Positions 1 to 64,000 of a DNA stretch of 64,000 nt are shown piece after piece. Source of the stretch: an uncultured Desulfobacter sp. GTDB taxonomy: Bacteria > Desulfobacterota > Desulfobacteria > Desulfobacterales > Desulfobacteraceae. The stretch is from assembly GCA_963665095.1 (NCBI GenBank), contig OY762069.1:352001-416000 (forward strand), given 5' to 3'. Both the position numbers and the translations under genes were made by a program. The notes below the pieces were generated by a model, which ran no database searches, was not told the origin of the DNA, and saw only the letters and a program-made list of their open reading frames with translations. The first letter of the stretch is position 1, and every line of letters starts with the position of its first letter.

Positions 1-1394
1 ACGGCCAGGGTTTGCCATTTTTTAGCGGCAATGAGATCTGACGCGTTGATGGTACGCGGTTTCAAGGGGATCCCTGCATTTTTAGCATCAAGGATACTGT
101 TGCGGTAAACGTCAACCATATCAGGGGGCATCTTGGATTCAAACAGCTTCTGTTCAAGGATGAGGGGGAAGTTGTTGTCTTCAGGGTCCAGTTTCATAGC
201 AGCTGCATCCTTTTCATAGGAGAGCTTGAATTTGGAGGAGAGAACGGCCAGGGAAACATCCAGGCCCAGAATACCGGAAAGGCTGGCCGCCTGCATGGCT
301 TCAGCTGATGCCGCATATCCGTCCACCACCAGCAGGTGGGTGGCACCGGCCTCATCTGTCCAGGGTTTTACCGAAAAGGTCGGGGCATAGGTGCCGGAAT
401 CGGTGAAAGGTGCAATGCCTGTGGGAAGGGTCCAGGTGTCATCAATGAGATGTGCACCGGCAAGGCGCCACTGCTCCCAGATTTTTCCAATCCGTTCCCG
501 CCGTGCTTCTCCTGTCAGGGTCCAGATATGAACATTTTCGGGTAGAATAGCGGGGTAGGTCTGCCGGATGGCATCCATGACCATGCTTCTCGGGGTGAAG
601 TAGTTCACCAGAATGGAGTTGTATGCTGCTGTCTCCACCACCGGTTCCGGCAGCACCAGGCAGCCCATGTATCCCTCGTACTGGTCGCTGATGATCAGGG
701 GCTGGTCAAACAGGTGGAATACACTCATGGGGCCGGTGGGCTCGCCCTTGGCAAATCTGGACGTATTCTCAAGGGTGTCAATGGCTGCCCCCCACACGGT
801 AATGTCCCGTTTCTGAATATCCCGTGAAAAATTATTCCAGGCATATTCCGGATCATTAATAAGGCGCAGCACCCGGTCTTCAAGAAACTTGGCCACCTGG
901 GGCCGGGCATAAATCCGGCCGAACCCCAGAAGGGGATTGGCCCCCATTTCTGCAGTTTCCCCGGCCTTTGGCATGAGCCCCTCGCCGAGACAGACCATGA
1001 TGGCATGGTTTTCAGGCAGGGTGCGGGACAGATACCACAGGCTTTCGCTCATGGCATAGGCGGAAATGGCGTCCGCATCTTTTTTGACAAAATTAAGCTC
1101 TTTTTTAGCCAGTCCCTTTCCTTCCCCGTACCGGCCGAACAGGCGGGTACCCAGGGCTGTCACAGCAGCCGTCACCGCAAGCATCTTTTCTGTGCGGCCA
1201 TCTGTAAAAGAGACCGCATCCATATGACGGCGTTTGATTTTTCTTGCAGACTCGTCACTGAACCACTGGATACGAACATCCTCCAGCCAGAGGTGAAACC
1301 GGCCCAGAATAGGGCGGGTGTCAAATGCCCATTGGGAGATTAAATTTCTTTTCTGTACTTCAGACAGTGACGTGTTTTTCCTTGAATCAGGCAT
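1..1394 (-). CDS. Divergent class II fructose-1,6-bisphosphatase (GlpX)-like protein; 3' end runs off the window
   Basis: Manual translation gives an open frame from ATG at 1394 (GGGAG SD upstream) to base 1: MPDSRKNTSL...VTAAVTALGTRLFGRYGEGK...DADAISAYAM...CLGEGLMP...AIDTLENTSRFAKG...YEGYM...DGYAASAEAMQAA. These motifs occur in the same order as GlpX (VTEAAA, AADxAAVxAM, IGEGE, AVDPLEGT, YM, GGAPEG). Absent from the ORF track because there is no stop codon inside the window. Confidence 0.65.
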   Translation of the reverse strand, partial: MPDSRKNTSLSEVQKRNLISQWAFDTRPILGRFHLWLEDVRIQWFSDESARKIKRRHMDAVSFTDGRTEKMLAVTAAVTALGTRLFGRYGEGKGLAKKELNFVKKDADAISAYAMSESLWYLSRTLPENHAIMVCLGEGLMPKAGETAEMGANPLLGFGRIYARPQVAKFLEDRVLRLINDPEYAWNNFSRDIQKRDITVWGAAIDTLENTSRFAKGEPTGPMSVFHLFDQPLIISDQYEGYMGCLVLPEPVVETAAYNSILVNYFTPRSMVMDAIRQTYPAILPENVHIWTLTGEARRERIGKIWEQWRLAGAHLIDDTWTLPTGIAPFTDSGTYAPTFSVKPWTDEAGATHLLVVDGYAASAEAMQAASLSGILGLDVSLAVLSSKFKLSYEKDAAAMKLDPEDNNFPLILEQKLFESKMPPDMVDVYRNSILDAKNAGIPLKPRTINASDLIAAKKWQTLA

Positions 1395-1544
1395 GGTATC
1401 AGCTCCCGTCGTCTTTGAATCCGCCCGTTTATGGATATTTGAATATGGGCTGATTTATCATTTCCAAAGAAAACATGTCAAGCTTTGCTGGACATATACT
1501 CAAAGAGGTTGTCTTAAACCCCGGCCTTGGGTATTGTGACCCCT

Positions 1545-4079
1545 ATGAATTTGAGATCAGATAACGCCTTTGACACAGGGCACATCAATGAACGCCTTAA
1601 AGGTGTCGTGGACCGGGTTACGTTTCATAATCCGGATAATGGCTGGTCTGTGCTCAAGGTGCTTCCCTTTGACACCCCCGGGGCACGGGAGACCGTGGTG
1701 GTCCACCAGACAAAAGTATTTGCCGGTGCCACCATGGAGTTTGAAGGGGCCTGGACCATGCACCCGAAATTCGGCCGGCAGTTCAAGGCGGTCCATGCCA
1801 GGGAACAGAAACCAGCCACGGCAGGCGCTCTGGAAAAGTATCTGGGTTCCGGCCTGATCAAAGGGGTTGGCCCCAAGACCGCCAAAAAAATTGTGGCATT
1901 TTTTGGGGCACAGACCCTGGATGTTTTTGAAACAGATATTTCCCGTCTGATTGAAGTTCCGGGTATTGCAGAAAAAAAACTTCAGATGATTTCCAAGGCC
2001 TGGCAGGAGCACAAGTCCATCCGGGAGGTGATGATGTTTCTGCAGTCCCACGGCATATCCACGCTGTTTTCCGTGCGGATTTACAAGGAATACGGACAGA
2101 ACGCCATTGCCTGGATTACGGAAAACCCCTACCGGCTCGCCGCAGATTTTTTCGGGATTGGTTTTTTCTCCGCAGACAAGGTGGCTTTAAGCATCGGGCT
2201 TGAACATGACAGCCCCCAAAGAATTGTGGCCGGTATCCGACATGTTCTGTCTGCGGCCAGGGAATTTGGCCACTGTTATCTGACAGCACCCCAGATTCAG
2301 GAACAGGTGGAAGGACTTTTAGATCTTGATTTGTCCAAAAAATTAAATGCCATGTTAACAGGCATGGAGGACAATCGTCTTTTGATGCGTCGGGATCTGG
2401 CAGATGATAATGGATGTTTTGTGGCCTGTTATTATGCCCGGTCCCTCTATTTTGATGAAGCCTATGTGGCGAAACGGGTGGCAGACCCCGGGCCTGTCCG
2501 TTCCTTTGACCGAACCCGCATAGACAGGTGGGTGGATCTATACTGCAGCCGATATGAAATAAGCCTTAGCCCTGAACAGGCTGCAGCCGTAAAGGGCGTG
2601 GTTCAGGAGCAGTTTTCCATACTTACCGGCGGGCCCGGGTGCGGGAAAACTACAGCCACCCGGGTGATGGTCCGGCTGCTGGAGGCCATGGGTCTGAAGG
2701 TGACGCTGGCAGCTCCTACGGGCCGGGCAGCCCAACGCATGAGTGAAGTGATTGGAAAATCAGCCAAAACCATCCACCGGCTTTTGGGCTGGAAGGCCCA
2801 GGGGTTCAAAAAAAACGAAAAAAATCAGCTGAAAACAGACTTTCTGGTGGTGGATGAGTGCTCCATGCTGGACATTAATCTTACGGCATCCCTGCTGAAA
2901 GCCGTACCTTCCGACAGTCAGGTGGTGTTTATCGGGGATTATGACCAGCTGCCGTCAGTGGGGGCCGGCAACGTGTTAAAAGACATTATTGCGTCTAAAA
3001 AAATTCCCTGCTTTCGTCTGACCAAAGTGTTCCGCCAGGCCCGGGCATCATGGATAATCAAGTTTGCCCACCAGATCAACCAGGGAGAAATGCCATGGAT
3101 TAAAAGTCCTTTTAAAAGTCCATCAATCTGGCGGGATGGAACGGACTGCCTGTTTATTGATTCTGATGAAGCCACGAACGAACAACTGGGCTTTATCAAC
3201 CGGGTTAAACGCCTGTATGAGGCATCCGGCATGGAAAGTGCGCTTTCGGCCAGCCAGGGCTCAGATTCCCAGGATCCGGAACAGGAGCGGCTGTTCGAGT
3301 TCCGGGTGGATGAGGCGTGTTCCCCCTGGGAAACTGAAATCCAGGTGCCCAAAAAATTTGCCCACGTTGATCTGACACGCCTGGCTGACACACAGACGCC
3401 GGTGGAAGAGTTGATGGCGGTGGTGGAAAAAGTGCATCCCTGGTCTTCGCTGCATTATGGTCTTTCAGCACTGGATGCGGTGAAAAAACTCTATCTGGAA
3501 TGGATCCCCAAATACCTGGGGCAGGATGCGGAAATTCAGATTCTTTCTCCCATGACCCGGGGAAGCCTTGGCACCAGATCGTTGAACAGTGAAATCCAGG
3601 AGCACTTTAATCCAATGAGCCAGGGCAAGGCACAGCTGACAGTCGGGCAAAGAGTCTTCAGGACCGGGGACCGGGTTATCCACCGGAAAAACAATTATGA
3701 TTTAGGGGTGTTTAACGGGGATATCGGCATTATTGACCAGATTGATACCATGGATATCACATGCACTGTCAGGTTTCTGCCGGATAACCGGATAGTGCGG
3801 TATCAGCAGGCAGATATCATGGAGCTGGATCTTGCATACGCCATTACCATCCATAAATCCCAGGGCAGCGAATTTGAAGTGGTGATTATTCCGGTCCTGA
3901 CCCAGCACTTTAAAATGCTCTTCCGTAACCTGATCTACACAGGAATTACGCGGGCGAAAAGGCTGGCTGTATTTGTGGGTACCCGCAGGGCTTTGGCCAT
4001 GGCGGTAAAAAACAAAGACATCAGCCACAGGCAAACAGCGCTGAGAGCCTTGCTATCCGGGGAAATCAACCATTTATAA
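1545..4079 (+). CDS. recD2: ATP-dependent RecD2-like SF1B DNA helicase
   Basis: N-terminal RecD2 region (YLGSGLIKGVGP, HhH motif), Walker A GGPGCGKT, AAPTGRAA, VDECSM, GDYDQLPSVG, YAITIHKSQGSEF, YTGITRAK. The track starts at TTG 1527; ATG 1545 preferred. Confidence 0.92.
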   Translation: MNLRSDNAFDTGHINERLKGVVDRVTFHNPDNGWSVLKVLPFDTPGARETVVVHQTKVFAGATMEFEGAWTMHPKFGRQFKAVHAREQKPATAGALEKYLGSGLIKGVGPKTAKKIVAFFGAQTLDVFETDISRLIEVPGIAEKKLQMISKAWQEHKSIREVMMFLQSHGISTLFSVRIYKEYGQNAIAWITENPYRLAADFFGIGFFSADKVALSIGLEHDSPQRIVAGIRHVLSAAREFGHCYLTAPQIQEQVEGLLDLDLSKKLNAMLTGMEDNRLLMRRDLADDNGCFVACYYARSLYFDEAYVAKRVADPGPVRSFDRTRIDRWVDLYCSRYEISLSPEQAAAVKGVVQEQFSILTGGPGCGKTTATRVMVRLLEAMGLKVTLAAPTGRAAQRMSEVIGKSAKTIHRLLGWKAQGFKKNEKNQLKTDFLVVDECSMLDINLTASLLKAVPSDSQVVFIGDYDQLPSVGAGNVLKDIIASKKIPCFRLTKVFRQARASWIIKFAHQINQGEMPWIKSPFKSPSIWRDGTDCLFIDSDEATNEQLGFINRVKRLYEASGMESALSASQGSDSQDPEQERLFEFRVDEACSPWETEIQVPKKFAHVDLTRLADTQTPVEELMAVVEKVHPWSSLHYGLSALDAVKKLYLEWIPKYLGQDAEIQILSPMTRGSLGTRSLNSEIQEHFNPMSQGKAQLTVGQRVFRTGDRVIHRKNNYDLGVFNGDIGIIDQIDTMDITCTVRFLPDNRIVRYQQADIMELDLAYAITIHKSQGSEFEVVIIPVLTQHFKMLFRNLIYTGITRAKRLAVFVGTRRALAMAVKNKDISHRQTALRALLSGEINHL

Positions 4080-4223
4080 ACAGACATGGATGTAACGTCG
4101 GTGCTGATGTGAAATAGCTGCCTGATACATCGGCTTCTTCCCTGAACTGTGGGCCAGTTTCAGCAAAATTACCGCACCAGTGAAATCAGTCTGCCAGTGA
4201 AATATATTTGACTGACCATAGGG

Positions 4224-4514
4224 TTATAGCGGGGTGTTATTGATCCTGTCTTTAAGTTTGCCTGCACATTTAAAGGTCACCACCCGTCTTTTTTCCAGAA
4301 TCATGGCATCCCCAGTGGCAGGATTTCTTCCTTTTCTCGGAGATTTATCAATTACCTGAAATTTGCCGAATCCGGAGATCATGATGTCCTCACCTGACGC
4401 CAATGTGGATTTTATGATTTCAATGAGGGATTCAAGCACCTCTTTGGCTTCGGATGGATTTTGATTAAATGTCTCAGAAATTTTATCGATAAGTGTGGAT
4501 TTGGTACAGGTCAA
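4224..4514 (-). CDS. Integration host factor/HU family DNA-binding protein (alpha-like)
   Basis: ISGFGKF...RKGRNPATG...RRVVTFK signature; TTG start. Confidence 0.9.
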   Translation of the reverse strand: MTCTKSTLIDKISETFNQNPSEAKEVLESLIEIIKSTLASGEDIMISGFGKFQVIDKSPRKGRNPATGDAMILEKRRVVTFKCAGKLKDRINNTPL

Positions 4515-4556
4515 AATATCAGCCTTTTTTTTTCAGTTTTAAGTGATAAAGCTTGA

Positions 4557-4587
4557 ATTATATTAATAGAATTTTTTCAAGAGTCAA
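4557..4587 (-). promoter_or_regulatory. Possible sigma-70 promoter of the IHF gene
   Basis: Minus strand TTGACT (4587-4582) and TATAAT (4562-4557) with a 19-nt spacer, or TAATAT with a 16-nt spacer. Confidence 0.35.
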
Positions 4588-4827
4588 GCCATTAGTATTG
4601 TAAAATGAAAACAGATAGCCTAGAATGACCATTCAGAAATGAAACGGATATTCTGTCTATTGATGACAGACAGGCTAAAAGGCCAGAAAGATATACCCTG
4701 AACACTTCGGGAAATGGCCCTGATCAGCTGAATTGTATTGGGGTTTGGAAAGTTGCCGCTGCCCTGTTTTGAACTGCGGAACCGTTGCTTTGATTTGAAT
4801 TGGGATGATTTGAAAGGAGAATGAAAG

Positions 4828-6174
4828 TTGTCATATCAAAAGGAATACAAGCAAAAGCTCAGAAGCGCTGAAGATGCCGTTAAGATCGTTGAGTCCGGAA
4901 ATGTGGTGGATTATGGTTTTTTTAACGGAAAACCCGGGGTCTGTGATCTGGCACTGACTGACAGGGCGGATGAACTGGAGGATGTCTCTATTTTTTCAGC
5001 CGTGACCCTGCCGCCGATTCCCATGGTGGTCACAAAACCGGATTCTTTTACCTACAATGATCTTCAGTTCAGCAAATTGACCCGTATGCTCAAAGAGCAT
5101 CATAAAAATATCTATTACGGTCCGGTGCTCTACCACCTGATTCCGCCGCTGGTGGAAAACGGTCTCGGGCCTGACCGGGACGTGGGCTTTTACCAGGTCT
5201 GCCCCATGGACAAGCATGGCTGGTTCAACCTGGGACCTCAAAATTCCGAAACCCGGGTTAAAATACAGATTGATAAAAAAGTTGTGGTTGAGGTGAATAA
5301 AAGCATGCCGGTATGTTTAGGCGGTGCTGATGAAGCCGTTCATATCTCTGAAATTGACTATATTGTAGAGGCCCCGGATGATCAGGTGCCATTTGCCGCG
5401 GCCCCTGCCGAACCCAGTGATGTAGACCGGCAGATTGCCAATCAGGTCATGCCTTTTATCCAGGACGGCAGCGTGATTCAGTTAGGAATCGGCGGTATGC
5501 CCAATGCTGTGGGCAAGCTGATTGCCGAAAGTGATCTGAAAAATCTGGGCGGGCACACCGAAATGTTTGTGGATGCCTTTGTGGACATGATCGAAGCCGG
5601 CCGGATGAACGGATCCAAAAAGGCCTTTGACCGCCACCGGGTGGCATATACCTTTGCCATCGGCAGCCAGCGCCTCTATGACTTCATGGACAATAATCCG
5701 GCCATTGCCTCCTATCCTGTGACTTATTGCAATGATCCCCGGGTGATCAGTAAACATGATAATTTTGTATCCATTAATAACGCCCTGCAGGTGGATCTGT
5801 ATTCCCAGGTGAATGCCGAGAGCAACGGATTTTCGCAGATATCCGGCAACGGTGGCATGTTTGATTTTGTGCTCGGGTCCCAGTGGTCTAAAAACGGGAA
5901 AAGCTTTATCTGTCTGGCCAGCACGTTCACCGATAAAAAGGGCAATGTAAAATCCCGTATCGTGCCGACATTTAAAGAGGGGTCCATCACCACCATTCCC
6001 CGGCAGATGGTGGATTATCTGGTTACCGAATACGGGGCCGTCCGCATGCACCTTTTGCCAACCTGGCAACGGGCTGAATCCGTGATCAGTCTGGCTCATC
6101 CGGATTTCCGGGATGATCTGATCAAGGCGGCTGAAGTTCAGGGGATCTGGCGCCGGAGCAATAAAAAACTGTAG
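4828..6174 (+). CDS. Acetyl-CoA hydrolase/transferase family protein (butyryl-CoA:acetate CoA-transferase-like)
   Basis: IQLGIGGMPNAV, LGGHTEM (catalytic Glu), SINNALQVDLYSQVNAES, SGNGGMFDF, VTEYG; TTG start after AAAGGAG. Confidence 0.9.
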   Translation: MSYQKEYKQKLRSAEDAVKIVESGNVVDYGFFNGKPGVCDLALTDRADELEDVSIFSAVTLPPIPMVVTKPDSFTYNDLQFSKLTRMLKEHHKNIYYGPVLYHLIPPLVENGLGPDRDVGFYQVCPMDKHGWFNLGPQNSETRVKIQIDKKVVVEVNKSMPVCLGGADEAVHISEIDYIVEAPDDQVPFAAAPAEPSDVDRQIANQVMPFIQDGSVIQLGIGGMPNAVGKLIAESDLKNLGGHTEMFVDAFVDMIEAGRMNGSKKAFDRHRVAYTFAIGSQRLYDFMDNNPAIASYPVTYCNDPRVISKHDNFVSINNALQVDLYSQVNAESNGFSQISGNGGMFDFVLGSQWSKNGKSFICLASTFTDKKGNVKSRIVPTFKEGSITTIPRQMVDYLVTEYGAVRMHLLPTWQRAESVISLAHPDFRDDLIKAAEVQGIWRRSNKKL

Positions 6175-6224
6175 GCTATATTTAAAATGCCCCTTTTCCG
6201 GGCTAACGAAGTTTTATTAATAAC

Positions 6225-6260
6225 GAAGGCTTTTTAAGTGACATCGCTTAAAAAGCCTTC
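6225..6260. terminator. Probable bidirectional intrinsic terminator
   Basis: GAAGGCTTTTTAAG...CTTAAAAAGCCTTC inverted repeat between convergent genes, followed by a T-rich tract. Confidence 0.7.
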
Positions 6261-6318
6261 TTGTTTTATTGAATGATTGGGTCAGAAAAGTTGCCCGGTT
6301 TCGGTTTATACGAGTTTT

Positions 6319-8562
6319 TCAGTATTTTTCAAAGGCATCATCCAGGGAATCCTCTCCCATATCCAGTATAACGCCCCGGGCCTGGCCCAGGGTTTCCGGC
6401 TTATTGGTGATGCTTATGGGCCTTGGTTCCTGGCTGTCCCACTCGCTGCCGTTTGTTTTGTCTTGCTGGTGAGAGCTGGGCCGTTCCTGGGTTTTTGCCG
6501 GTATTTTCTTGGTATGGACTTTAAAGTAGGAAATTGCATCCTGGAGCTGCTCTGCTTGGGCTGACAGCTCTTCTGCCGTGGATGACATCTCTTCGGAAGA
6601 GCTGGCATTCTGCTGAATGACCTGGTCGAGCTGTTGCAGGGCGGTATTGATCTGGTCGGCACCGGTGCTCTGTTCGGCAGAGGCGGCATTGATCTCCTGA
6701 ACCAGTTCTGATGTTTTACGGATGTCAGGCACGATTTTATTAAGCATCTCTCCGGCATTTTCTGCAATTTCAACACTGGAAGTGGACAGATTACTGATTT
6801 CACTGGCCGCTGCCTGACTGCGTTCTGCAAGTTTTCTCACTGCGTCCGCGACCACGGCAAACCCTTTGCCGTGGTCGCCAGCCCGGGCCGCTTCAATGGC
6901 GGCATTCAGCGCCAGCATATTTGTCTGCCTGGCAATCTCTTCAATAATGAGAATTTTGTCGGCAATCTCTCTCATGGCCACAACTGTTTGGGCCACAGCT
7001 TCTCCACCCTTTTCAGCGTCTTCTGCGGCCTGAACCGCTAAACGTTCCGTCTGTTGGGCATTGTCCGCATTCTGTTTGATGTTTCCGGACATCTGTTCCA
7101 TGGAGGCAGATGCCTGTTCTGCTGATGCTGCCTGCTCTGTGGCACCCTGGGACATCTGTTCGGATGTGGCACTGAGCTCTTCACTGCCTGCGGCCACACT
7201 GCTCACTGCATTCTGTACCTCTCCGACAATATCTGTAAGCGATGCCACCATATTTTTCATGGCGGTTTGTAATTGGCCAATTTCATCTTCCCCCAAGGCA
7301 TTTATGGTGACATTCAAGTCGCCTTCGGCCAGTTTGTTGGCAACCTTGACACCTTCAGATAGGGGATCCTCTATGTATTTTTTACTCATGAGGCAAACCC
7401 AGAAAAAAGCCGCAACCACCAGTATGGTAATGGTAACAGCCATAAAGATAACCTGACGGCGCACAACAGAACGCAATTGCATTTCTTTTGCAGCAATTTG
7501 GGCTTGGAGTCCGTCAACGTATACGCCTGTGACCACAATCCAGTTCCAGGGTTTGAAAAATTTGAAATAGCCCAGTTTCGGCTGTGGTGTTTCAGAACCG
7601 ATTTTGGGCCAGGTATAGTCAATATGACCGACGCCGTCTGATTTGGCTGTTTCAATGATTTCCCTGAAAATATACCTGCCGGCAGAATCCTTTGTGTCCA
7701 AAAGGTTTCTACCGATGGTCTCCTGGTTCAGGTGGGCCAGAATATTGGCTTCCGTATCCATGATATAAAAGTAATCATTATCGCCGTATTTCATCTTCGA
7801 TATAATCTCTTCAGCTTCTTTCCGTCCGTCAGCTTCTGCCTGATCCACATAAATGCCTGTACCCACAATCCAGTTCCAGGGTTTGAAATACCTGATATAA
7901 GACAGCTTTCTGACCCATTTGGTATTGTCATCCAACGAGGGCCATAAATAGCTGATAAACCCGTCACCGGATTCTTTGCCGATCCGGACCATTTCAATGA
8001 ACATGGGCGTGGTAGTTCCTTCGGCCATAATAACCTTGCCATTTTTCGTATAACGAGAGAGGTCTTTGCCGTAGAGGTCCGAAACTTTGGGGTGCATTAC
8101 CATTTTGGGGTATGTATTGTTAATCCAGAAGTAGTTGCCGCTGGCATAGCCAAGCGTACTGATTTTCTTTTTAACGGCTTCCTTTGCTTCTTTCATAAGG
8201 TTTTCGGAAAATTCAGTGGACAAAGAGGCGTCATTTAAAGCGATATTGTAGGCGTCATTGATCATAGAGAAAGGAATATCCACAAGATTTTTTAAGCCGG
8301 GTCCGTATTTCTTTTTAATATCTTCAACAGTGACCGCCTGGCTGTGAATCTTCTCCACCATGGTATAGACCGTGTCCACCAGATCTTTAAGTTTTTGTTT
8401 GGTTTCATCCATCAGCTCTTTTTTAAAGGCGGCAACATCCTCACTGGCCTGGTGGATGGTGTTGTAAAGTGAATAGCCGCCCACTATTCCCACGGAAATG
8501 AGGATACCAAAAATAACGATCACAATAATTTTCATTTTGATTTTCATGTTTTTGAAACTCAT
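6319..8562 (-). CDS. Methyl-accepting chemotaxis protein with tandem Cache sensor domains and HAMP
   Basis: Two TM segments, two Cache-type repeats (YxWP...K.SY/GY..YFKPWNWIVxTGxYVD), signalling tip IARQTNMLALNAAIEAARAGDHGKGFAVVA, C-terminal DDAFEKY pentapeptide-like tail. Confidence 0.95.
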   Translation of the reverse strand: MSFKNMKIKMKIIVIVIFGILISVGIVGGYSLYNTIHQASEDVAAFKKELMDETKQKLKDLVDTVYTMVEKIHSQAVTVEDIKKKYGPGLKNLVDIPFSMINDAYNIALNDASLSTEFSENLMKEAKEAVKKKISTLGYASGNYFWINNTYPKMVMHPKVSDLYGKDLSRYTKNGKVIMAEGTTTPMFIEMVRIGKESGDGFISYLWPSLDDNTKWVRKLSYIRYFKPWNWIVGTGIYVDQAEADGRKEAEEIISKMKYGDNDYFYIMDTEANILAHLNQETIGRNLLDTKDSAGRYIFREIIETAKSDGVGHIDYTWPKIGSETPQPKLGYFKFFKPWNWIVVTGVYVDGLQAQIAAKEMQLRSVVRRQVIFMAVTITILVVAAFFWVCLMSKKYIEDPLSEGVKVANKLAEGDLNVTINALGEDEIGQLQTAMKNMVASLTDIVGEVQNAVSSVAAGSEELSATSEQMSQGATEQAASAEQASASMEQMSGNIKQNADNAQQTERLAVQAAEDAEKGGEAVAQTVVAMREIADKILIIEEIARQTNMLALNAAIEAARAGDHGKGFAVVADAVRKLAERSQAAASEISNLSTSSVEIAENAGEMLNKIVPDIRKTSELVQEINAASAEQSTGADQINTALQQLDQVIQQNASSSEEMSSTAEELSAQAEQLQDAISYFKVHTKKIPAKTQERPSSHQQDKTNGSEWDSQEPRPISITNKPETLGQARGVILDMGEDSLDDAFEKY

Positions 8563-9211
8563 TCCATCCTCCTTGTTACTAATCTTGCACCAGACATGTA
8601 AGTATATTTAAAATTTTAGCCATAACACCTTTAAATAATCAGACTATACCCGGCCGCAATTAGAATACCTGCAGATGTTATCATAAAATTTTTACGATAA
8701 AGGGCTGTTTGTTCGTAAAAGGATATCTAAATATCTTATTTCGTACGGGTCTATTCATTTTCGTAACAGCCGTCTGGAAGACGGGCTCTATTTTAGTTAA
8801 CTGCAGGTTCGCCAAATCGCACCAGCAATGTAACAGTCTCGTGTAAGGTAACAGCAGTAATTTTCTTTGCAGAATGGGTATCAACAATAGTGATCCAAAG
8901 AACCAAAAACTAAAATGGATTGTTATAAATAGTTTGGTTATATCTGCTTGTGGGATATATTGTCAACATTCAATGCAGTATTTTACCATTTCGCTTATTT
9001 TATTCTATATACATAAAATGGTGGAAATTTGTTTAAAAATACGGCATGGTAAAACCAAATGTAAAATTTTTCCTTCCTATGCCTGGGAAGGGCTGTCCCT
9101 GAATATGACAGAATCGATTTTTGTTCTTTTGACATTGTTATCATGCTGGTGCTATAAGTTAAAGTTAAGAAAACCCCTCTTCTGTCATTACAGACATACG
9201 ATTCAAAGGAA

Positions 9212-11041
9212 ATGAAAATGGCGCACCCAGCTGATCATATTGTCAATGACCCAGTTGCCGGCAGGCTGATTTCCATGCTTCCGGGGTTGTCTGTTGCCCT
9301 TCAGAAAGGCCTGGACGGCATTGAGCCGGGTTTTGACTCCCTTGGTCAGACACTGCATAAGGTCTATGCAGACGCAGAGGAACTGACAAAAGGGATAAAA
9401 GCCTCTGTGACTCATCTTGATGTTGATTCTGATGCCAGTCTGTTGAATCACGTCGGCGAAATCGTCGAAGGCTCCCTGGCCGTACTTTCAGGCTGCAGGG
9501 ATTCTATTCTGGCCAGCCTGGAGAATATCGCAGTCTGTTCAGAAGATTTGAATCGCCTCTGTTTTATCTGCAAACAGATGAAAAAAAATTCAGGTTTTCT
9601 GCATATTCTTGGTTTAAATATCCGTGTGGAGAGCAGCCGAACAAAAAAGACCACAGAGATGTTTAAAGGGTTTGGGGGCGAAATAAAGACGCTTGCTGCG
9701 AAATTAGGAGAAACAACCGCACAGATATTTTCAAGTGCGGAAAAGGTTCAGTCAGACCAGGCTGTTGTGCAGATGGATGTTAATGATAATATGAAATATT
9801 TTGATACAGTGACAGCCTCAACAAAAAGTGCGGTGGCGCATGCCACAGAAGAGATTCAATCCATCGGTAACCAGGCAGCCATGACGTTGGAAACCGCAGG
9901 ACGGCATTCTGCCAAAGTGGCCGGAATCGCTTCAGAGATCGTCTTGGCCATTCAGTTTCATGATATTGCCAGGCAGCAGGTGGAGCATATTATTGCCGCC
10001 ACGCAGGATATTCTTGAAATTTTTAATACGCCGCTGTCTACCCGAGACAGTGTATGGGAAAACAATGACCAGAAAAAAGGCGGCGCTTATGCCATTTTAT
10101 CCCTGCAGTCCGCTCAGTTAGGGTTGGTTCATACTGAAGCGAGCAAGGTGTATGAACAGATTAACAACGCCTTTTCCCAGATCAGCGGTGAAGTCCGTCA
10201 GCTTATTAATAAAGTGGCGGTTTCCGGTCTGGAAAGCCGGGGGGGATCTGACCTTGAAAAGGGGTTTCACACGTTCCAGTCAAAGGTCGAAAATCTGCAT
10301 CAGCTTCTGGTTAAAGGTGACGACTTGGAGCAGGAGATCAAAGACAGTATGCACGAAGCCTCCAATGCGGTTTCCACACTGTTTCAGTACACGGACCAGG
10401 TTAATAATATCAATGTTGATCTGCAGTACAAAGCACTCAACGCCATGATTATGACCAATAAGCTGGGTGAAGAAGGGTCGGCTTTCGAGGTGTTGTCCCG
10501 GAGCGTCAGGGATCTTTCCAAAGAGTCCAATGCCCAGGTCCGGGAAGTGCTAAAGATTATTCAGTCTATTACACGGGAGCCTGAGAAGGACGCAGCAGCA
10601 CGGGTCAGCCCCACAGAGGATAACTTAGCTTCCAGCAGCTACGGGATCTCCGTGTCAGAGTGTATTGAACGTATTGACGGTGCATTTAATGGATATAAAA
10701 AAGAATGCGATCAGGCGGTCCTGCTTGCAAAGGATATTATGGGTGCCATTGAAAAGACAAAAAAACAGCTTGTGTTTTTTCCCCGCTGGATTCAGGCGTG
10801 TGAACGGGTTCGTAACACTATTGACACCACACTTGATGAACTGGTTTTCTGGAAAGAGCTGTCCATGTCATTACCCCAGGGCGCACAGGATGAAATTGCC
10901 CAGCGATATACCATGGAAAGCGAACGCCGTATCCATGAAGCCCAGCTGCAGTCGGACCATGGGTTTGGCGAAACGTTTGGCGGGAAAGTTGTTGAAGACG
11001 AAATAGACGGCGATATGGGTGATAATATCGAACTATTTTGA
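9212..11041 (+). CDS. Soluble MCP-like chemotaxis protein with two degenerate signalling-tip repeats
   Basis: Coiled-coil protein with no TM segment, first gene of the che operon; motifs LGLNIRVESSR and KALNAMIMTNKLGEEGSAFEVLS, IQFHDIARQQVEH, tail RYTMESER...GDNIELF. Confidence 0.7.
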   Translation: MKMAHPADHIVNDPVAGRLISMLPGLSVALQKGLDGIEPGFDSLGQTLHKVYADAEELTKGIKASVTHLDVDSDASLLNHVGEIVEGSLAVLSGCRDSILASLENIAVCSEDLNRLCFICKQMKKNSGFLHILGLNIRVESSRTKKTTEMFKGFGGEIKTLAAKLGETTAQIFSSAEKVQSDQAVVQMDVNDNMKYFDTVTASTKSAVAHATEEIQSIGNQAAMTLETAGRHSAKVAGIASEIVLAIQFHDIARQQVEHIIAATQDILEIFNTPLSTRDSVWENNDQKKGGAYAILSLQSAQLGLVHTEASKVYEQINNAFSQISGEVRQLINKVAVSGLESRGGSDLEKGFHTFQSKVENLHQLLVKGDDLEQEIKDSMHEASNAVSTLFQYTDQVNNINVDLQYKALNAMIMTNKLGEEGSAFEVLSRSVRDLSKESNAQVREVLKIIQSITREPEKDAAARVSPTEDNLASSSYGISVSECIERIDGAFNGYKKECDQAVLLAKDIMGAIEKTKKQLVFFPRWIQACERVRNTIDTTLDELVFWKELSMSLPQGAQDEIAQRYTMESERRIHEAQLQSDHGFGETFGGKVVEDEIDGDMGDNIELF

Positions 11042-11096
11042 CACTGCATCTGGATTGGGATATATTCTGTGACAATACCACCGAATCATACAAGGA

Positions 11097-11417
11097 GTGT
11101 TCATGGTTTCTGAGAATCAGGATAAGGACGGTAATCTGGTGATCAAGATCGAAGGCGCTTTATCCGCTTATGAAGTGGGGGATATCAAAGATCGCCTGTT
11201 GGCCGGTCTTATAAGTCACCCTGCTGTTGTTGTGGACGTAAGCAGCGTAAGCGAGTGTGATACGCTGGGGGTTCAGCTTCTGTGTTCAGCGGTCAAGACA
11301 GCTGAAAAGCTAAAGAAAATATTTAAGATTTCCGGCTCATCCCATGCGCTTTCTGAATCGGTGGCAGGGGTTGGGCTGGACGCAGAGGATTTTCCTGTTT
11401 TCTTTGAGGAGACGTAA
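11097..11417 (+). CDS. STAS domain protein
   Basis: IKIEGAL...VVVDVSSVSECDTLGVQLL pattern; GTG start after AAGGA. Confidence 0.85.
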   Translation: MFMVSENQDKDGNLVIKIEGALSAYEVGDIKDRLLAGLISHPAVVVDVSSVSECDTLGVQLLCSAVKTAEKLKKIFKISGSSHALSESVAGVGLDAEDFPVFFEET

Positions 11418-11421
11418 GGGT

Positions 11422-11787
11422 ATGGGTAAGGTTATCATGACAGCGGATGATTCCACAAGTATCAGACAGATGGTCAGTTTTACTCTAAAGCAGGCCGGGT
11501 ATGACGTCGTAGAGGCCGTGGACGGACAGGATGCCGCCATTAAGCTTGCCACCACGCACATTGATATGCTGCTGACAGATCTTAATATGCCCAAAAAGAA
11601 CGGGTTTGAACTGATTGAAGCCGTCCGGGCCATGCCAAAGTTCAAGTTTATTCCCATTATTATGCTGACAACAGAGTCCCAGGTGGAAATGAAACAGAAA
11701 GGCAAGGCTGCCGGTGCTACCGGGTGGATCGTAAAACCGTTCAAACCGGATCAGCTCTTGGCTGTAATTAAGAAAGTTCTTCGTTAG
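11422..11787 (+). CDS. cheY: Chemotaxis response regulator CheY
   Basis: Single REC domain (ADD, TDLNMP, LTTE, KPF). True start ATG 11422 (MGKVIMTADD) rather than 11344. Confidence 0.92.
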   Translation: MGKVIMTADDSTSIRQMVSFTLKQAGYDVVEAVDGQDAAIKLATTHIDMLLTDLNMPKKNGFELIEAVRAMPKFKFIPIIMLTTESQVEMKQKGKAAGATGWIVKPFKPDQLLAVIKKVLR

Positions 11788-11848
11788 TTCACCCATATCA
11801 TTAAAGATATACATTTGTTTTGAACATGTATTTCAAAGGAAGGATCCC

Positions 11849-13969
11849 ATGAATGAATCAAACAGATTCATTGAAGAATTCTGCAACGAAGCAGAAGAAC
11901 TTCTTGCCGGTATTGAGGACGCAGTCCTGGATATTGAGGACAATCCTGAAGACCAGGAGACGATTAACCGGCTGTTTCGCGCCATGCATACCATCAAGGG
12001 CTCAGGAGCCATGTTCGGGTTTGATGCGATATCCGAGTTTACCCATCATGTTGAGACAACCCTGGATAAGGTTCGAAGCGGGGAGATTCCGGTTTCTAAA
12101 ACTTTGATTGACCTGATCCTGGTGTCACGGGACCGGATTACGGCCATGCTTGCAGAGGCGAATGGCGGACCGGCCGTGGATCCCCAGGATGGTGAAAATA
12201 TCATTGCCTCGCTCAAGGCGCTCCTTGATCCGGACGGCAGTGCGCCCGCTCCCGCTCCGGAACCGTCCCCACTGGAAACTGCACCGGCCGCACAGACTGT
12301 CGCCCAAAAGGTGCCTGAAGCTGAAAAAGAGGTCCCGAAAGGGGAGACGGTCTATCGTGTCCGGCTTGAACCAGAACCTGAGATTTTTTCCTCGGGAATG
12401 GATCCGGTGATGCTGCTGTACGACCTTAGCGATATGGGGGAGTGCAGTATTGTGGTTCAGACCGATAAAATTCCTGACCTTGAAACCCTTTCACCTGAAT
12501 CCTGTTACTTTTCATGGGATGTGTTTTTAACCACCTCAAAGGGGTTCAATGCGGTCAGAGATGTATTCATCTTTGTGGAAAATGATTGCAAAATTTCCAT
12601 TGAAACCATTGACAGCCAGGCTGTTCCAGCGGACCAGGCCCCGGTTCAGAGCGTGGGGGAGATCCTTGTGGCCCGTGGTGATGTTGATAAAGATGCATTG
12701 GAAGAGAAAGTTGTTGAGCATAAAAAGATCGGAGAAGTCCTGGTAGAATCCGGCGTTGTCTCAAAGGAGAAGGTCAAGTCGGCATTAAAGGAACAGAAAA
12801 TCATCTCCAAGGCCCATAAATCATCTGTCGCATCAACGGTTCGCGTTCCATCGGACAGGCTTGACAAGCTGATTAACCTGGTGGGCGAGCTTGTCATTAC
12901 CCAGGCCCGGCTTACCGAGGTGTCATCCAGCAGGGAGGATTCAGAGCTTGGAGAGTCAGTGGAGGAGATCGAACGTCTGACTGCTGAGCTTCGTGACAGT
13001 GTGCTCAATATAAGGATGATGCCCATTGGCACAACGTTTAATAAATTCCGGCGCCTGGTCCGGGATCTCTCCTCACAGCTGAACAAGGAGATTGAACTGG
13101 TGACCAAAGGGGCTGAGACAGAACTGGATAAAACCGTTCTGGAACGTCTGGATGATCCGCTGGTTCACTTGATCCGAAACAGTATTGACCACGGGGTGGA
13201 ACCGCCTGATGTCAGAAAGGAAAACGGCAAACCTGAAAAGGGAACCATCGTCCTTGCCGCCAGTCACAAAGGGACCAATGTGGTGATCACCATAGAAGAT
13301 GACGGAAAAGGCCTTGATGTGGATGTTCTCCGGAGAAAAGCCATTGAAAAGGGGCTGATTGCAGAAGGGGCGGAACTGTCGGACAGAAAAATTTTTGCCC
13401 AGATCTTTGCTCCGGGATTTTCCACTTCCAAGGAGGTGACCAACGTATCCGGCAGGGGTGTGGGCATGGATGTGGTGAAAAAGACCATTGAATCCCTTCG
13501 TGGGCGCATTGATATTGACAGTACGCCTGGGCAGGGTACTAAGATTACCCTGAATCTGCCCCTGACTCTGGCCATCATAAACGGCCTTCTGGTAAAAATT
13601 GAAGATGATTTTTTTGTTCTGCCTCTGATGTCTGTGGAAGAGTGCGTGGAGATCAGAAGCAAAGAGATTGAGACCATTAACGGCAGAAATATTCTCAACG
13701 TCCGTGGCGACATGGTGCCTTATATCCGGTTAAGAGACCGGTTTCTTATGGGGGACAGGCGTCCGGAGATGGAGCATATTGTTATTGTCGATGTGAATGA
13801 CAGCCGCATTGGTTTTGTGGTGGACCATGTGATAGGCGGGCATCAGACCGTTATCAAGCCTTTGGGGCCGGCGTTCAGGGAGGTGAAGGATATTTCCGGT
13901 GCCACCATCCTGGGCGACGGCACCGTAGCGCTTATTCTGGACACAAATGTACTGCTTGAAAGTGCATAG
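11849..13969 (+). CDS. cheA: Chemotaxis histidine kinase CheA
   Basis: Hpt FRAMHTIKG, dimerisation LDKLINLVGELVI, HLIRNSIDHG, DDGKG, SGRGVGMDVV, C-terminal CheW-like domain. Confidence 0.97.
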   Translation: MNESNRFIEEFCNEAEELLAGIEDAVLDIEDNPEDQETINRLFRAMHTIKGSGAMFGFDAISEFTHHVETTLDKVRSGEIPVSKTLIDLILVSRDRITAMLAEANGGPAVDPQDGENIIASLKALLDPDGSAPAPAPEPSPLETAPAAQTVAQKVPEAEKEVPKGETVYRVRLEPEPEIFSSGMDPVMLLYDLSDMGECSIVVQTDKIPDLETLSPESCYFSWDVFLTTSKGFNAVRDVFIFVENDCKISIETIDSQAVPADQAPVQSVGEILVARGDVDKDALEEKVVEHKKIGEVLVESGVVSKEKVKSALKEQKIISKAHKSSVASTVRVPSDRLDKLINLVGELVITQARLTEVSSSREDSELGESVEEIERLTAELRDSVLNIRMMPIGTTFNKFRRLVRDLSSQLNKEIELVTKGAETELDKTVLERLDDPLVHLIRNSIDHGVEPPDVRKENGKPEKGTIVLAASHKGTNVVITIEDDGKGLDVDVLRRKAIEKGLIAEGAELSDRKIFAQIFAPGFSTSKEVTNVSGRGVGMDVVKKTIESLRGRIDIDSTPGQGTKITLNLPLTLAIINGLLVKIEDDFFVLPLMSVEECVEIRSKEIETINGRNILNVRGDMVPYIRLRDRFLMGDRRPEMEHIVIVDVNDSRIGFVVDHVIGGHQTVIKPLGPAFREVKDISGATILGDGTVALILDTNVLLESA

Positions 13970-13983
13970 AAAAGGAGGAACCA

Positions 13984-14514
13984 ATGAGTGTGCCGGCCAT
14001 AACCGAAACAAGCCAGTACCTGACATTTAAACTGGACAACGAGATTTATGCCATGGACATTAATACGGTCCGTGAGGTGCTTGATATTACCCAGATTACG
14101 AAAGTGCCCCAGATGCCGGATTTCATGTGCGGGGTGATCAATTTAAGAGGCGGTGTGGTGCCGGTGGTGGACCTTCGGCTGAAATTTGGTCTTAAGGAGG
14201 CCCAATCCCCCGATGAAAACTGCATCGTAATCATTGAAATCATATTGGATGGGGAAGAGACGATTCTGGGTATTCTGGTGGACTCCGTTCAGGAGGTGAT
14301 GAGTCTTGAACCGGATCAGATTGATCCCCCGCCCCGGATCGGAACCCGTCTTAAGACTGAATTTATTAAAGGCATGGGTAAAAAGCAAAACGAGTTTATT
14401 ATTATCCTTGAAACCACAAAAGTCTTTTCTGCTGAAGAGCTGGCCATTGTCCAGGCCTCGGAAGAGCTGGCCGCGGTTGAAGCTGCCGATAAAAAAGAGG
14501 ACGAGGACGGTTAA
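13984..14514 (+). CDS. cheW: Chemotaxis coupling protein CheW
   Basis: YLTFKL, GVINLRGGVVPVVDLR, GILVDSVQEV. Confidence 0.95.
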   Translation: MSVPAITETSQYLTFKLDNEIYAMDINTVREVLDITQITKVPQMPDFMCGVINLRGGVVPVVDLRLKFGLKEAQSPDENCIVIIEIILDGEETILGILVDSVQEVMSLEPDQIDPPPRIGTRLKTEFIKGMGKKQNEFIIILETTKVFSAEELAIVQASEELAAVEAADKKEDEDG

Positions 14515-14563
14515 GGATGTTATCCTTTAAATACCTTTTTTACTGCATTAAGGGGGGCGAATA

Positions 14564-15433
14564 ATGACAGCCTACTCTCACCCCCTGCGGTCCATGGCCT
14601 CGCTTTCCATGAAGGATTTCAAACACCTGGCATCCTTTATTCATTCAGAGCTTGGTATCAAGATGCCCGAGGCCAAACGCGGCATGGTGGAATCCCGCCT
14701 GCGAAAACGCCTGAACGTTCTTGGAATGGTGTCCTATGAGGAATATTGCGCTTATCTGTTCAGTCCCCAGGGCATGAAAGATGAACTGACGTTTTTCATC
14801 AATCAGATTACAACCAATAAAACGGATTTTTTCAGGGAACCCAAACAATTTGTGTTTCTTGAACAGAAAGCGCTGCCAGAGCTTCTTCAACCCGTCCCTG
14901 CCGGCGGAACAAAGACCTTTTCCCTGTGGAGTGCGGCCTGTTCCAGAGGACATGAGCCTTATACGCTTGCCATGGTTATGGCTGAATATGCAGAAAAGTC
15001 CATAAATAAAAAAATTCATTTTAATATTTTGGGAACTGATATTTCAACGGAGGTGCTCGGGGTTGCCCAGAAAGCCATATACCCCCATGAAGAAATTGAA
15101 CCGGTATCCAATGTGATGAGACAGAAATATCTGTTAAGAAGTAAGAACCGGCAAAAAAAACTGATCAGAATCGGGCCTGAGCTTCGTTCCAGGGTCAGGC
15201 TGCAGCGTTTGAATCTGATGTCTGCCCAATACCCCGGCATAGAGATGATGGACATTATTTTCTGCAGAAATGTGATGATCTATTTTGAAAGGGAAACCCA
15301 GAATCAGATTCTTACCCGGCTGCTGAAACATCTTAAACCCGGGGGATTTCTTTTTATGGGGCATTCAGAGGTCATTCAATGTGCTGATTTTCCTTTAAAA
15401 TCGGTGGAAACGACCATATATCAAAAAGTATAG
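14564..15433 (+). CDS. cheR: Chemotaxis methyltransferase CheR
   Basis: TTNKTDFFRE, WSAACSRGHEPYT, GTDIS, DIIFCRNVMIYF, MGHSE. Confidence 0.95.
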   Translation: MTAYSHPLRSMASLSMKDFKHLASFIHSELGIKMPEAKRGMVESRLRKRLNVLGMVSYEEYCAYLFSPQGMKDELTFFINQITTNKTDFFREPKQFVFLEQKALPELLQPVPAGGTKTFSLWSAACSRGHEPYTLAMVMAEYAEKSINKKIHFNILGTDISTEVLGVAQKAIYPHEEIEPVSNVMRQKYLLRSKNRQKKLIRIGPELRSRVRLQRLNLMSAQYPGIEMMDIIFCRNVMIYFERETQNQILTRLLKHLKPGGFLFMGHSEVIQCADFPLKSVETTIYQKV

Positions 15434-15460
15434 TCATGTCAATTACCGTAAATAAAGAAG

Positions 15461-16543
15461 GTGAAAATGGGGAAGAAAATTAGACTGCTTATTGTTGATG
15501 ATTCGGCGCTGGTGCGAACCGCTCTTTCCGAGGTCGTTTCTGCAGACCCGGATATAGAGGTCATGGCGATGGCCCAGGATCCCATTGTCGCAGCGTCAAA
15601 GATTCGTAATGAAGTCCCTGACGTTATCATTCTGGATGTTGAAATGCCCAGAATGGACGGGATTACCTTTTTAAAGCGAATTATGGCACAGCATCCTATT
15701 CCTGTCATTATCTGCTCTACCCTGGCAACCGAGGGGAGCCAGACCGCACTGACAGCGCTTGAGTGTGGGGCTGTAGAGGTCATTGAAAAGCCCAACCTTG
15801 GGACAAAAAAGTTTTTTGAAGAGTCCAGGATCAGAATCTGCGATACCGTCAAAGCTGCAGCCATGGTAAAGGTTTCGGTCAGAAAGCATGTCAAAGAGTT
15901 AAAAGTCGCCCCGAAGCTGACCGCAGACGCTATTATTCCGGGGCCTCCCACCAAAGCCATGGATAAGACCACGGAGACAGTGATTACCGTTGGTGCCTCC
16001 ACCGGAGGTACCGAAGCGTTGCGAATCTTTTTTGAGAGTCTTCCCCGGGACACACCCGGCATGGTAGTTGTTCAGCACATGCCGGCAAATTTCACCAAGG
16101 CCTTTGCCAACCGCTTGGATAAAACCTGTCTGGTCTCCATCAAGGAGGCTGAAAACAATGATACAGTGCTTCGCGGCCAGGTGCTGATTGCCCCTGGAAA
16201 CCACCATCTGCTCCTTAAACGAAGCGGGGCCAGGTATTATGTTGAGGTCCGGGAAGGACCGCTGGTCTCCCGTCACCGTCCCTCTGTTGATGTCCTTTTT
16301 CGCTCCGCGGCCCGGTATGCCGGGAAAAACGCGGTCGGTGTCATTATGACGGGAATGGGGGATGACGGTGCCCGGGGAATGCTGGAAATGAAAGAGGCCG
16401 GCGCTTACACTATTGCCCAGGATGAAGCATCCTGCGTGGTATTCGGTATGCCCAAGGAAGCCATAAAGCGGGACGCCGTCAACAGCATTCTTCCCTTGGA
16501 AAAAATTGCAGAAGAAGTACTCAAAAGATGCCGAACCGTATAA
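15461..16543 (+). CDS. cheB: Chemotaxis methylesterase CheB
   Basis: N-terminal REC domain plus [30 protein letters not shown]. Confidence 0.96.
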
Positions 16544-17096
16544 TCGGACGGTAAACCAGGTCTCCATTGGCATTGGAGAATATTTTGCCAGCAGCCAGGA
16601 TATTGTCATTCACACGGTGCTCGGCTCATGTGTCGCCGTTTGTCTGCATGATACCCAGAACCGCATCGGCGGAATGAACCATATTCTGATGCCCACCAAT
16701 CCCGATATTAAAAAGTATGATGCATCCGCCCGATACGGTATCCATGCCATGGAGCTTTTGATCAATGCCATCATGCGGCTGGGCGGAAACCGAAAAAAAC
16801 TGATTGCCAAAACTTTTGGCGGTGCCAACATGCTTCGAAGCCTTCCGGAGGAAAAGGCTGTGGGCAAAAGAAATATTGAATTTGTTGTGGATTTCCTGCG
16901 TGCGGAAAGAATAAAAATATTAGGCCGTGATTTCGGCGGGTATGAGTCCCGTAAAATTTTTTTCCATATAGCCACAGGGGAGGTCTTTTTGAAACGTGTG
17001 CCCTCCATGAGATCCTTGATTGATGCGGAACAGAAGAAACTTGACCGGATCAAGGGGCGGTTTGAGGAGCCCGGTGATATTACCCTGTTTGACTGA
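16506..17096 (+). CDS. cheD: Chemoreceptor glutamine deamidase CheD (start uncertain)
   Basis: [36 protein letters not shown]. Confidence 0.92.
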
Positions 17097-17109
17097 GATA
17101 TCCGTTATT

Positions 17110-19194
17110 CTATTTTTTTTGTGAACTGATCGTGGCATGCGGGACCCATTTTTCCAATATATCCATCAAATCCTCCATCATAAATGGCTTGGTCAGACAA
17201 TCGTCCATACCTGCATTGAGACAATCGTCCTGGTCTTCAGCCATGGCATGGGCCGTGATGGCAATAATCGGCGTTCTGATGCCGGAGGATTTTTCAAGCC
17301 GTCTTATCTCCTGGGTAGCCTGGTAGCCGTCCATCTGCGGCATCTGGCAATCCATGAGAATAATATCCGGTTGGCGCATGACAAATTTTTCTTTTGCTTC
17401 AATACCGTTGGCAGCAATTTCCACCTGGCATCCAAAGGCCTCGAGCATGGCACTGAAGACTTCCTGGTTGGTGATATTGTCTTCGGCCACAAGCACATGG
17501 AATGCTCTATTTTCAGAATCCTTTCTGCGAATAGTGGGTTTGATGGCAGTTTCAGGTAAGGGATTTTTTAATTTTTTCAGCGGCAATACAAAGGAAAAGA
17601 TGCTCCCTATGCCTGGTTCACTGGTGCACCGGATGGTGCCGCCCATCAGGGAAATCAGATCTGATGAAATGGCCAGGCCAAGCCCTGTTCCACCGTATTT
17701 TCGGGTAAAAGATGCATCTGCTTGGGAAAAGGGTGTGAACAATGCTTTCTGAGCCTCCTGTGAGATGCCGATGCCGGTGTCTTTTATGGCAATGGTCAAC
17801 TCAACCCATTTATTGGGATTTAACACTTTTGGCCGTATATTCCCCCGGGCCGGACAGGTGGACACGGAGATGGTTACCCCGCCTTTCTCCGTAAACTTTA
17901 TGGCATTGCCTATAAGATTTATCAATATCTGTCTGATGCGTGTGGGATCTCCTTCCAGGAACAGATGGGCTTCTTTATGGATGTCAATGGTCAGGTCAAG
18001 ATTTTTACTCCGGGCAGAGGTCTCCAGAAGTGTCCGGATATCATAAATAAGGTCTGCCAGGTCAAAGGGGATGGATTCAACCTTGAGCTTTCCTGCCTCA
18101 ATTTTTGAGAAATCCAGAATATCGTTAATGATCTCCAGCAAAGCCAGGGCAGACTTTTGAATACCAGTGGCAAATTTTTCCTGATCGGTGGAGAGCGTTG
18201 AGGTGAGAAGAATTTCCGTCATGCCGATAATGCCATTCATGGGCGTCCGGATTTCATGGCTCATGTTGGCTAAAAATTGTGACTTAACCCGGCTGGCCTC
18301 TTCTGCCTTTTTCTGGGCTTTTTCCAGATGTCTGACTGTGGATTCAAGTTCCTCCTTGGCACGGGTCAGGTCTAATGTTCTTTGTTTTACCCGGGTCTCC
18401 AGCTGAGTGCTGTATGCATGCAGCGCTGCATCCCGTGCCTGGATCTCTTCAATCATTTTATTGAACTGCTCCATCAGGATGCCGAACTCATCGTGACTGT
18501 ATTTTTTGACCCGAACCTGATAGTTTTTCTGCCGGGTCACCTTTTTCATGGAATCAATGACGTCAAACAAAGGCCTTGTGAAAATGGACTGCATCCTGGA
18601 TGCAAGGATCAGAACCATGGCCAGTGTAATGGCAACAGTGCCGGCAACCATCAGGTAGTAGGCTTTAAGCCGTTTACCCTGTTGCTGCATATTGTCAATT
18701 AAATGAATGGCACCTAAAAAATTGCCTTCAAAACTCACCGGCAGGATTACATGAGTGTGGCTGTCTATGAATTTTGTGATCAGGTTTCTGGCAGCGATCA
18801 TTTCAATAAGGGGGTTGCCCGGTGTAACAACCTGTTTGATTTCATCGGTCAGGGAGTCAATTGGAGCCGGTCCCCTTGACCAGCTGGCATAAATATGTCC
18901 GCTGGCATCGTAAAGAGCCGCCCCAATAATCCCCTGTTTTGCTGACAGGGCGGAAAGGTCTTCCATGGCTGATGTCTGGTCGTTAAACATCATGGCAACG
19001 GCACTGTTCAGTGCCACAAGGTCTGCCATGGATATCAGTTCATCGATCAGATTTTTCTTGGCATTATTTGTTTCATAGGCCACCATGGCGCCGGCCACCA
19101 TAAAAAGAGCCATCAATGCCGTCAATCCAAGGCTCAGGATCAATTTTGTCCTGATGGAAACCGGGCGTTGGTTCGATTTGTGTTCAGCGGTCAT
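17110..19194 (-). CDS. Membrane hybrid sensor histidine kinase (periplasmic CHASE8-like sensor, HAMP, HisKA, HATPase, REC)
   Basis: Two TM segments, HAMP (DEFGIL), FLANMSHEIRTPMNG, NLIGNAIKFT, DTGIG, GGTGLGL, REC AED...MDCQMP...KP. Confidence 0.93.
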   Translation of the reverse strand: MTAEHKSNQRPVSIRTKLILSLGLTALMALFMVAGAMVAYETNNAKKNLIDELISMADLVALNSAVAMMFNDQTSAMEDLSALSAKQGIIGAALYDASGHIYASWSRGPAPIDSLTDEIKQVVTPGNPLIEMIAARNLITKFIDSHTHVILPVSFEGNFLGAIHLIDNMQQQGKRLKAYYLMVAGTVAITLAMVLILASRMQSIFTRPLFDVIDSMKKVTRQKNYQVRVKKYSHDEFGILMEQFNKMIEEIQARDAALHAYSTQLETRVKQRTLDLTRAKEELESTVRHLEKAQKKAEEASRVKSQFLANMSHEIRTPMNGIIGMTEILLTSTLSTDQEKFATGIQKSALALLEIINDILDFSKIEAGKLKVESIPFDLADLIYDIRTLLETSARSKNLDLTIDIHKEAHLFLEGDPTRIRQILINLIGNAIKFTEKGGVTISVSTCPARGNIRPKVLNPNKWVELTIAIKDTGIGISQEAQKALFTPFSQADASFTRKYGGTGLGLAISSDLISLMGGTIRCTSEPGIGSIFSFVLPLKKLKNPLPETAIKPTIRRKDSENRAFHVLVAEDNITNQEVFSAMLEAFGCQVEIAANGIEAKEKFVMRQPDIILMDCQMPQMDGYQATQEIRRLEKSSGIRTPIIAITAHAMAEDQDDCLNAGMDDCLTKPFMMEDLMDILEKWVPHATISSQKK

Positions 19195-19799
19195 TTTTCT
19201 TCACTTACGATGACGGCCAGTTTTAAAAGCCTTGAACTGAATTTAATATCATGGGCTTGCGCATTTTTGAGGTTGACCTCAAAATGCAGGCGGTCATTTT
19301 TTTTAATAAATTGAATAATGCCTCCCCTCCGGCTGAAGTTTTTCTCTTCACCAATAGTGAGAATCGGCCTGTTTTCAGTGGCGTTAATAATTCGGGAAAC
19401 CTTTTCTGCATCCATCTGGCTGCTGATGAAAACAATCTGGCATTGGGAAAGTTCTGTCTCAAGGTCCAAGGCGTCAGGTTCGGGTGTAAAAATTCTGATG
19501 GTTCGATCGGCACTGGTTTTCCCGTCTATGGATTGAAAAAGGGTTTTTACATGGTCACTGCCGAATACGGCGATATTAAACGGTTGGGATTTTCCTTTAA
19601 ATGCCGATTTCGGCCATTGGGTCAACTGGGTGAAATTATAAACAAAGGCGGCTTTAACAGCATACTCTTCAGGTGCCTGAGACTCGGCAGATTGGGGGCC
19701 TCCAAACGTCAGAACAAGACAGCTGAAAGTCGCAAGAAGCAGTTGTTTTATTAAACAATCAAAAGGGCTGCATCTGCTTTTTTGTCCCTGAAAATACAT
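19191..19799 (-). CDS. YfiR/HmsC family (DUF4154) periplasmic protein
   Basis: Signal peptide, EYAVKAAFVYNFxxxxxWP, CQIVFI, PILTIGE, GGIIQF, FEVNL, SSRLLKLA; overlaps the kinase start (ATGA). Confidence 0.88.
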   Translation of the reverse strand: MYFQGQKSRCSPFDCLIKQLLLATFSCLVLTFGGPQSAESQAPEEYAVKAAFVYNFTQLTQWPKSAFKGKSQPFNIAVFGSDHVKTLFQSIDGKTSADRTIRIFTPEPDALDLETELSQCQIVFISSQMDAEKVSRIINATENRPILTIGEEKNFSRRGGIIQFIKKNDRLHFEVNLKNAQAHDIKFSSRLLKLAVIVSEEK

Positions 19800-19802
19800 A
19801 TC

Positions 19803-21842
19803 TTATAGCTTAAACGTTACGCCTGCATAAACAGAGCGGGATACTTCCACAGGATAGCTGAACGCTTCCTGGACAAATTCGAGGTGGCTGTCTTCCAGCA
19901 GGTTCTGGCCGACCAGGAAAAATTCCAGGTCGGGACGTATCTTCCATCCTAAACGCAGGTCCAGGGTGGTATAGTCGTCAATATCGTAAATAGCGTCAGA
20001 ATTAAGCCCATACGTCGCTTTGGTTTTGCCCACATATCGAAGCCATGTATCCAGGGTCAGGTTCTGCAGCAGATCATATCTGTACCTTAATGATGCCTGG
20101 TGTCTGGTGAATCCAAAATCCAGTTCAAAATCCTCGTCGTTGTCATAGGAGTGGCGGGTAAAACTGTATGCCAGAGTCCATTTGGTTTTTTTACCCGTGG
20201 CCAGGTCCATGGAAAGTTCTGCTCCCCAGGAGTGTGCATTGGACATGTTGCTCAGCTCAATTTCCTGTATGAGGATATTATTCTGTGCGTCATAATAGGG
20301 GCTGTCTACCGGGGCGTAAATTCTTAACTTTTCATAATCATTATAAAATAGGGCAAGGTCTAAGGAAAATTGAGCACCATGGATAAACCGGTATCCGGCC
20401 TCATATGCCCAAAGCGTTTCCTCTTCCTGGTCCTCATTATTCAGAAATCGGCTGTACAAAGGAATTCCGTATGCCGTATCCTGGCCGGAAATCCAGATCG
20501 AGGCATTGGTTTCCACCCGTGAGGGAATTCTTACCGCCCGTGATACTGCCGTCCACACCCTGTGATGTTCACCTGGAATCCACATCAGTCGTGATGTGGG
20601 TTGACATTCAAATCCGGTGTAGTCATTGTGTTCAAATTTGGATCCTATGGTCAGCTTGACCTGATTGTCCAGCATGGAGATTTCATCCTGGATAAATGCG
20701 GAGTAGAGATTGTCCCTGGTGCTGACTGGGTCTATGACTGCTATTTTTGAGCCGTTGAAATTATCCTTTGAAATTCTCAGTCGCAAACCCCATATAATAT
20801 CATTGACATCCAGTAATCCAAACCGGTGCTGGAAATCCATATCAAAGTTCTTGCGATCCTCATTCAGGATATCCTCATACCGTTTCATTGCATCGTAATA
20901 CATCTGAAGGGACATCTCTGAATTCCCTGACAGGGTTCTGGTCCAGCGGCCAAGTATATTTCCACCGGATACGTTGGTCTTTGTCGGAAAATCATCCATA
21001 TAGGGGGAGGATTCGCTGATGAGATAAAGATCCTGATGGATATGTCCGTTGTAAACATCTCCCTGGAGAGTCACACTGTCCGACGGCGTCAGGCCTGCGT
21101 CCATCCTGAAGCCTGCCTGGTTCATCATCCAGTCATCACCGGCGTCCTCACCGGACACACGTTCAAATTCATCCCTGTCCCGGTGCTGGGCATACAACCG
21201 CCAGGAAATATCCTTGCCAATGGTATCGCCATACCTTACGGCAGCCATGTTTTTTTCTACGGTACCCAGGGATGCCTGCACAAATCCTCCCTGCGTGTCC
21301 CTGGAAGAGCGGGTGATGATATTGATCACTCCGTTTACGGCGTTGGACCCCCAGACAGTGGCCCCGGGCCCCCGGATCACTTCGATGCGGTCCACATCTT
21401 CCAGCAGCACATCGGTTACCTCCCAGTAAACGCCTGAAAAACTTGGCGTGTAGACGCTGCGTCCGTCAACAAGTACCTGGAGACTGGGAGAAAACCGGCT
21501 GTTAAAACCCCGGCAGTTCACTGCCCATTTATTGCTGTCGATGCGTGCCACATTCACCCCGGGAACCATGCGCAGGGCATCGGGGATGTTTGTGATCCCG
21601 GAACGTCTGATTTCGTCACGGGTGATGACAAAGACTGCGGCAGCACTGTCAGACAGCCGCTGGCTTTTTTTATTCACGGAAGTGACCTTGATATTCATGA
21701 GCTCTTCTATGGAAAACTGTGTCAGGTCCTGGTCCGGGGATCCGGCACAGACCACCTGCACATCACCCACTACAAGGCACAGGACAATCAGGCACAACAG
21801 ATATATATTTTTAAGATATACATTCAAGGGCTTTTCCCTCAC
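19803..21842 (-). CDS. TonB-dependent outer-membrane receptor
   Basis: SIEELMNIKVTSV, plug DALRMVPG...LVDGRSVY...RIEVIRGPGATVWGSNAVNGVINIIT, C-terminal NLL...RSVYAGVTFKL. Confidence 0.93.
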   Translation of the reverse strand: MREKPLNVYLKNIYLLCLIVLCLVVGDVQVVCAGSPDQDLTQFSIEELMNIKVTSVNKKSQRLSDSAAAVFVITRDEIRRSGITNIPDALRMVPGVNVARIDSNKWAVNCRGFNSRFSPSLQVLVDGRSVYTPSFSGVYWEVTDVLLEDVDRIEVIRGPGATVWGSNAVNGVINIITRSSRDTQGGFVQASLGTVEKNMAAVRYGDTIGKDISWRLYAQHRDRDEFERVSGEDAGDDWMMNQAGFRMDAGLTPSDSVTLQGDVYNGHIHQDLYLISESSPYMDDFPTKTNVSGGNILGRWTRTLSGNSEMSLQMYYDAMKRYEDILNEDRKNFDMDFQHRFGLLDVNDIIWGLRLRISKDNFNGSKIAVIDPVSTRDNLYSAFIQDEISMLDNQVKLTIGSKFEHNDYTGFECQPTSRLMWIPGEHHRVWTAVSRAVRIPSRVETNASIWISGQDTAYGIPLYSRFLNNEDQEEETLWAYEAGYRFIHGAQFSLDLALFYNDYEKLRIYAPVDSPYYDAQNNILIQEIELSNMSNAHSWGAELSMDLATGKKTKWTLAYSFTRHSYDNDEDFELDFGFTRHQASLRYRYDLLQNLTLDTWLRYVGKTKATYGLNSDAIYDIDDYTTLDLRLGWKIRPDLEFFLVGQNLLEDSHLEFVQEAFSYPVEVSRSVYAGVTFKL

Positions 21843-22096
21843 TGGGTTATGAAACGGTTATCCGGATCTGGAAGGATAAGCTTTCCATAAGATTTGCCGT
21901 TCAGGCAGAGCAATCGGCTTGAATTAAAATCTGCTTAAGTCGATTATTTATGAATCTATTACATTCATATCATTTTTTAACGTGTAACCCCGTTATTGTC
22001 AATTGTTTCTAGGCATCCGGGGAGGGTAACCGCATTAATAATAATACACGTAATCTCCAATAAAGTTGAATGCAAATCTGCGGTTCAACCCGTTCC

Positions 22097-22332
22097 GGCC
22101 CACCTGCCTGCCGTTCGCTGAAATCCGTTTGCACAACTTCTAAATTTGCTACGCTAAACTGCAAAAACTGCGGTCCAGTTGGTCCTCAAACAGTTGTAAG
22201 ATGCTCACTTGCAGGCAGGTCCTCAAACAGTTGTAAGCATAAGCTTCTCTTCGAGCGCAGTTCTTAACGCTGCGCTGCATTAAGAGTTTGTAGCAAACGA
22301 ATCCCTGATGCTCACTTGCAGGCAGGTGGGCC
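22097..22332. repeat. Long palindromic (REP/MITE-like) element with internal duplications
   Basis: Perfect 15-bp IR GGCCCACCTGCCTGC (22097-22111)/GCAGGCAGGTGGGCC (22318-22332), nested imperfect IRs, direct repeats 22181-22200 = 22218-22237 and 22200-22220 = 22307-22327. Confidence 0.75.
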
Positions 22333-22466
22333 TCCACTGGAGGACCTTAACAAAATCACGGATGGTTTTCCCTTGCCTTGAGAAATTTTAGAAAGCATCA
22401 GAGAAACGATATTTTATTGTGGTTGCCCGTCTCTATCCTGGGGTAATGCCAAATGCGTAGCGAAGA

Positions 22467-22635
22467 GGCTTTGGGCAGGCTGTGTGGCGCGTTAAGCTGG
22501 AATTTTTACAGCCTTTTAATGCGGCGGCGCGGTTAAAAGAAAAAGCTGTCTGACCGAAGGGAGTTTTTTTCAGCAAAGCGGAATTTAAAGGCTGTTAAGA
22601 ATCTTTGCCTGCGGAACAACAGCCTGCCCAACGCC
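22467..22635. repeat. Second long palindromic (REP-like) element
   Basis: TTGGGCAGGCTGT (22471-22483)/ACAGCCTGCCCAA (22619-22631), inner ACAGCCTTT/AAAGGCTGT stem, core CTGTCTGACCGAAGGGAGTT. Confidence 0.7.
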
Positions 22636-22860
22636 GGATTGGAATTTGAAAGGGGGGATGAAAAAAATAGGGGACAGAGAGGAGTCTACTTTATTAAATT
22701 GATTCTTGATTTTTTATGCCGGGGAGGGGTAATCTCCAATAAAATTTTTCTCAGTGGTTCAAGGCAGACACAATATGTACTGGCCGGATATTTTCAGAAA
22801 AAGCGTTTATAAATATCATTGCGCGGTCTGCTTTACTGAAAGCAAAGTTGAATAAAAATG

Positions 22861-22893
22861 AAAAAGGCAGAGCCATTATGGTCCCGCCTTTTT
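22861..22893 (-). terminator. Intrinsic terminator of the PEP-CTERM gene
   Basis: Minus strand GGCGGGACCA-TAA-TGGCTCTGCC-TTTTT (stem with GU pairs), about 25 nt after the stop codon. Confidence 0.6.
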
Positions 22894-22917
22894 CAAGCGA
22901 TTAATATTTTAGAACTT

Positions 22918-23520
22918 TTATTGTTTTTTCTTTCTTGATGCTCCTGCAGTACCTAATAGACCAATGCCGAAAAGAATCATTGTGGCGGGTTCAGGAACGG
23001 GATTAGGTGTCCATTTAGCATATAAGAAACTTGTATTGTCATGATCCAAATTCCATAGTACTTCTGCATAGGCTCCGCTAAAGACCTCGTCGTTTGAAGC
23101 AGAGTTTAAAGCTTCTACGACCCAAACAGCATCAAAGGTCTCTGTCCCTCCTGATGGGGTATTATTTGTAATTTCCAATTCTAGTTCATAGGGTGTTAAA
23201 ATGTAAACTTGATTGTGTGTTACATTAATTATATCCCAAGGTTGTGAATCAAACAGATTAACTCCAGCATCAATTAGCACCTGGTCTAACAATGACTGGC
23301 TTGCAATTTGGGCATCACTGATGGTTGTAAAGGCAAAGTTATAATCTGGACCCCAGATATTCTGTGCTGTATCTTTCACAAATTCAACGTCATAAAAATT
23401 TCCATTCACTTCAACACCTGTGGCACCCAATAATTTTCCGCTCCCGTCAATATCAAGCATTACAGCTTGCGAATAAGTTGAAAAAGCAACAACCCATAAA
23501 AAAGAATAAGTTAAAAATAA
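22918..23520 (-). pseudogene. PEP-CTERM (exosortase-target) surface protein separated from its start codon
   Basis: C-terminus VPEPATMILFGIGLLGTAGASRKKKQ. The frame continues upstream of Met 23460 through a signal-peptide-like stretch (LFLTYSFLWVVAFSTYSQA) to TGA at 23521-23523 with no start codon. RBS plus ATGAAAAAA lie at 24331-24343, beyond an IS fragment. Confidence 0.8.
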
Positions 23521-23521
23521 T

Positions 23522-24242
23522 CAGTAAGGTTGTTGCATATAAAAAATATCTAAAATTATTCAAAAAACGTCAATGACAAATGTGCGTAAAAATTTTTGCG
23601 CGCCTTGAAAAATTTTATTGACGCGCATTTCAATTACCAAAGCCATCTGAATTTTGACAAGTTCCGCAGGTCGCTTCCACAAGCACCAGAATTGCAATCT
23701 CGAGGAGACCGACCTTTAAAAATGACATTCGAAGACCTTGCCCTGATTTATTTTCATCTGCAGGAACACAAATCAGCCCGGCATTTAGTCCAAGATCTCA
23801 AGGAAAATATGCCAAAGAACATATTGCTCCGGAAGGCGGTATCAGCCGCAGCAGCTTTTGTGAAGCAGTCAACCACCGAGGGCTTGAACAACTGCAAAAG
23901 ATCTTTTAAACAGGCTGTTGGGTGCCTGCCAAAGGAGCATGCCGAGTTGGGCGATCTGGTTTCCATTGACGGCAGCCTTATAAATGCCGTCCTTTCTGCA
24001 TTGGGCAAACTACAGGAAAGGAAGTAAAAAAGCCAAAGCGCATTATTTGACATAAATCACGGCATTCCAAACAAAATATTTCAACGGCGGGGAGCGCCCT
24101 TTTGTCCCAAAGATACTTACCGAGGGGCAAACAGGTGTTTTGGCTATCATCACATCACGATTTTGACTTGCTCAGGCACAAGGCAAGCATTTTGTTTGCC
24201 GTATAAAAGCCAAAACAACCAGAACGGTAATTGAGACTCACG
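23522..24242 (+). mobile_element. Decayed, 3'-truncated IS4-family transposase fragment
   Basis: Across shifting frames: PELQSRGDRPLKMTFED, LIYFHLQEHKSARHLVQDLKEN, GGISRSSFCEAVNHRGLEQLQ, LGDLVSIDGS (first D of DDE), FDINHGIPNKIF, GKHFVCRIKAKT. Many small deletions; boundaries approximate. Confidence 0.8.
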
Positions 24243-24345
24243 ATTTTCCGCTCCCGTCAACTATGGCAGCATTACAGCTTGCTATGAAAAAGCAACAACC
24301 CATAAAAAAGAATAAGTAAAAATTTTTTCATTGCATCTCCTTATA
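24243..24345 (-). repeat. Second, diverged copy of the PEP-CTERM 5' end carrying the RBS and start codon
   Basis: 24243-24323 matches 23433-23518 (ATTTTCCGCTCCCGTCAA...AGCATTACAGCTTGC...TGAAAAAGCAACAACCCATAAAAAAGAATAAGT). Minus strand reads AAGGAG-atgca-ATG AAA AAA TTT TTA CTT ATT. Confidence 0.85.
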
Positions 24346-24522
24346 TAATTAAATTTATCGCTTTTAATTTTCCCCTTTCAAAAACTCTTACACGATCTAT
24401 TTGTTTTTTCGGGAAAAATCTATTGGTAGAAATGCGTATTTAGAGGGTTATAAAATCTGACGGGATAATTCTGATTCAGTATTCCCTCGATGTGATCTTT
24501 TAGCTGATGATATATCAGATGA

Positions 24523-24677
24523 CAGAATCGCTGTTAGGGAAGGTGTCAGGCCGAACGGCAGGGGCTTGCGAATACGAAAGTTCAGGCGTAAAAAACAAGC
24601 AGAATCGCTGTTAGGGAAGGTGTCAGGCCGAACGGCAGGGGCTTGCGAATACGAAAGTTCAGGCGTAAAAAACAAGC
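24523..24677. repeat. Exact 77-bp tandem duplication
   Basis: CAGAATCGCTGTTAGGGAAGG...GGCGTAAAAAACAAG starts at 24523 and again at 24600, with no spacer. Confidence 0.95.
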
Positions 24678-24793
24678 GATAGTTTTCATGGTGAATCTGA
24701 AAACGGGACCTTTTTTAGTTGTGGCTACCTTTCCAAATAATATTTAGTGTTGTATATTTATTTTAATTGTTTCATTTAAAGGGAAATTTAAGC

Positions 24794-25054
24794 ATGACTG
24801 AAACAAAAAAAAATGTCAGTTTTTCATTGGGTGCGCGTGACCGTGCATTTATTGAAAGCCAGGTGGAACATGGTCGTTTTGGTAATAGAACAGAAGTTGT
24901 AAGGGCAGGGTTGCGTCTTTTGGAAGACTATGAGTATAGACAAAAGCTACAGCGTTTACGGACTGAAATTGCAAAGGGCGATGCAGATATAAAAGCCGGG
25001 CGGGTAACTGAATATGACAGTGCAACCTCTCTATTCAATGACATCATGGTCTAA
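24794..25054 (+). CDS. parD: ParD-family (RHH) antitoxin
   Basis: VSFSLG...FIESQVEHGRFGNRTEVVRAGLRLLE...LRTEIAKGDAD; immediately upstream of a ParE-like frame. Confidence 0.88.
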   Translation: MTETKKNVSFSLGARDRAFIESQVEHGRFGNRTEVVRAGLRLLEDYEYRQKLQRLRTEIAKGDADIKAGRVTEYDSATSLFNDIMV

Positions 25055-25066
25055 AATAAGGTAGGT

Positions 25067-25368
25067 ATGACATTAAATCCTTTAGTTTAATCCTGACTGA
25101 TCAGGCTGTAGCAGATTTAAAGGATATTCGAGACGTTATTGCCCGGGAAAATCCAAGCGCATCATCATTTATTAAGGATCTTACGGATAAGTTAAAAGAC
25201 CTTTCAGATAAGGGGGCTACCGGCTCACCAAGGGACTGGGTAAGCACAGGATTAAGGGGATTTCCTTACAAAGGGCGTTGTTTTTATTTCCGAATTATCA
25301 AAGACAAAATGATTGTGGTCCGAATACTTCATGGGAAACAGGATGTCACGGCACAATCCTTCTTCTAA
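25067..25368 (+). pseudogene. parE: ParE/RelE-family toxin with an apparent frameshift just after the start (not in the ORF track)
   Basis: Frame 25087-25368: LILTDQAVADLKDIRDVIARENPSASSFIKDL...GSPRDWVSTGLRGFPYKGRCFYFRI...VVRILHGKQD. ATG 25067 is in another frame, and in-frame TAA lies at 25057-25059. Confidence 0.8.
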
Positions 25369-25579
25369 ACAGGAAATCCGTAAAGATCATAAGAGAAACA
25401 GGGTTGCAAGAAACCCAAAAATTAAAGTTGCTCTCCAATTACCTTTATGGACGGTACCCTAATATCATGCCGGATTATAAATGCAAAGACCCTGGGCATC
25501 CAGGACATTTGCCGGGAGATAGGAGTGCTTTCCGGCAGGTTGTGTTAAGGAAAAAGCATGCAAAAACTGGTTAGCACAT

Positions 25580-26578
25580 TTAATGTGATACCTTTTCAAG
25601 AAGGGTGTGATAGGCATTGTTGAGCGTGACAAAGGTGTCATGGTCGCCGCCGGTATCCGGATGGTGCTGCCTGGCAAGACGCCTGAAGGTCCGGGTCAGT
25701 TCCTTTTTCCCCATGGTTTTAAGTTCCCTGGCAGTGAGATTAAACATTTTGAAGGCCTGGGACAGGGGCATATCAGACGCAGGCTTTCCGGGGCGAAAAA
25801 ATCGGCTGTTTTGCCGGAATTGAAAATTTTTGACCATATCATCCAGAAGGACGGTGTCGCCGTAACTGTGGTCAAAAAACATGATGGCATACCGGATCAG
25901 GTAATCATGCAGATGGGAGGTCAGATTAAAAAGGGACTTATTCAACAGACAAAGTTCCTGGATAAAAAACGACTCCACCTTTTCCTGATCCAGGGCATGG
26001 GGCATCTTTCTGGCCATAAATCCCTGGAAAAATCGCTGGAGATCAAACACGGTATACACATAGGACTTAAGATCCCTTTTCCTCAACACCCGTTCCTGAT
26101 CCATGAACCGTTGTTCTATTTCATCCCTGGATTTATTGTGACATTGTCTGAAAACCGCTGCCGGCATATTGACAAGGGGCCCCTGATCCATATTGCCGAA
26201 TTTCAGGAAGTGTGCCCGGCGTTTGTCAAAGGTGTGAACCTCTCCGGAAATGACCAGTTTCTCTTCCTTTGTCAGGGGGGTATAGGCTGTAAAGGCGCGC
26301 TGTCTGAAGGTCTGGGTTGCCCTGCGGATGGCAGGCCGGATAAAGGGCCAGAACAGATCTTCAAGCCGGCTGCTGTCGAATTCTTTGGCAAGGCATGAGA
26401 TCCGATCTTCCAGATCCGGGCTCAGATACCAGGCATTGCCCCCGGGATAATCGATCCATGCGCCGGGGCAGGGGCCTAAATCAAAGATGTCCCGGGCCAC
26501 CATGTGATCGCCCCGTTTGACTGACTCTCGCAAAATATAGGTTGTCTGCCTGTTTATATTTACCTTTGCCAGATACAT
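25580..26578 (-). CDS. Protein with a C-terminal DnaJ (J) domain
   Basis: C-terminal FRRLARQHHPDTGGDHDTFVTLNNAY (HPD motif); N-terminal ~270 aa not recognised. Confidence 0.8.
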   Translation of the reverse strand: MYLAKVNINRQTTYILRESVKRGDHMVARDIFDLGPCPGAWIDYPGGNAWYLSPDLEDRISCLAKEFDSSRLEDLFWPFIRPAIRRATQTFRQRAFTAYTPLTKEEKLVISGEVHTFDKRRAHFLKFGNMDQGPLVNMPAAVFRQCHNKSRDEIEQRFMDQERVLRKRDLKSYVYTVFDLQRFFQGFMARKMPHALDQEKVESFFIQELCLLNKSLFNLTSHLHDYLIRYAIMFFDHSYGDTVLLDDMVKNFQFRQNSRFFRPGKPASDMPLSQAFKMFNLTARELKTMGKKELTRTFRRLARQHHPDTGGDHDTFVTLNNAYHTLLEKVSH

Positions 26579-26583
26579 CGTTG

Positions 26584-27729
26584 TTATCCGTGGGCGCCTG
26601 AGTTCTTATAAGCAAGGGTTTCCAAGGTTACCAGGTTGTACTTGCGGGTACCAAGACCGATATCTTCAGCATACTTGAGCTGGTGTTCCCAGTCCACATA
26701 GGGATAAAGCCCTTTAAACTTGTCTTCTCCCGGGGCCAGGTGGGTAGTCAGAACGGAATTGGGAAGGCCCTGCTGCTGGTTGACCAGATCGGCACAGGCC
26801 TGGTCAATGGCCACCGGGTCTGAAGAGGCCACCACCCCGATGTTGTTGCAGATAGGGGCTTCGGCATAGGGCAGGCAGTCGCATTTGGGGGATACATCGG
26901 TGATAAAATTGACAAACAGACATTTGCCGGCCTTGTTTTTAAGGACGCCTGCGGTATATTCCATCATTTTTTCAAGAAACACCGGTACATCCTGGTTCCA
27001 GTTGATGTTGATGGATTGCGTGGGGCAGCGCACAATGCATTCGGCACAGCCAATGCAGTCATCCTTGTTAATATAGGCTTTTTTTTCTTCAATATAGATG
27101 GCGTCACCGGGGCAGTGCCGGGCACACAGCCCGCACCCGATGCAGGTTTTCCTTTTTACCTTCGGGCTGACATTGGAGTGCTGGTCCAGCTTTCCCCTGC
27201 GGGAGGCACACCCCATGCCTAAATTTTTCAGGGTCCCTCCGAATCCGGACAGCTCATGCCCTTTAAAATGGGCCACAGAAACAATGGCATTGGCGTTGAC
27301 AATCTCCGATCCGATGAACACCTCCTTGTTATGCTTCAGCCCCACTGTCACAGCAGTTTCACTTTTACCAAACAAACCGTCTGCAATGATCAGAGGGGCG
27401 CCGTCCATGGAAGAATAGGAAAAACCATTTTCCACCGCCGTTTTGATATGTGATACTGCATCAGACCGGGTGCCGACGTACAGTGTGTTGGCATCGGTGA
27501 GAAAGGGTGCGGCACCTGCTTTTCTGATGGCCCGGATAACTTTACGGATAAATATCGGCCGGATATAGGCGGTATTTCCCTGCTCTCCAAAGTGGATCTT
27601 TACGGCTGTCAGATCATTATCATCCACGATATTGGAGAGCCCTGCCGTCGTCAGCAGTCGTTCCAGTTTGGCCGGCAGGTTTTCCCTTGATGTGGCTGTC
27701 ATATCCATGAAAAATACATCCGCCCCCAT
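26584..27729 (-). CDS. DUF362 family iron-sulfur protein with a 2[4Fe-4S] ferredoxin insert
   Basis: AVKIHFGEQGN, HFKGHELSGFGGTLKNLGMGC, CIGCGLCARHCP and CIGCAECIVRCP, CDC, SSDPVAIDQAC. Confidence 0.88.
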   Translation of the reverse strand: MGADVFFMDMTATSRENLPAKLERLLTTAGLSNIVDDNDLTAVKIHFGEQGNTAYIRPIFIRKVIRAIRKAGAAPFLTDANTLYVGTRSDAVSHIKTAVENGFSYSSMDGAPLIIADGLFGKSETAVTVGLKHNKEVFIGSEIVNANAIVSVAHFKGHELSGFGGTLKNLGMGCASRRGKLDQHSNVSPKVKRKTCIGCGLCARHCPGDAIYIEEKKAYINKDDCIGCAECIVRCPTQSININWNQDVPVFLEKMMEYTAGVLKNKAGKCLFVNFITDVSPKCDCLPYAEAPICNNIGVVASSDPVAIDQACADLVNQQQGLPNSVLTTHLAPGEDKFKGLYPYVDWEHQLKYAEDIGLGTRKYNLVTLETLAYKNSGAHG

Positions 27730-27965
27730 GTGTGCCTCCTTTTGTTTGGTTTTTGACCAGGTTTTCAGATTGGGCTTAAAGGATAAAGTATCTGTGATGG
27801 AAATTCAATACAGGTAAAAATGTCCACCGATAATGCTTTCCGGTATCAGTCTTGCTTGGTCTTTCTGAGAACAAAATTTGCTGATATGCCCTGCAGGGAA
27901 TTTGACTTGGCTGTTTGGGCATGCTAAAACCCTTTGCACACCATGGATATGGTAATAACACGCCC

Positions 27966-29402
27966 ATGACACCAGGAATTTCAAAAAAGCTTTTTATCTT
28001 TATTTTCTTATTCATCCTTATCTTTTACGGCACCGTATTTGGTTTATTTGTGAAGGTTCAGCAGATGTCTGATGCCTCTGCGCGGATTGTCGGCATCAGT
28101 AACCGTATTGCGGTACTGTCAAAGAATCTGAAGGACAGCCTCATTGAAATGGACACCAATATAAAAAAATTGAAGCTGTTGAAAAAAGAGGTCTACTTTG
28201 ACTATTTTGAGTCCGCAAGGCGGACCTATCAAACTGATTTCTTACAGATTCTTGCCCTGGACAAGATCCGGGAAACCCCTGCAGGCTTCTGGTCGGATAT
28301 TGACAAGGCATTTGGCAGCCGTATCCGGCCGGGCATGCCCATGCAGGCGTTGATGGATGATACTGTCGTCTGGATGGAACCCGGGGTCATGGAGCAGTGG
28401 ACAGGGGCCATTGCTGCGGCCAGAAAGGATAATGAAGCCAGAATTGAAGCTTCCCTGATCCAGATCAGTCGGTTAAGCCGGCAGGTGGTGAAAAACGGCA
28501 TGATTGGGTTTGGCATCTCCATTCTGGTGGGCATTATGGGGGTGCTGTTCATCTCCCGGTCCATTATTGTGCCGCTGAACAAGCTGAAATCCGGCTTGAA
28601 AAGTATCTCCCGTGACAACTATTCATATGAAATGCAGGTCTCTTCCCGGGATGAGTTCGGCCAGCTTGCGGCCACTTTCAACGATATGAACCGGCAGCTG
28701 AAAGCCGATGAAGAGATTCGCTCCGACTTTATTGCCACCCTCAGCCATGAGATCAGAAGCCCCTTATCCTCTATCCGTGAATCGGTGAATATGCTCACTG
28801 AGGAGGTCCTTGGGCCGGTGAATGAAAAGCAGAAAAAATTTTTAACCATTGCCGGCAATGAGATTGCCAGAATTACCAGCCTGTTGAACCATCTGCTGGA
28901 CGCCTCCATGCTGGTTGCAGGGGACGAAAAAAGACAGATCCGCCCCTTTGATCCCAATGCGCTTGTGGACTCAGCTGTTTTAAGCATTACTCCCGGTGCA
29001 AAGTCCAGGGAAATTGCCATTGGGTTTACCCCCCTTAAACAGGCACCCATGGTAAAGGCAGATGAAAAGGAGATCATGCAGGTGATGATTAATATCCTTG
29101 ATAATGCCATGAAATTTTCTCCCGGGAACAGCCGGGTGGATATCCGGCTGACCCGGGGACCGGGAAAGCAGTTTCTGACCTGTGGTATCAGTGACCAGGG
29201 GCCGGGGATTCCTGAGGACAAAAAGACCCTGATTTTTAAAAAATATTACCGGGCCAGGGAGGTCCGCAAACATATGAACGGTGTGGGGCTAGGCTTGAAT
29301 ATTGCCCGGCGGATCATCCATGCCAACGGCGGAGCTATTTTTGTGAAAAATAATCCGGATAAGGGGTGCACCTTTTCATTTACCCTGCCGGTTCATCAAT
29401 AA
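27966..29402 (+). CDS. Membrane sensor histidine kinase with HAMP (GlrK/QseE-like layout)
   Basis: Two TM segments, DEFGQLA, LSHEIRSPL, NILDNAMKFS, DQGPGI, GVGLGL; start could be 27915 or 27966. Confidence 0.92.
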   Translation: MTPGISKKLFIFIFLFILIFYGTVFGLFVKVQQMSDASARIVGISNRIAVLSKNLKDSLIEMDTNIKKLKLLKKEVYFDYFESARRTYQTDFLQILALDKIRETPAGFWSDIDKAFGSRIRPGMPMQALMDDTVVWMEPGVMEQWTGAIAAARKDNEARIEASLIQISRLSRQVVKNGMIGFGISILVGIMGVLFISRSIIVPLNKLKSGLKSISRDNYSYEMQVSSRDEFGQLAATFNDMNRQLKADEEIRSDFIATLSHEIRSPLSSIRESVNMLTEEVLGPVNEKQKKFLTIAGNEIARITSLLNHLLDASMLVAGDEKRQIRPFDPNALVDSAVLSITPGAKSREIAIGFTPLKQAPMVKADEKEIMQVMINILDNAMKFSPGNSRVDIRLTRGPGKQFLTCGISDQGPGIPEDKKTLIFKKYYRAREVRKHMNGVGLGLNIARRIIHANGGAIFVKNNPDKGCTFSFTLPVHQ

Positions 29403-29509
29403 CTGCCGCAAACGTCCCTGTTTTTTTGTTCAGGTTTGGTTCGAAACAGGATATGAAAGAAATTCAGAAATTTACTGAAAGTTAAAAAAATAAGCGCAAA
29501 GGAACGTCT

Positions 29510-30241
29510 ATGCTTCTTTTACGGATATCTGTCCGCTGCTTGAGATTGATGATAACAAGGGGGCAAAGCCGCCTGCTGTTTTTTTTAAAATTATGGATCT
29601 TTACCTGCCTTTTAAGTGCTTCCATTGGCGGGTGCGGATGGCTATCGACCTGTTCGGTTATCTGCCGGGATGAACTGGTGAAACAGGGGCAGGATGCGTA
29701 TTTAAATGAAGATTACACCCTTGCCCGGCAGGTTTTTCATGATCTTGCCTTGCGGGAAGATGATATTGATCTGCAGGCTGCCGGCTGCTACGGAATGCTG
29801 TGTCTTGACATGACCCTTGCAGAAAATGCCCCGGCCTTTCGTAAGGCCGCAGAGCAATTTTTCCTGCTGCCGTCCCGGCAGAACTATGCACCCCCGGTGG
29901 ATGGGATACAGGTGCCTGGGGCACAGGAAAACTGGCCCGGCCCCGAATTTCCATTTCTGCATCCTGCGATGCTGGTCAGGGCAATGGCCCATGGCACGGT
30001 GCTGCTGGAATCGGAGCGGGATGGCATCCTGGAGAAATTAAATGCGCTTTTTGCCAAAGAAAAGGTGTATATAAAAGAGCGGAGCAATATGCAGTCGGCC
30101 ATTGAAAATTTAAAACAGGAAATTGCTGATTTAAAAGCAATGGTTTTATCCGGACAGGAAGAGATAACAGCGCTTAAGCATCAGATCACCACCCTTGAAA
30201 ATATTGACAGGCAACAGCAGGAGCAAAGGAAAAATAAGTGA
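29510..30241 (+). CDS. Probable lipoprotein with C-terminal coiled coil, between kinase and regulator (QseG-like position)
   Basis: Hydrophobic leader with SIGGC lipobox-like site; heptad tail ending LENIDRQQQEQRKNK; overlaps the regulator start (GTGA). Confidence 0.6.
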   Translation: MLLLRISVRCLRLMITRGQSRLLFFLKLWIFTCLLSASIGGCGWLSTCSVICRDELVKQGQDAYLNEDYTLARQVFHDLALREDDIDLQAAGCYGMLCLDMTLAENAPAFRKAAEQFFLLPSRQNYAPPVDGIQVPGAQENWPGPEFPFLHPAMLVRAMAHGTVLLESERDGILEKLNALFAKEKVYIKERSNMQSAIENLKQEIADLKAMVLSGQEEITALKHQITTLENIDRQQQEQRKNK

Positions 30242-31599
30242 CAGCAGCACCTAAAATATTAATTGTAGATGATGACCCAAGCATTCTGGAAGTTCTGGAT
30301 GCACGGCTGACCGCATCCAACTTTAAGGTGTTGAAGGCTAAGAATGCGGCCGGTGCCGAGCAGATACTCAAAGAGCAGCAGGGAATTGATCTTCTGGTAT
30401 CTGATATCAAAATGCCGGATAAGAGCGGTATGGAGCTGTTCAACGGTATCAGAAAAACCCTGCCGGATCTGCCGGTCATTTTCCTGACAGCTTACGGGAC
30501 GATACCCGATGCCGTGGAGGCCATCAAACAGGGTGCGGCTGACTATATTTCCAAGCCCTTTGACGGCCGGGAACTGATAAGAAAAATAGATGCGGTTATG
30601 GCAGTGCGGTCAACCGGGGCAAAGGTGCGCCCCGCCCCCGTAGTTGAAGCAGGATTTTACTGGGGCAAATCCACAGTTATGAAAAATCTTTACAATATGG
30701 TTCAAAAAGTGGCTGCCACCCAGGTGAATGTGCTGATCCTGGGCGAAAGCGGGGTGGGCAAGGAACAGATTGCCGGCTGCATTCACCGGAACAGCGAAAG
30801 AGACACCCGGCCTTATATGGTGGTGGACTGTGGTTCCACGCCCCCCGGAATTCTTGAAAGTGAGTTGTTCGGACATCTTAAAGGTGCGTTTACCCATGCG
30901 GTCAAGGACAAGGTGGGATTGATTCAGGCCGCCGATACAGGGACCCTTTTCCTGGATGAGATTGGTAATATTTCCCATGATATGCAGTGCAGGTTGTTAA
31001 GGTTTCTGGAGGACAAAAAGATCCGTCAGGTGGGGGCGGTCAAGGAAACGCCTGTGGACTGCCGGGTGATTGCCGCCACCAATGCCGATCTGGCGGAGGC
31101 CATTGAGACCGGCTCTTTCCGTCAGGATCTTTACTACCGGCTTAAAGGGATCACTTTAACCGTGCCGTCTCTGCGCAAACGCAAAGAGGATATTTATCCC
31201 CTGGCCGCGTTGTTCGCGGACAGGTACGCCGCTGATAACGGCATTGAGCAGATTCACATTTCTGATGCCGCCGTCAAGGTGCTGGAAGAGCATACCTGGC
31301 CCGGGAATGTACGCGAGTTGAAAAACATCATCGAAGCAGGCGCCGTGTTATGTCGGGATCACGTGATTGAGCCATGGGATCTGCAGGTTGAAAGTATCCG
31401 GAAAGATGCGGTGATGATCAGTGATCTGCCCGAATCACAGTCATTTTCCATTGAGCTTAGTGAAAAACAGACCATTATCCGGGCACTGAAACAGGCCCGG
31501 GGAGTGCAGAAAGACGCGGCTGAACTTGTAGGAATCAGCAAGCGGGCAATGCATTACAAAGTTAGAAAGTATGACATTGACCCTGGGGAATACAAATAG
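30238..31599 (+). CDS. Sigma-54-dependent response regulator (REC, AAA+, Fis HTH)
   Basis: VDDD, SDIKMP, GESGVGKE, ESELFGH, GAFTHA, LFLDEIG, FRQDLYYRL, WPGNVREL, HTH AAELVGIS. Confidence 0.95.
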   Translation: MTAAPKILIVDDDPSILEVLDARLTASNFKVLKAKNAAGAEQILKEQQGIDLLVSDIKMPDKSGMELFNGIRKTLPDLPVIFLTAYGTIPDAVEAIKQGAADYISKPFDGRELIRKIDAVMAVRSTGAKVRPAPVVEAGFYWGKSTVMKNLYNMVQKVAATQVNVLILGESGVGKEQIAGCIHRNSERDTRPYMVVDCGSTPPGILESELFGHLKGAFTHAVKDKVGLIQAADTGTLFLDEIGNISHDMQCRLLRFLEDKKIRQVGAVKETPVDCRVIAATNADLAEAIETGSFRQDLYYRLKGITLTVPSLRKRKEDIYPLAALFADRYAADNGIEQIHISDAAVKVLEEHTWPGNVRELKNIIEAGAVLCRDHVIEPWDLQVESIRKDAVMISDLPESQSFSIELSEKQTIIRALKQARGVQKDAAELVGISKRAMHYKVRKYDIDPGEYK

Positions 31600-31630
31600 A
31601 ACTATCCTGCTGGTTCAATTCAATTATTGG

Positions 31631-31984
31631 CTATTCGGCTGCAACGGCATTGGTCACTATTAATAAGATACCATGTTTGTTCTTTTCAAGCCGCCCGCTG
31701 ACCATGACCACTTTGCCCACCATGGTTTCAAGGGCCGGGACACCTGGCTCCGGATCCTGTTTTAACAGATATGTGCCGGTCCCGTTGATCAGGGTCAGGC
31801 CTGATTTGCCCACTTCAACAATTCCCCTGTAGATGCCCTTTTCCTTTGCATAGTTGAGTCCGGGGGCAGGGGTTACAGCATCTTTCATGTACGCGTGACC
31901 CGGCTGTCCCTGTTCACTGGCTGAGGCAGGCAACCAGATCACTGACAGACTGAGAGCCATAAGGGCCGTGATGGTCTTTTTCAT
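31631..31984 (-). CDS. Small exported protein (possible OB-fold)
   Basis: ATG 31984 after GAGGAG; signal peptide MKKTITALMALSLSVIWLPASA; tail MVGKVVMVSGRL. Confidence 0.7.
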   Translation of the reverse strand: MKKTITALMALSLSVIWLPASASEQGQPGHAYMKDAVTPAPGLNYAKEKGIYRGIVEVGKSGLTLINGTGTYLLKQDPEPGVPALETMVGKVVMVSGRLEKNKHGILLIVTNAVAAE

Positions 31985-32056
31985 TTTATCTCCTCGTGTT
32001 CTTTGTTTGGCTTGATCACAAACCAACCGTTCTGCAGTTTTCCAATAATTCTTTTG

Positions 32057-32072
32057 AGCAAGTCATGTACCA
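32057..32072 (-). promoter_or_regulatory. Sigma-54 (-24/-12) promoter for the small exported protein
   Basis: Minus strand TGGTAC-ATGAC-TTGCT with canonical GG-N10-GC spacing, about 70 nt upstream of ATG 31984. Confidence 0.75.
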
Positions 32073-32133
32073 TGATGTAAATGTTCTTTTTTTTAGCGGA
32101 TTGCCTGCTGTAGAGATGGCAATTTTTGGGGAA

Positions 32134-32273
32134 CGGGTTACCAAACATTCATGCCCGGGTTACCAATTGTGCCTGTCCATATTCCTCCGGAAAGATTGTA
32201 CGATGCCATGGCCGCCTGATGCAGTTTTTGTAACCTGGATGTAACTGGGGATGAATTTTTTGTAACCCGGGGA
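32134..32273. promoter_or_regulatory. Candidate enhancer (UAS) array of GTAACCCGG-like motifs
   Basis: CGGGTTACCAA at 32134 and 32156 (22-bp period); TTTGTAACCTGG at 32227, ATGTAACTGGGG at 32239, TTTGTAACCCGG at 32259. Confidence 0.55.
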
Positions 32274-32360
32274 CTTGCTGCGTTAGTATTTCGCAGCAGT
32301 TGACGCCTTAAAGAGTTTAAAAAAAAGACATTATCACTTTCCTTTTGTCCATTTTTTTTA

Positions 32361-32375
32361 TGGCACACATGTTGC
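32361..32375 (+). promoter_or_regulatory. Sigma-54 (-24/-12) promoter for the 100-aa gene
   Basis: TGGCAC-ACATG-TTGC, a consensus match, about 90 nt upstream of ATG 32463. Confidence 0.8.
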
Positions 32376-32462
32376 CATCATTGAAAACAGTATGACAACA
32401 AAATGAATTGTCTGAACACAAACACGATTTAGACCCTGTAAGGAGGCTGTGATTAAAAGACC

Positions 32463-32765
32463 ATGAAACAAAATGGAACCACCTATTTCAGTGCGGAATT
32501 TCAATTGGAGAATCCGGGAATTTATTATCATTTTAAGTTGAGGAAAAATGAGGCAGAACCTCTTTTTGTCCTGATAACAAAGAACTCAAAGGCTGTGTCC
32601 AGCCTGAAGCAGGGAGCCCTGGTGCCCATGATTTTTCATTACCAGGATAAAACCATTCCATCGGATCGCAGACACACCCGTATAAAGTATGTACTTGACG
32701 GCAACCCCATTGGATTTGCGAATCATTTTATGATTGGGCTGGACATAGACAGAATAGGCGAATAG
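32463..32765 (+). CDS. Small hypothetical protein, possibly PilZ-like beta-barrel
   Basis: AAGGAGG RBS and sigma-54 promoter; beta-rich pattern (YHFKLR...LFVLI...IKYV...HFMIGL). Confidence 0.65.
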   Translation: MKQNGTTYFSAEFQLENPGIYYHFKLRKNEAEPLFVLITKNSKAVSSLKQGALVPMIFHYQDKTIPSDRRHTRIKYVLDGNPIGFANHFMIGLDIDRIGE

Positions 32766-32769
32766 CCGG

Positions 32770-32893
32770 TGTTTGGACAAAAAGTTGCCCACCTGCGGCG
32801 TTGCTGCGCAAATCTAAAATCCTCACGTACTGAAGTACGCTCCGGCTTTAGCTTTGCTTGTGCCTTGCATCTGGGCAACTTTTTGTCCAAACA
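32770..32893. repeat. 124-bp palindromic element (MITE/REP-like), copy 1
   Basis: Perfect 22-bp IR TGTTTGGACAAAAAGTTGCCCA/TGGGCAACTTTTTGTCCAAACA; core CCTCACGTACTGAAGTACGCTCCGG; lies between convergent genes. Confidence 0.9.
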
Positions 32894-32902
32894 GAAAACC
32901 TT

Positions 32903-33811
32903 TTATTTAAAGATTTGAGACGGATTCAGATCTGATTCCCGTGTGTACCGGATCAGGGCGTCAATGCCCACCAGAGGATAGGATGCATAGGGGAAATTGA
33001 GCAGGAGCGGGCTTGACAGGTCCTGTCCTTTTTGTTCTCTTGTTTCCGTTTCAGGGGCCCGGTGGTTACGGAACCTGCCGGCAAGTTTTATTCCCAGGGC
33101 GTCGAGCTGGTTTTCAATGCGCCGGGTTTCTGCCAGGGAGAGGGTGTCGGTGTTATGAACCGCGTAGCACAGGGCTTTTTGTTCAAAAAAGGCTTTAAGG
33201 ATCTGGTGATCGGATTTGATCTCCATGATCCTTGCCAGTACTTTGTCCTGGGCAATCTCTTTGCCGGCAAATTTGATCTTTTCAATGATCTCTTTTTTTT
33301 TATTAATGTCCCGCCGCAGTTTTTCCAGCTGGTCCACCCAGAGCAAAGACAGCCCGGGCAGGTTGAAGAAACTTAAGGAAAGCGCTGTGGGCGGCATGTC
33401 TGCAATAAGATAATCCCAGCCCCGGTATTTTTTTAAAAGATCTGAAAAGGCGGCTGTCAGCGCATGGGCCTCCATACCCGGTGCAAATTTCAACACATCA
33501 AAATAGTTGGTCAGATTAAACGCGGTCAGGTAGGTGTAGTTGCGTTTGACTTTTTTAGTTACCTCTTTAAGGTAGGAGGCGATCTCCCTGTCCCTGTCCA
33601 CCTGCATCACCTCAAGGCCGGGGAGTACCTGCCTGGGAACATGGGAAAAATCTGACAGAAAAATGTCTGACAGATTGTGGGCATCATCAAAGGAGGCCAG
33701 GGCCACACGCCGGCCTTTGGCGGCCAGGTCCAGGGCGCAAAGCGTGGCGCAGGTGGATTTGCCTGTGCCGCCTTTCCCTAAAAAAAACAGAACATCCGGA
33801 TCAGTGGTCAT
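32903..33811 (-). CDS. ArsA/Get3-family ATPase (single domain)
   Basis: Deviant Walker A GKGGTGKST, SFDDAHNLSDIF, APGMEA, ADMPPT, LSLAETRR. Confidence 0.85.
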   Translation of the reverse strand: MTTDPDVLFFLGKGGTGKSTCATLCALDLAAKGRRVALASFDDAHNLSDIFLSDFSHVPRQVLPGLEVMQVDRDREIASYLKEVTKKVKRNYTYLTAFNLTNYFDVLKFAPGMEAHALTAAFSDLLKKYRGWDYLIADMPPTALSLSFFNLPGLSLLWVDQLEKLRRDINKKKEIIEKIKFAGKEIAQDKVLARIMEIKSDHQILKAFFEQKALCYAVHNTDTLSLAETRRIENQLDALGIKLAGRFRNHRAPETETREQKGQDLSSPLLLNFPYASYPLVGIDALIRYTRESDLNPSQIFK

Positions 33812-34101
33812 GAGATTTCAAATACGCTGAAAAGTCTGGATAACGGTTCATTGGCGGTTTCCACCCGGTCCATCATAAGTATGAGCTCCTTTTCCATATC
33901 CGGCAGAAGGTCCATGCTGATTCTCACCGGCGGGGCAGGCATGCCAATGAACGCCCCCTGGCACAGAATGCCGAAAATGTACTCCATCTCCTCCACCTCG
34001 TCTTCGAGTCTGTCACAGGCCTTGTAACGGGCCACCTCGTCTGCTGTTTTCCAGGCATTGACCAGTCTGTTTTTTATTTTCATCAGCCAGCTCTGATTCA
34101 T
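33808..34101 (-). CDS. Small CstA/ArsA-associated protein
   Basis: Coupled by 4-nt overlaps on both sides; LEDEVEEMEYIFGILCQGAFIGMPAPP...MDLLP resembles small proteins found between cstA and arsA-like genes. Confidence 0.7.
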   Translation of the reverse strand: MNQSWLMKIKNRLVNAWKTADEVARYKACDRLEDEVEEMEYIFGILCQGAFIGMPAPPVRISMDLLPDMEKELILMMDRVETANEPLSRLFSVFEIS

Positions 34102-34559
34102 GAGAGCACCACTTTGAACATGCGGATGTCATGGCAGATCCGTTTCTGGGAAGGGAAATAATAATAAACCCCGTAAAGGGCCATGAGAATAATTCCTCCG
34201 GCGTGGAATTCTGACAGATTGCCGCATACGGCAACAAGGGCCAGATAGGGCGTGATGCAGGGCAGAATAATCAGCCGGCGCTGAAATGCCAGAAATGCGG
34301 TTCCCGGTACCCGGGTGTCTCCCATAACTTTGTGGGCAAACTGGGTCCGGATCATGATTGGCCCTGCAATGGCTGTGACAGCGGCACAGAAAAAAAGAAC
34401 GGCATGCCATACTTTGGGAAGATGCACAAAAAGCGTATCCGGATACAGTCCGGGAAAGTTGCGTAGTGCAAGCAGGCATGCCAGAATTACCGCTGCAGGT
34501 CCTAAAAGCTGCCAGTAAAGTCGTTTTAACGATGATATCAGTTTATGTTTAGAATTCAT
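34098..34559 (-). CDS. Hypothetical membrane protein (about 4 TM segments)
   Basis: Four hydrophobic segments, ending YYYFPSQKRI; overlaps the next gene. Confidence 0.7.
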   Translation of the reverse strand: MNSKHKLISSLKRLYWQLLGPAAVILACLLALRNFPGLYPDTLFVHLPKVWHAVLFFCAAVTAIAGPIMIRTQFAHKVMGDTRVPGTAFLAFQRRLIILPCITPYLALVAVCGNLSEFHAGGIILMALYGVYYYFPSQKRICHDIRMFKVVLS

Positions 34560-34565
34560 TTTGAC

Positions 34566-34595
34566 AAAAACCGGGCAGGAACGGGTCCTGCCCGG
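34566..34595 (-). terminator. Intrinsic terminator-like hairpin directly after cstA
   Basis: Minus strand CCGGGCAGGA-CCCGT-TCCTGCCCGG-TTTTT, a 10-bp perfect stem. Confidence 0.75.
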
Positions 34596-34618
34596 AGAGT
34601 ATGGTTATCTGTGTAGTT

Positions 34619-36334
34619 TTAACTGTCGGATTTAACCGTTGCGATTTTAATCAGGCCTTCAATGAAGATCCAGGCAGCCAGAAGAAGGCTGATACCGTTC
34701 ACCACCTGAAGCAGTACATTGTGTTTGGCGCCATACTGGGTCTGGTTCAGGACCAGTGCCCAGATGGTTAAAACCATCATTGCAATGGCGGGAATGCCGG
34801 CCACAAGCCATTTGAGACCGCCTTTGGTTTTAAGGTATGCCGCAATGATAATCAATGCCAGCCCGGCCAGGGTCTGATTGACGGCACCGAACATGGGCCA
34901 CAGTTTGAGGGCGCCTGCGCCGCCGGCACCTGTGGCAAAGGCCAGGGCCAAAGCCGTTGCGACCGCCAGGAAGGTGGCCGTATATTTACCGGTGAGAAAA
35001 TCCATTTTCAGGCCGGAGAACAGCTCTGAAATAATGTAGCGCTGGATACGGGTGGCAGTATCCAGAGTGGTACCGGCAAATGAGGCCACGAAAACACCCA
35101 TGACGGCAATGCACAGGCTGGTGGGAATCCCCATGGTGGCGATCATATTGGCAGACCCGTTGACAAAGGCGCCGATTTTGGAACCAAGGCCGGCTGCTGC
35201 GGCCCAGGATGAATAATGGGTGGTCCAGGCCGCCACGCCGGTCAGTACCTGGCCGTCTTTTGTGGTGTACCCCATACCGATACCGGCGGCCACGGCAACA
35301 ATAACCAGGACGGCAAGCGCGCCTTCCAGAAGCATGGAACCATAGCCAACAAAAAGGGCATCGGTTTCATATCTCACCTGTTTGGCGGAGGTGCCGGATG
35401 ATACCAGGGAGTGGAAACCAGAGATGGCGCCGCAGGCAATGGTGATGAATAGGAACGGCCACATGGGGGGGGCTTTTTCCGGTGTCAGCTGAACCGCAGG
35501 GGCTACGATGTGAAGATCGCCACTGAAGGCGGAAACGAAAACACCGGCAATCAGTAGGGCCATGGCAATGAGCAGCTGGTGGGAGTTGATAAAATCCCGG
35601 GGCTGCAGCAGGGTGGTCACCGGCAGGACAGATGCAATGAAGGCATAGATCAGCAGGATGATACTCCATGTGCCTGTGGCGGGAATTCCTGCAATCACCG
35701 GCATTTTAAAGGGCAGATATATGCCGATGGCCACAGTGACGTACATGAGAACCACCGCGATAATGGACCAGGTCATAATACTTTTGCCCTGTTTATAAAC
35801 CGCATGGCCCAGCCAGACCGCAATGGCAACTTCGCACCATACCGGGAACACGGACTGGGGATACATGCTGAAGACAATGGCAATAACCAGACCGAATACC
35901 GCAATCACAATCCATAGTTCAAGAAATACAATTAAAAAGAAAAAGAACCGGGTCCGGCTGTTGACATATTTGGACGTATAGTCTGCGATGGATTTCCCCT
36001 GGTTTCTCATGGAGATGATCAGCGCGCCGAAATCGTGAACCGCGCCCATGAAAATACTGCCCACAAATACCCAGATAAGCGCGGGGACCCAGCCCCAGAT
36101 AATGGCCACAGCCGGTCCCACAATGGGGCCGGTGCCGGCAATGGAAGTAAAGTGATGACCAAAGATCACCTCTTTTTTGGTGGGCACATAGTCCACCCCG
36201 TCTTCCATCTCTACGGAAGGGACGCCTGCCTCCTGGGTCAGGTTGAATATTTTTTTGCCAATGAACCGGCCGTAAAGGTTGTACATGATAAGATAGCCTG
36301 CAAAGGCCAGTACCATGATTAACAGTGCACCCAT
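34619..36334 (-). CDS. cstA: Carbon starvation protein A family transporter (pyruvate/peptide)
   Basis: DGVDYVPT, FGHHFTSIAGTGPIVGP, GAVHDF, LLQPRDFIN, FITIACGAISGFHSLVSSGT, GYGSMLLEG, TTLDTATR, LWPMFGAVNQ. Confidence 0.96.
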   Translation of the reverse strand: MGALLIMVLAFAGYLIMYNLYGRFIGKKIFNLTQEAGVPSVEMEDGVDYVPTKKEVIFGHHFTSIAGTGPIVGPAVAIIWGWVPALIWVFVGSIFMGAVHDFGALIISMRNQGKSIADYTSKYVNSRTRFFFFLIVFLELWIVIAVFGLVIAIVFSMYPQSVFPVWCEVAIAVWLGHAVYKQGKSIMTWSIIAVVLMYVTVAIGIYLPFKMPVIAGIPATGTWSIILLIYAFIASVLPVTTLLQPRDFINSHQLLIAMALLIAGVFVSAFSGDLHIVAPAVQLTPEKAPPMWPFLFITIACGAISGFHSLVSSGTSAKQVRYETDALFVGYGSMLLEGALAVLVIVAVAAGIGMGYTTKDGQVLTGVAAWTTHYSSWAAAAGLGSKIGAFVNGSANMIATMGIPTSLCIAVMGVFVASFAGTTLDTATRIQRYIISELFSGLKMDFLTGKYTATFLAVATALALAFATGAGGAGALKLWPMFGAVNQTLAGLALIIIAAYLKTKGGLKWLVAGIPAIAMMVLTIWALVLNQTQYGAKHNVLLQVVNGISLLLAAWIFIEGLIKIATVKSDS

Positions 36335-36808
36335 TTTTCTTGCCCTCCTTTTTGTTTGCCTGCTTCCGGTGGTTTTTACACGGCACGGGCAGGCAGCTTT
36401 GTTGGAAGACTTCTTTATTTTTGTTTTTTAATAGCCTTGCAGGGGTGCGGGCCTATTTTAATCCCCGGAAAATGGATACCTTCTGAAGATTAAAATGGGC
36501 CCGGGCCTCTGAGGGCCCTTAAAAAAGCAAATCATTTAAGAAATCTTCAAATTATTAAAACATCCTTATCTAAAAAACCGGACAATGACGGAAATATGAG
36601 GGAACTGTGCCCCAAATGCCCTAAATCTTTCCAGTCAAGTTTGACACAGCTTATGGTTGATATGCCTGTACTCATTTTTCGTCCCGGAGCACTGTTTCAA
36701 AGCAGAACCAAAGCCTTTCTTCCGTCATCACCGTTGACGTTGACTATACTCCAATGATATGGGAGGGACAACAAATTTGTTCAAGTTTAGCTATTGTTTG
36801 AGTACATA

Positions 36809-37528
36809 ATGCAACACAACGAAGAATCATATAAATCTTTTGGTATCCTTGAGCGGATTTACGGCCTGTTTGACTCCGCAATGGGGCATTTTGTCTTTGC
36901 CTGCAAAAAGCAGTGTGCCCAGTGCTGCACCTGTAATGTCACAGCCACAGGTCTTGAAGCCGCCTATATTTTCCATCGGCTGGATAAGGCCGCCTGCCAG
37001 GAGATGAAACTCAGGCTTGCCGCCGCCAACGCAAAGAAAAGATATCGGCCAAACTCCAGCACCAATGGCTTTGCCCGGGCCTGCATGGCGGGCAGGGATG
37101 TCGAACAGGAAGAAAATAATCCTGCCTGGGGAGCCTGTCCCATGCTGGAGAACGGGATCTGTACCATCTACCCCGTCAGGCCGTTGGGTTGCCGGGTGAT
37201 GATGTCTGAAACGATTTGCGAACAGACCGGGGCCGCAGATATGCCCGAACTGGCTTTAACCATTACCACGGTGTTCATGCAGTTTGTGGAACATCTGGAT
37301 GCCGGCGGTGTGTACGGCAGTTTTCTTGACCTTCTTGAGGCCTGGCAGAATTACGAAGAGAGCCGGGACCAGGGTATAGATGTTTACACCCGGATGGATT
37401 TGCCTTGCCTGGTAAAAAATGAAAAAATTCCTGCGTTAATGGTTCCCCCGGAACACCGCGGCTCTCTCTCCCCCATTGTTCGGGACCTTGGGGCGATGAT
37501 GGGTGAAAATGACACGGCCGGTGCTTGA
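36809..37528 (+). CDS. YkgJ-family Cys-cluster (zinc/iron-chelating) protein
   Basis: CKKQCAQCC...CPML...CTIYPVRPLGCR. Confidence 0.8.
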   Translation: MQHNEESYKSFGILERIYGLFDSAMGHFVFACKKQCAQCCTCNVTATGLEAAYIFHRLDKAACQEMKLRLAAANAKKRYRPNSSTNGFARACMAGRDVEQEENNPAWGACPMLENGICTIYPVRPLGCRVMMSETICEQTGAADMPELALTITTVFMQFVEHLDAGGVYGSFLDLLEAWQNYEESRDQGIDVYTRMDLPCLVKNEKIPALMVPPEHRGSLSPIVRDLGAMMGENDTAGA

Positions 37529-37617
37529 CTTCATTCGGAATAATAGGGTACATCGCAATTTGCATATAACAAACCAATAATTACAGGCTCAACTAAAAGC
37601 AGTGTAAAGGAATACCC

Positions 37618-38301
37618 ATGGCGAAAAATGTGGTAGAAAAAATTGACGATTTGGTAAAGATTAAAACCGTACTGGTCAGTGTTTCCGATAAAAGTGAACT
37701 TGAATCTTTTATGCCGGGACTGCTTGAGGTCAATCCCGATTTGACCATTTTATCCACCGGCGGGACTTATTCAAAGATCAAAGAGATTCTTGGTGCCAAA
37801 GCCGATGCCTGCCTTAGACAGGTGTCTGATTACACTGGCCAGCCCGAAACCCAGGGAGGTCTTGTAAAAACCCTGGACTTTAAGATTTACCTGGGGCTTT
37901 TAACTGAAACCTATAATCCCTCCCACCAGGAAGACCTCAAACGCACAGGCGCCCTTGCCATTGATATGGTGGTGGTCAACCTTTATCCTTTTTCCCAGAC
38001 CATTGCCAAAGCAGATGCCACCCTGGAAAATGCCCGGGGTAACATTGACATTGGCGGGCCCACCATGATCCGGGCATCTGCCAAAAATTTTATCCGGGTG
38101 GCCTCTGTGGTGGACCCCAAATCCTATGCAGGGCTTCTGGACACGCTGAAAAAACAGGACGGGGCTTTGGGGCTTTATGACCGGTATCAACTGGCTTCAA
38201 AGGCCTTTGAACACACTGCAACTTATGACCGGGCCATTGCCGACTATCTGGCGGGAAAAACAGTGGATGCGGTTCAATCCTGCTATAACACGGGAGAATA
38301 G
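37618..38301 (+). CDS. purH: PurH N-terminal domain (IMP cyclohydrolase) as a separate gene
   Basis: LVSVSDK, STGGT, VSDYTGQPE, GGLVKTL, IDMVVVNLYPF, NIDIGGPTMIRASAKN, KAFEHTATYD. Confidence 0.9.
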   Translation: MAKNVVEKIDDLVKIKTVLVSVSDKSELESFMPGLLEVNPDLTILSTGGTYSKIKEILGAKADACLRQVSDYTGQPETQGGLVKTLDFKIYLGLLTETYNPSHQEDLKRTGALAIDMVVVNLYPFSQTIAKADATLENARGNIDIGGPTMIRASAKNFIRVASVVDPKSYAGLLDTLKKQDGALGLYDRYQLASKAFEHTATYDRAIADYLAGKTVDAVQSCYNTGE

Positions 38302-38303
38302 AT

Positions 38304-39554
38304 ATGAGCACTGATCTTAAACAGATGTACAAAACCATCATGGACGACCATTTTACACCGGCTCTGGAGATTTCATTTGTGGACGGAGACAATCGCCAGA
38401 CCCTTTTTTATGAAAAGGTCTCCTGGGTCATTGACGGAGTACAAAAAGGGCTTCGCTATGGGGAGAACCCGGGCCAGGAAGCAGCGCTATACCGTTTGGT
38501 CAACGGCAATTTGGCCCTGGGAGATGCCAAAACCATTGTACCGGGTAAATATCTGGTCTCTGATATAGAGTTGTTACAGTCCGGTAAACATCCGGGAAAA
38601 ACCAATCTTACGGATGCTGATAACGCTTTGAACATTTTAAGATATTTCACAGGTACCCCCTGTGCAGTCATTGTCAAGCACAATAACCCCTGTGGTGCGG
38701 CACGGGCCGACAGTCTGGAGCAGGCCTATGCCAAGGCTTATATGGCTGACCGTGTGGCTGCCTTTGGCGGATGCATCGCCCTGAATCAAGCTGTGGACAA
38801 GGCTACGGCTGAGGGTATTGCCGATCAGTATGCCGAGGTGGTGGTGGCCCCGGAGTTTGAACAGGGTGTTATTGATATTTTAGGCCGTCGCAAAAATCTG
38901 CGGGTGATCCGCATCAACGCCATGGACAAGCTGAACGCCTTTATCGGCGAGCGGGTGGTGGACTTTAAAAGCCTTATGGACGGCGGCCTTGTGGCCCAGT
39001 GGTCCTTTGTGCCCCAGACCCTTAAAAAGCAAGATCTCACCGTCGCCTCCACAGAATATAAAGGCAATACGTATAAAGTGGACCGGGAGCCTACGGAGCA
39101 GGAATACGAGGACATGCTCTTCGGGTGGCTGGTGGAATCCGGCATCACTTCCAACTCCGTGATCTATGTTAAAGACAACTGCACCGTCGGTATCGGTACT
39201 GGTGAGCAGGACCGTGTGGGCGTTGCGGAAATTGCCGTGGACAAAGCCTATAGAAAATTGTGCGACCGTTACAGTTTTGAGCGGTACAACACGGGTTTTG
39301 CCGACCTGACCGACGCGGACAAACGCGCTGAAATTGAAGCGGATGTGGCAAACGAGAAGGGCGGGCTCATTGGTTCCGCCATGATCTCTGATGCCTTTTT
39401 TCCGTTCAGGGACGGCATTGATGTGGGACTGAAACAGGGTGTAAAAGCCGTGATACAGCCCGGCGGCTCCCTGAACGATTACCAGTCCATTGAAGCCTGC
39501 AACGAAAATAACGCCACCATGGTCTATACAGGCCAGAGAAGTTTTAAACATTAA
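38304..39554 (+). CDS. purH: PurH C-terminal domain (AICAR transformylase) as a separate gene
   Basis: [64 protein letters not shown]. Confidence 0.92.
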
Positions 39555-39571
39555 TTGGAAAGTATACCCAA

Positions 39572-41869
39572 ATGCCTGATATAATCTATACCATAACTGA
39601 TGAAGCCCCCGCACTTGCCACCCGTTCACTTCTGCCCGTTGTACAGGCATTTGCCAAGGCCGCCGGTGTCAGTGTGGAAACCCGGGATATTTCCCTTGCC
39701 GGAAGAATTTTGGCGGCGTTCCCGGATCGTCTGACTGATGAACAAAAGGCAGGTGATGATTTAGCTGAACTTGGAGAACTGGTTAAAGATCCAAAAGCCA
39801 ATATCATTAAACTGCCCAATATTTCCGCATCCATTCCCCAGCTTAAAGCCGCCATAGCCGAACTTCAGGCCCAGGGATTTGATTTGCCCGGGTATCCTGA
39901 GAAACCCCAAGATGATGCCGATAAAAAGATTCAGTCAACTTATGCCGGTGTTCTTGGCTCTGCGGTAAATCCGGTTTTACGCCAGGGCAATTCAGACCGG
40001 CGGGTGGCCGATGCCGTTAAAGCCTATGCCAGGCAGAATCCCCATACTATGGGCCCGTGGTCAAAGGATTCTAAATCCCATGTGGCCCATATGACAGAAG
40101 GGGATTTTTTCGGCAGTGAAAAATCAGCAGTTATGGAAAAAGCTGTCAGTGTGAATATCGATTTTACGGATGGTTCGGGCAATACACGGCGGTTGAAGGA
40201 ACATTTAAACCTTGTTGCCGGCGAAGTGATTGATGTCTCTGTAATGAGTATTAACGCGTTAAGGGCGTTTCTTGAGACGGCCATGACAGCAGCTGCAGAA
40301 CAGGGCCTGCTTTTGTCTTTGCATCTGAAAGCCACGATGATGAAGGTGTCTGACCCCTATATGTTCGGCCAGGCTGTATCTGTTTATTTTAAAGATGTGT
40401 TTGAAAAGCATGAGACACTGTTTGCTCAGATGGGCGTAAATCCGGCCGGTGGTCTTGGAGAGCTGTATGCAAAGCTTGAACCCCTTTCAAAAGAGCTGCG
40501 CGATGAGATACGGGCCGATATTGATGCGGTATACAAAAAACGCCCCGCCCTAGCCATGGTGGATTCAGATAAAGGCATTACCAATCTGCATGTGCCAAGT
40601 GATGTGATTGTGGATGCCTCCATGCCGGCGTGTCTGAGGGCTTCCGGCAAAATGTGGGGACCAAATGGAGAACTTCACGATACCTGTGCCGTGATTCCGG
40701 ATCGCTGCTATGCAGGCATCTATCAGCAGGTGTTTGAGGACTGCAGGACCAACGGCGCCTTTGATGTCCCTACCATGGGTACGGTGTCAAATGTGGGGCT
40801 CATGGCCAAAAAAGCTGAAGAATACGGCTCCCATGATAAAACGTTTATCATGGATGCCAGCGGAAAGGTCGTCGTCAGCGATGACACCGGAAAAATTATT
40901 TTTGAAAACAGCGTTGAAAAAGGCGATATCTGGCGCATGTGCCAGACAAAAGATGAGGCCATCCGGGACTGGGTGGGCTTAGGCGTAAAGCGGGCCCGGA
41001 CCACAGGGCAGCCGGCCGTGTTCTGGCTGGATGAAAATCGCGGCCACGATGGGGAACTTGTTAAAAAGGTCAATCTGTACCTGAAAGACCATGACACAAA
41101 TGGGCTTTCCATCTCTATTCTGTCTCCCAAAGATGCCATTGACTTCACACTGGAACGTATCCGCAAGGGGCTTGACACCATATCTGTCACCGGCAATGTC
41201 CTGCGTGACTACCTGACCGATCTTTTTCCCATCATGGAGCTTGGCACCTCTGCCAAAATGCTTTCCATTGTCCCTTTGCTTGCAGGGGGAGGTCTGTTTG
41301 AAACAGGCGCCGGGGGATCGGCACCCAAGCATGTCCAGCAGTTTATAAAGGAGAACCACCTGCGCTGGGATTCGTTAGGGGAGTTTCTGGCCCTGGCGGC
41401 CTCCCTGGAAGATCTGGCAGCCAAGAAAAATGATGCCAGGATCAGGGTACTGTCCAAAACCATGGATCAGGCCAATACCCGTTTTTTAATGGAAAACCGG
41501 TCCCCGTCAAGGAAAGTGGGCGAACTCGACAACCGGGGCAGCCATTTTTATCTGACCCTGTATTGGGCAGAAGCACTGGCAGACCAGGATGAGGATCGCG
41601 CCCTAAAAGATATTTTCCAGCCTGTGGCCCAATCCCTGGGCCAGGAAAAAGAGACGATTCTTGAACAATTGCTGGCGATTCAGGGAAAATCCATGGATGT
41701 GGGCGGTTACTACCATCCTGATGAAGCGCGCCTGGAACAGGCCATGCGTCCGTCACCTGTGTTTAATAAAATCCTTACAATGCTTGAAAAAAGTATTATC
41801 AGCCAGTCTGACTGGTCACCAGGGGGCAACAACAAGGGGAAAAAGGACAAATCTCTCCCCCCTTTTTAG
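39572..41869 (+). CDS. icd: Monomeric NADP-dependent isocitrate dehydrogenase
   Basis: [85 protein letters not shown]. Confidence 0.97.
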
Positions 41870-41884
41870 GAAAGTCAGAAAAAG

Positions 41885-41914
41885 AAGGGGGCAAGTACGA
41901 CCTTGCCCCCTTTT
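41885..41914 (+). terminator. Intrinsic terminator between icd and the MFS gene (likely bidirectional)
   Basis: AAGGGGGCAAG-TACGAC-CTTGCCCCCTT-TT, preceded by an A-rich run. Confidence 0.75.
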
Positions 41915-41947
41915 GTTGTTATTGATCCGTCTTTGTGCGTGGTCTGT

Positions 41948-43105
41948 TTAGACAACCGGTTCAGTGGCCTGCAGGGGCGTTTTAATCAACTGAACCAGTG
42001 TCAGAGATATAAGACTCATGGCAGCCCCGGCCAGAAAGGGGATTCTGTAGTCCACCAGCCACAGTACGCCGCCGATCACAGGCAGGACTACGGCCGCAAT
42101 ATGGTTGATGGTGAACCCGACGGCTGCAGACGGGGCAATGTCAGCCGGATCGCAGATCTTCTGGAAATAGGTTTTAATGCCCATGGAAAATCCAAAGAAG
42201 ATATGATCCATGACATAGAGCAGGGCCACCACCATTTTGCTGTCTGTGACCGCATAGGCCATGAACACAAAAACCAGCGCAGAATACTCCATGGACAATA
42301 CCTTCCTTTCTCCAAACCGGATAATCGCCTTGCCGATGACAGGGTTTATGAAGAAATTGATGGCATTGTTCAAAAGAAACAAAAGCGTAATCTGTTTGAT
42401 GGAAAAATCAAATTTCTGGACCAGCAAAAATACGGCAAAGGCCACGAAAATCTGACGTCTGGCTCCTGCCATAAAGGTCAGTGCGTAATAGAGCCAGTAT
42501 TTTTTCCGTACCACCATGGATTTTCTTTGAACCGGCATGCCTGCATGGGCGGGGTTACGGGTGAACGCCCAGATACCACAGGCAAGAATCGCAGTGCCGA
42601 ACAAAAGATAGAGTGCCGTGTAATTGAAAAACCCTGACAGGGCAAATATGATAATACCCACAGCAATATTGGCCATGGCCGACCACTTCTGCTGGCTGGC
42701 AAACACCATGGGCGCTTCAGTTTTGCTGAAATACTGCAGGGTCAAGGACTGGCTGCAGGTCTGAAAATAATGAAACCCAAAGCTCATGACAAGGGTGGTG
42801 AACATCAGCCCGGCAAAACTGGGCAGCACCCCGGTGAGAAACACCCCCATTCCCAAGACCATGATGGAAAGAGCTGCCAGGCGGTGTTCACTGACAATTA
42901 AAAGCACATAGGTCACCAGTAAAGACAAAAATCCAGGCAGCTCCCGCACCGACTGGATCACACCTACATGTTCGCCGTCCAGACCAACACTGTGGAAGGC
43001 AAAATTATCAAACAACGTGCGCCAGCACTGCAGTCCACCGGTACAGCAAATCGCTAAAACCAGCAGATAAACAAACATGGGCCGGGAAGACAAACGGATA
43101 TTCAT
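41948..43105 (-). CDS. MFS transporter
   Basis: About 12 hydrophobic segments, SVRELPGFL, GKAIIRFGERK; ATG 43105 preferred. Confidence 0.88.
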   Translation of the reverse strand: MNIRLSSRPMFVYLLVLAICCTGGLQCWRTLFDNFAFHSVGLDGEHVGVIQSVRELPGFLSLLVTYVLLIVSEHRLAALSIMVLGMGVFLTGVLPSFAGLMFTTLVMSFGFHYFQTCSQSLTLQYFSKTEAPMVFASQQKWSAMANIAVGIIIFALSGFFNYTALYLLFGTAILACGIWAFTRNPAHAGMPVQRKSMVVRKKYWLYYALTFMAGARRQIFVAFAVFLLVQKFDFSIKQITLLFLLNNAINFFINPVIGKAIIRFGERKVLSMEYSALVFVFMAYAVTDSKMVVALLYVMDHIFFGFSMGIKTYFQKICDPADIAPSAAVGFTINHIAAVVLPVIGGVLWLVDYRIPFLAGAAMSLISLTLVQLIKTPLQATEPVV

Positions 43106-43212
43106 AAAGGTTTCTTTCAGGTTGGTTGGCAGGGGGCGACACAAGCCAGGAGATGGAAACTATCTTCGGTAAACTTCCAGGAAGAATGTAAGCAAAAACG
43201 TTCCTGCTGCCG

Positions 43213-43338
43213 GTGTTTGGAGGAGAAGTTGCCCATATGCAAGGCGCAAGGGAACTTGCAACCGGAGCGTACTTCAGTACGCGAGGATTGTAAGTTCCCG
43301 CAGCAACACCGCAGATGGGTGACTTTTCCTCCAAACAC
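43213..43338. repeat. Palindromic element, copy 2 (inverted relative to copy 1)
   Basis: GTGTTTGGAGGAGAAGTTGCCCA...TGGGTGACTTTTCCTCCAAACAC; core CCGGAGCGTACTTCAGTACGCGAGGA; abuts the glmS TAG stop (CTAG). Confidence 0.9.
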
Positions 43339-46300
43339 TAGTTTAGTTTTTTTATTATGGCGTCCACTGCTTTTTCTGCCGTGGCCCCGAACAGGGTGTC
43401 AATATCCACAAGATTAAGATACTTATCATCCCAGGTGACATTCGTGCTTTCAAGAATCCAGTCCTTAAGGCGGGTATATTTACCGCCCAGTGCTTTGATC
43501 TTCTTCAGCAGCGAGACATCTTCGGAGGATTTAAACCCGATGTTCAAAGAAAGCAGAAATTCAATGCTGTTGGGTGTCGCCGGATTGGTGGAGAGTACCG
43601 GGATCACAAGGATATTCCGGTTGTCTTTCCGACCTTTGCCGATATAGACGTTTCCCTCTCTGACAATGATATTCTTGGTGCCTTTGAGCCGGTGGTCTGT
43701 CTCCACACGGGAACTTTCATTGGCAAGATTTCCGGTTTTTGATAGTACCTCAATCCGGGTGTCGGAAGTAACGCCGCCTAACAGGCTCAACCCGGAAATC
43801 CGGTAGAATACCGCTCCTTTTATTTCACAGACTATTTCCTGCAGGTTCTTAACAACTATAACATTGTTGTGAGTAAGCTGGGCAAGCTGGATGTCGTGTT
43901 CGGCCATGGAATCAAATAGAATGCCCTCAAAGCTTTCACTGATCCGGCTGGTGCCCACGGTAACTGTCTTGGCCTGATGTTTAATGGCATCCACGGGCCG
44001 GGCCATGTTGTTGATGGCCTGGTTCATGGAAGTAAAGAAGGCTGACAGCATATTGGCAGGTGTCCCTTTGACCCCGAAATCAATCTCAAAATCTGATACA
44101 GGCAGCCGGCCGGACAGATATTTGAGCAGCAGGGTGATGTTGGCAATGGCGTTGAGGCCTAACGCACCAGGGAATCCGTCCTCACGACGCTTTTCTGAGA
44201 ACTGGTTGTAGAAGCCTGCCACGCTTTCCCTGAATTTGTCTTCCAGGAGCACCTCGTAATCGTCATGGCCAATGCCTTTGAAGTCATCAATAATTCCCTG
44301 AAACTTCATTTTTGCGTCATACAGAAATTTGGAGCTGCTGTTTATGGCCAAAGCGGCATAATACCCCCAGATATGGCCCACCAGGGTGTTGAGGATAGGA
44401 GCAAAATGTTCCGGAATCTGAGGGATTTTAAACACGGCTCTGGCGTAGATGTCGAACCGGTCTTCCCCTTCTGTGGTGATGACAATGGGGCATGCTTTAT
44501 GGGCATGAAAGATCGCTGTATCTTTGATAATATCCCCTAATACACTTTCCCGGGTGCCGGCGGCACACACAATAATCAGCGGTTCACTTGACAGGTCAAT
44601 ATGTTTTTTGTCTTCCACAAAATCTGAAGAGATGGTCTTATAGCACAGTTCAGATAACTTGATCCGGATCTCATCGGCGGATGTTTTATTAAAACCCGAG
44701 CCCACTGTGGCCCAGTAGTTTTTGGTGACTGCCAGCTGGCTTGCACATGCTTTGATCTGTTCGCGTATGTCAAGAACGGCTGTCATTTTTGCCGGCAGGT
44801 CCATGAGGCAGCGGATCTGATCGGAGATGTACTCTTGGGTTCTGGCATTGAGCAGGGCAGCAAGATGCAGCCCTAATACAGCGCCTGCCGTGATCTGGGA
44901 GTAAAACGCCTTGGTGGAGGCAACGGACATCTCAATGTCTCTGCCGGAACTGGTGTACAATACCCCGTCCACCTTGAATGTGAGATCAGAGTCCCTGCGG
45001 TTGACAATGGCTATGGTTTTAGCGCCGCATGCCTTAATCATATCCACGGTGCGGTTGGTATCTGTGGTGGTTCCGGACTGGCTGATGGCAACCACTAATG
45101 TATCTTCCATGGCCGAGCAGTTGTCGCCCTCGGCACGAATACTGAACCCGGAGAGTTCCGATGCTTTCTGAGCACGGATATCCATGGCTTTTTCCCCGAG
45201 ATAATGGCGCAGGATATCTGCACATCCCTGGGCTGCGATTCCGGCTGTTCCCTGGCCGATGAAATAGATTTTTTTGATCTTCCCTGATCTTAAATTCTGT
45301 TCCAGCGTAAGGGGAATAATTGTCTGGTTCAGGCTTACGTTGAACAGGCCAGAACCAGGATTTTGTTTAAATTTATTTTCCAGGGTTTTTTCAACCGAAA
45401 GCGGAGATTCTGAGATCTCCTTAAGGAAATAGTGGTTGAACCCCTGGCGGTCGATATCCCGGGAGGTAATCTGGCTGGTCAGGACATCATCCTGAGTGAT
45501 CGTAATCGGCTGGCTGTCGTAATAAAAGGAGCGTATGCCTTCAACGCCTCCGGAACCGTTCTGGTCCAGGATGACAATCTGGCCCTGGTCTTCCCCGTTG
45601 AGTTTGATATAGCTCCGGGTCTCCTCCACCACACCGTAAAGTTCTGAAGCCGCAATATAGTGGTCCTTGGCAATACCCACAAAAATAGCCTGCCCACTGC
45701 CTTTCTGGGCCAGGAACAATTTGCCCGGGGCAAGATCCGTATGCATGGAAATGGCATGGGAACCCTGGAATTCATTAACTGCCAGGCGGAAAGCCTCTTC
45801 AATGGGAGCCCCTGATTTCAGATGATGCTCCACCTGGAGTGGAATCAGCTTGGTGTCTGTGGTGATCTGGGGGTGAATTTTATCATACCGGGCTTCATAC
45901 TCGGTTTTAAGCTCCAGGTAATTGTCGATATCCCCGTTCAGGCAAACATGGATAATCCCGTTAGGGGTGGCTTTTGTATCTGTGGGCGCATTATCCACCG
46001 GGTGGCAGTTGGCTTCCGTGATATCACCCACCGATGCCCAGCGGGTGTGGGCGGAGACGGAAGATGCTGTTAAAGTAAATTTTGCCAGGGTCTGGAGCAG
46101 GGAATCGTTTTTGATCTGTTCTCTGATAAAGGAGACATTATCACCCAGTGCCCCGACTTCAGCCGCAAATTTGTATACAAAACTGATGGTAACGCAGTCC
46201 GGTGCGGAACCGGAACTGCTGGTCTTATTAACGGAGATGGTGTTATTGGTCAGAATCTGACGATTGGTTCTTTCTTCCAGATCCTGGGCCAGTCCTTGTT

Positions 46301-47054
46301 TTTCAAGCTGTGCCCGATAATCAGAAAATTCGCTGGCCTCCAGGGTACACAACACCGAGATCCCGGCAGAATCCCTGCCCCTGACTTCAAGGCGGTCAAT
46401 ACTGTTGAGTACAGCATTGATCCGCTTAAACAGAATGAGGCCCCAGGGTGTTTTTTCCTTGTCCAGCCAAGGCGCCAGATTCTCTATAATTCCGATATTT
46501 TCAAGCACCTCTTTTTTCAGACACCAGAGGATATCTTTTACCAGTTCAATATGATCGGAGGCAATTTCCACCTCAGGCGTGGCCAGGCTGGAAGTAGCTG
46601 TTTTAAAGTCCCGGGTTTCCTGAGAGATGATGTTTTCAATATCTTCTGTTATCCGGGCAAGCTTGCGTGTTTTTTCTCTGTTGTAATAGAGGGAAGAAAA
46701 CACAGACTCCTGCTTTAGGTTCTGGGCATGATCAAACAGATCAGACAATAATTGTTTTCCACCCAGGTAATCGTCAGTCACCACCTGCCATCTCTGGTTG
46801 GTAAAGGGACCAAGACGGTTCTGGGCCAGTTTTTCAATGCCTAAGGAAAGGGCCTGAAGGTCGTCTTCGCAGGCCGGCCCCTTGAATGCCACCAGAGCAC
46901 AGATCCCGCAGCCCAGAGTACAGCCTGTATCCGGGAATAAAACAAGGGTATCAGGTTTTGCTGCTGAAAGTGGGATACCAAAATTCACATGGATCTGTCC
47001 CATGCGTTTCATGTGGGTTAGAATGCGTGCGGCGATATTTTTTTGGCCTCTCAT
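43338..47054 (-). CDS. glmS: Glutamine-fructose-6-phosphate aminotransferase-like protein, unusually long (1238 aa)
   Basis: CGI, LEVRGRDSAG, AHTRWAS, NCHP, NGDIDNY, TDT, ISQSGTTTDT, VASTKAF, IKLSELCY, AKTVTV. Confidence 0.88.
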   Translation of the reverse strand: MRGQKNIAARILTHMKRMGQIHVNFGIPLSAAKPDTLVLFPDTGCTLGCGICALVAFKGPACEDDLQALSLGIEKLAQNRLGPFTNQRWQVVTDDYLGGKQLLSDLFDHAQNLKQESVFSSLYYNREKTRKLARITEDIENIISQETRDFKTATSSLATPEVEIASDHIELVKDILWCLKKEVLENIGIIENLAPWLDKEKTPWGLILFKRINAVLNSIDRLEVRGRDSAGISVLCTLEASEFSDYRAQLEKQGLAQDLEERTNRQILTNNTISVNKTSSSGSAPDCVTISFVYKFAAEVGALGDNVSFIREQIKNDSLLQTLAKFTLTASSVSAHTRWASVGDITEANCHPVDNAPTDTKATPNGIIHVCLNGDIDNYLELKTEYEARYDKIHPQITTDTKLIPLQVEHHLKSGAPIEEAFRLAVNEFQGSHAISMHTDLAPGKLFLAQKGSGQAIFVGIAKDHYIAASELYGVVEETRSYIKLNGEDQGQIVILDQNGSGGVEGIRSFYYDSQPITITQDDVLTSQITSRDIDRQGFNHYFLKEISESPLSVEKTLENKFKQNPGSGLFNVSLNQTIIPLTLEQNLRSGKIKKIYFIGQGTAGIAAQGCADILRHYLGEKAMDIRAQKASELSGFSIRAEGDNCSAMEDTLVVAISQSGTTTDTNRTVDMIKACGAKTIAIVNRRDSDLTFKVDGVLYTSSGRDIEMSVASTKAFYSQITAGAVLGLHLAALLNARTQEYISDQIRCLMDLPAKMTAVLDIREQIKACASQLAVTKNYWATVGSGFNKTSADEIRIKLSELCYKTISSDFVEDKKHIDLSSEPLIIVCAAGTRESVLGDIIKDTAIFHAHKACPIVITTEGEDRFDIYARAVFKIPQIPEHFAPILNTLVGHIWGYYAALAINSSSKFLYDAKMKFQGIIDDFKGIGHDDYEVLLEDKFRESVAGFYNQFSEKRREDGFPGALGLNAIANITLLLKYLSGRLPVSDFEIDFGVKGTPANMLSAFFTSMNQAINNMARPVDAIKHQAKTVTVGTSRISESFEGILFDSMAEHDIQLAQLTHNNVIVVKNLQEIVCEIKGAVFYRISGLSLLGGVTSDTRIEVLSKTGNLANESSRVETDHRLKGTKNIIVREGNVYIGKGRKDNRNILVIPVLSTNPATPNSIEFLLSLNIGFKSSEDVSLLKKIKALGGKYTRLKDWILESTNVTWDDKYLNLVDIDTLFGATAEKAVDAIIKKLN

Positions 47055-47087
47055 TGTTATCCTCCATTTATATTCCTGGTCTAAAGA

Positions 47088-48479
47088 TTATTCCGGAATG
47101 TCTGAGGTTGCTGCCAGTGTCTCATTCTTTTGTGCCGGGGGCGTGAAATATGTTTTAAGCATGTTCCGTGCATGGAAACAGGCCTTGGTACCGATATATT
47201 TGCGATGGCCGACCACAACGGCAACGATTAATGTGTTTTCTGTATTTTTTTTGCGTCCAAAACCGGTAAACCAGTCATATTTTACCGTATGCTCACGGTT
47301 GAAAAGGGATCCGGTTTTACCGCCAATCACAAGATTGGATAAAATTTTATCTCTGGAATATCCTCTGAATGCTTTTTTGGCCGTGCCCGACGTAACAGTC
47401 TTTTTCATTATCTTTATCATCTCGGCTGAAGTTTCCGGGCTGATAGGGGATTTATATATCTCTTTACGGCTTTTGTAAATCAGGTCTTCGCCCGCAGTGG
47501 TTATGTTGTCTACCAGGCGGGGAACCAGACTATGTCCTTTATTGACCACTGCTGAGACCATGGTCATGGCAAACACCGGTGAAATCATCGTGTCATTATT
47601 GAATCCGCATCCAAGCTCTGCCAGATGATAATCGCTTTCAGTCACGGAAAAACAGGGCTGGGGAAAGTCAAAATCTGTATCCGGATTCTGGTTGAATCCA
47701 AATTTATGGGCAAATTCATTGAGAGTTTCCCTTCCCAGCTCAAGTTTTCCCAGCTTGCCGAAAACAGGATTGATGGATTCGGCAAAGGCCTTTTCCATGG
47801 TTACATGATTGGTGTATTTGGTTTTCTGATCAGTCAGCTGCCTTTTATAAAGGGTGTATTTTCTACCGTTGTAATAAAGAGAAGTGCCTGCACTGTAGTC
47901 CAGAGTTTCCACTGCTGCAGCTGCCGTAACAATTTTAAAAAGACTGGCTGCCGGATAAATGGTTTTCGTGCAGGGATTGGTATCCGGGTCTTCCAGATCA
48001 AACCCGGCCATGGCTTTTATAAAACCTGTTTTTCCATCCATGGCCACCATGGCAATACGTTCGGGTCTGCCCCGGTCCAGGGTTTTAAGGTGGTTCAGGG
48101 TATTTATCAGCTCTGTCTGCAGCCGGGTGTCCAGGTGGGTATGGACGGTACAGGCCCGGGAGATGCTGTGGGTTTGAAAGTGATTTGTTTTTGCATTAAG
48201 AATATCAAGGTGCCGGATTAACTCTTTAACCGCTTGTTTCTCAAGATGTTCCGGCTTTTCTATTGTGTTGGTCTCTTTGGATATATTTTGTGGGGAGAGC
48301 AGATCTGCCAGCTTTGGCGCTACCTTGATACCCGCAATGATCAACAGACAGACTATAACGGTAATGATTGTTATGCCGGCCATCCGGCACAACAGCCTGA
48401 CAACAGACTTTTTTTTCTTTTGAAGAACGTAGTCTGCCTGGAGTTCGCGCCAGGAATTTTCTGTTTTAATAGAATGCAA
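47088..48479 (-). CDS. Penicillin-binding protein (transpeptidase domain with N-terminal TM anchor)
   Basis: SxxK (ASLFK), SxN (ESIN), KTG (GGKTGS). Confidence 0.9.
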   Translation of the reverse strand: MHSIKTENSWRELQADYVLQKKKKSVVRLLCRMAGITIITVIVCLLIIAGIKVAPKLADLLSPQNISKETNTIEKPEHLEKQAVKELIRHLDILNAKTNHFQTHSISRACTVHTHLDTRLQTELINTLNHLKTLDRGRPERIAMVAMDGKTGFIKAMAGFDLEDPDTNPCTKTIYPAASLFKIVTAAAAVETLDYSAGTSLYYNGRKYTLYKRQLTDQKTKYTNHVTMEKAFAESINPVFGKLGKLELGRETLNEFAHKFGFNQNPDTDFDFPQPCFSVTESDYHLAELGCGFNNDTMISPVFAMTMVSAVVNKGHSLVPRLVDNITTAGEDLIYKSRKEIYKSPISPETSAEMIKIMKKTVTSGTAKKAFRGYSRDKILSNLVIGGKTGSLFNREHTVKYDWFTGFGRKKNTENTLIVAVVVGHRKYIGTKACFHARNMLKTYFTPPAQKNETLAATSDIPE

Positions 48480-48513
48480 AAGATTGTCTCAAAGTAAATA
48501 TACCTGTAAACAT

Positions 48514-50424
48514 TTATTTAATCTGGCAACCGGGCTTTACTTGTCCGTTGAACCCTGACAGTATGAGATCCTTTTTCACACTGCCGGCAAGAACCATCCC
48601 CTGGGATAATACGCCCATGAGTTTAACCGGCTTTAAATTGGCCACCACAATCACCTCTTTTCCCACCACCTCTTCCGGCGTATATGATTTGCCTATGCCG
48701 GCTACAATTTGCCGGGTTTCAGCACTGAGGTCCACCTGCAGTTTGAGCAGCTTATCTGATTTTTCGATCCGTTCGGCGGACAAAATAATACCTGCCCTCA
48801 GATCAACCTTTGAAAAATCCTCAATGGTTATTTCATCTTTCAATGCCGGTTTAAACGGTCTGCGGGCCGGTGCTGCCGCAGGCTCTTTTTTAATCTCCAC
48901 CCGTGGAAAAAGAATGGGGGGCTTATTTAATGTAATCCCGGCAGGGATCTGGCCCCAGGGCCGGATATCTTCCATAGAAGAATACCCGCAAGAGGGCATT
49001 TCAAGTCCCAACGCGGCAATCATTTTTGCACTGGTTTCCGGCATCACGGGCCAGATCAGACCTGCCACCGTACGAAGCCCTTCCAAAAGTTCATAGAGCA
49101 CGGTGCCAAGGTCGCCGGTGCGGGCCTCATCCTTGGCCAGAGCCCATGGTTCATTGGTGTCAACATATTTGTTCATGATTGATACCAGTTCCCAGACACA
49201 GGACAGGGCATTGTGAAATTTGCATTCAGCCATGGCTGCCTTATATCCTTCAATCACCCCAGCTGTCTGGGATTCCAGGCTTAAACCGCTGTCGGAATCG
49301 GGATCAATGCCCTGGACTGTACCCTTGAAGTACCTGTGGTTCATGGACAGCACCCTGGAAAAAAGGTTGCCCAGGTCATTGGCAAGATCTGAGTTGATCC
49401 GTGCCACCATGGCATCTTCGGTGAAATTGGCATCCAGCCCGAACACCATCTCCCGCATGAGAAAATAGCGGAAGGCATCCACGCCGAACTGGCCTGTCAC
49501 TTCAACCGGGTCTGTCACATTCCCAATGCTTTTGGACATCTTTGAGCCCTGAACATTCCAGAAGCCATGGACATTGAGCCCGTTGTAGATATCAATACCG
49601 GCGGCTTTGAGCATGATGGGCCAGTAAATACCGTGGGGTTTGATAATATCCTTGGCCACAAAGTGCCGGGTGGTGGGCCAGAATTTTTTGAATTTTTCCC
49701 CGTCCGGATAGCCTAAGGCGGTAATATAGTTTACCAGGGCGTCAAACCAGACATAGGTGACGTAATCCTCATCAAAGGGCAGGGTGATGCCCCAGGTGAG
49801 CCGGGTTTTGGGCCGGGAGATGCAAAGATCTTCCAGGGGCTCTTTTAAAAAGGAGAGCAGCTCTTTTCTGTACTGCTCGGGCCGGATAAAATCGGGATGG
49901 GTGTTGATGTGGTCAATGAGCCACTCCTGGTACTTGCTCATTTTGAAAAAATAGTTCGACTCTTTGATAGTCTCAGGAACAGTGCCGTGGTCCGGACATT
50001 TGCCATCCACAAGCTCACGCTCCTGGTAAAACCGTTCACACCCGAAGCAGTAAATTCCCTCATAGCTTGAAAAATAGATGTCACCTTTGTCATAAATGGT
50101 GGACAGCACCAGTTTCACCACCTCAATGTGCTTGGGGTCTGTTGTCCGGATAAATTGGCTATTCTCAATATTGAGAAGGGGCAGAAGATCCTGAAACAGC
50201 TGGCTGATTTTATCGGCATATGCCTTGGGGGAGGTGTTTTCTTTTTCTGCGGCCTGGACAATTTTATCTCCGTGTTCATCCGTGCCTGTCAGAAAAAAGG
50301 TGTCCATCCCTTCCATTTTTTTGAACCGGGTGGAGACATCTGCTGCAATGGAGGTATAGGCATGCCCTAGGTGGGGTTTGGCATTCACATAGTAAATCGG
50401 GGTGGTATAATACTGGCAGCTCAT
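48514..50424 (-). CDS. metG: Methionyl-tRNA synthetase with C-terminal tRNA-binding domain
   Basis: TTPIYYVNAKPHLGHAY, TGTDEHG, YVWFDAL, KMSKS, C-terminal VDLR...NLKP...SQGM. Confidence 0.97.
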   Translation of the reverse strand: MSCQYYTTPIYYVNAKPHLGHAYTSIAADVSTRFKKMEGMDTFFLTGTDEHGDKIVQAAEKENTSPKAYADKISQLFQDLLPLLNIENSQFIRTTDPKHIEVVKLVLSTIYDKGDIYFSSYEGIYCFGCERFYQERELVDGKCPDHGTVPETIKESNYFFKMSKYQEWLIDHINTHPDFIRPEQYRKELLSFLKEPLEDLCISRPKTRLTWGITLPFDEDYVTYVWFDALVNYITALGYPDGEKFKKFWPTTRHFVAKDIIKPHGIYWPIMLKAAGIDIYNGLNVHGFWNVQGSKMSKSIGNVTDPVEVTGQFGVDAFRYFLMREMVFGLDANFTEDAMVARINSDLANDLGNLFSRVLSMNHRYFKGTVQGIDPDSDSGLSLESQTAGVIEGYKAAMAECKFHNALSCVWELVSIMNKYVDTNEPWALAKDEARTGDLGTVLYELLEGLRTVAGLIWPVMPETSAKMIAALGLEMPSCGYSSMEDIRPWGQIPAGITLNKPPILFPRVEIKKEPAAAPARRPFKPALKDEITIEDFSKVDLRAGIILSAERIEKSDKLLKLQVDLSAETRQIVAGIGKSYTPEEVVGKEVIVVANLKPVKLMGVLSQGMVLAGSVKKDLILSGFNGQVKPGCQIK

Positions 50425-50444
50425 GGTTCTTTTACGTTCCTAAG

Positions 50445-51236
50445 TTATTCAGTTTTCAGTTCTGACAGAAGAATTTCTTTTTCCGTGTGGTCTTCAAGCC
50501 TGAGGGTGATGCTCTGTTTTAATACATTCTGTCGGACCACTTTGCCCTTCACATCCTGGATTGAAACGGTCTTTCCCATTTTGGGCATTTGTTTGCGGTA
50601 ATGACGGTATGTCTGGTTCTCAAAGGTCAGACAGCACATAAGCCGGCCGCACACCCCTGAAATTTTGGTGGGATTCAGGGAGAGCCCCTGCTCCTTTGCC
50701 ATTTTAATGGAAACCGGCTCAAAGGAGTGCATAAATGAAGAACAGCATAGTTCCCTGCCGCATTTGCCTAACCCGCCCACATGTTTGGACAGGTTGCGGA
50801 TGCCGACCTGGCGCATTTCAATGCGGATGCTGTACTCTTTGACCAGTAGCTTGATCAGCTCCCGAAAGTCAATCCTGCCGTCAGCTGTGTAGAAAAATGT
50901 CAGCTTGTTCCGGTCAAAGGTGCTTTCCACGCTGAACAGATTCATCAAAAGGCCAAGGTCGTTGATGCACTGGATGCAGAAATCATGGGCTCTCTTCTCC
51001 AGGGCTATCAGCTCTTCACGACGTAAAAAATCTTTATCCGTTGCCAGTCTGACAATATTTTTTAAGGTACTTTCATCTTTATCTTTTTCAGCAACCTGCG
51101 TGGCAACGACGCCAAACCCCAAGCCCTGTTCAGTTTCAACAATAACCCGGTCACCCGGGGTCAGGACAAGGGCATTGCTATTAAAATCATATATTTTCCC
51201 TGCGGTCTTAAATTTTACACCGGCAATATTCACCAT
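50445..51236 (-). CDS. PSP1/RicT (YaaT, stage 0 sporulation) family protein
   Basis: FYTADGRIDFRELIK, RIEMRQVG, CGRELCC, MAKEQGLSLNPTKISGVCGRLMCCL; holB-PSP1-metG gene order. Confidence 0.93.
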   Translation of the reverse strand: MVNIAGVKFKTAGKIYDFNSNALVLTPGDRVIVETEQGLGFGVVATQVAEKDKDESTLKNIVRLATDKDFLRREELIALEKRAHDFCIQCINDLGLLMNLFSVESTFDRNKLTFFYTADGRIDFRELIKLLVKEYSIRIEMRQVGIRNLSKHVGGLGKCGRELCCSSFMHSFEPVSIKMAKEQGLSLNPTKISGVCGRLMCCLTFENQTYRHYRKQMPKMGKTVSIQDVKGKVVRQNVLKQSITLRLEDHTEKEILLSELKTE

Positions 51237-51253
51237 AAAAATCGACCCTTTAT

Positions 51254-52324
51254 TTAACTCAAAGACATGGCCAGGAAAAAGCGGTCAAGTGTCAATCTTG
51301 TTCCGCTGTTGGATGCCAGTCTTTTCTCTGTGTCATAGAATTGTGCCATCCATGCCAGTTTTTCCGGATAGGCATGCGCCACACTAATATCTGTAAATGA
51401 ATCGAAAAAATCAAGGTTTACTATTTGATCCGGGGCGTACTCAAGCACGCAAAGATCTCTGAAAACGGTGCGGATCACGGCCATAGAATCGGATACCAGT
51501 TCCGGACGGGCAGATAAAAGTCTGGATAAATCAAGGCCTTGGAATGCACAATGGTGTAAAGGACCCTGCAGGAGACTACACACGTTTCTGATCAGCCAGG
51601 GGCGAAGTTCTTTCCAGTCAGGGACAATATTTTTTGTTTTTTCCCTGGCTGTCTCGGTATCAATTTTTCCGGCCAGGCCGGCAAGCCTAAGCGCAAGGTT
51701 CAGGTCGCTGCCGGCTGTACCGCTGAAAATGTGAGCGCTGTGGGCGTCAAGATGGTACCGGGCACACAACATCTGTTTGATATCCCGGCTGGCAGGCGCA
51801 GGAAAGTCAATACGCCGACATCTGGACAGAATCGTGGGCAGAAGCGGGGATGTCTGCTCTGCCGTGAGGATGAAAAAGGTACTGCCCGGCGGCTCCTCAA
51901 GCATTTTGAGAAGGGCATTCTGGGCCTGGGGATTCATCAGTTCCGCATGGTGGATGCAGACCATTCTGTGTGCGGCCTCATTGGCGCGGGACGCAATCAC
52001 TTTCCCCATTTCCCGGATCTGGGAAATGGTAATCACCTTTTTGTTCTCTTCCGGGCCGACAATAATCATATCCGGATGCATGCCTGCATTTATTTTTTTA
52101 CAGGACAGGCAGATATTGCAGGGCTTTTTCCCCTCGGCACGGCAGTTACAGGCCTTGGCAAAGAAATAGGCCGCCTGTTTCCTGCCGGTTCCCTCAGGCC
52201 CGTGAAAAAGCAGCGCATTGGGAATCCGGCCGGTCTGAACAATATGATTTAATTCAGATAAAGACGAAAAGGCCGGGATCTCATCCCGGATAGTATCGGA
52301 AGGTGCAGGATCAAAATTTTGCAT
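51254..52324 (-). CDS. holB: DNA polymerase III delta-prime subunit
   Basis: ALLFHGPEGTG, Zn motif C...PCNICLSC, HPD, AQNALLKMLEEP, LPTILSRC. Confidence 0.92.
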   Translation of the reverse strand: MQNFDPAPSDTIRDEIPAFSSLSELNHIVQTGRIPNALLFHGPEGTGRKQAAYFFAKACNCRAEGKKPCNICLSCKKINAGMHPDMIIVGPEENKKVITISQIREMGKVIASRANEAAHRMVCIHHAELMNPQAQNALLKMLEEPPGSTFFILTAEQTSPLLPTILSRCRRIDFPAPASRDIKQMLCARYHLDAHSAHIFSGTAGSDLNLALRLAGLAGKIDTETAREKTKNIVPDWKELRPWLIRNVCSLLQGPLHHCAFQGLDLSRLLSARPELVSDSMAVIRTVFRDLCVLEYAPDQIVNLDFFDSFTDISVAHAYPEKLAWMAQFYDTEKRLASNSGTRLTLDRFFLAMSLS

Positions 52325-52339
52325 GTTTTGATCATTGGA

Positions 52340-52615
52340 CTAATAATCGACCCGCTCCTTGAGTTCTTTACCGCATTTGAAAAACGGCAGTCGCTTGGGA
52401 GGGATATCGACTTTCTGTCCGGTTTTGGGGTTTCTGCCCACATAGCTTTTATATTCTTTGATATGAAAGCTGCACAGCCCTCTTATTTCAACCCGTTCCC
52501 CTTTGACAAAGGAATCGGACAGAGAGTCAAAAAAGATTTTAATAACTTCAGCGGCCTCTGATTTGGTCAGATTGGCCCGTTCTTTCAATGTGGAAATCAA
52601 TTCAAGTTTATTCAT
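52340..52615 (-). CDS. Integration host factor beta-like/HU family protein
   Basis: MNKLELI, GERVEIRGLCSF, GRNPKTG, PFFKCGKELKERVD. Confidence 0.92.
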   Translation of the reverse strand: MNKLELISTLKERANLTKSEAAEVIKIFFDSLSDSFVKGERVEIRGLCSFHIKEYKSYVGRNPKTGQKVDIPPKRLPFFKCGKELKERVDY

Positions 52616-52654
52616 GGAACCTCAAATATATTAACAGCTTAATGGTTTTTAGGG

Positions 52655-52683
52655 GTTTTAATGAATATGCAATAAAAAGTCAA
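52655..52683 (-). promoter_or_regulatory. Possible internal sigma-70 promoter for ihf-holB-PSP1-metG
   Basis: Minus strand TTGACT-17 nt-TAAAAC about 40 nt upstream of the ihf ATG. Confidence 0.4.
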
Positions 52684-52687
52684 GGGC

Positions 52688-53212
52688 TTATGAAAGCAGG
52701 TCGGGGATTTTTTCAACATTGTCCAAATCCACCTCTACGCCTGCATAGCGGCCGAGCAGATCTACTTTAATAATAACCCGTCCCTGACCCTTATGTTCAA
52801 AAAATTCTCCTTTCAGTCCGGCCATGGGACCTTCAAGAATCATGACCGGGTCCCCCTTTTTCAACTGGATAATGGCGCCTGTGATCAGATCCTGGTCAAC
52901 AGATGTCAAAAGTTTTAAGGATTCAATCTGCTGTTCGGGTACAGCCACCGGCCCCTGAGAATTCCCGATCAGTCTTACCGCCCCCACTGTTTTTAAAATG
53001 GGCAGCTGGTCTGCCGGCGTTTTTGTGGATTTGACAAATACATACCCTGGAAACAGCGGGGTTTCAATCATTAGTTTGCGGTCTTTGCGGCGGCTGGGTT
53101 TCCTGGTTTTAGGAAGAAATGCATCAATTTTTTTCATGCAGATGCGTGAATACACGGTCTGCTCAAAATTGCTCCGGGTTAACAGGGCAAACCACTGGGT
53201 AGTATTTTTCAT
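52688..53212 (-). CDS. NusG-paralogue transcription antiterminator (UpxY/RfaH/LoaP type)
   Basis: WFALLTRSNFE, PLFPGYVFV, KOW GDPVMILEGPMAGLKG; overlaps the lptD stop (ATGA). Confidence 0.88.
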   Translation of the reverse strand: MKNTTQWFALLTRSNFEQTVYSRICMKKIDAFLPKTRKPSRRKDRKLMIETPLFPGYVFVKSTKTPADQLPILKTVGAVRLIGNSQGPVAVPEQQIESLKLLTSVDQDLITGAIIQLKKGDPVMILEGPMAGLKGEFFEHKGQGRVIIKVDLLGRYAGVEVDLDNVEKIPDLLS

Positions 53213-55431
53213 TGGGTACCAAACTCTCCTATACCCTTTAAGGTTACCATAAACGTAAAGGACTTGTCGTCTGATTCTTTTTTATACCCTAAACGCAATG
53301 CCCAGCAGGGCCGGTTAAAGATAAAGCCTGCGCAGGTTTCAATGGTTGACTTGTCCTCTAAATCCTTTTCAAAAGAGTAATAGGCCTGCAGGGTATTTGA
53401 AAGCAGGTTGATATTAAATTTTGTGTACCAGGTGTGCAACGTATCCTCGGTGTACCGGTAGGCAGTGTAAATACTGTCCTGCCTTTTATCCCTGAGTGTG
53501 CCACCTAGCCAGAACCTGGTGAAATCCCGGGTGTTGGGGTCGAAGGCAACAGTGCCCTTAGCAGTCAGGTATCCGGAAGGGTTCAGTTCATATTTCAGCG
53601 TCAGATCCTGCCAGGGATCATCTTGGGCATTCTTTTTGTCCCTTTCATAGCGGATGTCATACTCCTGAAAAAGTTTGAGCCAGAGCAGCTCTTTATACAC
53701 GCTGGACGCTTCTTTTTTATCATTGAAAACTGTTCGTCTCGATGTGAACGTATGGGTTAATGACCAGGTGATGACATTTTTTTCTGAAATATCATCCAGG
53801 GAATCAAAGTAGGGCAGGTCTTCCTGGTCCACATCCGGGATGTAGTCATATTCCAGTTTGGGAACAATCTCGTGTTTTATTTTTTCAGCAAAATCCGTAT
53901 TCAGGGTAAAGACACGGTTTAAGGATATTGACAAATCCATGCCCAGCTCATACAGCCCCCGGGATCTGGTATCAGAATCATCCCCGTCATCATCACAGAA
54001 GTCGTCAGTATGCCAGAAGGTCCCCCTGATACCGGCATAGGGCTCAAAAAACAGTGATTTCCCCAGCTTGACCGGATAATAAAAGGTTGGGTGGATGTCC
54101 ATTCTCTGGCCATTCACCTTTGTGGCGGTGGTGTCCTGGCGGTAAAAAGATTTTAACTGCGTATTCATTTTGTAGTACAGCCCGGTCGGACCGATCTTTT
54201 GCCTTACACCGTCCAGCGTCAGGGATGGCAGGGTCTGCAGGGTGGTGTCATCGGCGTCGGTCTGCCGGGCCTTGACATTGTCATACCAGAGCGCCTGCAT
54301 ATTCAGGCTGTATGCACTCCAGTTCCTTGTGACAAGCAGGCTGTTTTTACGTGTATAATCGTTGTATTCATCTATATCCCGGCCGAACATTTTTGCAAAT
54401 GCCGCATCTGTTTCATCGTATCCGGTAAAACCGTCCTGGAAATCCAGCAGAAAATCCGCATCAGAGACATAATCAATATCGAGCTTGGCATTGAATCCAT
54501 AGCCTAAATTCTGGTCATGTTTCATCCGGATCCAGTACCTGTCCTGGTTGGTGCGGTCAGGCGTGGTGGCAAAACTGTAATCCTCATTTTCATTTGTGCC
54601 GTCTCCAATGGTGTCATCCTTAAGGTAATCAGCCATGATCATGCCGCGGGATTCCTCAGGGAGCATATACCTGTATTCACCGGAGAGCATAACGCCTCTG
54701 TCAGACATATAATAGCTGTAAAGGGTGGCATCCATACTGTCAGACAGGGCCAGAAACAGCGGCTGCTGATATTCAATACCTTTACTGTCGGAATTCCCGG
54801 CCATGGGCAGCAGCAGGCCTGTCTGGCGGGTGGTTTTGGCAGGAAAAATAAAGTAGGGCGAATAAAGCAGGGGCATTTTTTTTGCCCATAACGTGGCATG
54901 GCTGGTGCGGCCATATCCGTCAATGGTCACCTCAATGTCTTTTCCCGTGATCTTCCAGTCCGGCTGGTCTCCGCTGCAGGTGGTAATGGTACCTTCCACG
55001 GCATCATAGGTGAACTCACCGGTTTTGCGCAGTGTCTGGCCTGAAATATAGTAGTTGCCGTCCTGCAGGAAAATGGTGCCGTTGTGAATAATGCCGGTCT
55101 CCTTGGCCAGGTTGACCTGCATGGATTCACAGGTGATGGTGTCTTTCCCTGAAATAAACAGAACATGGCCTTTGGCAAAGGCTTCTTTCGTATCATCGGA
55201 AAATTCAACATAATCCGTTTCAATACGGGTCTGGCCCCCGGTGATCACTACCTCATCTTCGGCAATATAGCGCTTGCTTTTATTGTCGTAGCTGACCTGT
55301 CTGGCCTGGATATTCCAGGATACCTTTTGACTGGGTAGTGAGCCGGTGAAACACAGCGCCTGGCTGTGAAAATATAATAAAACAGCCAGGGCTGAAAACA
55401 CCTGGCACAGCGTTCTTTTCCATGAAACCAT
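53209..55431 (-). CDS. lptD: LPS-assembly protein LptD (OstA family)
   Basis: Signal peptide, OstA-like N-terminus, ITTC...PDWKI, PYFIFPAKTTRQTGLLLP, VSDADF, KHEIVP, CW, TLKGIG. Confidence 0.88.
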   Translation of the reverse strand: MVSWKRTLCQVFSALAVLLYFHSQALCFTGSLPSQKVSWNIQARQVSYDNKSKRYIAEDEVVITGGQTRIETDYVEFSDDTKEAFAKGHVLFISGKDTITCESMQVNLAKETGIIHNGTIFLQDGNYYISGQTLRKTGEFTYDAVEGTITTCSGDQPDWKITGKDIEVTIDGYGRTSHATLWAKKMPLLYSPYFIFPAKTTRQTGLLLPMAGNSDSKGIEYQQPLFLALSDSMDATLYSYYMSDRGVMLSGEYRYMLPEESRGMIMADYLKDDTIGDGTNENEDYSFATTPDRTNQDRYWIRMKHDQNLGYGFNAKLDIDYVSDADFLLDFQDGFTGYDETDAAFAKMFGRDIDEYNDYTRKNSLLVTRNWSAYSLNMQALWYDNVKARQTDADDTTLQTLPSLTLDGVRQKIGPTGLYYKMNTQLKSFYRQDTTATKVNGQRMDIHPTFYYPVKLGKSLFFEPYAGIRGTFWHTDDFCDDDGDDSDTRSRGLYELGMDLSISLNRVFTLNTDFAEKIKHEIVPKLEYDYIPDVDQEDLPYFDSLDDISEKNVITWSLTHTFTSRRTVFNDKKEASSVYKELLWLKLFQEYDIRYERDKKNAQDDPWQDLTLKYELNPSGYLTAKGTVAFDPNTRDFTRFWLGGTLRDKRQDSIYTAYRYTEDTLHTWYTKFNINLLSNTLQAYYSFEKDLEDKSTIETCAGFIFNRPCWALRLGYKKESDDKSFTFMVTLKGIGEFGTQ

Positions 55432-55612
55432 AAAGGGGATGAACGGTCCTGTTTAATAAATTGCACATCAATAAAAATTACTGTATAAAGCCATTTTATA
55501 CTTGAAAAGTCAAGGCGGCCGCTGAAATTAGCCCCTTAGCCGGATCCGGGTTGCCTGAACAAAAGATTCTGATGAGATATGGGCCCGGACAGCCGGTATA
55601 GAAAGGATAAAC

Positions 55613-57889
55613 ATGTTTGCCTCTGTCATTGATTCCATCGGCAATACCCCCCTTGTAAAAATCCAGACGATCAATCCGGAACCCGGTGTCACCATCCTGG
55701 CCAAACTTGAGTATATGAATCCGGGCGGTTCGATTAAAGACCGTGCGGCATTGTATATGATCAAGCAGGCGGAAGCCGATGGTGAGCTGACGCCGGAAAA
55801 AACCGTTATTGAAGCCACCTCCGGCAATACCGGTATCGGTCTTGCCCTGATCTGTGCGGTCAAGGGATATAAGCTGGCCCTGGCCATGGCGGAAAACGCC
55901 AGTGAAGAGCGTAAGAAAATTCTTAAGGCCCGGGGGGCAAAGATCATCCTCACCCCCAGACACCTGGGTTCGGACGGGGCCATTGAAGAGGCCTACCGGC
56001 TTGCCAGGGAATACCCGGATAAATATTTCCTACCGGATCAGTACAATAACCCGGCCAACTGGAAAGCCCACTACCATACCACCGGCCCTGAGATCATGGC
56101 CCAGACCGAAGGGAATGTGGATGCCGTGGTGGCCACTGTGGGTACTTCAGGCACGCTGATGGGGCTTTGCCGATATTTTAAGGACCAGGGACATCATGCC
56201 CGGGTGATCTGTGCCGAGCCATATCTCGGGCACGGTATTCAGGGCCTTAAAAATATGAAGGAATCCTATACCCCGGAAATTTTTGATAAAAGCCTTCTGG
56301 GTGACAGTGTTCACATAGATGATGCCACAGCCTTTGAAACCGCACGGCTTTTGGCCAAAAAAGAGGGCCTGTTTGTGGGCATGAGTTCCGGCGCTGCCAT
56401 GGCAGTGGCCCTTGACCAGGCCAAGCGTCTTCAAAAAGGCATCATTGTGGTTATTTTTCCCGATTCTGGTGAGCGGTATCTTTCCACAGACCTTTTCAGC
56501 GTAAAAAAGACCGTGAACCTGAATGTCTACAATTCGTTGTCCCAGAAAAAAGAGGCGTTTACGCCCAAGGGGGACAAGGATGTGGGTATCTATACCTGCG
56601 GGCCCACAGTTCACCGGCGGCTTGATATCGGCCATTTCCGGCGCCATGCGTTTACGGATCTGTTGATTCGAAGTCTTGAGTACCAGGATGTAAAGGTCAA
56701 ACATATTGTCAATATCACGGACTATGACGATAAGACCATTGACGGGGCAAGGGAGGCAGGTATCAGTCCCGGGGCCTTTACCCAGCCCTTCATCGACGCG
56801 TTCCTGGCAGATCTGGCACGGCTTGGCATGCGTCCCGCCCAGGCCTATGCCAAAGTATCTGATCATTTTACTGAAATGACCGATCTTACAAGAACGCTTC
56901 TGGCCAGGGGTCATGCCTATGAAAAGCTGCATTCGGTTTATTTTGACCTGGCAAGTTTAAGTGATTACGGCCGGCTCTCCCGGGTGGATGTCAATAAGAT
57001 CCGCATCGGAGCCACAGTGGATCTGGATGAATATGAAAAACAGAACCCAAGGGATTTTACCCTGCTCAAACGGGTAAAGCTGTCCGAGCTGAAACAGGGG
57101 GTGGGCATTAAGACGGAGTGGGGAAATGTGCGGCCCTCCCTTCACCTGCAGTGCGCTGCCATTGCTACGGCGTTTCTGGGTGCGCAGTTTGATATCCACA
57201 CCGGTTCCAGGGAGCTGATGTTTCCCCACCATGAGAACGAGATTGCCATTGCCAGAGCTGCAGGCGGCTCCTTTGCCAGGGTGTGGATGCACTGTGCGCC
57301 GGTGTATTATGACGGGTCTCTGGATGCAGAAACCCTTGAGGATTTAACCCTTGACCGTATGGCTCAGATGGGTTGGGATGAGAAAACCATCCGCTTCTGG
57401 CTCTTGTCCGCCCATTACAGAAAAACACTGATCCTGTCAAAAAAGAGCCTGGATGATGCCGGAACTGTACTTGCCCGGATCAACCGGTGTATAGAGTCCC
57501 TTGATGCGGCATCCGGACACTCCAGTGAAGAGGATATTCAGCAGATTACCTATGATATCCGCCAGGGTATGGTGTCGGCCATGGCAGATGATTTGAAAGT
57601 GCCGGTTCTGGTATCAGGCCTTTTATCCTGTGTAAAGCGGATCAACCGCCTGATCAGTGCAGGGGACCTTGGGCCGGCAGGTGCCGGGCGTCTGCGTGAC
57701 TGCTTCAGGGATGTGGATACAGTGCTCAATGTGTTTGATTTCAGTCAAAAGAAAGCGTATTCCGATCAGGCTGCTGCACTCATTGCCCAGCGGGAAGCGG
57801 CCCGGCAGAAAAAAGATTTTGAGACAGCGGACAGAATCCGGAAACAGCTGGATGAGATGGGCATTCCGGTTCATGATAAAAAGGTGTGA
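55613..57889 (+). CDS. Cysteine synthase (CysK/CysM) fused to a cysteinyl-tRNA synthetase-like domain
   Basis: Aa 1-~300: IGNTPLV, NPGGSIKDR (PLP Lys), EATSGNTG, GTSGT, DSGERYLST. Aa ~303-758: YNSLS, YTCGPTV, NITDYDDK, VYFD, DF, HLQC, DIH...FPHHENE, AR..KDF..ADRIR. Confidence 0.93.
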   Translation: MFASVIDSIGNTPLVKIQTINPEPGVTILAKLEYMNPGGSIKDRAALYMIKQAEADGELTPEKTVIEATSGNTGIGLALICAVKGYKLALAMAENASEERKKILKARGAKIILTPRHLGSDGAIEEAYRLAREYPDKYFLPDQYNNPANWKAHYHTTGPEIMAQTEGNVDAVVATVGTSGTLMGLCRYFKDQGHHARVICAEPYLGHGIQGLKNMKESYTPEIFDKSLLGDSVHIDDATAFETARLLAKKEGLFVGMSSGAAMAVALDQAKRLQKGIIVVIFPDSGERYLSTDLFSVKKTVNLNVYNSLSQKKEAFTPKGDKDVGIYTCGPTVHRRLDIGHFRRHAFTDLLIRSLEYQDVKVKHIVNITDYDDKTIDGAREAGISPGAFTQPFIDAFLADLARLGMRPAQAYAKVSDHFTEMTDLTRTLLARGHAYEKLHSVYFDLASLSDYGRLSRVDVNKIRIGATVDLDEYEKQNPRDFTLLKRVKLSELKQGVGIKTEWGNVRPSLHLQCAAIATAFLGAQFDIHTGSRELMFPHHENEIAIARAAGGSFARVWMHCAPVYYDGSLDAETLEDLTLDRMAQMGWDEKTIRFWLLSAHYRKTLILSKKSLDDAGTVLARINRCIESLDAASGHSSEEDIQQITYDIRQGMVSAMADDLKVPVLVSGLLSCVKRINRLISAGDLGPAGAGRLRDCFRDVDTVLNVFDFSQKKAYSDQAAALIAQREAARQKKDFETADRIRKQLDEMGIPVHDKKV

Positions 57890-57895
57890 GTTGAT

Positions 57896-58849
57896 ATGAA
57901 TAATTTATATTTTTTCCCGTTTACATTTATAAATGACCGTCAGGCACAGGCAATGACCCTGTTTTTTGACCGCTTCAGTATTCTGGATATTCATCCGGGA
58001 GCGCCTTTGCCCGGCCCCATGGCCAGCCTTGAGAATCAGGGCATTTTGTCGCGGGTGCCTGTGGACCAGGATAAGCTTTCTGTTGCAGAATTAAAGGCGC
58101 GTGACTGGCTGGACTGGGCCGCTGTAAACCGGGGCAATGAAAAAAATTTACGGGCCATGATTCGTGAGACGGCTTTTTTGACGGATGACAGTGGTGTAGC
58201 GGCCATCAAGTCCGGCATCCGTAAAGGGATTGGGGGAAGCGGCCAGAATTTTGCATCCGGGCCCACAGTGGAGCCGCCACTTGTCTTTTTAAAACTTGCG
58301 GACATCTACGATCGTGAGCATCAGGAGATTCAAAACGCCCTGGATGCCCTGGACGCTGAAAATGCTGCCCTTTTTGCCGAATTAAAAGGTGAAGCCGTTC
58401 TTGCGGCTCCCGACAGGGTTCCGGGAGATGATGATCCCGGTCGTGCCATGACGCTGAAAAGAATTCAGGCCTGGTGGTCGGTTGCCTTTGATGCAGGGCT
58501 TTTGAACCCTGATGCAACCCCGGTCTTGGTCACTGCCAGCCGTGCGGTTATGGATGAATTTTGTGCCAGTGCCGGCAAGGCGATAAATACGCTTGACATT
58601 GAATCCATAAAAGTGCATCACAATGATTGCGAGCTGACAGAACAGCGGCATCTGGAGATAAACAGAATCCTTGAGCAGATGGCAAAAGGAGTGGCCGTTG
58701 ATCCGGAAAAGGCACGTCTGGACAGTGTTGGTAACACCCCGGTCACCGGTCGGATTCAGCTTCGTTTTTTTTCCGGAGATAATGTAGCCCTAAAAGAAAA
58801 AAATCCAGGCGGACAGGTTGGTGTATGCCTGGTAGAATTAAACTCATAA
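57896..58849 (+). CDS. Hypothetical protein
   Basis: 317-aa ORF starting 6 nt after the fusion gene; no recognised motif. Confidence 0.75.
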   Translation: MNNLYFFPFTFINDRQAQAMTLFFDRFSILDIHPGAPLPGPMASLENQGILSRVPVDQDKLSVAELKARDWLDWAAVNRGNEKNLRAMIRETAFLTDDSGVAAIKSGIRKGIGGSGQNFASGPTVEPPLVFLKLADIYDREHQEIQNALDALDAENAALFAELKGEAVLAAPDRVPGDDDPGRAMTLKRIQAWWSVAFDAGLLNPDATPVLVTASRAVMDEFCASAGKAINTLDIESIKVHHNDCELTEQRHLEINRILEQMAKGVAVDPEKARLDSVGNTPVTGRIQLRFFSGDNVALKEKNPGGQVGVCLVELNS

Positions 58850-58963
58850 AAAGCTTGTTTTAGCCAAAACGATGTTGTAAAAGCGTTTTTTGAAATCAAG
58901 TTGGCATTATTAAAAAAATGAGTTTATAAGAACTGTACTATTAATTTTTAAGGAGGTTTTAAA

Positions 58964-59152
58964 ATGGCATTTACCCCAGTAGTTGATCAGTCCAAATGTG
59001 TAGGTTGCGAAGAGTGCGTTGATGTTTGCCCCGCAGAAGTATTTGAAATGGAAGACGGCAAATCCAACCCCGTTAATGCTGAAGAATGCATGGGCTGCGA
59101 AAGCTGTGTAGAAGTTTGTGAAGAAGACGCCATCACAATAGAAGAAGACTAA
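58964..59152 (+). CDS. 2[4Fe-4S] ferredoxin
   Basis: CVGCEECVDVCP and CMGCESCVEVC; acidic; strong AAGGAGG RBS. Confidence 0.95.
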   Translation: MAFTPVVDQSKCVGCEECVDVCPAEVFEMEDGKSNPVNAEECMGCESCVEVCEEDAITIEED

Positions 59153-59180
59153 AAAAGGCGCTTTTCGCATTTCAGGATAG

Positions 59181-59218
59181 TGCCGGGTTGCCCTGAATAG
59201 GGCCCCGGCATTTTTTTT
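59181..59218 (+). terminator. Intrinsic terminator after the ferredoxin gene
   Basis: TGCCGGG-tt-GCCCT-GAAT-AGGGC-CCCGGCA followed by T8. Confidence 0.8.
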
Positions 59219-59306
59219 GTCCATATCTTCATTCCCTGGTCATTATTTCTTGTCTTAAGCCAGGTCACTCCATTCCTATTATTCCACATTTAAAACACAT
59301 CAGATT

Positions 59307-60200
59307 TTATCTGCCTTTTTTACGCGTCAAGGCCCCAGACATATTGGTCAGATAAACGCCGGAAACAACCAGTGCAGCACCTGCCAGCAGCGCGTGAGTG
59401 ACCGGTTCTTTAAGGATCAGATAGGATAAGATCAGGGCCGATACAGGGACAAAATTGATAAATACTCCGGATTTTGTGGGGCCGATCTCTTTAATACCCT
59501 GATAATACCAGTAAAACCCCAGCACTGTACCAAAAAATCCCAGATAAAAAAGGCTGCCCCATTCAAAGACTCCGTAGCCGGGCAGGCTTTGAAAAAGATC
59601 CTTTGACAGGGCAGGGTAAAGCAGCATTAACGTGCCGGCAATGGATGAATAACAGACAGACACCAGTGGTGAAAATCTGCCCGTTAATAGTTTGCCAAGA
59701 AGCGAATAACAGACCCAGGAAAGGACACAACCGAAAATCGCCATCTCACCCGGTCCGATACCGGTGCTGAAAATCGTGCGGATATCCCCGCCTGTAATGA
59801 TGATCAAAGCGCCTGAGACAGACATGACCAGGCCAAAAATTTTTACTGGGGTTAACCGCTCCTTGAAAAAGAACGCTGAAAAAAGACTTATGACAATGGG
59901 GTTGATAGCAATGATCAGGGCAGCCCGGTTGGCATTGATCATGGTCAGTCCGGAAAAGAAAAACAGGTTGTAGGAAAAAATACCGGTTAATCCGGAAAAG
60001 AAAATGAGTACCCCATCCCTGCGGCTGAATCGGGGCAGGCGGCCCTCCTGTTTTAAAACCAGGAACACCAGAAAAAGGCTGGCAATGGTAAAGCGCAGAA
60101 ATGCTGCGCAAAAAGGGTGTACATTTCCGGCAAGGCCTTTTCCGGCAATAAAAGTGCCGCCCCAGAAGAAAGCGGTTAGTACAAGTTTTAAATATGTCAT
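59307..60200 (-). CDS. DMT/EamA family transporter
   Basis: FWGGTF, AFLRF, FFKERL, GPTKSGVFINFVPV, LKEP; about 10 TM segments. Confidence 0.92.
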   Translation of the reverse strand: MTYLKLVLTAFFWGGTFIAGKGLAGNVHPFCAAFLRFTIASLFLVFLVLKQEGRLPRFSRRDGVLIFFSGLTGIFSYNLFFFSGLTMINANRAALIIAINPIVISLFSAFFFKERLTPVKIFGLVMSVSGALIIITGGDIRTIFSTGIGPGEMAIFGCVLSWVCYSLLGKLLTGRFSPLVSVCYSSIAGTLMLLYPALSKDLFQSLPGYGVFEWGSLFYLGFFGTVLGFYWYYQGIKEIGPTKSGVFINFVPVSALILSYLILKEPVTHALLAGAALVVSGVYLTNMSGALTRKKGR

Positions 60201-60431
60201 GTCAGCCGGTGTCCTTTATATTTTGTGGTTATTTTTTCAGTTATGCGGCATTGTGAGAGGGTAGTCTGGACTCACAGGGAGGGAAAAGTCAAGGTAAAAC
60301 AGCCCCTGTAAACAGGTAGCTCAGTGGATCAACAGGAAAATGACCTGGAAAATTGAAACCATATTTACATTTTAAAAGACCTTTAATAAGGTAGAGGTGA
60401 CTCTGAACAAATTGGCCTAAAAGATGATTTC

Positions 60432-62246
60432 ATGAATTTTGACATTGACAGGCATTTTAATTCACAGGCTGTTTGCCGGGCTTTGGTAGCCGCAGGCCTG
60501 CTCACTACTGAAAAAGCACGGGATGTGCTGGTCTGTGAGTCGGAGATCCGGCAGCGCGTGGCTGCGGGTACAGGCACCAGGAAAAACAGGTCAGGCAACA
60601 ATAATGCCGCCTCTCAGATATCATTTATTGATGTACTGCTTTATCTGAATCTGCACCGCTTTGACTCCCCGGATGAAGTGATTGATGAAGACCTGATTTT
60701 TAAAGCCCTGGCTGCATCCTGGAATCTACCCTACAAAAAAATCGATCCCCTTCAGCTGGAACTGAACCTTGTCACCGGCACCATTTCACGCTCATTTGCC
60801 CTGCGTCATCTTCTTTTACCGCTGCAGATGGCCGCGGGCAAGCTTGTGGTGGCCACACCCAATCCGTTTAATCACGAAGCCATTGCCGATGTGGAACGGG
60901 TGGCCAGTCTGAGGGTGACACCCATTGTCAGCTCAAGAACCGATGTGGCAAGACTGATCAGGGAGTTTTTTGGATTTCATCACTCCATCAGCGCGGCAGA
61001 AGACCTGTTTGCCAAAAAAGGGGTGGACATCGGGAATCTGGAGCGGTTTGTCAGTCTGTCGGAGGACCTGCCATCCACGGACCAGCACATTGTCAATGCC
61101 GTCAACCACCTGTTCTCCTATGCCTTTGACCAGAAAGCCAGCGATATCCACATTGAGCCCAAACGGGAGGTCTGTCTGGTGCGCATGCGCATAGACGGGG
61201 CACTTCACACAGTGTACAAGCTGCCCAAAAAGCTTCACAATGCCGTGGTCAGCCGGATTAAAAATTTATCTGCCCTGGATATGGCTGAAAAAAGGCGGCC
61301 CCAGGACGGACGTATTAAAATGGCCAAAGCGGATCAGGAGGTGGAGATCCGGGTCTCCACCATTCCTGTGGCATTTGGTGAAAAAGTGGTGATGCGGGTC
61401 ATGGATCCTGAGATTCTTTTTCAGGATCTTGAAATGCTGGGGTTTTCGCAAAGTGATTTTAAAAAATACAAAAAGCTGATTACCAGGCCCTTTGGCATTG
61501 TGCTGGTGACTGGCCCCACAGGGTCTGGAAAGTCCACCACGCTTTATTCCTCCCTGCGCATGCTGTCATCTCCCGAGGTGAACATTACCACCATTGAAGA
61601 TCCCATTGAGATGATTCATGAGGAGTTTAACCAGATCGGGGTCCAGCCGGCCATTGACGTGACCTTTGGTTCGGTGCTGAAAAACATCATGCGCCAGGAT
61701 CCGGATATCATCATGGTGGGTGAAATCCGTGATATAGAAACCGCCCAGGCCGCTGTTCAGGCCGCTCTCACCGGCCACCTGGTTCTCTCTTCCCTGCATA
61801 CCAACGATGCCGTGGCAACGGTATTCCGGCTTCTGGATTTAGGGATTCCACCCTACCTCATCCATGCATCCCTTGCCGGAGTAGCTGCCCAGCGCCTGGT
61901 GCGAAAGATCTGTCCCTATTGCGCCCAGCCCTTTGAGATGGACCGTCGGGAGCTGGAAGAACTGGAACTGTCTGTGCCGGGCAAAGGACCCTTGAAACTG
62001 CGCTACGGCAAAGGATGTGCCAAATGCAGGAATACCGGCTACAGCGGTCGAATCGGGATTTATGAAATTCTTACATACACCAATGGGCTGAAACAACTGA
62101 CCACCCGTGACACAGACATTGGCGAGATGCGCAAAAAAGCCGCATCCCAGGGCCTTGTCTCCCTGCGCGAGAACGGCATTGCAAAAATGCTCAAGGGCCA
62201 GACCACCTACCAGGAAATTTTAAGAGTCACCTGTGAGCAGGAGTAG
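60432..62246 (+). CDS. GspE/PilB family secretion ATPase
   Basis: ASDIHIEP, RMRIDG, EKRRPQDGR, TGPTGSGKSTTLY, TIEDPIE, RQDPDIIMVGEIRD, TGHLVLSSLH, CPYC...CAKC. Confidence 0.95.
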   Translation: MNFDIDRHFNSQAVCRALVAAGLLTTEKARDVLVCESEIRQRVAAGTGTRKNRSGNNNAASQISFIDVLLYLNLHRFDSPDEVIDEDLIFKALAASWNLPYKKIDPLQLELNLVTGTISRSFALRHLLLPLQMAAGKLVVATPNPFNHEAIADVERVASLRVTPIVSSRTDVARLIREFFGFHHSISAAEDLFAKKGVDIGNLERFVSLSEDLPSTDQHIVNAVNHLFSYAFDQKASDIHIEPKREVCLVRMRIDGALHTVYKLPKKLHNAVVSRIKNLSALDMAEKRRPQDGRIKMAKADQEVEIRVSTIPVAFGEKVVMRVMDPEILFQDLEMLGFSQSDFKKYKKLITRPFGIVLVTGPTGSGKSTTLYSSLRMLSSPEVNITTIEDPIEMIHEEFNQIGVQPAIDVTFGSVLKNIMRQDPDIIMVGEIRDIETAQAAVQAALTGHLVLSSLHTNDAVATVFRLLDLGIPPYLIHASLAGVAAQRLVRKICPYCAQPFEMDRRELEELELSVPGKGPLKLRYGKGCAKCRNTGYSGRIGIYEILTYTNGLKQLTTRDTDIGEMRKKAASQGLVSLRENGIAKMLKGQTTYQEILRVTCEQE

Positions 62247-62296
62247 ATTATCCAGTACTCACTTGACTGTTGGAATTTCCGGCAACGGATGGTCAT

Positions 62297-63280
62297 TTAT
62301 TTATTCATTGTCTCCAGAACAGCAGCAACAACATTTTCCGGGCCTGGTTTAAAAATTTTTTCATGGCTGGATGCCACCGGCACCGGAATGTTGGGAGCGC
62401 CAACTCGTTTGACAGGACCTTTCAAATCGTAGAAAGCCTCCTCTGCCGCCATGGCAGCCAATTCCGCCCCAAAACCGCAAAAACGGCTGGCCTCATGTAC
62501 CACCACCAGGCGACCGGTTTTGCGAACCGATTCCAGAATACAGGTTTTGTCCAGAGGCACCAGAGACCGCAGGTCGATCACCTCACAGGATATCCCTTTC
62601 TCAGTTAAGGATTCCATCGCTTTCATGGCCGTATAAAGGGCCATGCCATAGGCCACCACGGTGCAGTCAGTACCCGCCGCAGCCACTCGGGCCTTACCCA
62701 GGGGCACACGGACGTCTCCATCCGGCACCTCTCCTTTCATCCTGTAAAGCATCATATCTTCCACCACAATGACCGGGTCCGGGTCAAAGATCGCACTGAG
62801 AAGGAGTCCTTTGGCATCTTCTGCTGTTGCCGGCCAGACAATTTTCAGGCCCGGACTGTGGGCAATCCACGCTTCTAAATTGTGAGAGTGCTGACTGCCG
62901 GCACCGAACCCGACACCGGCCTTGACCCTTACGGTCATTGGAAAGCTGGATTTGCCACCGCTCATATAGCGCAATTTTCCGGCGTGGTTGATCAGCATGT
63001 CACTGGCCAGAGTTATGAATGGGAAAAACATGATCTCCACAACCGGCCGCAGCCCCATACAGGAAGATCCCACAGCGAGCCCGGCGATGGCCGCCTCACT
63101 GACAGGGGTGTCTTTTACCCGGCGTGGTCCAAATTTATCCAGAAGACCGTAGGTTGGCATATTGGGGTCGAGGTGGATGGATACGCCGACCCCTTCACCG
63201 GCGATAAATACGGCGTCATCCATATCCATGGCAGTACAGAGCGCTTGGTTGATTGCATTTCCAAAAGTTTTCCGGCTCAT
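62297..63280 (-). CDS. 2-oxoacid/acetoin dehydrogenase E1 beta subunit
   Basis: DTPVSEAAIAG, GLRPVVEIMF, QHS, PGLKIV, DAKGLL, EVIDLRSLVPLD, TGRLVVVHE; ATG 63280 after AAAGGAG. Confidence 0.93.
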   Translation of the reverse strand: MSRKTFGNAINQALCTAMDMDDAVFIAGEGVGVSIHLDPNMPTYGLLDKFGPRRVKDTPVSEAAIAGLAVGSSCMGLRPVVEIMFFPFITLASDMLINHAGKLRYMSGGKSSFPMTVRVKAGVGFGAGSQHSHNLEAWIAHSPGLKIVWPATAEDAKGLLLSAIFDPDPVIVVEDMMLYRMKGEVPDGDVRVPLGKARVAAAGTDCTVVAYGMALYTAMKAMESLTEKGISCEVIDLRSLVPLDKTCILESVRKTGRLVVVHEASRFCGFGAELAAMAAEEAFYDLKGPVKRVGAPNIPVPVASSHEKIFKPGPENVVAAVLETMNK

Positions 63281-63293
63281 GGTGTGACTCCTT

Positions 63294-64000
63294 TCAAACG
63301 TTGAACGGTTTGACAAATACATCTGTCAAGATGGTGTCCGGTTCAGGAAACGGGCTGGCATCTCCAAAGGCCACAGCCGCCTCCACGCATGCTTCGGCAT
63401 TCTGTTCAATGGTTTTAATTTGGGCTTCATCCAGAATACCTGCGCTGAGGAGCGCCTGGCGATATCTTATTATGGGGCACTTGAGAGCCCAGACCTTCAG
63501 TTCTTCCGGATCCACATAATGCTGGTGGTCCTGCTCTCCATGTCCGCGCATCCGGTAGGTCCGGGTTTCCATAAAAGCGGGTCCCTTTCCCGAGCGGCAG
63601 TGTTCGAGCAGTTTAAGACTGTGCTGGTAGACCGCTTCTACATCATTGCCGTCCACACTTAGGCCGGGCATGCCATAGCCTTCGGCCCGTTTGTGGAGAT
63701 GACGCGCAGCGGAATGCTCCTCAGGTCGCTGGGCACCGGCCCATCCGTTGTTTTCGCAGATGAACAGAACCGGCAGCTTCCAAACGCCGGACAAATTCAT
63801 TGCTTCATGCACACTGCCTTCAGCGGCGGCACCGTCGCCAAAAAAAACCACCGTTACGCCCTTCAGTGCTTGATATTGCTGTGCAAAGGCAGACCCAACG
63901 GCCAGAGGCGGTCCTGCACCAACCACCGTAGAGGTCATCAGGGCATTGATTTCAGGCACAGCCAGATGCAGGGTACCGGCCTTGCCATGGTTGACGCCGT
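63294..64000 (-). CDS. 2-oxoacid/acetoin dehydrogenase E1 alpha subunit; 5' part outside the window
   Basis: TPP motif FFGDGA...HEAMN...FICENN, VDGND, TYRMRGH; frame open to the window end (GVNHGKAGTLH). Confidence 0.92.
   Translation of the reverse strand, partial: GVNHGKAGTLHLAVPEINALMTSTVVGAGPPLAVGSAFAQQYQALKGVTVVFFGDGAAAEGSVHEAMNLSGVWKLPVLFICENNGWAGAQRPEEHSAARHLHKRAEGYGMPGLSVDGNDVEAVYQHSLKLLEHCRSGKGPAFMETRTYRMRGHGEQDHQHYVDPEELKVWALKCPIIRYRQALLSAGILDEAQIKTIEQNAEACVEAAVAFGDASPFPEPDTILTDVFVKPFNV

Follow-up and report, generated by a model that had tools for sequence, protein, structure and literature searches.

The locus studied here raises the question of what a cysteine synthase gains from being joined to a cysteinyl-tRNA synthetase (CysRS)-like domain whose ATP-binding signatures are missing. 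Members of this family currently carry the source names "cysteine--tRNA ligase" or "cysteine synthase", and comparison of their sequences leads us to argue that the fusion probably has a tRNA sensor or tether built into it and is not the ordinary ligase of the database names. The gene lies in a window of 64,000 nucleotides, by which we mean the whole stretch of DNA that was analysed, and its features are as follows.

55613..57889, + strand: whole fusion gene (P0001), an uninterrupted ORF of 758 aa
55613..56500, + strand: CysM-type PLP cysteine synthase domain, aa 1-296 (TIGR01136 above cut-off)
56519..57886, + strand: CysRS-like domain, aa 303-758, a complete fold including the anticodon-binding domain (phmmer, Foldseek)
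56597..56644, + strand: Zn ligand C329 and degenerate HIGH (DIGH), followed by a family-specific RR (alignment)
57011..57100, + strand: remodelled connective-peptide segment, aa 467-496 (column counts, pseudo versus active forms)
57128..57241, + strand: Zn/cysteine pocket, with C514, H539 and E543 retained and G506 and W510 altered (alignment)
57290..57337, + strand: site of the lost KMSKS loop (KM[SA]K in 0/58, KM[SA] in 0/120)
57791..57877, + strand: anticodon-reading residues R727, R731, F736, D740, R743 and D755 (phmmer alignment)
57896..58849, + strand: 317-aa protein of no known family, 6 bp past the fusion stop

The first-pass annotation described an intact PLP cysteine synthase joined in frame to a full-length CysRS-like region, and the single ORF and its domain matches bear this out: Pfam places PALP at aa 7-284, tRNA-synt_1e at 317-616 and CysS_C at 717-757, each above its cut-off. 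An AAGGA element (55603-55607) lies ahead of the ORF start, and promoter and terminator scans gave chance-level results only. Because both domains share one frame in 57 of 60 phylum loci, the fusion is not an assembly artefact; the other three loci are two stand-alone CysRS (L066, L074) and one split gene (L073), and the count of 58 members used below leaves these three out. The AlphaFold2 model of the whole protein (mean pLDDT 90.9) has a pTM of 0.80, which suggests fixed packing of the two halves; the corresponding value for an active fusion with intact motifs is 0.57, a contrast confounded by alignment depth (18 versus 67 sequences). The downstream 317-aa protein had no Pfam or NCBIfam match, and Atlas gave leads only at 0.80 or lower. 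A homologue adjoins the fusion at 26 of 29 loci in the family but at 6 of 60 in the phylum, on which ground an obligate partnership was rejected; it is a syntenic neighbour, mostly within the order, and not a family-wide partner.

The synthase domain finds its closest PDB matches in CysM 2BHS (rmsd 1.5 A) and 2JC3. The fusion protein scores 358.3 bits against a cut-off of 344.15 for NCBIfam cysKM (TIGR01136) and falls short for cysM (TIGR01138; 352 against 394). The PLP lysine K42 is present, as is the TSGN loop, which binds the free carboxylate; the loop is intact in 120/120 near homologues, and K42, S70, N72 and K213 are each found in all 120. Invariant across a 67-sequence alignment, K213 occupies the position of E. 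coli CysM R210 and of an arginine in actinobacterial CysM in alignments, and the available portions of two reports tie R210 to O-phosphoserine selection and thiosulfate binding (PMC3805590; PMC9547175). The domain falls in a distinct GLKN subfamily, and among named stand-alone proteins its closest members come from DPANN archaea and CPR bacteria. Since synthases of this class occur in DPANN and CPR genomes without a CysRS-like module, the module is unnecessary for catalysis in general; an intact cysS nevertheless adjoins a stand-alone synthase of the class in 6 of 10 loci.

The genomic setting bears on the substrate. The host genome (97% complete) encodes serC-serA and yielded no match to another cysteine synthase, to a CysE-like protein or to MetX. 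Neither serine acetyltransferase (SAT) nor CysK was found in 59 of 117 fusion genomes, the host included, versus 29 of 184 others, five borderline cysK matches having been dropped from the count as probably the fusion's own domain. With neither enzyme found in the host and 58 other genomes, O-phosphoserine is probably the substrate of the synthase. Nor is the fusion the sole route to cysteine everywhere, since SAT plus CysK occur in 56 of the 117 and in most members of the host's family, these genomes being related and not independent. Strict mutual exclusion of fusion and SAT was rejected, a SAT-like gene being present in 58/117. Six of 41 family genomes have no fusion and all six have SAT plus CysK; their short synthases were considered as fission products and rejected, being of the CysK type and placed outside the clade.

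The second half matches CysRS 8QHP (phmmer E 2e-73) and 1LI5 (E 1e-67), and its top Foldseek match is the CysRS-tRNA complex 1U0B; the fusion protein scores 303.6 bits for TIGR00435 cysS, under the curated threshold of 340. The first-pass readings of its motifs were correct: the HIGH position reads DIGH (aa 338-341), there is no KMSKS at aa 560-575, and GRPGWHIEC reads VRPSLHLQC. HxG[HN] is found in 0/120 near homologues and 5/58 members across the phylum, KM[SA]K in 0/58 across the phylum and KM[SA] in 0/120 near homologues, and the second KMSKS lysine is left in one of the 58 diverse members. Remnants persist elsewhere, with KMSR in 13/58 and some bacterial members retaining HLG and KKMSR, and on a synthase-only tree the KMS remnant changes seven times and the first His nine times. 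W485, G506 and Q546 occur in none of the 58 pseudo forms versus at least 98% of 109 active CysRS (W485 in 109/109), the active set having been picked by its HIGH/KMSK motifs, so that those columns are 100% by construction. A loss that the first reading did not list is W510 of the GWH motif (E. coli W205), which is L or V in 120/120 near homologues. Two further readings were right in their letters and overstated the decay: in DFTLLK, read against DFVLWK, only W to L counts as a loss because the host's active CysRS reads DFTLWK, and in HTGS, read against HGGG, only G to S counts because HTGG is normal in the parent HIGN-type CysRSs. The CysRS-like half is thus probably a catalytically dead CysRS paralog.

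What has been kept differs between the two remaining sites. All four Zn ligands are present as C329, C514, H539 and E543 (equivalent to C28, C209, H234 and E238), and we take H234 and E238 to be the two that complete the CysRS site. C28 and C209 are given as CysRS Zn ligands in the available text of PMC5660078. Retention of the Zn/Cys site, as first claimed, holds in the host's own lineage, where the four ligands, T369, H511 and H540 are found in 120/120 near homologues, but not family-wide: across 58 diverse members the three core ligands occur in 46 and all four in 32, and the site was lost four times on the synthase-domain tree (12/58 members), at least two of these losses being forced by starred branches. 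The six anticodon-reading residues align by phmmer with E. coli R423, R427, W432, D436, R439 and D451, of which R427, W432, D436 and R439 are treated as anticodon contact sites in the accessible part of PMC13449415. All six are kept in 120/120 near homologues and in 57/58 phylum members, the sole miss being a truncated gene, so that the C-terminal anticodon motif is retained as had been proposed; the anticodon-binding domain PF23493 scores 34.4 bits against a cut-off of 23, and surface positions near the set vary while the set itself stays fixed. With three Zn ligands in 46/58 but the anticodon set in 57/58, the feature that does not vary is putative tRNA-Cys binding and not the Zn/Cys site, and these conservation patterns make such binding the better supported function over cysteine sensing. 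Besides 38 columns conserved in both the pseudo and the active groups, nine residues are newly fixed in pseudo forms, three of them basic. T468, R487, L493, K494 and G496 are newly fixed in the connective-peptide segment; R487, K494 and G496 are each present in 58/58 pseudo forms versus 6/109, 1/109 and 4/109 active CysRS, respectively, and R344 in 57/58 versus 3/109. The acceptor-end domain of pseudo forms has acquired fixed basic residues.

Several observations indicate that this half is maintained. At least 117 of 301 phylum genomes carry the fusion, and 116 of the 117 also show a second CysRS-like match, whose motifs were confirmed as intact in five fusion-bearing genomes; G150 (95% complete, 210 contigs) has the fusion alone, with no second CysRS match. 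In the host, a separate canonical cysS was looked for and found: it has both HIGH and KMSKS, lies at G000:C1:273910, about 134 kb from the fusion, and belongs to a different clade. Intact copies occur in 4/4 congeners too, and the fusion is therefore not the only CysRS. The dN/dS of the CysRS-like half is 0.10-0.15 (10 pairs), and the canonical cysS genes of the same five genomes give 0.08-0.12; the half is under purifying selection. Orthologues share the pattern of loss and retention, random decay was not what the alignment revealed, and the suggestion stands that a pseudo-synthetase is maintained by selection in a genome that also has a canonical cysS. The domain is full length in 56/57 fusions examined and evolves at about 1.5-2 times the rate of the synthase domain; its anticodon domain overall is the least constrained region (dN/dS 0.17-0.40), the contact residues alone being fixed.

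In quick LG+G4 trees, run with no mixture model, the CysRS-like domain nests inside HIGN-type CysRS, and duplication of the host cysS as its source was rejected (p-AU 0.009). An intact cysteine synthase-CysRS fusion occurs in 18 protein clusters, the named ones from DPANN archaea (Nanobdellota/Woesearchaeota; P0136 group); H[ILV]G[HN], KM[SA]K and LWK are found in 18/18 of these proteins, no gained motif is, and in G340 the intact fusion is the only CysRS match. On a single origin of the DPANN fusion and the pseudo clade the two trees differ: the synthase tree rejects it (p-AU 0.023), the CysRS tree does not (0.75). Stand-alone pseudo-CysRS proteins also exist (P0128, P0130, P0133), and a metagenome scan returned one pseudo-type locus among 80, itself a full fusion.

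We propose, with moderate confidence, that the CysRS-like half is a module that binds tRNA-Cys and regulates the committed step of cysteine synthesis. Sequence comparison shows that the synthase residues are intact, the ATP motifs lost and the anticodon residues kept, that selection is purifying and that a separate cysS exists, all of which would be consistent with such a role. The CysM-type synthase would make cysteine from O-phosphoserine and sulfide or thiosulfate without serine acetyltransferase, and the dead paralog would bind tRNA-Cys through the anticodon, read its charging state and switch the synthase allosterically in one direction or the other; free cysteine may be read as well in lineages with a Zn pocket, such as the host's. 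Such switching would replace the end-product control that CysE normally gives, CysE being the usual feedback point of cysteine synthesis according to the available text of PMC9547175. Speaking against the proposal are the carriers that also have SAT plus CysK, the same-class synthases without the module, the stand-alone pseudo-CysRS proteins, the loosely constrained anticodon domain and G150, which has the fusion alone. A bolder form of this proposal is tentative and rather doubtful: in about 40% of sampled phylum genomes, a prokaryotic biosynthetic enzyme, here a synthase independent of CysE, would be controlled directly by whether its cognate tRNA is charged. Uncharged tRNA-Cys, held by its anticodon and by the remodelled, more basic acceptor-end site, would then turn the synthase on, amounting to GCN2-like sensing inside the committed enzyme without ribosome, riboswitch or transcription factor.

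Anticodon conservation would fit equally well if the dead domain were a scaffold without allostery, holding tRNA-Cys or docking the canonical CysRS so that new cysteine passes to charging. The repeated ties of this synthase class to CysRS, in the 18 intact-fusion clusters and the adjoining cysS genes, and the title of 8QHP as a homodimer speak for such a tether, but a dead site that holds tRNA would be in competition with charging, the canonical cysS lies far off and is of another clade, and the Zn pocket of the near homologues is left unexplained; we regard it as unlikely. That pocket, with T369, H511 and H540, is what recommends a cysteine sensor, in which the Zn-thiolate site binds free cysteine and inhibits the synthase, tRNA contacts being secondary. 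HisZ is a precedent in the accessible part of PMC9437257, and the usual feedback point, CysE (PMC9547175, as available), was not found in the host genome; yet the four losses of the Zn site, the loss of W510 in the host lineage and anticodon residues in all full-length members examined make this reading decidedly unlikely.

The first-pass annotation had also offered a platform for tRNA-linked cysteine or sulfur chemistry, in which seryl-, phosphoseryl- or cysteinyl-tRNA-Cys is shown to the PLP site for cysteine synthesis, editing or sulfur transfer. This suggestion has little support because SepRS and SepCysS were not found in the host genome (97% complete; best scores 31 against 381 and 32 against 365 bits). 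The fixed tRNA-reading residues, the remodelled acceptor-end domain, the 59/117 carriers in which SAT-like genes were not found and the joint retention or loss of the two domains within the family would agree with it, but the host's tRNAs include a single ordinary tRNA-Cys(GCA) beside one tRNA-Sec, the free-carboxylate loop is intact and same-class synthases stand alone elsewhere, and we judge it quite improbable. A plain channelling fusion, whose second half would still be active as a non-canonical ligase or a persulfide synthase, has in its favor the intact DPANN version and the bacterial members with HLG and KKMSR; the host protein, however, has neither motif, a canonical cysS is present, and of the KIIK and KMSK lysines, tied to persulfide synthesis in the available text of PMC5660078, three-quarters are gone (KTID; no KMSK), which renders it very improbable. 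Repeated erosion of ATP and Zn remnants and the faster evolution of the CysRS-like domain are what neutral decay of a relic would predict, but this scarcely credible alternative is largely refuted by a dN/dS near that of canonical cysS, the shared and newly fixed columns and the full-length domains.

With canonical class I CysRS (TIGR00435; E. coli 1LI5/1U0B; 8QHP), HIGN branch, the fusion shares the fold, the Zn ligands (in the host lineage) and the anticodon residues; it differs in having lost HIGH, KMSKS, W485, G506, W510 and Q546, and in its new basic residues, attached synthase, sub-cut-off TIGR00435 score and separate canonical copy. With CysM and O-phosphoserine sulfhydrylases (2BHS; actinobacterial CysM) it has in common the PLP lysine, the TSGN loop and, where E. 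coli CysM has R210, a basic side chain, but it falls below the TIGR01138 cut-off in its separate GLKN subfamily. In GCN2, a dead HisRS-like module is proposed to sense whether tRNA is charged and to govern the catalytic domain linked to it; GCN2 differs from the fusion in being a eukaryotic kinase whose module is of class II and is not restricted to a single tRNA. HisZ, a HisRS paralog regulating HisG, is likewise a non-adenylating synthetase paralog on its cognate amino-acid pathway, a property read here from sequence, but in the accessible part of PMC9437257 it is a class II, separate subunit that senses the amino acid, whereas the fusion is class I, fused and retains an anticodon-reading domain. 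CysRS* of Desulfobacterales, the host's order, is a CysRS paralog too; as far as the available text of PMC5389517 goes, it has no anticodon domain, and selC* tRNA is its proposed substrate for charging, the opposite of the fusion, in which catalysis is lost and tRNA reading kept. The fusion departs from the selC*/selB* system also in that no tRNA gene lies in the 64-kb window. MshC is likewise a CysRS paralog, but an ATP-dependent ligase, and neither it nor CysRS*, in the text available, is described as synthase-fused.

We found no description of the fusion in a literature search that reached few subscription journals. The fusion represents a large synthetase-paralog family in sulfate reducers and syntrophs on which no paper was found, and it offers a candidate answer to how cysteine is made and controlled in sulfide-rich cells where no serine acetyltransferase is found. 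A further close counterpart is the archaeal fusion of the P0136 group (Nanobdellota/Woesearchaeota), for which no paper was seen: it has the same domain order, length, synthase class and HIGN-type CysRS, but its catalytic motifs are intact in 18/18 proteins, and together with the naturally Zn-less members it supplies ready controls, so that a single purified protein and a single tRNA suffice to test the sensor idea.

The gene under study lies in the window as a single reading frame:

55613–57889, plus strand: whole fusion ORF, 758 aa, single open frame

A cysteine synthase occupies residues 1–296 (TIGR01136 score 358 bits, cut-off 344); its closest solved structures are E. coli and Salmonella CysM. 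The CysRS alignment spans residues 303–758 from end to end, with a TIGR00435 score of 304 that falls under the cut-off of 340. The AlphaFold2 model (pLDDT 90.9, pTM 0.80; 67-sequence alignment) retrieves 1U0B, the E. coli CysRS–tRNA complex, at first rank in Foldseek and matches CysM at an rmsd of 1.5 Å. The nearest named relatives are Desulfobacter proteins (81–83% identity). Every motif call of the first-pass annotation, namely ATP signatures lost with Zn ligands and anticodon-binding motif kept, was borne out on re-reading. Divergent from the fusion is an LptD-like gene (53209–55431, minus strand; NCBIfam E 3.5e-41, under cut-off), a synteny kept in loci L019, L020, and L290. The segment 58964–59152 (plus strand) encodes a ferredoxin of 62 aa that has two Cys-rich motifs, and its homologues (~85–90% identical) lie behind the 317-aa gene, the fusion's downstream neighbor, in L020, L289, and L290. 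That neighbor is no constant partner: its association with the fusion is largely confined to the order, and it adjoins the fusion at 6 of 60 loci from the phylum. Elsewhere in the window, 43338–47054 (minus strand) holds a 1238-aa ORF, GlmS-like by eye, about twice the usual length and with long additional segments.

A separate canonical cysS, which the first-pass annotation had taken as favoring a non-translational role for the fusion, is present in the host: the second PF01406 match (G000:C1:273910) is far stronger than the fusion and has HIGH, GRPGWHIEC, and KMSKS intact, and four congeners likewise encode a CysRS with intact motifs. Fusion-type matches, called by E-value and open-frame length, occur in at least 117 of the 301 genomes of the phylum sample, a lower bound because they were judged among the 150 places listed. 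A further CysRS-like match accompanies the fusion in 116 of these; the exception is G150, an assembly 95% complete in 210 contigs, where the fusion is the only match. Both domains share one frame at 57 of 60 fetched loci, one being split and two being stand-alone CysRSs. G267 has three CysRS-like genes (L054, L066, L200), one scoring strongly as canonical, one HIGN-type and standing alone, and one a pseudo fusion; at L043:884–4948 the fusion ends a 1354-aa frame with ~560 additional N-terminal residues; and G339 carries a second, divergent copy (L288:1142–4977) whose first 59 residues lie in a separate frame ~1.5 kb upstream.

Among 120 near homologues, HxG[HN] and KM[SA] are found in none and W510 is substituted in all, and the four Zn ligands and six anticodon residues are present in all. 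A diverse set of 58 members (the query and 57 fetched fusion loci) has KM[SA]K in none, KMSR in 13, and HxG[HN] in 5; three Zn ligands are kept in 46 and all four in 32, and the six anticodon residues in 57, the sole miss (L067) being truncated. On a tree of the synthase domain only, we count 4 changes of state at the Zn site, of which at least 2 are forced, with 7 in the KMS remnant and 9 at the first His; the anticodon set changes in no full-length member. We take R423 and D451 to be further anticodon contacts of CysRS. R427, W432, D436, and R439 were targeted as such contacts in PMC13449415. Set beside 109 CysRSs whose motifs are intact, the 58 members share 38 conserved columns with them, and constraint is relaxed at 32 others in the fusion, including W485, G506, and Q546 (each 0/58) and the second KMSKS lysine position (1/58). 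Nine further columns have gained a fixed residue, including R344 (57/58 versus 3/109), T468 (52/58 versus 0/109), R487 (58/58 versus 6/109), K494 (58/58 versus 1/109), and G496. Most of these gains lie in the connective-peptide domain, which PMC5389517 ties to acceptor-stem recognition.

The fusion is the sole cysteine synthase among nine PALP matches in the host genome, where searches found no CysE-like gene (best 39 bits versus 211), MetX, SepRS, or SepCysS; serC and serA adjoin, both above cut-off. In the phylum sample, cysE exceeds its cut-off in 3/117 counted fusion genomes versus 68/184 others, any SAT-like gene occurs in 58/117 versus 143/184, and neither SAT nor CysK in 59/117 versus 29/184. 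In many genomes the fusion sits alongside the ordinary cysteine route: 56/117 counted fusion genomes, related and not independent, have both SAT and CysK. Within the host's family 35 of 41 genomes carry the fusion, and the six without it all have SAT plus CysK. K213 aligns with R210 of E. coli CysM and the actinobacterial CysM arginine, a position that PMC3805590 and PMC9547175 connect with the choice of O-phosphoserine and with binding of thiosulfate. We infer that O-phosphoserine would be the substrate of the fusion synthase.

CysE is the step usually inhibited by cysteine (PMC9547175). With no CysE-like gene found, the fusion synthase would be the committed step of cysteine synthesis and would need control of its own, which the CysRS-like module may provide as an allosteric, tRNA-Cys-binding domain. 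Predicted tRNA-Cys recognition is the feature retained by every full-length member examined, and given this retention and the basic residues added in the acceptor-end domain we prefer the tRNA-binding allosteric module over all rivals, with about even confidence. The pTM of 0.80, versus 0.57 for an intact archaeal fusion at unequal alignment depth (67 versus 18), hints at a fixed domain interface in the pseudo fusion.

We regard a plain tether as unlikely and a HisZ-like sensor of cysteine only as rather improbable; chemistry on tRNA seems quite improbable, and residual ligase or persulfide activity very much so. Decay of the CysRS-like domain is hardly credible, since these sequence measures show a domain that has been remodelled yet is maintained: its dN/dS over 10 congener pairs is 0.10–0.15 versus 0.08–0.12 for canonical cysS from the same genomes, and nine columns are newly fixed. 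The synthase domain gives 0.05–0.11 and the last 43 codons 0.17–0.40.

The pseudo forms constitute a single group (SH-aLRT 91) nested within HIGN-type CysRSs in a 71-row tree; a clade uniting them with the HIGH-type cysS of the host was rejected (p-AU 0.009). A 768-aa fusion with intact motifs (P0136) was found among 50%-identity representatives:

P0136, P0272–P0288; L117:3920–6298: intact cysteine synthase–CysRS fusion of DPANN archaea, all catalytic motifs present

Its group comprises 18 clusters, five named Nanoarchaeota, Nanobdellota, or Woesearchaeota, and all 18 have intact HIGN-type, KM[SA]K, and LWK motifs; the 102 hits ranked after it have KM[SA]K in none and the gained motif in all. 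In G340, a small and probably incomplete genome, the intact fusion is the sole CysRS match. No description of it was found in the literature searched. An intact cysS lies immediately downstream of a stand-alone synthase of the same class in 6 of 10 loci. A single origin of intact and pseudo fusions is not rejected by the CysRS-domain tree (p-AU 0.75) but is rejected by the synthase-domain tree (p-AU 0.023), where the pseudo clade is nearer to stand-alone DPANN/CPR synthases than to the intact fusion; these quick trees slightly favor two separate fusion events. Stand-alone pseudo-CysRSs also exist (P0128, P0130, P0133; 460–484 aa), with the gained motif and without the synthase domain. Other architectures include P0254 (711 aa), in which an N-terminus resembling serine acetyltransferase is joined to a CysRS with intact motifs, and P0188 (858 aa), a single chain with a pair of CysRS-like units, of which the first is partial and has an altered KMSKS. 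L121–L124 and L128 have near-identical CysRS motifs despite Bdellovibrionales, Bathyarchaeia, and Moranbacteria labels, L123 and L124 share neighbor genes, and the five are possibly mis-binned CPR contigs.

No description of the pseudo fusion was found in our literature search, which mostly covered sources other than subscription journals. The fusion fails membership of the CysRS family on both ATP motifs, and it is distinct from both CysRS* (the Desulfobacterales paralog proposed to charge selC* tRNA) and MshC. Its proposed working would, we presume, be much like that of the GCN2 sensor domain, of which it is not a member. By analogy, it would also most resemble HisZ (PMC9437257), although the fusion is not a HisZ member.
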